Of a stretch of DNA of 24,589 nucleotides, positions 1-24,589 are shown piece by piece. The notes under the pieces are model-generated. The model made no database searches, had not been told where the DNA came from, and saw only the letters and a program-made list of their open reading frames with translations. Source of the stretch: a virus (Duplodnaviria > Caudoviricetes); IMG/VR virus record IMGVR_UViG_3300020042_002797, positions 1 through 24,589 of that record; one strand, written 5' to 3'. The translations under genes were made by a program, and so were the position numbers. Each line of letters begins with the position of its first letter. Within the stretch, counting starts at the first letter, position 1.

Positions 1-273
1 GAGGCAGGGCAGACCGATGTCGTCGTGAACGTCAACTATCTCGTCACTGGGATAGACGGCACATACACCGCCGACATTGGCTTCAGCCAGCAGTTCACCA
101 TCGAACAGGGCGAGGCGTTCACGCCCTACGCTCAACTGACCCAAGCCCAAGTGGTTGGCTGGGCTGACCCACAGACCGTGAGCAATATGCAAGCGTGCGT
201 GCAGGGGCAGATTGACAGCATGATTACCCCACCCGTGTCTCCGACATCGCAGCCACTGCCTTGGGTCGCATAA
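1..273 (+). CDS. Small phage protein of the type found after tail-fibre genes; 5' truncated by the window
   Basis: Frame is open from base 1 (EAGQTDVVVNVNYLVTG...). It contains FTPYAQLTQAQVVGW and ends in PLPW, a pattern common in phage tail-fibre-adjacent proteins. Confidence 0.75.
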   Translation, partial: EAGQTDVVVNVNYLVTGIDGTYTADIGFSQQFTIEQGEAFTPYAQLTQAQVVGWADPQTVSNMQACVQGQIDSMITPPVSPTSQPLPWVA

Positions 274-301
274 CGGGAAGCCACCACCCGACCTTGGTGG
301 C
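274..301 (+). promoter_or_regulatory. Putative H-type RNA pseudoknot in the intergenic leader
   Basis: CGGG(274-277) pairs with CCCG(287-290) and GCCACCA(280-286) pairs with TGGTGGC(295-301), with the two stems interleaved. It lies just upstream of the AAAGGA RBS of the next gene. Confidence 0.55.
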
Positions 302-315
302 GCATTGAAAGGACG

Positions 316-546
316 ATGATGGCAAATACTAAAACTCCCATCTCTATCGACGGCGTTGAGTACCAGTTTGAGGACATGACCCAAGAGCAGCAAATCTTGG
401 TCAACCATGTCGCGGACTTAGACCGCAAACTTGGCTCGGCAAAATTTAACGTAGACCAGATGCAAGTCGGTCGGGACGCTTTCTTTGGGTTCCTCAAGAA
501 CTCCTTGGCGCAGCCCGCAGTGACCGACGCAACCGTAGTGGAGTAA
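316..546 (+). CDS. Hypothetical phage protein with a coiled-coil; possible tail-fibre assembly factor
   Basis: 76-aa ORF with a GAAAGGA RBS; ISIDGVEY followed by a helical segment. Confidence 0.8.
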   Translation: MMANTKTPISIDGVEYQFEDMTQEQQILVNHVADLDRKLGSAKFNVDQMQVGRDAFFGFLKNSLAQPAVTDATVVE

Positions 547-548
547 AC

Positions 549-770
549 GTGGAAAACCAGCAATTGTTTAACATTGTCGTGGCGATTGCTGGTTTTTTTG
601 CCGCTTACGTTCTGAACAACATGACCCGGCAAATTCAAAAGCTCGAAGACAAGGTCAACGAAATGCCAGTTATCTACGTCATCAAGGGTGACTACCGCGA
701 GGACATCGCGGAGGTCAAGACCATCTTGAAGCAGATTTTTGACAAGCTCGACAGCAAGGCTGACAAATGA
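549..770 (+). CDS. Small membrane protein (N-terminal TM helix plus coiled-coil), holin/antiholin-like
   Basis: GTG start after GGAG; hydrophobic LFNIVVAIAGFFAAYVL; charged C-terminus; ATGA overlap with the next gene. Confidence 0.75.
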   Translation: MENQQLFNIVVAIAGFFAAYVLNNMTRQIQKLEDKVNEMPVIYVIKGDYREDIAEVKTILKQIFDKLDSKADK

Positions 771-1257
771 TTGACCCCTTTACCGCCTTTGCGCTTGCGC
801 AGGGTGCCGTAGCTGGCATAAAAAAGCAGTTGCTCTTGGTAAGGACATCCACAGCCTCTATAAAGAATTCAGCAGTTTTTATCAAGCAGCGGATACGGTT
901 CACCTAGCAAGCAGTAAAGCTCGGATTGCTAGTATAGGTAAGACGAATGCGCAAATTAGTTCTGAAGCTCTCCAGATTGCACTGGCATCCAAAGCACTGC
1001 GGGAGCACGAAAAGGAACTGAAGGACATACTCTTCTACAGCGGAAATGCTCCGGTCTGGGAAGAGATGATGGCAGAGCGGACTAGGCTGGTTAAGGAACG
1101 CAACACGCTGGAGAGAGAAGAGGCGGAACGCAAACAGAAGGACAAGGAAATGAAGGTGGCAATCATCATGAACACACTCTGGATTTCCGGTGCGTCCGCT
1201 ATTGTTGTGCCACTGGTAAGTGTGGCATTTCACGTTATCACGAATAAGGGTTTCTAA
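767..1257 (+). CDS. About 163-aa membrane-anchored coiled-coil protein requiring a -1 frameshift at 820-826 (programmed shift or 1-nt deletion/sequencing error)
   Basis: ATG767 reads MIDPFTAFALAQGAVAGIKK and the 0-frame stops at TAG 905-907. The -1 frame is open from 826 (AVALGKDIHSLYKEFSSFYQAAD...) through the listed 1066..1257 ORF, which ends in a TM helix. Confidence 0.75.
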
Positions 1258-1754
1258 TGGAATGGCTTAAAACTATTGCGCCAACAGTCGCTACGGCGCT
1301 TGGTGGCCCACTGGCCGGGATGGCTGTAGCCGCTGTCTCTAAAGCGCTTGGGTGCGAACCTGAAGAGGTGCAGGACATCATCAGTAGCGGCAAGTTGACT
1401 GCCGAGCAGGTGGCGTCCATACAGCTTGCTGAACTGGAATTGAAGAAGCAGGCCCAGTCGATGAATCTCGACTTTGAGCAGTTGGCCGTGGCAGACCGCA
1501 AATCAGCACGCGATATGCAGGTCGCCACCAAATCCTATCTTGTGCCTTTGTTGGCAATCATCGTAGTCCTCTCATTTGTCGGCGTGGTTGTTTCAACGTT
1601 GGCGGGGTTTTCCACAATTGATTCTGTAATGGCGGGCACTCTGATTGGGTACTTGTCCGCCAAGGCAGACCAAGTGCTTTCTTTCTTTTTTGGTTCAACC
1701 GCAGGAAGCCAGCGCAAGACCGAACTGCTGTCCAAAGCGGAGGCCGTCAAATGA
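1257..1754 (+). CDS. Putative holin (3TM/GTA-type holin-like)
   Basis: IAPTVATALGGPLAG N-terminus, DRKSAR motif, two C-terminal TM segments and FFFGS; located upstream of the endolysin. Confidence 0.75.
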   Translation: MEWLKTIAPTVATALGGPLAGMAVAAVSKALGCEPEEVQDIISSGKLTAEQVASIQLAELELKKQAQSMNLDFEQLAVADRKSARDMQVATKSYLVPLLAIIVVLSFVGVVVSTLAGFSTIDSVMAGTLIGYLSAKADQVLSFFFGSTAGSQRKTELLSKAEAVK

Positions 1755-1984
1755 AAGCCAAGCTGACGTTCTTTGTGACCCTGATGGTCAGCTTTACGCT
1801 GTGCGTTGTAGTCATCGGGATGGTTGGCGTGTTGATGGCTGGCTTGTTTAACCCACTTGTGGATAACGGTGAAATCTTTAAACTCATAAGCCCTGCTTTT
1901 CAAACCATTGTCGGTGGCTTTATTGGACTGCTGGCTGGTGTGAAACTGTCCCACGGCGAAACTGACAAGGAGCCAGCGCCATGA
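1751..1984 (+). CDS. Small two-TM membrane protein, holin-like
   Basis: 77 aa with two hydrophobic helices; ATGA overlaps on both sides; directly precedes the endolysin. Confidence 0.75.
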   Translation: MKAKLTFFVTLMVSFTLCVVVIGMVGVLMAGLFNPLVDNGEIFKLISPAFQTIVGGFIGLLAGVKLSHGETDKEPAP

Positions 1985-2505
1985 AAGAGAACTTCGACGC
2001 CTCCTTTGCCCGCATCATCAAGAGCGAGGGCGGGTACGTTAACGACCCAGCAGACCGTGGTGGCGAGACCAACTTAGGCGTGACCATCGACGCTTGGGGC
2101 GCGTACCTCAAACGCGCCATTCAGCCCGGTGAGATGAAGGCGTTGAAGCAGGAAACCGTCAAGCCGTTCTACAAGCAGATGTATTGGGACTTGGTGAAGT
2201 GCGACGACCTGCCCGTAGGCGTCGATTACGCCGTCTTTGACTTTGCGGTGAACGCAGGGGTCTCCCGAGCCGCAAAGTTCCTCCAGCGGGCTGTGGGGGC
2301 CGTGGACGACGGTGTTATCGGCGCTGGTACTTTGGGGCGCGTAGCCAAGACAGACCCCGCAGTGTTGTTGAAGAACTTTGCCGAGCAGAAGCAGCGCTTC
2401 TACAACGGTCTTGCCACAAACAACCCGAGCCAACAAAAGTTCCTGAAGGGCTGGTTGGCCCGTGTAGACCACGTTCAAGACGCTGCCGAGTCAATGATGG
2501 CTTAA
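1981..2505 (+). CDS. Endolysin, glycoside hydrolase family 108 with a C-terminal peptidoglycan-binding region
   Basis: EGGYVNDPADRGGETNLGVT catalytic motif, FDFAVNAG, DGVIGAGTL and FLKGWLAR. Confidence 0.93.
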   Translation: MKENFDASFARIIKSEGGYVNDPADRGGETNLGVTIDAWGAYLKRAIQPGEMKALKQETVKPFYKQMYWDLVKCDDLPVGVDYAVFDFAVNAGVSRAAKFLQRAVGAVDDGVIGAGTLGRVAKTDPAVLLKNFAEQKQRFYNGLATNNPSQQKFLKGWLARVDHVQDAAESMMA

Positions 2506-2548
2506 AGGTCTCCCCAACCTTACAATCGCTGTACACAAGGACTGAACC

Positions 2549-3184
2549 ATGACCGTAGCAGCAGTAATGACGTATGACAGCTTGGTCGATGACATTACGA
2601 CCTATCTGGAGCGCAACGACACGCAAACTCTTGACAAGATTCCGCAGTTCATTATGTTTGCGGAGCAGATTATTGCGTCCGAAATTAAGTTCTTGGGCAA
2701 TCTGGTAGTGGTCTCTAGCACCATGACGCAATCTGACAACATTATTCCCAAGCCCGCCCGCTGGCGCAAGACGGTTTCCATGAACGTCTCGGTGGCTGGA
2801 GTTCGCCAGCCTGTTCTCTTGCGCACCTACGAGTACTTGCGCGAATACTGGCCCGACCAGACCATGACGGACATCCCCAAGTATTTTGGCGATTACGACT
2901 ACGACCACTGGCTGGTGGTTCCAACGCCTGCAACCGGGTACACCTACGAGGTTTTGTACTACGAGCGCAACCAGCCTCTTGATTCTTCCAACCAGTCCAA
3001 CTGGTTTACCGAGTACGCCCCGCAAGCTCTTTTGTACGGTTCACTGCTGCAAGCAATGCCGTTCTTAAAGAACGATGAGCGCATCCCAATGTGGCAGGCG
3101 CAGTACGACAAAATCATCGCTGTCTTGCAGAATGAAAATGCCATCCGTGTGGCTGACCGACAAGCAATTGCGAGGGATACATGA
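2549..3184 (+). CDS. Putative head-tail adaptor / tail tubular protein A-like
   Basis: 211 aa with an AAGGA RBS; TYDSL...I..YLER, FIMFAE and ALLYGSL motifs typical of podovirus adaptors; precedes the nozzle-like gene. Confidence 0.7.
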   Translation: MTVAAVMTYDSLVDDITTYLERNDTQTLDKIPQFIMFAEQIIASEIKFLGNLVVVSSTMTQSDNIIPKPARWRKTVSMNVSVAGVRQPVLLRTYEYLREYWPDQTMTDIPKYFGDYDYDHWLVVPTPATGYTYEVLYYERNQPLDSSNQSNWFTEYAPQALLYGSLLQAMPFLKNDERIPMWQAQYDKIIAVLQNENAIRVADRQAIARDT

Positions 3185-4428
3185 CCACCTTTACCTCTCC
3201 CTTCACGGGCCAAGTCATCCAGCCAACGGATGTCTCGTATCGCTCCATTTCTCTGACGGCTACCAGCCAGCTAACGTGGCCTATCAACGGCAGCCCAACG
3301 GACGATGTTGCCGCACGCATCATGGATGTGTCCTCGACATCCACGACAGGTGCCTTCTCGCTGCTGATGCCGCCAGCCAACCAGACATCGGTTGGTCAGG
3401 ATGCTCTGATTCGCAACACTGGCTCGTATGCCTTCACGGTCAAGGACTACCTCGGCGTCAATGCAATTGCTACTGTTGCCCCAAGCACGGCTGTCTACAT
3501 CTACATCAGAACCAACACCACCACTTCTGGCACTTGGGGTCTGATTCAGTTTGGCGTTGGCTCATCAAATGTAGACGCGGCTGCGCTTGCCGGGTATGGG
3601 TTGAAGGCAATCACCAGCACCCTGAACACCGCCCATCCGGTCACCACGTTCTCTTCTGCATACACCGCAATTGCCTCTGACCGCGCAGCATCCTATGTCT
3701 GGACTGGCGGCGCAGCAACGCTTACCCTTACCGCAGCGACTACGTTGGGCAATGACTGGTTCATGTTGATTCGCAACGGCGGTACTGGCACTTTGGCGGT
3801 GACCCCGGCATCTGGACTCATCAACGGCGTTGCATCCATTGCTTTACAGCCAGCGGACTCCTGCATCATCTGCTGCTCTGGAACCGCATTCTTCACCGTT
3901 GGCTTAGGCCAAGCCTCGCAGTTCAACTTTACCCAGTTGACCAAGGCGGTAGTGACAGGAACCTACACCCTGACATCGTCAGAAGCGTCCAACGTGGTGC
4001 AAAAGTACACAGGCACCTTGACTGGCAATGTGACCGTCATATTGCCGCCGACCATTCAGGTGTACTACATCACCAACCAAACAAACGGCACGGCGTCAAA
4101 CTTCACCATCACGTTCACCACCAATTCAGGTGGAACCGTTGCAACGGTGCCAGCGGGCCAACAGGTCACTTTAATTTGTGACTCGGTCAACCTGCTGAAC
4201 GCAAACACCGTCCTTGCTGGCGCAAGCAGCATCTCCTTGATTGATGGAACCGTTGGAGCGCCTGCACTGAACTTTTCATCTGAGACGTCAACTGGTGTTT
4301 ATCGCGCAACTTCGGGTGAGTTCAACACTGCCATCTTGGGCGTTCTGCGTTCCACGCTGTCGGCCACCGGTCTGGCAATTGTTGGGACAGGCAACTTCAC
4401 CGGTGGAGTTTCTGGCGGTACGTTTTAG
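3181..4428 (+). CDS. Virion structural protein (tail/fibre-proximal, Thr/Gly/Ser-rich beta protein)
   Basis: 415 aa, translationally coupled to both neighbours; DGTVGAPALNFSSETSTGVYR is a fibre-type motif. Confidence 0.7.
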   Translation: MTTFTSPFTGQVIQPTDVSYRSISLTATSQLTWPINGSPTDDVAARIMDVSSTSTTGAFSLLMPPANQTSVGQDALIRNTGSYAFTVKDYLGVNAIATVAPSTAVYIYIRTNTTTSGTWGLIQFGVGSSNVDAAALAGYGLKAITSTLNTAHPVTTFSSAYTAIASDRAASYVWTGGAATLTLTAATTLGNDWFMLIRNGGTGTLAVTPASGLINGVASIALQPADSCIICCSGTAFFTVGLGQASQFNFTQLTKAVVTGTYTLTSSEASNVVQKYTGTLTGNVTVILPPTIQVYYITNQTNGTASNFTITFTTNSGGTVATVPAGQQVTLICDSVNLLNANTVLAGASSISLIDGTVGAPALNFSSETSTGVYRATSGEFNTAILGVLRSTLSATGLAIVGTGNFTGGVSGGTF

Positions 4429-7400
4429 TGGCTCAAAAAGTTTTTACCATCGACACCCTCGCTGGAATTCAACGGGATGGAACGGTGTTTGACAAGAACT
4501 ACTACACCGATGGAAAGTGGGTCAGGTTCCAGCGTGGTCGTCCACGCAAGATGGGTGGATTTAGGGTCATATCCAGCCAGTTGAACGGCCCATCTCGCGG
4601 CATTTGGGTAAACACCCAAAACGCCTTCACATCCATTTTCAGCGGGTACAACGATGGACTGCAAGTCCTTACCATTGATGAAAACGGTATTGGCTCTGGT
4701 GTTCAAGATTTCACCTTTAGTAATTTCACTGCCAGCGATGACAACCTGTGGCAGTTTGACGGTTTCTACGATGTATCTGGCTCTGGCTTGCAGACCATCC
4801 TTGCTGCGCCATGTCAAAACCTGAACAGCATCAGTAGCACGGTAAACACCCCTGTGCTGATTGGCAGCATCACTGGCACCACCATGTCAGGAATTGGAGT
4901 TTTTTCTGATTCCAATGCCTACATAAATGGAACAACATCTGTAACCATATCGGAGACCAATGTTTTAATTGGCGCTGGTCAATCTGTTACGGGGACTGGC
5001 ATTCCAAGTGGAACTACGATTGTTTCAAGCGATATTGAAGCGCCTAACTTGAGCAGTGTTGCCGTCACGGGAACAAGCGGAACATTTTCTTGCGCGTCAA
5101 CTTCAGGCTTTTACATCGGCCAAACAGTTACCGTTGCAGGGCTTCTTCCAACGCAAGTTTTGTCATCGGTTGCGGTTACTGGAGTTGGTGGTACTTTTTC
5201 TTGCAGCGCAACCAGCGGCTTGTATAGCGGCCAAGAGGTTGTTGTTTCTGGAAATATTCTTAATACAACATTGGCAAATGTTGCGATTACAGGTTCAAGC
5301 GGAGCATTTTCTTGCACGGCAACAACTGGCCTTGCTGTAGGGCAGCCTGTGGTTGTTTCTGGAGCCATAAGCACGAACACTCTTGCGGCAGTTGCGGTCA
5401 CTAGCGTTACTGGTGATTTTTCTTGCACGGCAACAACTGGTCTTTATGTGGGGCAGCCAATCACTGTTAGCGGCACGCCTACTGCATCAACAATTTCAGG
5501 TGTTGCTGTTACGGGTGTTGCTGGTCAATGTTCCTGCACAGCCACTACGGGCTTGTTCATTGGGCAGCAAATTTTTGTAACTGGAACTTTGACCGGAACT
5601 GCAACTGGTGTCAACGGGAACCAGACTTACTACATCATTGCCACAAACGGAACGTCAACATTTACGTTGTCATCTGCGTCGGGCGGCTCTGCTTTGACAA
5701 CAACCGCTGGCACAACTACTGGGTTGACGTTTACGGCAATTTTGTCAAGTGGTGTGGTGACTGGTACTACCTATTACATTATTGCAACCAACGGGACATC
5801 AACATTCACTTTGTCGCCCTCCATAAATGGAGCGGCAATTGCAACAAATATAGTTACTTTGGCTGGGTTGACGTTTTCTGGGCCTACTGGAACAGGACTC
5901 GTTTCTGGAACCACTTATTACATTTCAGCCACTAACGGCACAACAACATTTTCCTTGTCTTCCGTGTCAGGAGGGTCGCCAATAACAAACACGTTTGGCG
6001 CAACCACTGGGCTGACGTTTGTAACAACGCCATTTACAGGGGTTTTAAGCGGCACAACGTATTACATTATTGCAACCAATGGCACTTCGACATTTACTTT
6101 GTCCGCAACTTCCGGTGGCTCAGCTATTACAACAATAGTGACAAGCACCAACAATTTGGTGTTCACTGTACAAAGATACATTGGCCTGTCTTCTGGTGAA
6201 ACTTACTACGTTATTGCCACCAACTATTCAACAACATTCACTCTATCTGCGACTTCTGGCGGAGGCGCGATATCCACAATTGTTGCGCCAACAACTGGTT
6301 TTGTTTTTACTTTAGGCTCTTACCAGAAGGTTGTTTTATCTGCTGCGGCAACAACAAGCGGCTCCTCAACTCTAACCTTTGACAACAACGTCTCAGTGTC
6401 GGGCGGGGTGGTCTCCCTGCACCCCTATGTCTTTGTGTACGGCAACGATGGGTTGATTAGGAACTGCGCCGCAGGCAACGCCCAAGACTGGGTCTCTGCG
6501 GACGCCAACGAGACCAACGTAGCCACCGGAAAGATTGTCCAAGGGCTACCCGTCCGGGGTGGCTCAAACGCGCCTTCTGGCTTGTTCTGGAGCATTGACA
6601 GCCTAGTCCGCGTGTCCTACATCGGCGGGCAAGGAACACCCCCTCAATACTGGCGCTACGACATCATCAGCAGTCAGTCTTCCATCCTGTCTTCGCAGTC
6701 TGCCATTGAGTACGACGGCGTGTATTACTGGTGTGGCGTTGACCGCTTCTTGCTGTACAACGGCGTGGTCAAGGAAATTCCAAACGCCATGAACCAGAAC
6801 TACTTCTTTGACAACCTGAACTACTCCCAGCGACAAAAGGTATGGGTGAGCAAGGTGCCACGGTTTGGCGAGGTGTGGTGGTTTTACCCCAAGGGAGATG
6901 CAACCGAATGCACCGACGCCATCATCTACAACGTCCGCGAAAACGTCTGGTATGACGCTGGAGAAGCGGATGGAGCTAGACGCTCTGCTGGGTACTTCTC
7001 CCAAGTGTTTGCCTACCCAGTGCAGGCATCATGGGACGCGACCGTTGAGGCAGTGGTGACGACGGGGTCTTTTCTGGTCACTTCAGGAAGCACGTTTGTG
7101 TACACAGACACTTACGATGGGAACATCATCATTGACCAGTTGGTGTCTGGCGCAGGGATTGTTTTGGGGACGCTGGTCAACGGCATCACCTCCAGCAACA
7201 TAAAAGCCCTGTACACGCTCGTGGGCGGGTCTGCTTACACCAATGGCACTTACACCAACGTCGCCCTAACAGGAGGCTCTGGCACGGGCGCACAGGCCAC
7301 TGTGGTGGTGTCTGGTGGGGCAGTCACATCCGTGACCATCACCGCCCGTGGTGCCGCCTATGCAATTGACAACACCCTGAGCGCCACTGCGGCATCAATC

Positions 7401-7928
7401 GGCGGAACTGGCTCGGGCTTCTCCATCAAGGTGCAGACCATCTACCAGCAGGCGGTGACGCTTTCTGTGGCGGCTACGGCCACCGCAACCACAACCCTGA
7501 CGTTCTCCACCCAGCCAGACCTCATTCAAATATTCCAACATGAGATTGGGGTTGACAGCGTCAACGGTCAGGACGTGCTTGCCATTGAGAGCTTCTTTGA
7601 GACCAGCGACCTTAGTTGGGTGGCGGGTGGCCCGTCTCAAACCGAAGCTGTTGGGCTTAACAAGTGGGAGCGCTTGGAGCGAGTTGAGCCAGACTTCCTG
7701 ATGGAGGGCGAGATGAGTTTGGTCGTCACTGGCCGACCATTTGCCCAAAGCGTGGACAAAGAAAGCACGCCCTACTTGTTTGACAAGAACACGGGCAAGA
7801 TTGACATGCGTGAGCAACGCCGTGAGATTCGCCTGCGCTTCATTTCTGACACTGCGGGCGGCGACTACCAATTGGGCAAGGTCTTGCTGCACGCAGAAAT
7901 TGGGGACACCAGACCATATGGCTCTTAA
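4428..7928 (+). CDS. Tail nozzle / tail tubular protein B-like with two inserted beta-rich appendages
   Basis: 1166 aa. WVRFQRGRPRKMGG N-terminus and propeller-like YYWCG..RF..YNG and FGEVWWFYP segments, interrupted by inserts at about 4911-6380 and about 7060-7505. Confidence 0.75.
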   Translation: MAQKVFTIDTLAGIQRDGTVFDKNYYTDGKWVRFQRGRPRKMGGFRVISSQLNGPSRGIWVNTQNAFTSIFSGYNDGLQVLTIDENGIGSGVQDFTFSNFTASDDNLWQFDGFYDVSGSGLQTILAAPCQNLNSISSTVNTPVLIGSITGTTMSGIGVFSDSNAYINGTTSVTISETNVLIGAGQSVTGTGIPSGTTIVSSDIEAPNLSSVAVTGTSGTFSCASTSGFYIGQTVTVAGLLPTQVLSSVAVTGVGGTFSCSATSGLYSGQEVVVSGNILNTTLANVAITGSSGAFSCTATTGLAVGQPVVVSGAISTNTLAAVAVTSVTGDFSCTATTGLYVGQPITVSGTPTASTISGVAVTGVAGQCSCTATTGLFIGQQIFVTGTLTGTATGVNGNQTYYIIATNGTSTFTLSSASGGSALTTTAGTTTGLTFTAILSSGVVTGTTYYIIATNGTSTFTLSPSINGAAIATNIVTLAGLTFSGPTGTGLVSGTTYYISATNGTTTFSLSSVSGGSPITNTFGATTGLTFVTTPFTGVLSGTTYYIIATNGTSTFTLSATSGGSAITTIVTSTNNLVFTVQRYIGLSSGETYYVIATNYSTTFTLSATSGGGAISTIVAPTTGFVFTLGSYQKVVLSAAATTSGSSTLTFDNNVSVSGGVVSLHPYVFVYGNDGLIRNCAAGNAQDWVSADANETNVATGKIVQGLPVRGGSNAPSGLFWSIDSLVRVSYIGGQGTPPQYWRYDIISSQSSILSSQSAIEYDGVYYWCGVDRFLLYNGVVKEIPNAMNQNYFFDNLNYSQRQKVWVSKVPRFGEVWWFYPKGDATECTDAIIYNVRENVWYDAGEADGARRSAGYFSQVFAYPVQASWDATVEAVVTTGSFLVTSGSTFVYTDTYDGNIIIDQLVSGAGIVLGTLVNGITSSNIKALYTLVGGSAYTNGTYTNVALTGGSGTGAQATVVVSGGAVTSVTITARGAAYAIDNTLSATAASIGGTGSGFSIKVQTIYQQAVTLSVAATATATTTLTFSTQPDLIQIFQHEIGVDSVNGQDVLAIESFFETSDLSWVAGGPSQTEAVGLNKWERLERVEPDFLMEGEMSLVVTGRPFAQSVDKESTPYLFDKNTGKIDMREQRREIRLRFISDTAGGDYQLGKVLLHAEIGDTRPYGS
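5049..5603 (+). repeat. Five tandem 111-bp (37-aa) coding repeats, type A
   Basis: L..VAVTG..G.FSC.ATTGL..GQ.V.VSG units start at 5049, 5160, 5271, 5382 and 5493. Confidence 0.92.
5604..6323 (+). repeat. Five tandem 144-bp (48-aa) coding repeats, type B
   Basis: TYYIIATNGTSTFTLS...GG motif with TYY at 5625, 5769, 5913, 6057 and 6201. Confidence 0.92.
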
Positions 7929-8184
7929 TCCCGCACTCATCTACGACCCACGATTTCACACATTTGAGTCGTGGGCAAGCCTCATGTGTGAGCTTTATGC
8001 CCCGCAGCAGCTTGAGATACCCAACGCCCAGACCGACTGGAAGACTTGGGGCAACGGCTTGTCCGCAATTGATGTGTTTACCAACGAGGCCATCCCACGA
8101 ACAGAGAACTTTGACGATTGGCACGACTGGGCGGAAGCGCTTGTGAGCGCCGTTAACCCCGCAACCTTGGCATTGACAACATGA
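7918..8184 (+). CDS. Small Trp-rich phage protein, probably structural
   Basis: The real start is probably ATG7918 (MALNPALIYDPR...DWAEAL), overlapping the nozzle stop; same frame as the listed 7741 ORF. Confidence 0.75.
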   Translation: MALNPALIYDPRFHTFESWASLMCELYAPQQLEIPNAQTDWKTWGNGLSAIDVFTNEAIPRTENFDDWHDWAEALVSAVNPATLALTT

Positions 8185-8250
8185 TGTCTACAAAAAAAAT
8201 TGTAACTATGGCTTTGCATCAGCAGATAGCTTCTGCATTAGGAGTCTGAT

Positions 8251-11200
8251 ATGGCAAGCGGCCCAGCAGCAAATAAAAAAAAAGCAGAAGTAGTTCCTAA
8301 ACCCCCAAAAGGGGTTCCTGCAAACGCGACCCCTGTATATCAAAATGCGGGCCGTTTGGGCGGAAGAGAAATTGTTAGTTGGCAAATTAGAGACAACGAA
8401 AATAAAACAATTAGCACTTGGAACCCACGCGGGGTGTCTCAAGGTACTAAAAATATGCCAAAGGGATATGCTCCGGGAACGGGGCCACCATCTGGCGGCG
8501 GGTTCTTTGGTTCTATTTCTAACGCCGTTACCAACGTATTACAGCCCATAGAGAAAGCTGTCACCGCTGGTGTGGCGGATGTCAAAAAGGGCGCAACTCA
8601 AGTATTGCAGCCTGTAGAAAAAGCAGTCACCGCTGGCGTTGCGGATGTGAGCAAAGGCGCGACCAACCTACTACAGCCTGTGGAGAAGGTGGTTACAGCG
8701 GTAGCCAGCGACCCTAAAGCACTTGCCGCCGTTGCTCTTGCTGTTGCGGCCCCATATGCCGCTGCACAACTGCTTCCATACCTGAGTGCTTTTGGAGCAT
8801 ACGCTCCTATTGCTGCTCAGGCCATCACCGGAATTACGGTGCAAGTAGCGCAGGGCGTACCCATTGAAAAGGCCACAGAGAATGCGTTAATAAATGTGGC
8901 ACTGTCTGGTGCTTCCAGCGAAGTGCAGCGTCAAATTGGCAGCGTTGTCAAGAACGCCAATGTAGCCAACACCATCTCGTCTACCGTCGTCTCTGGACTT
9001 GCAACCGCTACAAAAGGCGGCTCTCAAGCGGACATTGAAAAGGCCATGACGGCTGGCCTTGTTGGGTCTACCGCATCCACCTTGTACGGCGAGGCTCTTG
9101 GTGTTTCTCCCGCAACATCTTCTGGGGCAAAAGTCGTAGCTAACGCCGCGAACCAAGCCGTGATGGGCGCAACGCCAGAGCAAATAGCAACATCGGCCAT
9201 CGGCCAAATTGGCGCAAACGTGGTAAAGGACGCTATCAAAACACCGCCTGTTGCTCCAGCGGTAAATGAAACAAAAGCAGAGACCGAAAGGCTGGAGAGG
9301 CTAAATGCCACATTAGATGCCGCCCCTGTGAGCGTTGCTTCTGGCGAAGATGTTGGACTTTCTCCTGAGCAAATTTCAGCCCGGATTGACAGCATTATTG
9401 CGGACTCCCCCGGAGTTCAAGTTGCGGGTGCGCTGCCTCTTGCAGAAATGTCGGCAAGTGCGCTATTGCAGCAGCCGGAAAGAGTGCTTCGGCTAGTTAA
9501 AGAAGCAGCCAATGACCCCAACTACAAGGTAATGCTGCCTGCCCTAGAGCGAAGCCTTGGTCAATTTGGACTGACCATTGCCGAAGTTGCATCAAGATTA
9601 AACCCCGCCTTTTTAGCCGCTCAATTAGCGACATTCAGCCCCAACGCTGGTGACCCTGATGAAGATGCAAAGATGGCGCAGATATTTAAAGACTATGGCC
9701 TCAAATTGCCAAGCGCAGTCACGCCGATTGAGACAACGCCCATTCAGTCTACTCCTGTCACCGGATTGGACATCACCAAAGAAAATGAATCACAAGCGGA
9801 AACAGAGCGCCTAACAAGACAGAATGAGCTACTAGCACCAACTGTTCTGGCAGAGCCTCCTCCCGTTGTTGAAACCGTTTCTGAGACCGCTCCCATAGTT
9901 GAGACTCCTCCAACGGAACCACTTGTTCTTGCAGAAACTGCACCTGTAGTTGAGCTTCCACCAAAGGAAACGGAAGCGACCATTATTCAAGTAGACCGCT
10001 ACACGGGAGACGCTCTTGTTCTGACTCCAGATGGAAGCATTTCCACTGTGCAAGTGAGTCCTGATGCGTCGGTTGGCTCTACTGTTGTTGTCTCTGCCCC
10101 AGCTTCTGAGCCTGTCATTGCCCCATCTACTGGGCCTACTACTGAGTCCGTTTTTACTCCAACGACAGTTCAGGAAATGTTGGACGCAATAGCAAATCCC
10201 ATTGGAACTGTTACACCGGCAGAAGTTGCTCCTGTTGTTGAGACTCTACCCGCTCCTGCTCCTATTATTGAGACAGCCCCTATTATTGAGACAGCTCCTG
10301 TAATTGAGACGGCCCCTGTAATTGAGACGGCCCCTGTAATTGAAACAGCTCCTGTAATTGAGACATCTCCTGTAATTGAGACATCTCCTGTAATTGAAAC
10401 AGCCCCTGTAATTGAGACATCTCCTGTAATTGAGACAGCTCCTATTATTGAGACAGCTCCTATTATTGAGACAGCCCCTATTATTGAGACGGCTCCCGTT
10501 GTCGATACAACTCCTATTCTTGAAACAGCCCCTGTTATTGAGACAGTTTCTTTGCCAACTACAGTCGAAGAAATACTGGACGCAATAGCAAATCCAGTTG
10601 TCTCAACCCCAGAAGCGGAGGTTGCTCCTGTTACTGAGCCTGTTTCCGATGGAAGAGAGCCGTGGGATACGGGCGACATTCCGGGGCAAACCATAACGGG
10701 GACACGGCCACCTGCGGAAGAAGTTGTGTCAGAAGAGCTTGACCTTGTTCCTATCCTTCCCCCGGTTCTCACCCCCGTTACCGATACCGTCACCAAGCCT
10801 GTTACCGATACCGTTACTGAGCCTATTACCGATACCGTTACTGAGCCTGTTACCGACCCCGTCGTTGTTGACCCGCCCGTTGTTCCACCTGTTGTACCAA
10901 AAGAAGAAGAAAAACCGACCACTGACCCCAAAAAACCGGACAAGCCTCTAATCAATGTTGTCACCGTTCCGCCCAAAAAACCATCCAAAACATTTCTGGA
11001 GGCTTTTGGAAGCACGGCCTCTGGCGCTATAACCAGCGCTGAACCGCCTGCCACGCAATTTAATTTGCCTACCGGCTTTCAGACCACAGTCACCCCGGAG
11101 CAAAAATTTGAAAGCGCCTTGGAGAAGTTCAATAAATTCCAACAGTCAGTTGACCCCAACGCCGTTCAGTACGCATTGAGCGACCAAACACCGCAAGAAG

Positions 11201-11715
11201 AAAATATGAACTCTTACACCTATGGCGTTGACCGCCCCATTAAAGACATCTTGTCTTCGCAAGAACCCTCTTTGCGAGAAGACGAGTATGTGTTTGATGA
11301 TGTGCCTGAATACATGCAGCCCAGAGTCCGCTCGGCTGCTGGCGGCGCAATTAGTGGCGCACTTGGCGGCACAAGGTATGGCCGGTATGCCCAAGGCGGC
11401 TTGAGCGTGCCCCTGATGGCGCACGGTGGCAAGATGCGGGTGGACTTCCGCCACGGAGACGCCGTAACGGGCGCTGGAGACGGCCAGTCAGATGACATCC
11501 CAGCCATGCTGGCAGACGGGGAGTTTGTGTTCCCAGCCGATGTGGTGGCGGCGATTGGAAACGGCTCCACAAAGGCGGGGTCGGATAAACTATATGACAT
11601 GATGCACGGCATTCGTGCCCATGTGCGGTCAGCAAAACCCAAAGATTTGCCGCCCGAGATTAAGTCACCGCTGGATTTCCTGAAGAACACCAAGCGCACC
11701 AAGGCAAGGAGCTAA
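8251..11715 (+). CDS. Large internal virion/ejection-type protein with a long Pro/Thr/Glu low-complexity region and a conserved C-terminal domain
   Basis: 1154 aa with an AGGAG RBS; Ala/Gly-rich hydrophobic N-half; C-terminal GDGQSDDIPAMLADGEFVFPADVV motif seen in phage virion proteins. Confidence 0.75.
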   Translation: MASGPAANKKKAEVVPKPPKGVPANATPVYQNAGRLGGREIVSWQIRDNENKTISTWNPRGVSQGTKNMPKGYAPGTGPPSGGGFFGSISNAVTNVLQPIEKAVTAGVADVKKGATQVLQPVEKAVTAGVADVSKGATNLLQPVEKVVTAVASDPKALAAVALAVAAPYAAAQLLPYLSAFGAYAPIAAQAITGITVQVAQGVPIEKATENALINVALSGASSEVQRQIGSVVKNANVANTISSTVVSGLATATKGGSQADIEKAMTAGLVGSTASTLYGEALGVSPATSSGAKVVANAANQAVMGATPEQIATSAIGQIGANVVKDAIKTPPVAPAVNETKAETERLERLNATLDAAPVSVASGEDVGLSPEQISARIDSIIADSPGVQVAGALPLAEMSASALLQQPERVLRLVKEAANDPNYKVMLPALERSLGQFGLTIAEVASRLNPAFLAAQLATFSPNAGDPDEDAKMAQIFKDYGLKLPSAVTPIETTPIQSTPVTGLDITKENESQAETERLTRQNELLAPTVLAEPPPVVETVSETAPIVETPPTEPLVLAETAPVVELPPKETEATIIQVDRYTGDALVLTPDGSISTVQVSPDASVGSTVVVSAPASEPVIAPSTGPTTESVFTPTTVQEMLDAIANPIGTVTPAEVAPVVETLPAPAPIIETAPIIETAPVIETAPVIETAPVIETAPVIETSPVIETSPVIETAPVIETSPVIETAPIIETAPIIETAPIIETAPVVDTTPILETAPVIETVSLPTTVEEILDAIANPVVSTPEAEVAPVTEPVSDGREPWDTGDIPGQTITGTRPPAEEVVSEELDLVPILPPVLTPVTDTVTKPVTDTVTEPITDTVTEPVTDPVVVDPPVVPPVVPKEEEKPTTDPKKPDKPLINVVTVPPKKPSKTFLEAFGSTASGAITSAEPPATQFNLPTGFQTTVTPEQKFESALEKFNKFQQSVDPNAVQYALSDQTPQEENMNSYTYGVDRPIKDILSSQEPSLREDEYVFDDVPEYMQPRVRSAAGGAISGALGGTRYGRYAQGGLSVPLMAHGGKMRVDFRHGDAVTGAGDGQSDDIPAMLADGEFVFPADVVAAIGNGSTKAGSDKLYDMMHGIRAHVRSAKPKDLPPEIKSPLDFLKNTKRTKARS
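8530..8703 (+). repeat. About 2.6 copies of a 66-bp (22-aa) coding repeat
   Basis: T(N/Q)(V/L)LQP(I/V)EKAVTAGVADV.KGA at 8530, 8596 and 8662. Confidence 0.85.
10261..10548 (+). repeat. Sixteen tandem 18-bp units encoding P(I/V)IET(A/S)
   Basis: Consensus CCT(G/A)T(A/T)ATTGAGACAGC(T/C), contiguous with no spacers. Confidence 0.95.
10774..10860 (+). repeat. About 3.6 tandem 24-bp units encoding PVTDTVTE
   Basis: CCTGTTACCGATACCGTTACTGAG-like units. Confidence 0.85.
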
Positions 11716-11717
11716 AC

Positions 11718-12749
11718 ATGTCTGATAGCATTTTTGACACGCGGGCAAATCCAGATGTAACTACGACTGCGACCACTACCTCGCAGGCACCGGACTACTA
11801 CACAAACTACTTGAGCAGCCTTTCGCAGGCTGGTCAAGATGCCCTTAATGTTGCAAACCCAATTGCCCCTCTTACCGCCATGCAGACGCAGGGCTACGGA
11901 CAAATTCCTACCGCCGCTGGCTCGTACCAGCCGGGGTTGACTGCCGCAACCTCCACGGCCAACATCGCAGCCGGTGGCGCGTTGCCACAAATTCAGAGCT
12001 TCATGAACCCGTACACCACCAACGTGGTGGACGAGATGGCCCGCTTGCAACAACTTAACATTCAGCGCAACTTGATGCCGCAACTCAAGGCTGGGTTTGT
12101 TGGCACGGGTGGTTTGGGTAGCCAGCGCTACGCTAATGTGATGGGTCAAACAATGTCTGACCTACAGTCCGACTTGCTTGGCAAGCAGTACGGCGCGTTG
12201 TCCGCTGGATACAAAAATGCGGTTGACGCAGCCAACACAAACGTCAGCAACTTAAACCAAGCTGCCCGCACACAAGGAGACCTTGCCGCGTCTGAACAGA
12301 CGCTTGGCCTTACTGGTGCAGGTGCTTTAACTAAGGCCGGTGCAGAGCAACAGTTGTACAACCAAGCGGTGATTGACGCTCCGCTGAAGAACGCTACTAC
12401 CGTTTCTGGGCTGATGCGCGGCTACACCGTTCCGGGCGGCACTACACGCGCAGAAACAGGGCCGCAAACCGCAGCCTACTATGCTGGCTCACCGCTTTCA
12501 CAAGCGTTGGGTATCCCTACATTGATTGCCAGCCAGTTGGGATATACCGCCGAAAAAGACAAGGCAGGCAACATTCTTAAAACAGCTAATAATCTGCAAA
12601 AAATCCTTGACATGGCGGGGCCGTATGTAACTGGCGGTGTGGACGCCATCAAGAATTGGTGGAAAAGCTATAGCTCGGATAGCCCAACTGATAGTTCGGG
12701 CGGCATGTATGAACTGAATGAAGAAACCGGCGAGTGGTATTTACCATAA
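11718..12749 (+). CDS. Putative internal virion / DNA ejection protein
   Basis: 343 aa, Gln/Ala/Gly-rich; FMNPYTTNVVD and GGLGSQR motifs; GGAG RBS; position within the virion operon. Confidence 0.7.
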   Translation: MSDSIFDTRANPDVTTTATTTSQAPDYYTNYLSSLSQAGQDALNVANPIAPLTAMQTQGYGQIPTAAGSYQPGLTAATSTANIAAGGALPQIQSFMNPYTTNVVDEMARLQQLNIQRNLMPQLKAGFVGTGGLGSQRYANVMGQTMSDLQSDLLGKQYGALSAGYKNAVDAANTNVSNLNQAARTQGDLAASEQTLGLTGAGALTKAGAEQQLYNQAVIDAPLKNATTVSGLMRGYTVPGGTTRAETGPQTAAYYAGSPLSQALGIPTLIASQLGYTAEKDKAGNILKTANNLQKILDMAGPYVTGGVDAIKNWWKSYSSDSPTDSSGGMYELNEETGEWYLP

Positions 12750-12759
12750 GGAATAAATT

Positions 12760-15009
12760 ATGGCGACAAAATCACAAGGCGGACTCCCCGCATCGGTCAC
12801 CAAGGCAAAGCCGGTCTATGGACAAACCACAGAAGAGGACGATGATGTTGACGCGGCTATGCGTCGGGTCATGGACGCCTACACTGCACGCCAGAACCGT
12901 GGTTACAACCCCGGCCTGATGGCAATTGCGCAGGGCTTGCTGTCCTCAAAAGGGAGCTTTGGCGAAGCCGCTGGCATGGCGGCAAAGAACTATCAGGATG
13001 TTCAGGGTCAGCTTCGCCAAGAAGACCTTGAGACCGCTCAAGCAGAGCTTCAGCTTACCCAAGCTAAACGTGACCAAGCGCTCGTGCGCAGGAGAATGGC
13101 GGGCACAGCAAAAATGCTTACTTCAGGCAGCGGTGCAATAGAAAATGCGCCTGTTGACCCAGATGCTTTTAATCAGTTGGTTATAAGTGGAGCCGACCCT
13201 GAAACTGCAATGCAGATATTGTCAACGCCTGTTGCCGCACCTAGAAAACAAAACATAGTTACGCCAGAAGGAATCGCCGAATACGTTTCAATGTTTGGGT
13301 CAAATGCAGAAAGCGACACAGCAATTAAGTTGTTGATGGCGCAAGATTCGGCATATGAGTTCAAAGATGGCTTGTTGATAAACAAGCGCGATAAAACTGC
13401 AATTCGTATTGTGCCTGTTGGTTTGCCAGCAGCCGGTGAAGACTCTAGACTAACCGCAACTATTGGCGGTGAAATTTTAATGGACTCCCGCTCTCGTTTG
13501 TTATACAACAACGCAGCATCTAAAGGAGAAGAGAACGCAAACAAGTTTGTTGAAGATTACAAAAAATTTGGTGTTGCTCCCGCTTGGGCAGAGAAGGCAT
13601 ACAGCACTGGGCCAATTAGACCGGAGGTTGACGCCGGTCAACTTAGCGTTTCCTTGCAGACCTTGGCGGGCAAAACAAATTCTTTGAAAAATGCATCCCC
13701 TGATGAGCTAAAGAAAATTCGCTTTACCCCGGCTGAGACCAAAATTCTTGGCGCGTTAAATCGAATCACGGCGGCTCAAGGCAACGTGGATAATTTGAGT
13801 CCTTACGACAAGCAGGTGCTGTCTATTGCACAAGGTTTGATGGGAAGACAAGAGCCTGTTAATTTGAATGGCTCGGTAGGCACTCTTTCCTTGGGTGATG
13901 TTCAAGCTGCTGCGCCAAAAGCCGCTGTCCCAGCACCCTTGGTTGCTGCTGCGCCATCACCGGCTCCCGACGCTGCGCCAGCGGCCAAAGCTGCCGCCTC
14001 ATCAGCCGTTGCACCGGCCCCTGCCGCTCTAGTTGCTGCCACCGCTCCAGTAGTCAAAGCCGATGTCCCTTCCGTTGATGGATTGCCACCTGCCCCAAAG
14101 CGAAAGCCTTACCCAAAGCTTCCAAGTGGAGTTCTGTCAACTCAGCAAAAAACGGAATACGAAAACAGTGTAAAAGAGATTGACAAACAATACGAGGCTG
14201 ATTTGGCGGCTTGGAAAGCTAAGTATGGCACTCAGGAAGCAGACCGCGCTCGTAGATTGCAGCGAGAATCAAATGTAGAAGAGGCAGGCGGGGAAGACCG
14301 CATTAAGGAAGCGCAGAAGCGCGAGTTTGCTGTTCCAGAAAAATTGAGTTTGGCAAAGTCCACCAAGTATGCAGCCTTGGATGTGATGAAAAGGGTTTCA
14401 GACAGTCCAGAGGCTTTTGGTCTGTTGGAGTATCCCGGCATCATCCCCGCAATCTTGACAATAGCTTCAGAGGGCGCAAGGGTTGGGGACACCAGCGTAA
14501 CGATTGCGGGGCTTCAATCCGCCATTGCCAAAGCGTCACCGGGAATGTCAGAAACTGCTTTAATTGACCGCACTTTGGCAAACAAAAGACTTGCTGAATT
14601 GCAGTTGATGTATGCCAAAAAAGACATGGCGGGTCAAGGCGCTATATCGGACAAAGAACGTGCATTGGCTGAAGCAATTGCGGGTAGCGTTAACGACAAT
14701 CCACTGGCACTTACTCGTCGGATGATGTTGCTGGTTGAGCGCAGTGACTTTGAGCAAAAAGAACTTGAGGCTTTTCGGTCTTGGCGCAAAAAGAACCCGG
14801 TCAGTACCAAAAAAGATTACTTTGACTTTCAAGAATCTGATGAACTTGCTTCCGTGCGCAAAGATTACGACAAAAAAATGGACTCTTTGTACGCCCAGTT
14901 TTTTGGCAAGGCGGAGGCCAAGGCTGCATCTGGTGCAACCACTGGTTCTGCTGATGCAAATCGCGTTAGGGCGCAAAAAGAAATTAACAAGATTTTGGGG
15001 GTGAAGTAA
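12760..15009 (+). CDS. Putative internal virion / DNA ejection protein
   Basis: 749 aa helical protein with an Ala/Pro linker and a GQGAISDKER motif near the C-terminus; AAGGA RBS. Confidence 0.7.
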   Translation: MATKSQGGLPASVTKAKPVYGQTTEEDDDVDAAMRRVMDAYTARQNRGYNPGLMAIAQGLLSSKGSFGEAAGMAAKNYQDVQGQLRQEDLETAQAELQLTQAKRDQALVRRRMAGTAKMLTSGSGAIENAPVDPDAFNQLVISGADPETAMQILSTPVAAPRKQNIVTPEGIAEYVSMFGSNAESDTAIKLLMAQDSAYEFKDGLLINKRDKTAIRIVPVGLPAAGEDSRLTATIGGEILMDSRSRLLYNNAASKGEENANKFVEDYKKFGVAPAWAEKAYSTGPIRPEVDAGQLSVSLQTLAGKTNSLKNASPDELKKIRFTPAETKILGALNRITAAQGNVDNLSPYDKQVLSIAQGLMGRQEPVNLNGSVGTLSLGDVQAAAPKAAVPAPLVAAAPSPAPDAAPAAKAAASSAVAPAPAALVAATAPVVKADVPSVDGLPPAPKRKPYPKLPSGVLSTQQKTEYENSVKEIDKQYEADLAAWKAKYGTQEADRARRLQRESNVEEAGGEDRIKEAQKREFAVPEKLSLAKSTKYAALDVMKRVSDSPEAFGLLEYPGIIPAILTIASEGARVGDTSVTIAGLQSAIAKASPGMSETALIDRTLANKRLAELQLMYAKKDMAGQGAISDKERALAEAIAGSVNDNPLALTRRMMLLVERSDFEQKELEAFRSWRKKNPVSTKKDYFDFQESDELASVRKDYDKKMDSLYAQFFGKAEAKAASGATTGSADANRVRAQKEINKILGVK

Positions 15010-15012
15010 ATT

Positions 15013-16587
15013 ATGGCTGAACTTACCTTTGGGCCTTTGTTAAACAAAGAGCAGGTTGCGTATGCGACGGAAGTTGCCGAGATGGCGCGGAAGATAGGTG
15101 TGCCCCCTGTGCTTGCGTTGGGCATTGCCTTCAAGGAAAGCTCACTTGACCCCAACGTGAAAGACAGCACTGCTGGCGCTATTGGCGGTATGCAAGTCAT
15201 GCCAGTCCATGCTAAAACATTTAATCTTACCATTGAACAGCTTCGTGACCCAAAAATTAACTTAGAGATTGGCCTCAAGTTGCTAAAGGAAAATTTAGAC
15301 AGAACCAAGGACAAAGACCATCCCAATGGCAATTGGCCGATGTCTGCTGCCCTGTACAACGCTGGTGACAAATTGCTCACCAACGCCAACATTGCCAAGA
15401 ATGGGTTCCCAGCAGAAACCGAAGACTATATTAAAAAGTTAAAAGAATACGGCGTCTTCAAAACAGCAGACAGCGCTCCTGCTGAGGATTACGCTGGAGA
15501 AGCTCCTGCCGATGCGTCTGCTGAAGCGCCTGCCGAAGCTGAAGACAAGTATGGGGAGTTCGAGCGCAAACTGGTTAAACGTCTGGAAGACACAAAGCCC
15601 GACAGAGACATCATTCGAGAAGCTACCGAGCGCAATCAAGCGCAACTTGTTGGCGCTGGTACGGGTGCAGCCATCACTGCTAAAAGGTTGGCTCCAGCGG
15701 CTATTAAATCTTTTGGGCAGATGGTCGAAGAAGGCAAGATTGCTGCCCAAGCTAGAGAAGCAGAACGAGTAGCAAAAGCTGCAATGGGCGCAGGGGGCGC
15801 TGGTATTACTCCGCCAGTGCAGGGCGGGTTGAGCGTTCTTGACCCTAATTCCAATCAGGCAACCAGAATTCTTCAGGGTACCACCGGGGACGAGGGAACC
15901 ACAGGCCGAGCAAGAACGGGATTCAACGAGGAGACCGCACGGCAGGCGGCGCAGCGCAAAGGGGCGGACAATATTGTTTCGCGGTTGAAGCAGGCTGGCG
16001 TAATTGCCAGTGATGCACCAGAGGTTCTTGCAACTACCTCCGGCATGACGTCTTCGCCATCGGGAGTTCAGTACCCACGCTCTGAGGCACGTCCAACTTT
16101 GGGGCCACGCGGCCCAGAAGGTCAAGTTGGCTACACAAGGCCATCACCGCCACCACCCCCGCCACCTCTAAGCCTTGGCGCAAGAACAATGACAAGGGCA
16201 ACCGCTGGGTTGGATTACGTCACAGATTTGTTCGCAGGCATGATGGATTCCAATGTAGGCAGAGGTCTTGGTAATTTCATGCGCATCGCAGGCCCACCCG
16301 CCGCCATTGCTGGCGTTTTAGGCGAAGGCATGAACATCAACCAACAAATGAATAAGCCAAGCGAAGAACGCAGTTACGGCGACATGGCTTTGTCTGGCCT
16401 TGGTGTTGCTGCTGGTCTAGCCTCGCTTGCTCCTGCTGCAACTGTGGCTATTCCCGCTGGGTTAACCGCTGCTGGAATTGCGGGCTATCGCTACCTTCGA
16501 GACCAAGCAGAAGCAGACGCAGCCAGACAGCGGATGACTGGTAAACCAGCTAAGCCCGTTCAGGCCCGTGGTTTTCGAGCACCGTAG
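15013..16587 (+). CDS. Virion-associated lytic transglycosylase (N-terminal SLT domain), ejection protein
   Basis: KESSLDP (catalytic Glu), GAIGGMQVMP, LYNAG and ETEDYIKK motifs; hydrophobic Gly/Ala-rich C-terminus. Confidence 0.87.
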   Translation: MAELTFGPLLNKEQVAYATEVAEMARKIGVPPVLALGIAFKESSLDPNVKDSTAGAIGGMQVMPVHAKTFNLTIEQLRDPKINLEIGLKLLKENLDRTKDKDHPNGNWPMSAALYNAGDKLLTNANIAKNGFPAETEDYIKKLKEYGVFKTADSAPAEDYAGEAPADASAEAPAEAEDKYGEFERKLVKRLEDTKPDRDIIREATERNQAQLVGAGTGAAITAKRLAPAAIKSFGQMVEEGKIAAQAREAERVAKAAMGAGGAGITPPVQGGLSVLDPNSNQATRILQGTTGDEGTTGRARTGFNEETARQAAQRKGADNIVSRLKQAGVIASDAPEVLATTSGMTSSPSGVQYPRSEARPTLGPRGPEGQVGYTRPSPPPPPPPLSLGARTMTRATAGLDYVTDLFAGMMDSNVGRGLGNFMRIAGPPAAIAGVLGEGMNINQQMNKPSEERSYGDMALSGLGVAAGLASLAPAATVAIPAGLTAAGIAGYRYLRDQAEADAARQRMTGKPAKPVQARGFRAP

Positions 16588-16783
16588 CTACGTTGGGGTT
16601 CATGCCCCGCACAATCTCCACGCAGCGCTCATGCTCTGCTTTTGCAAGATGCGGGTGGGCATATGCAATCAGGTTGTTAGCAAACTGAACGATGTCTACC
16701 TCGTCAGCAAGGATGGCGTCACGGCGTGGTCGGTCAGATTGAAAGAAAATCTGCTTGATGGTTTCGTCGGTCAGGTATTTCAT
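16550..16783 (-). CDS. Hypothetical phage protein
   Basis: ATG16783 overlaps the exonuclease stop (ATGA); 77 aa containing EHERCVEIV. Confidence 0.65.
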   Translation of the reverse strand: MKYLTDETIKQIFFQSDRPRRDAILADEVDIVQFANNLIAYAHPHLAKAEHERCVEIVRGMNPNVATVLENHGPERA

Positions 16784-17544
16784 GCGTGTTGGTTCTTGAG
16801 TTGCCAAAAAGATAAAAGATGGGTGAACATCATCCACCCTCGGTCAATGTCTGCCGCGTCCCACTCCTTGACCACGGCTAGACCGGGCACCGAGCGGGAG
16901 ACGAAGACGTTAGCACAGCGTGCCTTGGGTACACCTAGTCCTACGCGGTAGGCCGCAAGCTGCATCAGGTGTTCGTCGTAGGCGTCCACCTTGGCTGGGT
17001 CGCTGAATTCTTTGCTCTTCACGTCCACCACAATGCCGTCGCCGACGTTTGTGAACAGGTCGCACTTGCCGCCAAAGCCAAGCTCGTGGCCAAAGGAGCG
17101 CTCCGCAATCCAAGGGTGGTCTCCAAAATGGCCTTTGAGAGCCTCTACGCAGCCCTGTACGCTCTTTTCGTGGTCGCGGACTACCTGACCCTCATAGTAG
17201 CCCTGCACCGCCGCGTGGATGTCCGTGCCCTCGTTGGCAGCCGCCTTGCCTTGCTCCTTCGAGTCCTGCATAACACGCTTGCAGTAGTCGTCATCTGACT
17301 CTTCTGGCAGTTTTGGCAGTGTCAGTGCGGCCATCAGCACCTGATTCATCAGCCAAGCCGTCAGGGCGGGCTTTGCAGCCACGTTCAGGACGGTGGTGAC
17401 CGAGGGCACCAGACTCTCGGTGCGGGCGTCTCTGAGCGTTGTATTGCGCTCCTTGCCGTTCTTGCCGATGACGGTGTACCGGGGCACCCCATCACGGGTG
17501 TACCAGTGCTGTGACTCAGACGCTCTTGGTTCTGTTGCTTGCAT
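16780..17544 (-). CDS. PD-(D/E)XK phage exonuclease
   Basis: PSVTTVL, GTDIH, GGKCDL, VVDVKSK and QLAAY motifs; ATG17544 preceded by AAGGA. Confidence 0.88.
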   Translation of the reverse strand: MQATEPRASESQHWYTRDGVPRYTVIGKNGKERNTTLRDARTESLVPSVTTVLNVAAKPALTAWLMNQVLMAALTLPKLPEESDDDYCKRVMQDSKEQGKAAANEGTDIHAAVQGYYEGQVVRDHEKSVQGCVEALKGHFGDHPWIAERSFGHELGFGGKCDLFTNVGDGIVVDVKSKEFSDPAKVDAYDEHLMQLAAYRVGLGVPKARCANVFVSRSVPGLAVVKEWDAADIDRGWMMFTHLLSFWQLKNQHA

Positions 17545-17806
17545 TTTGTTCCTTACGTTTACGATATTGCATACGGGCGTAGCGGTTAGCTTCAACACGC
17601 TTTTGCATTTTTGCATCAACTTCTTTGGGTGTCATCAGATTACCAAGATGACGGTCTTCCAGAATGGCAACACGCTCTTGCAAGTCTTTGAGCTTGGCAG
17701 AAAGTCTGTCTTGCTCATTTTCCAAATGCCATCGCTCGGCTTCCATTTGCTTTACCTGCTGTGCGATGTACGCTTCCAATTCTTTTCTGGTCAAAAGTCC
17801 AAACAT
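17516..17806 (-). CDS. Hypothetical coiled-coil protein with a basic C-terminus
   Basis: ATG17806 preceded by TAAGGA; collinear with the operon. Confidence 0.65.
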   Translation of the reverse strand: MFGLLTRKELEAYIAQQVKQMEAERWHLENEQDRLSAKLKDLQERVAILEDRHLGNLMTPKEVDAKMQKRVEANRYARMQYRKRKEQNASNRTKSV

Positions 17807-17863
17807 GCTCAATCCTTAAAATAGGTGGGGTACTCGCTGCGTCCGTGGCATCGTGTCAGACAG

Positions 17864-18265
17864 TCACGCCACAACATCCGCTTTCCCCCGTAATTGCTCT
17901 TCAGTGTTTGCCCAGTCGTACCAGCGCGTAACAAATTTTTTGAGGTCATCAAAAGACTTACCGCGCACCCTAAAACGACCATCTGAGCAAAGTTGCTCAA
18001 ACTTTTCTACTACCGTCTCGCCATCCGTGTTGCCTTGGATGATGACTACGGTGAACTGGGGTTGCTTTGCCAAATTGAGTAATAGCAGACCCTGTCCTTG
18101 GCTGATGCGTTCACCTTCACGCTTCCACTCACCTACAAAGAACTTGCACTTGCGTTCAAAGACCATGTCAATATTGCAAGGGGTTGCCTTTGGGTTGCTC
18201 TCAATCAATCCTTTAAACTGAAAAAAATCAATGTGCGTTGCGTGTTGGTTGCGCATCAGCCTCAT
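17864..18265 (-). CDS. Hypothetical protein with a probable PD-(D/E)XK nuclease fold
   Basis: NIDMVFE...VGEWK...ISQGQ resembles the D...ExK...Q signature. Confidence 0.6.
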   Translation of the reverse strand: MRLMRNQHATHIDFFQFKGLIESNPKATPCNIDMVFERKCKFFVGEWKREGERISQGQGLLLLNLAKQPQFTVVIIQGNTDGETVVEKFEQLCSDGRFRVRGKSFDDLKKFVTRWYDWANTEEQLRGKADVVA

Positions 18266-18285
18266 GGTGAATTAACCCGTTTTAA

Positions 18286-18936
18286 TCAGAACGGAATGTC
18301 ATCATCCATGTCTTCAAACCCGTTGCTTGATTGCGGGGCAAAACGTTGTGGAACCTGCGTAATCTGCATCTTGGCTTTGTACTCAGGGGACTCCTGAATC
18401 TTCTTCTTGATGTTGTTGCTAAAGGTCTCAAACACCTGCATGTTGGGGTCATCAAACGACCACAGCAGCAAGTCGTTATGACCCTTGGGTAGGCCGTTCT
18501 TCTTGACCATCGCGGGCACTGAGTTGACATTGACAATGTTGGTGTACTCCTTGCCGTTGTTGCCCATCGCCTGCACCACAGAAATCATGGCCCATGCGCC
18601 CAACACGTTCTTCAATTCAAAGCCGCGCAACTCATCGGGTCGGAAGTCACGCCCACGCCACGATTGCAGGTCAGCACGCAGGGTGGCTTTCTCGGCCAAC
18701 GACAACGTGTAGTTCTTGCTGATGCTCATGGGCTTGCCGTCATCCATGCGGATGGGCTTGCCGCTGTCATCCTCGCCATGCACTTCAAACTGCATGATGA
18801 TTTTGCGCTGCATCTTTGACTGCCCTTGGAACTCCGTCTTCTGGGTGCCCAAGTCGATGATGCGGTAGCACCGTGCAAGGTGCATCCCCGCTGGTACGGG
18901 CTTAAAGTCGCCGCCGCCGCTGTCTGTCGCTATCAT
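18286..18936 (-). CDS. Phage ssDNA-binding-like replication/recombination protein
   Basis: PAGMHLARCYRIIDLGTQ N-terminus; acidic SSB-type tail DMDDDIPF; AGGAG RBS; adjacent to the exonuclease genes. Confidence 0.78.
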   Translation of the reverse strand: MIATDSGGGDFKPVPAGMHLARCYRIIDLGTQKTEFQGQSKMQRKIIMQFEVHGEDDSGKPIRMDDGKPMSISKNYTLSLAEKATLRADLQSWRGRDFRPDELRGFELKNVLGAWAMISVVQAMGNNGKEYTNIVNVNSVPAMVKKNGLPKGHNDLLLWSFDDPNMQVFETFSNNIKKKIQESPEYKAKMQITQVPQRFAPQSSNGFEDMDDDIPF

Positions 18937-18945
18937 TTTTTACTC

Positions 18946-19092
18946 CTAGTCAAGTTTGTGTTTGGGTTGAAGGCCAAGCTCTGCTCGAATCAAGTGCCAG
19001 TCATCCCACGTTGCTTTGCCTGCCTCGGCCCGGTCAATGGCCTCCTCAAGCATCTGTTCTCTCTCTACAGCAAGCTCTACGTATTCACTCAC
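18946..19092 (-). CDS. 48-aa hypothetical protein, not in the ORF track
   Basis: GGAG-N6-GTG start; MSEYVELAVEREQMLEEAIDRAEAGKATWDDWHLIRAELGLQPKHKLD*; its stop overlaps the RBS of the next gene. Confidence 0.7.
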   Translation of the reverse strand: MSEYVELAVEREQMLEEAIDRAEAGKATWDDWHLIRAELGLQPKHKLD

Positions 19093-19114
19093 AACACGCT
19101 CCAGAAAGTTAAAC

Positions 19115-19195
19115 AGGACTGCACTATAGCATGTTTAACTTGGTGTTCGACATCTTTCAAAAAATATTTTTTATATGGTATGATGGGGTGTTAAA
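19115..19195. promoter_or_regulatory. Divergent early promoter region
   Basis: Minus strand: TGc-TATAGT (19128-19123). Plus strand: TGg-TATGAT (19179-19184). Central palindrome AAAAAATATTTTTT at 19159-19172. Confidence 0.7.
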
Positions 19196-19201
19196 AAAAG
19201 G

Positions 19202-19408
19202 ATGCCACCAATGACACTCGTTGAGTATTTCCAGCCCCTCCCCCGTGGAGCCAAGTCAGCAATGGCTAAGGAGCTAGGCGTGACCAAAACATGGATTGCG
19301 CTGCTGATAGCTGGCACCCGCAGGCCCAGCGCAGCCCTTGCCGTACAAATCGAACAGTACACCCGCAAGGCAGTTAAAAAGCGAGAGCTGCGTCCTGATT
19401 TATTTTGA
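19202..19408 (+). CDS. Cro/YdaS-like HTH transcriptional regulator
   Basis: KSAMAKELGVTKTWIALLIAGTRRPS HTH and C-terminal ELRPDLF; first gene of the rightward operon. Confidence 0.88.
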   Translation: MPPMTLVEYFQPLPRGAKSAMAKELGVTKTWIALLIAGTRRPSAALAVQIEQYTRKAVKKRELRPDLF

Positions 19409-19423
19409 TGTTACACTAACTCT

Positions 19424-19476
19424 GACATGGCTAGGTTAGCTCCCGAAAAGACGTTTCGTTACCGTCCTGCCTTGTC
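19424..19476 (+). ncRNA. c4 antisense-like structured RNA
   Basis: Outer stem GACA-T-GGC/GCC-T-TGTC, internal TAGCTCCCGAAAA segment and a GACG/CGTC hairpin with loop TTTCGTTAC. An extended -10 (TGtTACACT, 19409-19417) would start transcription at about 19424. Confidence 0.6.
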
Positions 19477-19511
19477 TCCTCCTAGTAACGGCCAACAACG
19501 TAAGGTAACAA

Positions 19512-20162
19512 ATGAGCTTCCAAGCAATGACATGGGCAATAGAGCAGCCCTGCACCAGCGCAGGACAGAAACTGGTTCTGCTGATGCTGGCAAATCACTC
19601 GAACGGCCACACAGGCCAGTGCAACCCCAGCCACAAGCTCTTAGCGAAAGAGTGCGCGATGGGCGTATCAACTCTCAAGGGTCATCTCCTCGACCTACAA
19701 GGTGCTGGCTACTTGACCATCATCCACAAGTCGATGGAGGGCGTGTCCCTACCCAACCAGTACAAGCTCAACGGGGTGGGTCAGAATCTGACGGAGGGTA
19801 GGTCAGAAGCTGACCGGGGGGTGGGCCAGAATCTGGCTACAAAACAGGAAGTTCAACCTGTAAAAGAAACAAAGAATACAACGCCTGACGGCGTTACCGA
19901 TGATGTGTGGCGTGACTTTGTCAAGCTGCGCAATGCAAAGAAAAGTCCTATCACCCAGACAGCCTTGCGGGGTATTGAGCGTGAGGCCCAGAAAGCAGGC
20001 ATCAGCTTGCAGGAGGCTTTGGAGGCTTGCTGCCAACGCGGATGGGCGGGGTTCAAGGCTGAGTGGATGGACAAAGACCAGCCCAAGTACCAGCCAGCGC
20101 AATTGAGCGCAGCACGGGCTATCTTCGGAGACGAGCGAGGTGCATATGCAGCGCTTACCTGA
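19512..20162 (+). CDS. Phage replication initiator (lambda O-like, N-terminal winged HTH)
   Basis: KLVLLMLAN....GQCNPS...LA.EC.MG wHTH; internal iterons; C-terminal W.DF..LR..KK and RGWAGFKAEW motifs. Confidence 0.88.
   Translation: MSFQAMTWAIEQPCTSAGQKLVLLMLANHSNGHTGQCNPSHKLLAKECAMGVSTLKGHLLDLQGAGYLTIIHKSMEGVSLPNQYKLNGVGQNLTEGRSEADRGVGQNLATKQEVQPVKETKNTTPDGVTDDVWRDFVKLRNAKKSPITQTALRGIEREAQKAGISLQEALEACCQRGWAGFKAEWMDKDQPKYQPAQLSAARAIFGDERGAYAALT
19773..19881. promoter_or_regulatory. Putative replication origin: three 21-bp-period palindromic iterons plus an A-rich tract
   Basis: GTCAGAATCTGAC, GGTCAGAAGCTGACC and GCCAGAATCTGGC, each preceded by GGGT(G/A)G, then AAAACAGGAAG...TAAAAGAAACAAAGAATACAA. 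Confidence 0.75.
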
Positions 20163-20505
20163 AGGCTGGATTCAGAGAGTCTTTGCGACCATGCAGGGAC
20201 ATTACGGCACCCGATTCTTAAACATGTGGAAGACGGGTCAGGTTCTGGCCGACGGTACGGACGCTGGTGTTGTCAACGCGATGAACCACTGGTCAGAGAA
20301 GATGGCTGGCGTGAGCGCTGCGACTATCAAGCGTGCGTTAGAGCAGCTACCAGAGGAGCCACCTACCCTGCCGCAGTTCCTGTCCTTGCTGCGCCGCTCC
20401 TATGTTGAGCCAGACACCTTACGGCTGGAGAACAAGCTCACCGCCGAGCAGATGGCAAAGAACAAGCGGCGAATTGCTGAGTTGATTGCAAAGGTGCGGG
20501 CGTGA
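20146..20505 (+). CDS. Replication protein P-like helicase loader
   Basis: Directly follows the initiator; YGTRF...W and PPTLPQF motifs; GAGG RBS before ATG20146. Confidence 0.72.
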   Translation: MQRLPEGWIQRVFATMQGHYGTRFLNMWKTGQVLADGTDAGVVNAMNHWSEKMAGVSAATIKRALEQLPEEPPTLPQFLSLLRRSYVEPDTLRLENKLTAEQMAKNKRRIAELIAKVRA

Positions 20506-20840
20506 GGAAGCCACGCGCCAAAAAGCAGGTATCTATCTGGGTGGAGGAAGACCATGTACGGATACAGCAAGACCCGGCGGTCATCCAGTACATGCGTGAG
20601 TGCGAGGCCCGTGAGTGGATAACGAGGGTCAACCAGAAGGAGAGCGGAGTTGGAATTGGAGAAACGCAAAAATGGTGGTACGACCTCAAAGAAAGAATGG
20701 AAACATCACGGGGCAAGCCTGCTGTTAACGAGTTGATAAAACAAATGAAACTGGAGCAAATCAATGCAAGAAAATCCGTTCAAAAAAAATGTGTTCAATC
20801 AGACTCTGTTCACCCAGCAGGAGTTCAACGAAGCGCTTGA
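20502..20840 (+). CDS. Hypothetical phage protein
   Basis: GTGA overlap with the upstream gene; RECEAREW motif; the 3' end overlaps the next ORF by 77 nt. Confidence 0.65.
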   Translation: MRKPRAKKQVSIWVEEDHVRIQQDPAVIQYMRECEAREWITRVNQKESGVGIGETQKWWYDLKERMETSRGKPAVNELIKQMKLEQINARKSVQKKCVQSDSVHPAGVQRSA

Positions 20841-20997
20841 GGACGTGAAGAAGGAAATCATGGCCTACGCCATGCAAGCCACCATGATGGCAATCATGCT
20901 TGAGCGAGAAGCCTGCGCCAAGATGGCCGACGAGTGCGTGAACATCGAAGAGCTTGGCGACGCCATCCGCAATCGCATCCCGGAGCAGCGCCAATGA
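20764..20997 (+). CDS. Hypothetical phage protein
   Basis: GGAG RBS; EREACAK...AIRNR is a common phage motif; ATGA overlap with rusA. Confidence 0.7.
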   Translation: MQENPFKKNVFNQTLFTQQEFNEALEDVKKEIMAYAMQATMMAIMLEREACAKMADECVNIEELGDAIRNRIPEQRQ

Positions 20998-21347
20998 TGC
21001 CTCTGCAAATCACTTTGCCGTGGCCTCCATCGGTCAACACCTACTGGCGCACCGTCAACGGGCGGATGCTCATCTCTGCTGATGGCCGCGCATATCGCAA
21101 GGCTGTGGCCGACCAGATGTTGATACAACGTGCCCAGAAGCACTTTGATGGGCCTTTGAACTTTACGGTGGAGGCTCACCGCCCGGACAACCGCCGACGC
21201 GATTTAGACAACCTCCTGAAGGCCACGTTGGACTCTCTGGCCCACGCCGGGGTGTACGAAGACGACTCGCAGATACACGACCTGCGCATTTACTGGGCAC
21301 CCGACATCGGCGGAATGCTGAAAATCACAATTGAGGAGATGGAATGA
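20994..21347 (+). CDS. rusA: RusA-family Holliday junction resolvase
   Basis: LPWPPSVNTYWR, RRRDLDNLLKATLDSL and EDDSQI motifs. Confidence 0.93.
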   Translation: MMPLQITLPWPPSVNTYWRTVNGRMLISADGRAYRKAVADQMLIQRAQKHFDGPLNFTVEAHRPDNRRRDLDNLLKATLDSLAHAGVYEDDSQIHDLRIYWAPDIGGMLKITIEEME

Positions 21348-21673
21348 GAGAAGTTGACCCAAATGAGGCGGTGGACTACATCCTTATCCACGGCAAGCGG
21401 TTTGCAAAGGCACGAGCCGAGCGCACCTACATAGAAGAGTACCGCAAGAGCCTAAAGGCCATCCTGATGAAACGCAGTGGCGAGAAAGTGATTGCAGCAC
21501 AGGAGCGGGATGCTTATGCCCACGATGAATACTTGCAGCTACTGGACGGCTTGAGGGCCGCTGTGGAAATTGAAGAGAAGCTCCGCTGGGACTTGATTGG
21601 CGCACAAGCCCGAGTGGAAATATGGCGGACGCAATCTGCAAATGACCGAGCAGAAGGAAAGGCAACATTGTGA
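21344..21673 (+). CDS. Conserved helical phage protein
   Basis: 109 aa; GAGGAG RBS; AQERDAYA and EIWRTQSANDR; coupled to rusA. Confidence 0.78.
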   Translation: MREVDPNEAVDYILIHGKRFAKARAERTYIEEYRKSLKAILMKRSGEKVIAAQERDAYAHDEYLQLLDGLRAAVEIEEKLRWDLIGAQARVEIWRTQSANDRAEGKATL

Positions 21674-21882
21674 TTCAAGTAATCTACATTCCCATCCTTT
21701 TTGTATGCATGAACGGCAACTGCGAGTTTGCGCAATCGATGAAGTATTTCACCCGCGAGTCCGAGTGCCGCGTTGCGGTGGAGTCGCAGAAAGAAAACCT
21801 ACGCAAGATGTCCCTCAAGGGCAACGCAATGATTACTCAGCTTGAAGGCACCTGCATAACTTTACGGAATGGAGTGCTATGA
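21670..21882 (+). CDS. Small Cys-containing hypothetical protein with a hydrophobic N-terminus
   Basis: 70 aa with four Cys; overlapping start and stop with its neighbours. Confidence 0.6.
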   Translation: MIQVIYIPILFVCMNGNCEFAQSMKYFTRESECRVAVESQKENLRKMSLKGNAMITQLEGTCITLRNGVL

Positions 21883-22199
21883 AAACACCTGAAGACGAGG
21901 CGTTTGATGAACTTGCCCAGCGGCAGGGTAGCTGGGGCGGTGGCTTTCAAGCTAAGAGGGCTATGGCTGCGGACAAGTTGCAAGACGGTAAATGCAGGTT
22001 GTGCATTGACGGATGTGCGGCTTGTGATGCTAGGTCACAACCAGCGCAGGAGCCTGACATGCTGACCATTGCTTACCAAAGCGGTTATTACGACGGTAAG
22101 AAGGCAGCACTGGCTGGGCGGGAGTGGAACTTCTGCGAACGCTGCGGCAAGCGCACAAAAGACATGACCACCATCCACACCTGCACACCACCTCAATGA
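21879..22199 (+). CDS. Hypothetical protein with Cys/His zinc-binding motifs
   Basis: CRLC..GCAAC and FCERCGK...IHTC; GGAG RBS. Confidence 0.7.
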   Translation: MKTPEDEAFDELAQRQGSWGGGFQAKRAMAADKLQDGKCRLCIDGCAACDARSQPAQEPDMLTIAYQSGYYDGKKAALAGREWNFCERCGKRTKDMTTIHTCTPPQ

Positions 22200-22447
22200 A
22201 TGAGCGCTACAAACCTAAACCACCCACCATTCGAGCGCTACTGCGGGAACATGCAGACGGCCTTTGTGTGTCTGACATCTGCGCTAGAACGGGCATCGAA
22301 ATGAAGGTGGCTAGAGCGTGCCTCAAGAAGATGGAGGACGCCTACATAGACCGATGGTTGGGAGGCGGTTACCAACGCCCGTCAGAGGCCATCTGGTGCG
22401 TGGTGTTAGTCCCGGAAAACTGCCCCCGCCCAAAGAAGAATAAATGA
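22196..22447 (+). CDS. Putative winged-HTH DNA-binding protein
   Basis: ATG22196 (ATGA overlap); IRALLREHADGLCVSDICARTG...YIDRW. Confidence 0.68.
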   Translation: MNERYKPKPPTIRALLREHADGLCVSDICARTGIEMKVARACLKKMEDAYIDRWLGGGYQRPSEAIWCVVLVPENCPRPKKNK

Positions 22448-22749
22448 CCACCAAGGACGAACAGCGTCACATGTCCCTTGTGGCCGAGCTTGGCTGCGCC
22501 GTGTGCAGAAGGATGGGCTATGAGGGCACCCCGGCAGAACTACATCACCCAAGGGCCGGGACAGGGGCTGGGAGACGCGCCAGCCACATGGATGTCATAC
22601 CCTTATGCCCAGAGCATCACCAAGGCAAGACGGGCGTCCACGGACTGGGAACCAAGGGATTCCCCAAGCACTGGGGGTACGGGGAGGCCGAGCTTCTGGA
22701 GGACACCAGAGCAGAATTGAGAAAACTAATCGGTTTGAGAATCCAATAG
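22444..22749 (+). CDS. ref: Ref-family recombination enhancement (RecA-dependent HNH) nuclease
   Basis: LGCAVC, AELHH.R.G.G.GRRASH and IPLCPEHH motifs, with GVHG. Confidence 0.87.
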   Translation: MTTKDEQRHMSLVAELGCAVCRRMGYEGTPAELHHPRAGTGAGRRASHMDVIPLCPEHHQGKTGVHGLGTKGFPKHWGYGEAELLEDTRAELRKLIGLRIQ

Positions 22750-22759
22750 AAAAAATTGT

Positions 22760-22850
22760 GAAATATTTTTGAGAGAGATGGTTTTTAGTGTAATTTGCAG
22801 TTACACTACAGGCACTGACCAAGCAATAGTGCAAGGCAGGTAACAAGGAA
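22760..22850 (+). promoter_or_regulatory. Putative early promoter with leader hairpin
   Basis: AAATATTT at 22761-22768; TACACT at 22802-22807; leader CACTG...GCAATA...GCAGGTAACA followed by an AAGGA RBS. Confidence 0.6.
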
Positions 22851-22856
22851 AACATC

Positions 22857-23165
22857 ATGCAAGTCTCTCAAGTCGAAATGTCCGCAGTCTCCACCAGCAA
22901 CGTGGATACCCTCGGTGCCCTCCTCGCGCAAATCGCCGAACTGACCAAGCAAGCTGACGCCATCAAGGACGGCATCAAAGACAGCGCCAGCATGGGCGGC
23001 GACAAGGTTGTCGAAGGCTCTTTGTTCAAAGCTACCTACAGCGAATCCAATCGCTCCACCGTTGACCACAAAGCCCTGTACGCAGCGCTCGGCATCACTG
23101 CTGACCAAGTGGCTCAGTACACCAAGACCACCGCAGTGTTCACTGTCAAGGTCACATCACGTTAA
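22857..23165 (+). CDS. Hypothetical phage early protein
   Basis: 102 aa with an AAGGA RBS; VDTLGALLAQIAEL helix and strongly C-biased third codon positions. Confidence 0.8.
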   Translation: MQVSQVEMSAVSTSNVDTLGALLAQIAELTKQADAIKDGIKDSASMGGDKVVEGSLFKATYSESNRSTVDHKALYAALGITADQVAQYTKTTAVFTVKVTSR

Positions 23166-23174
23166 TCAACCAAC

Positions 23175-23188
23175 GGGGCTTCGGCCCC
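23175..23188 (+). other. cUUCGg tetraloop hairpin (stabiliser or weak terminator)
   Basis: Intergenic GGGGC-TTCG-GCCCC; no U-tract follows on the + strand. Confidence 0.6.
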
Positions 23189-23202
23189 AGAAAGAACTCA
23201 CC

Positions 23203-23484
23203 ATGAAAACCACTATCACCGCGCACTTGCACTACAGAAAATATGACTTTGACGAGAAGGGGACGTTTGAGCTTTTTGCCGTCAGTCTGGGTGACTCTGA
23301 TGGCAGAACCTATATCGGCCCACGCGAAGTTGAGGTTGATGTGCCTGAAGACTATGACCCACGCGCACAGCAGATTGCCGCGTTGGAAAAGCAAAAGCAA
23401 AAGGTGATGGCTGACTTTCAGAAAACCATCACCGAAATCAACGCCCGCATCAGCAACCTACAAGCATTGGAGTACACAGCATGA
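23203..23484 (+). CDS. Hypothetical phage protein
   Basis: ATG23203 after AGAAAGAA; 93 aa with a beta-rich N-half and a coiled-coil C-half. Confidence 0.75.
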   Translation: MKTTITAHLHYRKYDFDEKGTFELFAVSLGDSDGRTYIGPREVEVDVPEDYDPRAQQIAALEKQKQKVMADFQKTITEINARISNLQALEYTA

Positions 23485-23867
23485 CACAAAAAACCAAGGA
23501 AGAGTTGCTTGATTTTTTTGCAATGGAGGCTATGAAGTCGCTTGTGTCGCGGGCCAGTGGGTTAATGAACGCATACAACTTGGCTGGGGAGGCTTTTGTC
23601 ATTGCCGAGCAAATGGTTGAGCGCCGACAAAAAATATTGCATCAATGGGCGCTGGCTGAAGACGTTGTGCAGCGCGGTATTGAAGAACTAAATCTTACAG
23701 CTAGGACGGTGCGGTGCTTAAAGGCCGAGGGCGTTTTTACGCTACAGCAATTGCAAAGTTGCACTGAAGGAAAGTTGTTGAGAATGCCAAATTTTGGACG
23801 TAAAAGTCTCAATGAAATTATTGAACAAATGGCCTCTTTTGGCTACAAACTAAGGGATTACACATGA
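23481..23867 (+). CDS. Phage protein with a C-terminal RNA polymerase alpha-subunit CTD domain
   Basis: IEELNLTARTVRCLKAEG...TEGKLLRMPNFGRKSLNEI aligns without gaps to RpoA VDDLELTVRSANCLKAEA...TEVELLKTPNLGKKSLTEI. Confidence 0.9.
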   Translation: MTQKTKEELLDFFAMEAMKSLVSRASGLMNAYNLAGEAFVIAEQMVERRQKILHQWALAEDVVQRGIEELNLTARTVRCLKAEGVFTLQQLQSCTEGKLLRMPNFGRKSLNEIIEQMASFGYKLRDYT

Positions 23868-24172
23868 ACGACCACATTGTCATCAACGTTGATACGGGCG
23901 AGTACGAGTGCCAGCACTGCGGTGCCACTCATTCCCCGCCCAAGATGCCCGTGCCCATCGACAGCCTGCTAGACCACATGGACATGTTCACTGCTGCCCA
24001 TCAGGACTGCAAGGCGTCTACTGAGGCATCCCCACCGCCCACTGAGTACGAGCAGGGCTTCGAGGCGGGCGTAGGGTTCATCCTGAACGCTTTCGAGCAG
24101 CAGATGGGCCTACCCCCTTACGATGAGCACACAGACATCCTAAAGCGCCTGCTGGACTATCTCAAGCACTAG
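23864..24172 (+). CDS. Hypothetical protein with a CxxC...HxxC zinc motif
   Basis: YECQHCG and HQDC; ATGA overlap with the upstream gene. Confidence 0.7.
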   Translation: MNDHIVINVDTGEYECQHCGATHSPPKMPVPIDSLLDHMDMFTAAHQDCKASTEASPPPTEYEQGFEAGVGFILNAFEQQMGLPPYDEHTDILKRLLDYLKH

Positions 24173-24270
24173 GGAAACTACCTAGAAAATATTTTGGTTG
24201 GAAGTGTTGATGTTGTTTAATTTAGTGTTACACTTCCAATCACTGCAATAAGCAGGTAACACAGAAAGAC
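24169..24270 (+). promoter_or_regulatory. Putative early promoter with leader hairpin
   Basis: CTAGG-N7-CCTAG (24169-24185), AAAATATTTT (24186-24195), TTGATG-16-TACACT with an extended TG, and leader CACTGCAATAAGCAGGTAACA. Confidence 0.65.
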
Positions 24271-24276
24271 AGCGAA

Positions 24277-24589
24277 ATGGAATATCAATACAACGATGGA
24301 GGCCGAGAGGCCGCAGGCTTCAAGGGCAAAGCAGGTGACTGCGTGGCTCGTGCAATAGCAGTTGCCTCTGGCCTGCCATATGCTGAGGTGTACGCGGCTC
24401 TTGCTAAGGGCACAGGAAGCCAGACAGCAGGCAAGCGTGGCAAGCGCTCCGCATCCGCCCGTAGTGGCATCAGCGTGACGCGCAAGTGGTTCAAGGACTA
24501 CATGGCCTCGATTGGCTTTGTGTGGACGCCAACGATGGGTATTGGCACTGGGTGCAAAGTCATATTTTCTGTAGTGCAAGTGCGCGGTG
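24277..24589 (+). CDS. Conserved phage protein with a GDCVARAIA motif (possible papain-like Cys-protease fold); 3' truncated or chimeric
   Basis: Not in the ORF track because it has no stop: MEYQYNDGGREAAGFKGKAGDCVARAIAVASGLPYAEVY...MGIGTGCKV. Confidence 0.75.
   Translation, partial: MEYQYNDGGREAAGFKGKAGDCVARAIAVASGLPYAEVYAALAKGTGSQTAGKRGKRSASARSGISVTRKWFKDYMASIGFVWTPTMGIGTGCKVIFSVVQVRG
24555..24589 (-). repeat. 35-bp perfect inverted copy of 23217-23251
   Basis: CAAAGTCATATTTTCTGTAGTGCAAGTGCGCGGTG is the reverse complement of CACCGCGCACTTGCACTACAGAAAATATGACTTTG. Confidence 0.95.

Follow-up and report, generated by a model that had tools for sequence, protein, structure and literature searches.

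We propose that the tail nozzle protein encoded in the window (the whole 24,589-nucleotide stretch of viral DNA analysed here) carries a self-nested appendage, in which five copies of an 85-residue domain, split into halves designated A and B, are very probably nested within a sixth barrel to give a single-chain stalk, likely an optional host-contact arm. The nested architecture as such we regard as close to certain; for an accessory host-contact role of the arm on the tail tip, the chances appear about even. Each beta-barrel would be inserted in the same loop of the next, so that the single chain runs out and back along the stalk. By analogy with the hexameric nozzles of SU10, six such stalks would be expected per virion, and at an estimated ~3 nm per barrel each would reach ~15-20 nm.

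The nozzle gene and the layout of its repeat array

Similarity of its core places the product of the ORF at 4428-7928 among the podophage tail nozzles (VP1 gp16 / phrog_3287 type). The core matches phrog_3287 (E 2e-19), and query residues 705-845 correspond to residues 202-341 of the solved VP1 nozzle (8ZKM/8ZKK; E 2-3e-8). The closest cultured relatives of the nozzle are found in Caulobacter phages, with 53% identity over a 208-residue core stretch. The 510-aa protein of Caulobacter phage RW is collinear with query residues 1-138, 656-864 and 1038-1165 in an alignment with a loose edge just before the first insert, and its two gaps are the two inserts of the query. Furthermore, the gene order expected of a podophage nozzle (adaptor, fibre, nozzle, ejection proteins) is present, with a weak DNA-ejection match at 11718-12749 (E 9e-4) and an SLT domain or weak lytic transglycosylase match at 15013-16587.

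2549..3184, + strand: head-tail adaptor gene (PF24175 SU10_adaptor, E 1e-23)
3181..4428, + strand: tail-fibre-like gene between adaptor and nozzle (weak match to phrog_12796 tail fiber, E 6e-5)
4428..7928, + strand: podophage tail nozzle gene, assigned by core similarity (1166 aa; core of ~510 aa plus two inserts)

An initial annotation of this DNA had described five 111-bp A repeats followed by five 144-bp B repeats (AAAAABBBBB), and this layout was confirmed both in the DNA and in the in-frame protein. At the DNA level, five direct repeats spaced 111 bp (5058-5569) are followed by five spaced 144 bp (5619-6247). In frame, A1-A5 occupy residues 207-391 (37 aa each; pairwise identity 46-62%) and B1-B5 residues 392-631 (48 aa each; pairwise identity 42-62%), so that the whole A+B array covers window positions 5046-6320. 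The repeats are not an assembly echo, since the copies are only 60-85% identical to the reference copy; the layout also recurs in other samples, the 5+5 arrangement being found in 45 of 276 non-redundant homologues, and an assembly artefact was accordingly ruled out. The array sits within a further barrel of another type (residues 159-203 plus 632-653), which relatives of 737 aa carry alone and unsplit. The same annotation had proposed a domain inserted into itself five levels deep; five nested copies are indeed indicated, yet the predicted nest is six barrels deep, the outer barrel of another type having been missed.

4902..5036, + strand: outer barrel, outbound part (residues 159-203); model range 1-496 gives one 67-residue barrel against 8ECI (Z 9.6-9.7, rmsd 1.7)
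5046..5156, + strand: A1, putative partner B5 by exclusion
5157..5267, + strand: A2, paired with B4 in the model and absent jointly with B4 in P0006
5268..5378, + strand: A3, paired with B3 in the model
5379..5489, + strand: A4, paired with B2 in the model
5490..5744, + strand: A5 plus B1, the sole contiguous barrel and predicted stalk tip
5745..5888, + strand: B2, 144-bp repeat
5889..6032, + strand: B3, 144-bp repeat
6033..6176, + strand: B4, 144-bp repeat
6177..6320, + strand: B5, 144-bp repeat
6321..6386, + strand: outer barrel, two returning strands (residues 632-653; strands at model 474-479 and 486-494)

The array (5046-6320) is nearly uncharged, with 1 R, 0 K, 1 D and 2 E in 425 residues, and is 36% Thr+Ser. 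Each A unit holds one conserved cysteine, and the B units hold none.

Coupled counts and pairing of the A and B units

The homologue pool comprised 321 sequences (proteins plus the best ORF per locus), or 276 after duplicate removal; because these sequences are interrelated and were ordered by their similarity to the query, the counts should not be read as independent observations or as frequencies in a population. A and B units were each detected with an HMM of their own; the score distributions were clearly bimodal, and at a unit threshold of 15 bits, units were found in 215 of the 276 homologues and none in the other 61. Balanced bracket strings were obtained for 205 of the 215, in 11 distinct strings, some of them branched. 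The unbranched strings were AB (35), AABB (1), A3B3 (82), A4B4 (6) and A5B5 (45), and the branched ones include AAAAAAABBBBBBABB (18), AAAAAABBBBBABB (12) and AABABB (3). The ten that did not balance automatically consist of four fragments (L132 and L144 reach the locus end; P0132 and P0153 begin within it) and six proteins related to one another that balance by eye, once an A interrupted by a different insert is counted together with, in five of them, a divergent A at a second site. With the four fragments excluded, A and B counts are equal in 205 of 211 homologues, against a mean of 25% and a maximum of 33% in 2000 permutations, a contrast that carries no P value because the proteins are related. 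Freely unequal copy numbers, which the initial annotation had named as evidence against nesting, are contradicted by these data, and its prediction that the A count equals the B count in homologous nozzles is borne out. A-to-B links measure 9-18 residues, as in single modules, and A-to-A links mostly 6.

The A and B units also occur together in distant proteins. A profile built from 23 contiguous modules retrieved 1033 cluster representatives at E <= 0.001. Among the best 150 of these, 112 balance automatically, one has no unit above threshold and 37 are unbalanced. The balanced strings include 61 single AB modules, tandem ABAB (26) and ABABAB (9), and 14 nested forms. Every unbalanced string among the best 150 has surplus B; of the 14 unbalanced strings inspected, 10 balance by eye when weak or split halves are counted, the imbalance persists in P0170 and P0223, and P0219 has a spare B tail. 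One record, P0286, joins a primase fragment to three B units with zero A; it is the sole B-only case among those inspected and is probably chimeric. Since this distant set holds single, tandem and nested forms, A+B is, on sequence grounds, one domain that is used in all three ways. A5+B1 of the query can be aligned over its full length with 22 contiguous modules.

A monomer of residues 159-654 was modelled with AlphaFold2 from 43 sequences. The predicted structure is all beta (pLDDT 89.6, pTM 0.63), and in it the outer copies are discontinuous and the innermost continuous, as in self-nested repeats. When A1-A5 alone were modelled with the same 43 sequences, pLDDT fell to 43.0 and pTM to 0.30, with 147 of 188 residues below 50. 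For the A run, the only one modelled by itself, the prediction thus contradicts an independently folding tandem beta-solenoid.

These results bear on the alternative in which the A units and the B units build two separate repeat domains, beta-solenoids or strings of beads, that number five copies each by chance. Both A and B are regular tandem repeats in the DNA, as that explanation would expect, and the three B units of P0286 lack any A, although an unrelated primase fragment precedes them. Against it, the counts are coupled in 205 of 215 homologues, A+B is one contiguous domain in the 61 single-copy representatives, the A array alone reaches a pLDDT of only 43, and the barrels of the model contain both halves. 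We consider independent domains largely refuted and extremely improbable.

Given a nested fold, the question becomes which A pairs with which B. Pairings were read from the first and last model residues aligned to compact target domains (VIA-align, two runs of 50 rows each). All 100 rows fell on nested spans and none on crossing spans, and the ends of the aligned spans agree with unit boundaries to within a few residues. The span of A5-B1 (model range 193-282) accounted for 8/50 rows in one run and 40/50 in the other, A4-B2 (155-330) for 7/50 and 2/50, A3-B3 (118-378) for 4/50 and 5/50, A2-B4 (83-430) for 28/50 and 1/50, and the outer barrel (1-496) for 3/50 and 2/50; the A1-B5 span was found in 0 of the 100 rows. 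Each of the four inner pairs is therefore predicted to form one barrel, and A5-B1 is the sole contiguous pair, as had been claimed.

Additional evidence comes from P0006, the closest relative of different size, which lacks residues 241-277 (37 residues, A2) and 548-595 (48 residues, B4). Unit orthology for P0006 agrees with this A2/B4 loss. The loss fits nested pairing because B4 disappears with A2, where parallel pairing predicts B2. The nest originally proposed, A1(A2(A3(A4(A5-B1)B2)B3)B4)B5, is thus upheld for its four inner pairs by the model and, for A2-B4, also by P0006, whereas A1-B5 was not seen directly and would follow by exclusion. Two further comparisons were dropped as tests of pairing. 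Unit orthology among distant relatives gave 25 nested and 34 parallel assignments (1 both) of 76 pairs, with margins mostly <0.05; the aggregate ties, and nested pairing is not discriminated from parallel pairing. Covariation spoke for nesting at n=3 and n=4 but was almost tied at n=5, a signal that is weak and confounded by relatedness.

A second alternative retains the same barrels but pairs them across hexamer chains or in another order (a domain swap, or parallel A1-B1), which would form a cage round the tail axis in place of six separate stalks. In principle any A might complement any B, the distant-unit orthology is compatible with parallel pairing, the model is a monomer, and SU10 nozzle domains touch neighbouring subunits according to the accessible text on that structure (PMC9509320). 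On the other hand, the A5-B1 link of 11-13 residues is as in single modules, P0006 loses A2 with B4 rather than B2, and a string with branches, for example AAAAAAABBBBBBABB, is naturally read as nesting within a chain. Pairing across chains or in parallel is accordingly improbable, and in-chain nesting is retained below.

The initial annotation had likened A+B to an E1 FCCH-like barrel, and the likeness stands at the level of fold (Z 5.8-6.9, rmsd 2.4-3.3, 70-78 residues against FCCH of Uba1/Uba6), although the cut-off of the Pfam family (PF16190) was reached by 0 of 23 modules and by no fragment of the window. An Atlas feature match of 0.92 (168/256 features) was obtained in the E1 FCCH comparison. 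The same barrel fold occurs in tail proteins of T1, FCWL1 and Mystique. Because barrels of V-ATPase and EF-Tu score nearly as FCCH does, we take the likeness as a common fold that does not imply descent. Pfam searches with the gene, the insert and the module returned nothing relevant, and the module profile, searched against PDB sequences, gave a best E of only 0.12. The outer barrel matches the Bridgette virion protein 8ECI (Z 9.7, 31% identity). In a Foldseek search of the PDB, Si3 (8EMB) ranked on top (E 1e-4, TM 0.08, probability 0.11) and the Geovibrio flagellin 9AU6 fourth, matches that are a hint only because TM is <0.1; no sandwich-barrel hybrid motif target appeared among the 100 VIA-align rows. 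Foldseek against BFVD was set aside, its matches being mostly uncharacterised or structural phage proteins with high rmsd.

Exchange of the arm and a second, probably nested module

Near-identical nozzles differ in the array. P0063 is 92-97% identical to the query outside the insert and has zero copies, P0020 has one copy and is 83-95% identical outside the insert, and P0002 has a core 75-85% identical with insert units at like positions 79-86% identical. DNA identity to three related loci (L001, L002 and L004) ends at 4886 and returns near 6375. Because near-identical cores differ in the array and DNA identity breaks at its edges, the whole appendage behaves in these sequences as a mobile, optional cassette. 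A quick tree of 92 cores (FastTree, taken without support values) implied 42 architecture changes; these were rejected as independent events, as whole cassettes are swapped, and the 11 distinct strings are a fairer count. Across 241 cores the copy numbers were 0 (61), 1 (33), 3 (74), 4 (3), 5 (39), 6 (1), 7 (11), 8 (18) and 9 (1); no core had 2 copies in this biased sampling.

For a level to be gained or lost, the array must change at two sites in a matched way. A single recombination patch, with one out-of-register crossover in each of the two runs, could add or remove one level. The earlier proposal that length changes solely through the paired gain or loss of an A and a B agrees with the coupled loss in P0006, but cassette swapping and branching also change the arm.

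Arrays are not confined to nozzles. Tail sheath proteins also bear them (AAAABBBB in P0173, with the same layout in L133, L138 and L147), as do proteins with other N-termini. In P0165 and P0176 the module adjoins Sushi- and EGF-like repeats, with the string ABAABB in P0176. A flagellin fragment, P0209 (Flagellin_C), carries distantly related copies of the barrel in tandem, which exceed the E1_FCCH cut-off (33.4 vs 29.5 bits).

The second insert of the query is absent from the RW core, matches phrog_438 at residues 920-1000 (E 8e-6) and contains one copy of a second module. Apparently it is a small two-level nest.

7059..7508, + strand: second insert, read from sequence as another outer-type barrel that is likely interrupted by a single copy of a different module (7200-7439)

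Judging from its repeats, this second, unrelated module self-nests likewise in other nozzles. In L069 (1809-4796) it occupies another nozzle site as a branched array about nine deep, and it is also seen in L061, L064 and L158-L161. In L069 and L061, 11 bodies balance 11 closing strands (10+10 and 9+10 by pattern search, the rest by eye), and the L064 nozzle likewise carries 11 bodies and 11 closing strands. The second-module inserts sit in three different loops.

Role and precedents of the proposed nested arm

We favour host contact as the function of the arm because it is dispensable, rapidly exchanged and located on the tail tip. No recognised binding domain was found at the stalk tip. Two other functions must be weighed. 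In the first, the nested stalks would be mechanical, as in SU10: they would fold back in the virion, then straighten so that the DNA channel becomes longer, and would bind no receptor. As far as its accessible text describes, SU10 has four domains between propeller blades that change from L-shaped to straight (PMC9509320), and the nearly uncharged, Thr- and Ser-rich array of the query would suit such a part. However, near-identical phages lack the array, its lengths are scattered on the core tree, which better fits a variable surface trait, and the same arrays are carried by tail sheaths and other proteins. We regard a mechanical role as unlikely.

In the second, the stalk would be decoration, either near-neutral or protective (as a shield, spacer or drag), and would be kept because unmatched changes are lethal to folding and matched ones are tolerated. 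The arm is dispensable (zero copies in 61 of 241 cores), its tip lacks a binding domain and the module is present in many unrelated proteins, all of which would be expected of decoration. Yet same-position units are 79-86% identical where cores are 75-85% identical, and cassettes of 3 and 5 copies recur across many backgrounds. These observations suggest selection, and decoration seems to us a minority possibility, though a somewhat better one than a mechanical role. Host contact thus remains our preferred function for the arm.

As a rule, phage fibres are built as trimers or as domains strung in tandem. The claim that a nested nozzle fibre would be an unusual design stands in so far as no description of self-nesting in phage nozzles was found in the openly accessible literature searched, but the principle of self-nesting is itself not new. 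The nearest precedent is Si3 of the cyanobacterial RNA polymerase beta' subunit (8EMB; PMC10895346, PMC13114784), which, in the accessible parts of these reports, is likewise an elongated (150 A) array of a repeated small beta domain, part continuous and part assembled from distant segments. Eight sandwich-barrel hybrid motifs, four of them discontinuous, are described there (PMC10895346), and the arrangement is termed a six-level recursive insertion, nesting being described as a minority case (PMC13114784). Si3 appears to differ in its fold, the sandwich-barrel hybrid motif (TM 0.08, no fold match), and differs in being an insert of an enzyme. Unlike Si3, the nozzle array is a cassette that virions can do without, present in 0-9 copies in relatives, and its repeats read as clean brackets.

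Shallower examples are also available, each as given in the accessible text of the source. In the flagellin of Geovibrio thiophilus (9AU6; PMC11532411), D5 is a duplicate of D4 placed in a D4 loop, a self-insertion only two deep, of another fold and in a flagellum. Similarly, dysferlin DysF (PMC3898210) nests one of two like domains in the other, two deep, in a eukaryotic membrane-repair protein. Among phage structures, the SU10 nozzle gp17 (PMC9509320) resembles the query in having four beta domains between propeller blades 2 and 3 as a single-chain arm, but these are Ig-like, serve DNA delivery and are not labelled nested or homologous in the text available. The 'Russian doll' of contractile tail sheaths (PMC6088184) shares domain-in-domain insertion on the phage tail surface but involves dissimilar domains, to a depth of four levels at most. 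E1 FCCH (PF16190) and the barrels of T1, FCWL1, Mystique and endosialidase share the fold (Z 5.8-7.4, rmsd 2.3-3.3 A, 68-78 residues) but are single copies with 12-24% identity to a module that itself has no Pfam match. The chain-like fibres of A1002 (PMC13730344) were rejected as a precedent, being a multi-protein design in the accessible account.

A monomeric arm with both chain ends back at the host protein could be transplanted to a loop in any protein of the virion. The natural series of 0, 1, 3, 4, 5, 7, 8 and 9 copies on a near-constant core makes two matters testable, namely the effect of appendage length on adsorption and the way in which self-inserted repeats can lengthen without misfolding. 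The unit also offers a ready rod module for protein design. Since standard domain annotation misses such proteins (no Pfam match), the class is probably undercounted. A tblastn search of the array against 50,697 GenBank phages gave zero matches, and thus no cultured carrier was found.

More broadly, aquatic phages may generally build adjustable monomeric fibres by recursive self-insertion, with at least two unrelated modules, a branched bracket grammar, up to eight or nine levels, placement on nozzles, sheaths and other virion proteins, single-patch changes in depth, and arms traded to tune host reach. We consider this generalization as likely to hold as to fail.

Elsewhere in the window, the gene 3' of the nozzle (8251-11715; 1154 aa) probably encodes an ejection protein. 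It contains an acidic proline-rich 18-bp repeat in 16 copies at 10258-10546, together with 66-bp and 12/24-bp repeats. Genes at 19202-21347 resemble a repressor, a lambda-O-like replication gene and RusA, and suggest that a temperate lifestyle is possible.

What the first reader, a model, noticed from the sequence alone, without database searches (positions are those of the whole stretch)
23481..23867. Phage-encoded RNA polymerase alpha-CTD mimic that keeps the DNA-binding residues but alters the activator and sigma contacts
Seen: the last ~60 aa align without gaps to the RpoA CTD. Using E. coli numbering from memory, the UP-element-binding residues R265, C269, N294, G296, K298 and S299 are retained (N268 becomes R). 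The sigma70-contact E261 becomes N, and the CRP-contact V287/E288 become G/K. There is no alpha-NTD; the N-terminus instead resembles a small phage helical motif (LLDFFAMEAM...AFVIAEQMVERR). Inference: an early protein that could occupy UP elements (such as host rRNA promoters or the phage's own early promoters) or titrate alpha-CTD partners. It could also act as a decoy for defences or enzymes that target alpha.
Basis: partly seen in the sequence, partly recalled or inferred. Interest (0 to 1): 0.78.

Follow-up and report, generated by a model that had tools for sequence, protein, structure and literature searches.

The report
Phage alpha-CTD fused to helical hairpin
A freshwater phage carries an optional small gene that joins a common phage two-helix module to a copy of the DNA-gripping tail of the bacterial RNA polymerase alpha subunit, a pairing that related phages also carry in the reverse order, and the protein likely competes with the host polymerase for AT-rich promoter DNA, though this is untested.

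Summary
Confirmed: 23481-23867 (+) encodes a 128-aa protein whose residues 61-118 are an RpoA alpha-CTD (Pfam PF03118, E 8e-18), with no alpha-NTD. The N-terminus is a widespread phage helical hairpin (phrog_2201-like). The gene is under purifying selection (dN/dS 0.10-0.14) and is an exchangeable cassette (empty site in a relative). In the family, 79 of 84 sequences keep six DNA-face residues (265, 294, 296, 298, 299, 302). The sigma-contact acids and E288 are mostly lost, and N268 is often R or H. The 'rewired contacts' claim holds only in part: V287 is not V in host-like RpoA either, this protein keeps acids at 258/259, and K271-E273 are kept. New here: a second 24-member family has the same two modules in reverse order, with a separately branching CTD that also keeps R265/K298. 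Best reading (45%): a likely oligomeric competitor at UP elements. Binding NusA through the same face is the main rival. The upstream UP-like promoter is clade-wide and does not track the gene. UniProt already names such phage proteins, and this scan noted the class in at least 25 other genomes. I found no functional study.

The parts
23481..23867 (+). Gene for the 128-aa hairpin + alpha-CTD protein (P0001); low-GC cassette with ATGA overlaps on both sides
   Evidence: GC 44.8% and GC3 47%, against 52.5% GC for the window and GC3 59-78% in six nearby genes; empty site in L287
23496..23663 (+). N-terminal two-helix module (predicted helices 6-24 and 31-61), related to the stand-alone phage hairpin family phrog_2201/37111/20565
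   Evidence: AlphaFold2 model; HHalign; PHROG hits of relatives
23661..23855 (+). RpoA alpha-CTD-like domain (E. coli about 251-315), DNA face kept, C-terminal tail beyond 318 absent
   Evidence: Pfam PF03118, PDB search, residue tables
22750..22807 (+). Predicted promoter of the gene cluster: A/T tracts (UP-like, 10 of 11 match at 22761), perfect inverted repeat AGTGTAA-N7-TTACACT (22787-22807) over the -10-like hexamer TACACT (22802-22807), poor -35
   Evidence: best window hit (29.8 bits) of a matrix built from 49 promoters of related phages; not found by the generic sigma-70 scan
24169..24234 (+). Second copy of the same promoter motif, in front of the next gene cluster
   Evidence: 28.3 bits
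22857..23165 (+). First gene of the cluster (phrog_6244, unknown function); context, widespread without the alpha-CTD gene
23203..23484 (+). Upstream neighbour (phrog_2479, unknown function); the slot behind it holds many different genes in relatives
23864..24172 (+). Downstream neighbour (no Pfam or PHROG family); directly follows the 23203 homolog in the empty-site relative L287

Best explanation
The gene encodes a captured RNA polymerase alpha-CTD joined to a small phage helical hairpin; the hairpin likely makes it self-associate, and the protein would then bind AT-rich UP elements without recruiting polymerase and so would likely dampen UP-dependent promoters (host rRNA promoters and/or the phage's own strongest promoters). 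Shown: domain anatomy, selection, the pattern of kept and lost residues, accessory status, the reversed-order family. Inferred from E. coli genetics: DNA binding by the 265 face and reduced contact with sigma region 4. Untested: oligomer formation, targets, timing and sign of the effect.
For: Surface residues R265 (99%) and K298 (98%) and the whole 265 determinant as listed in PMC10853779 stay fixed in the family, while unassigned positions keep the host-like residue only 34% of the time on average. The 261 determinant averages 15%; three acids at 258/259/261 remain in 6 of 85 family sequences against 45 of 60 RpoA. Net CTD charge averages +2.1 against -1 in E. coli and host-like RpoA. dN/dS is 0.10 (CTD) and 0.14 (hairpin) over 117 pairs. 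A second family with the modules reversed keeps R265, G296 and K298 in 21 of 21 and replaces 258/261 with mostly W/P. Other phages attack this same step: T4 ModA/Alt modify R265 (PMC2988021 passages), LUZ19 Rac causes cleavage of the CTD (PMC7552054 passages), and G1 gp67 blocks UP binding at rRNA promoters (PMC3694059 abstract).
Against: N268, whose substitution by A or W abolishes UP activation in E. coli (PMC11434276 passage), is R in this protein and is kept in 24 of 85. The same face binds NusA-AR2 (reference title in PMC7171158), and 5 of 5 host-like genomes have both NusA acidic repeats. UP-like strength of the clade promoter is the same with (12) and without (49) an alpha-CTD gene in the locus (p 0.83 and 0.82), and UP-like tracts are not enriched upstream of the gene (8 upstream, 11 downstream of 32). 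The phage's own promoters carry UP-like tracts, so a blunt competitor would also hit them. alpha-CTD-like domains are reused in very many non-RpoA proteins (23,841 representatives matched, many of the best being tandem repeats), so the domain may be a generic DNA anchor.
Confidence: 0.45

Rival explanations
1. The kept face binds a protein rather than DNA, most likely NusA-AR2 (or another host factor that docks on the UP-binding site), so the phage protein would release or sequester NusA and alter pausing, termination or antitermination.
For: [quoted passage not shown] 5 of 5 host-like genomes carry two NusA C-terminal repeats. AR domains are acidic and the phage CTD is more basic. N268 to R or H could suit an acidic protein partner.
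Against: No test here separates the two ligands. R265 is also kept in many tandem-repeat alpha-CTD proteins (seen by eye) and in the Bacillus phage Goe8 protein, which suggests a general DNA role. No antitermination element was identified in the window.
Confidence: 0.2
2. The hairpin docks on a phage or host partner (possibly other hairpin-bearing phage proteins or polymerase), and the CTD acts as an extra, tethered alpha-CTD that activates or redirects transcription at phage promoters.
For: Hairpin matches are common in these phages (87 hits in 84 loci of the viral loci held, stand-alone and fused together), several loci hold both a stand-alone hairpin and a CTD fusion, the hairpin weakly matches phrog_30599 'transcriptional regulator', K271-E273 and T285/E286/L289 are kept, and this window's promoter has a poor -35.
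Against: The clade promoter occurs mostly without the gene (7 of 135 neighbour-anchored loci hold any alpha-CTD), and the sigma-contact acids are eroded.
Confidence: 0.15
3. The alpha-CTD is used as a generic helix-hairpin-helix DNA anchor for a non-transcriptional job (coating, replication or recombination) of the hairpin module.
For: The domain is fused to SNF2 helicase, sigma region 4, T5orf172 and to itself up to 12 times. Neighbours are often recombination or replication genes.
Against: The protein is tiny and has no catalytic domain; the kept positions follow the UP-binding determinant closely.
Confidence: 0.12
4. The protein is a decoy that absorbs enzymes or defence sensors aimed at the host alpha subunit, for example ADP-ribosyltransferases of competing phages.
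For: R265, the T4 Alt/ModA target, is kept in 99% of the family.
Against: A decoy should track the whole host surface, but large parts of the surface have drifted while host-like RpoA is almost invariant. No such enzyme or defence system was identified for this host.
Confidence: 0.06
5. A non-functional fragment of host rpoA carried along by the phage.
For: The gene is dispensable among relatives.
Against: dN/dS 0.10-0.14, intact frames in the 67 of 80 kept loci with the fusion, fixed family-specific residues.
Confidence: 0.02

Closest known systems
C-terminal domain of bacterial RNA polymerase alpha subunit (RpoA about 250-329; Pfam PF03118; PDB e.g. 1coo, 1lb2, 2jzb, 3ihq)
   Same: Sequence and predicted fold of residues 61-125; 265 determinant kept; 52% identity to host-like RpoA CTD, 45% to E. 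coli.
   Different: No alpha-NTD, so no assembly into polymerase; a phage hairpin instead; E261, E288 and N268 changed; tail after 318 missing; more basic; optional and mobile.
Database-annotated phage alpha-CTD proteins (UniProt 'RNA polymerase, alpha subunit, C-terminal' of uncultured Caudovirales phages, e.g. A0A6J5MNY7; Mycobacterium phage Mithril A0A5Q2WLP1; Rhodococcus phage Finch A0A2P1JY10; Bacillus phage vB_BmeM-Goe8 Goe8_c00050)
   Same: Stand-alone alpha-CTD on a small unrelated domain in a phage accessory region. A0A6J5MNY7 aligns over the full 128 aa at 36% identity.
   Different: N-terminal domains differ between groups (Goe8 has a 146-aa unrelated one). My 10 paper searches found no functional study of any of them.
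Phage proteins that cancel alpha-CTD/UP contacts: T4 ModA and Alt, LUZ19 Rac, Staphylococcus phage G1 gp67
   Same: The step that the best explanation says is attacked.
   Different: They modify, cleave or block the host domain and are unrelated in sequence. Here the phage carries its own copy of the domain, and the activity is only predicted.
Phage hairpin family phrog_2201 / phrog_37111 / phrog_20565 (unknown function)
   Same: The N-terminal module: two helices with the D-x-F-A and A-Y/F-x-x-A motifs.
   Different: Usually stand-alone or at the C-terminus of other proteins; here diverged (P0001 itself scores only E 0.04-0.08 on these PHROGs) and N-terminal to an alpha-CTD.

Membership tests
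RpoA alpha-CTD domain (PF03118) | Profile match above the curated cut-off | tested here: met
   64.4 bits against 23.8, E 8e-18
RpoA alpha-CTD domain (PF03118) | Four-helix alpha-CTD fold | tested here: met
   AlphaFold2 helices 74-82, 88-92, 96-100, 107-119 at pLDDT above 90; Foldseek hits to viral alpha-CTD models. The fold search against PDB could not be run.
RpoA alpha-CTD domain (PF03118) | 265 determinant (265, 268, 294, 296, 298, 299, 302; PMC10853779) | tested here: met
   6 of 7 kept in this protein (N268 is R); six kept together in 79 of 84 family sequences
RpoA alpha-CTD domain (PF03118) | 261 determinant (257-259, 261), sigma region 4 contact | tested here: inconclusive
   This protein: I/E/E/N, two acids kept and E261 lost; family: three acids in 6 of 85 against 45 of 60 RpoA
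RpoA alpha-CTD domain (PF03118) | 287 determinant (285-289, 315, 317, 318), activator contact | tested here: inconclusive
   T285, E286, L289 kept; E288 is K; position 287 varies in RpoA itself; positions 315-318 read R-D-Y-T against G-M-R-L
RpoA alpha-CTD domain (PF03118) | Binds UP DNA or NusA-AR2 | not testable with these tools
   needs binding assays
Full RNA polymerase alpha subunit (RpoA) | alpha-NTD for dimerisation and core assembly, about 330 aa | tested here: not met
   128 aa, only PF03118 and a weak HHH_5 match; viral record with one match
phrog_2201-like phage hairpin | Profile-level homology of the two-helix motif | tested here: met
   HHalign 90.3% to a stand-alone copy and 95.3% (E 2.3e-8) to the hairpin of the reversed family, control segment 0.04%; family member P0021 hits phrog_2201 at E 3.7e-6
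phrog_2201-like phage hairpin | Self-association (proposed, not an established feature) | not tested
alpha-CTD-inactivating phage factors (ModA/Alt, Rac, gp67) | ADP-ribosyltransferase, acetyltransferase or sigma-binding fold | tested here: not met
   no such Pfam or PHROG match

The most novel reading that the evidence does not exclude
Phages have more than once rebuilt a polymerase-free 'alpha dimer': a widespread small hairpin replaces the alpha-NTD as the pairing domain, in either order, giving a bivalent UP-element binder that silences rRNA and other UP-dependent host promoters by direct mimicry. This would be a new route of host transcription take-over and a first function for the common phrog_2201-type hairpin.
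Probability: 0.3. Interest if true: 0.75.

Novelty: new variant of a known kind. Interest (0 to 1): 0.5.

Why it matters
Several phages are known to disable the host alpha-CTD by enzymes or blockers. Carrying a free copy of the domain would be a different strategy, and my searches found no test of it. The family is large and natural variation shows which surfaces are kept. The same two modules occur in both orders, which points to a real functional pairing and gives a handle on a very common phage hairpin of unknown function. The protein is small and can be tested with standard E. coli promoter assays. If the activity is confirmed it could also serve as a tool to switch off UP-dependent promoters. 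The bare observation (phage gene with an alpha-CTD) is already in database annotations.

Tried and rejected
Complex prediction of a homodimer was not available; no verdict. Fold searches against the PDB (Foldseek and VIA-align) never ran, so the hairpin has no solved-structure comparison. A model of the reversed family was queued but not finished. PHROGs has no family for the whole protein at E <= 0.001. The search for shorter stand-alone hairpins with residues 1-58 gave 1 hit among 1 candidate, a 42-aa piece. The ESM Atlas gave no usable hit for residues 1-60 and only unnamed viral clusters for a stand-alone hairpin. The genome scan gave 1 close family member among 80 kept loci (an 868-bp contig in a Rhodoferax MAG); the rest were mostly ordinary rpoA. 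That MAG has three alpha-CTD fusion genes and no rpoA match, and these small contigs may be mis-binned phage DNA, so it is only a weak host hint. Among 301 genomes of that MAG's family only five listed rows show more than one PF03118 match; the extras were not examined. Co-occurrence of the gene with UP-like promoters was tested and rejected. The generic promoter scan found 5 sites against 4.2 expected and missed both clade promoters. No RNA holder was listed. One tree run returned no answer and was redone with FastTree. The reading 'V287G marks loss of the CRP contact' was rejected because host-like RpoA has N or T there. Paper searches found no study of a phage-encoded alpha-CTD; the library lacks most subscription papers, no Goe8 genome paper came up, and I opened no supplements, where genome annotation tables could mention such genes.

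Full report
1. Observation. The window is a viral record of 24,589 bases, estimated 45% complete. It has virion and endolysin genes on the left and Cro-like, O-like, RusA and Ref-like genes on the right. The ORF at 23481-23867 (+) gives a 128-aa protein and overlaps both neighbours by ATGA. Residues 61-118 match Pfam RNA_pol_A_CTD at E 8e-18, and all 51 PDB sequences matched at E <= 1 are RNA polymerase alpha chains. The AlphaFold2 model (mean pLDDT 82, pTM 0.50) has helices 6-24 and 31-61 followed by the alpha-CTD at pLDDT above 90; the relative position of the two parts is uncertain.

2. Family. 46 of 59 candidates pass E <= 0.001, including the query. In IMG/VR contigs 163 of 336 pattern matches are relatives; of the best 80 loci kept, 67 carry the hairpin-CTD fusion and 13 a CTD with another or truncated N-terminus. 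Among 56 unique genes, 117 pairs of moderate divergence give dN/dS 0.14 for the hairpin and 0.10 for the CTD (the pairs are not independent). Public runs holding related DNA are mostly labelled freshwater metagenome; four were laid and show matching contigs. The CTD is 52% identical to RpoA from the family of a Rhodoferax MAG (7 unique CTDs from 30 loci; the tool does not name the family, and 'Burkholderiaceae' is my recalled label), 45% to E. coli and at best 50% to other RpoA; 63 of 85 family sequences are closest to that sample. A short-alignment tree puts the family next to the beta/gamma-type RpoA (support 0.886 and 0.944; weaker). No alphaproteobacterial RpoA was sampled, so a betaproteobacterial source and host are likely but not shown.

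3. Which surfaces are kept. Determinant definitions are from passages of PMC10853779 and PMC1874639. In 85 unique family CTDs: R265 99%, C269 86%, N294 99%, G296 100%, K298 98%, S299 98%, E302 96%; 79 of 84 keep 265, 294, 296, 298, 299 and 302 together. Several of these are also structural, but R265 and K298 are surface residues. N268 is N in 60 of 60 RpoA but in 24 of 85 family members (41 R, 14 H); E. coli N268 substitutions damage UP activation (PMC11434276 passage), so this counts against simple UP binding unless R/H make an alternative backbone contact. The sigma-contact positions 257-259 and 261 average 15% identity to host-like RpoA; three acids remain in 6 of 85 against 45 of 60 RpoA. 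This protein itself keeps two of them (E68, E69). Position 288 is acidic in 58 of 60 RpoA and 18 of 85 family members (54 basic). Position 287 is N or T in host-like RpoA, so it is uninformative. T285 (91%), E286 (69%), L289 (94%) and K271/A272/E273 (88/86/71%) are kept. Net charge is +2.1 on average against -1. So the DNA face is kept, the sigma face is eroded, and activator faces are only partly changed.

4. The N-terminal module and the reversed family. The hairpin is homologous to small stand-alone phage proteins (HHalign 90%) that hit phrog_2201, 37111 and 20565, all of unknown function. L169 has the canonical motif fused to an alpha-CTD. L201, a close relative of this phage (first cluster gene 97% identical, near-identical promoter), lacks this gene but carries, 2.4 kb further on, a protein with the alpha-CTD first and the hairpin last; L203 does too. 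That reversed family has 24 members among 57 candidates. Its CTD matches ours at 98.5% and its hairpin at 95.3%, E 2.3e-8, against 0.04% for a control segment. In 21 sequences it keeps R265, G296 and K298 in all, N268 in 90%, and has mostly W at 258 and P at 261; it forms a separate long branch (support 1.0) outside our family. Independent capture is likely but a 60-column tree cannot prove it, and a rearrangement of one ancestral fusion is not excluded.

5. Context. The gene is the third of four behind a predicted promoter at 22750-22807; a second copy lies at 24169-24234. A matrix from 49 promoters of related phages without a nearby alpha-CTD finds these two as the best window hits (29.8 and 28.3 bits). 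The motif has A/T tracts resembling a UP element (consensus recalled, not from a call; 10 of 11 at 22761, reached by 0.3% of window 25-mers), often TTGAC, and an inverted repeat across the -10. The promoter does not depend on the gene: 7 of 135 neighbour-anchored loci hold any alpha-CTD (5 of 58 with full 4-kb flanks), and UP-likeness is equal with and without it (12 against 49, p 0.83 and 0.82). Only 7 of 81 family gene rows have this promoter upstream at 14 bits or more; the others sit in varied small-gene regions of other phage types. The slot itself is variable: of 58 rows for the upstream neighbour's homologs, 1 is followed by this gene, 1 (L287) directly by the downstream neighbour, 53 by other genes (in L308 a stand-alone hairpin gene) and 3 reach a contig end. 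One contig in run X5 also joins 23483 to 23864 (29 letters on the short side, weak). GC3 is 47% against 59-78% in six nearby genes. The gene is therefore an exchangeable accessory cassette.

6. Mechanism. Best reading (0.45): the hairpin pairs subunits, as the alpha-NTD does in the host, and the basic CTDs occupy UP tracts without bringing polymerase, lowering UP-dependent transcription. This step is a known phage target: T4 ModA/Alt (PMC2988021 passages), LUZ19 Rac (PMC7552054 passages), G1 gp67 (PMC3694059 abstract). Oligomer formation, DNA binding and targets are untested. The main rival (0.2) is binding of NusA-AR2: alpha-CTD binds it (PMC7171158 passages), reportedly through the UP site (title in its reference list only), and 5 of 5 host-like genomes have two NusA repeats. 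A tethered activator (0.15), a generic DNA anchor (0.12; 23,841 cluster representatives match the profile and many top hits are tandem repeats or fusions), a decoy (0.06) and a dead fragment (0.02) follow.

7. Novelty. Phage alpha-CTD proteins are already named in UniProt (5 of the 6 BFVD hits at E <= 0.001, plus weaker hits in Mycobacterium phage Mithril and Rhodococcus phage Finch) and in the cultured Bacillus phage Goe8. This scan's notes hold 25 findings of the class in at least 25 other genomes (unchecked AI notes, several also proposing a pairing domain); none matched this sequence, and a word search for a reversed hairpin fusion found none with all words. Ten paper searches found no functional study. 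Verdict: a real, selected, uncharacterised variant of a known domain in a new architecture; interest 0.5.

Noticed in passing
L201:6738-7229 and L203:6136-6618: Reversed fusion (alpha-CTD first, hairpin last) in close relatives of this phage that lack the forward gene; family of 24 proteins.
   Followed up: yes
window 22750-22850, 24169-24270, 19397-19417; loci L201-L280: Clade-wide promoter-like motif: TAGGG..CCCTA-type palindrome, A/T tracts, TTGAC, a 15-16 bp spacer, an inverted repeat GTTTAA-N7-TTAAAC over the -10 (here AGTGTAA-N7-TTACACT), then a conserved leader. Looks like an operator for a phage regulator, possibly the Cro-like gene at 19202-19408; no CI-like repressor or integrase was seen in the window.
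   Followed up: partly
L170:1333-1716 (Rhodoferax MAG contig): A diverged hairpin + alpha-CTD gene lies directly after a Cro-like gene, the place where lambdoid phages keep cII (position recalled).
   Followed up: partly
L021:3405-3791 and 3949-4299: Two divergent copies of the fusion gene close together in one phage.
   Followed up: no
L066, L072, L074, L075, L078-L080; L082/L083; L084: The same phage CTD lineage fused to unrelated N-terminal domains, showing domain swapping.
   Followed up: partly
P0048, P0049, P0050, P0052, P0063, P0067: Proteins with up to 12 tandem alpha-CTD repeats, some with SNF2 helicase, sigma region 4 or Sel1 domains; P0048 starts with a signal-peptide-like stretch. 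Origin unknown.
   Followed up: partly
L087:1959-2591 (Bacillus phage vB_BmeM-Goe8): Cultured phage with a 210-aa alpha-CTD fusion near the genome end, matched at two places in the record; a practical system for testing the class.
   Followed up: partly
phage collection hits H1-H17: Most matches in the phage collection look like host rpoA in bacterial or unannotated contigs rather than phage genes; four are annotated as rpoA, the others were not opened.
   Followed up: no
window 22444-22749: Ref-like RecA-dependent nuclease gene (PF16786) directly before the promoter, an arrangement seen in several family loci.
   Followed up: no
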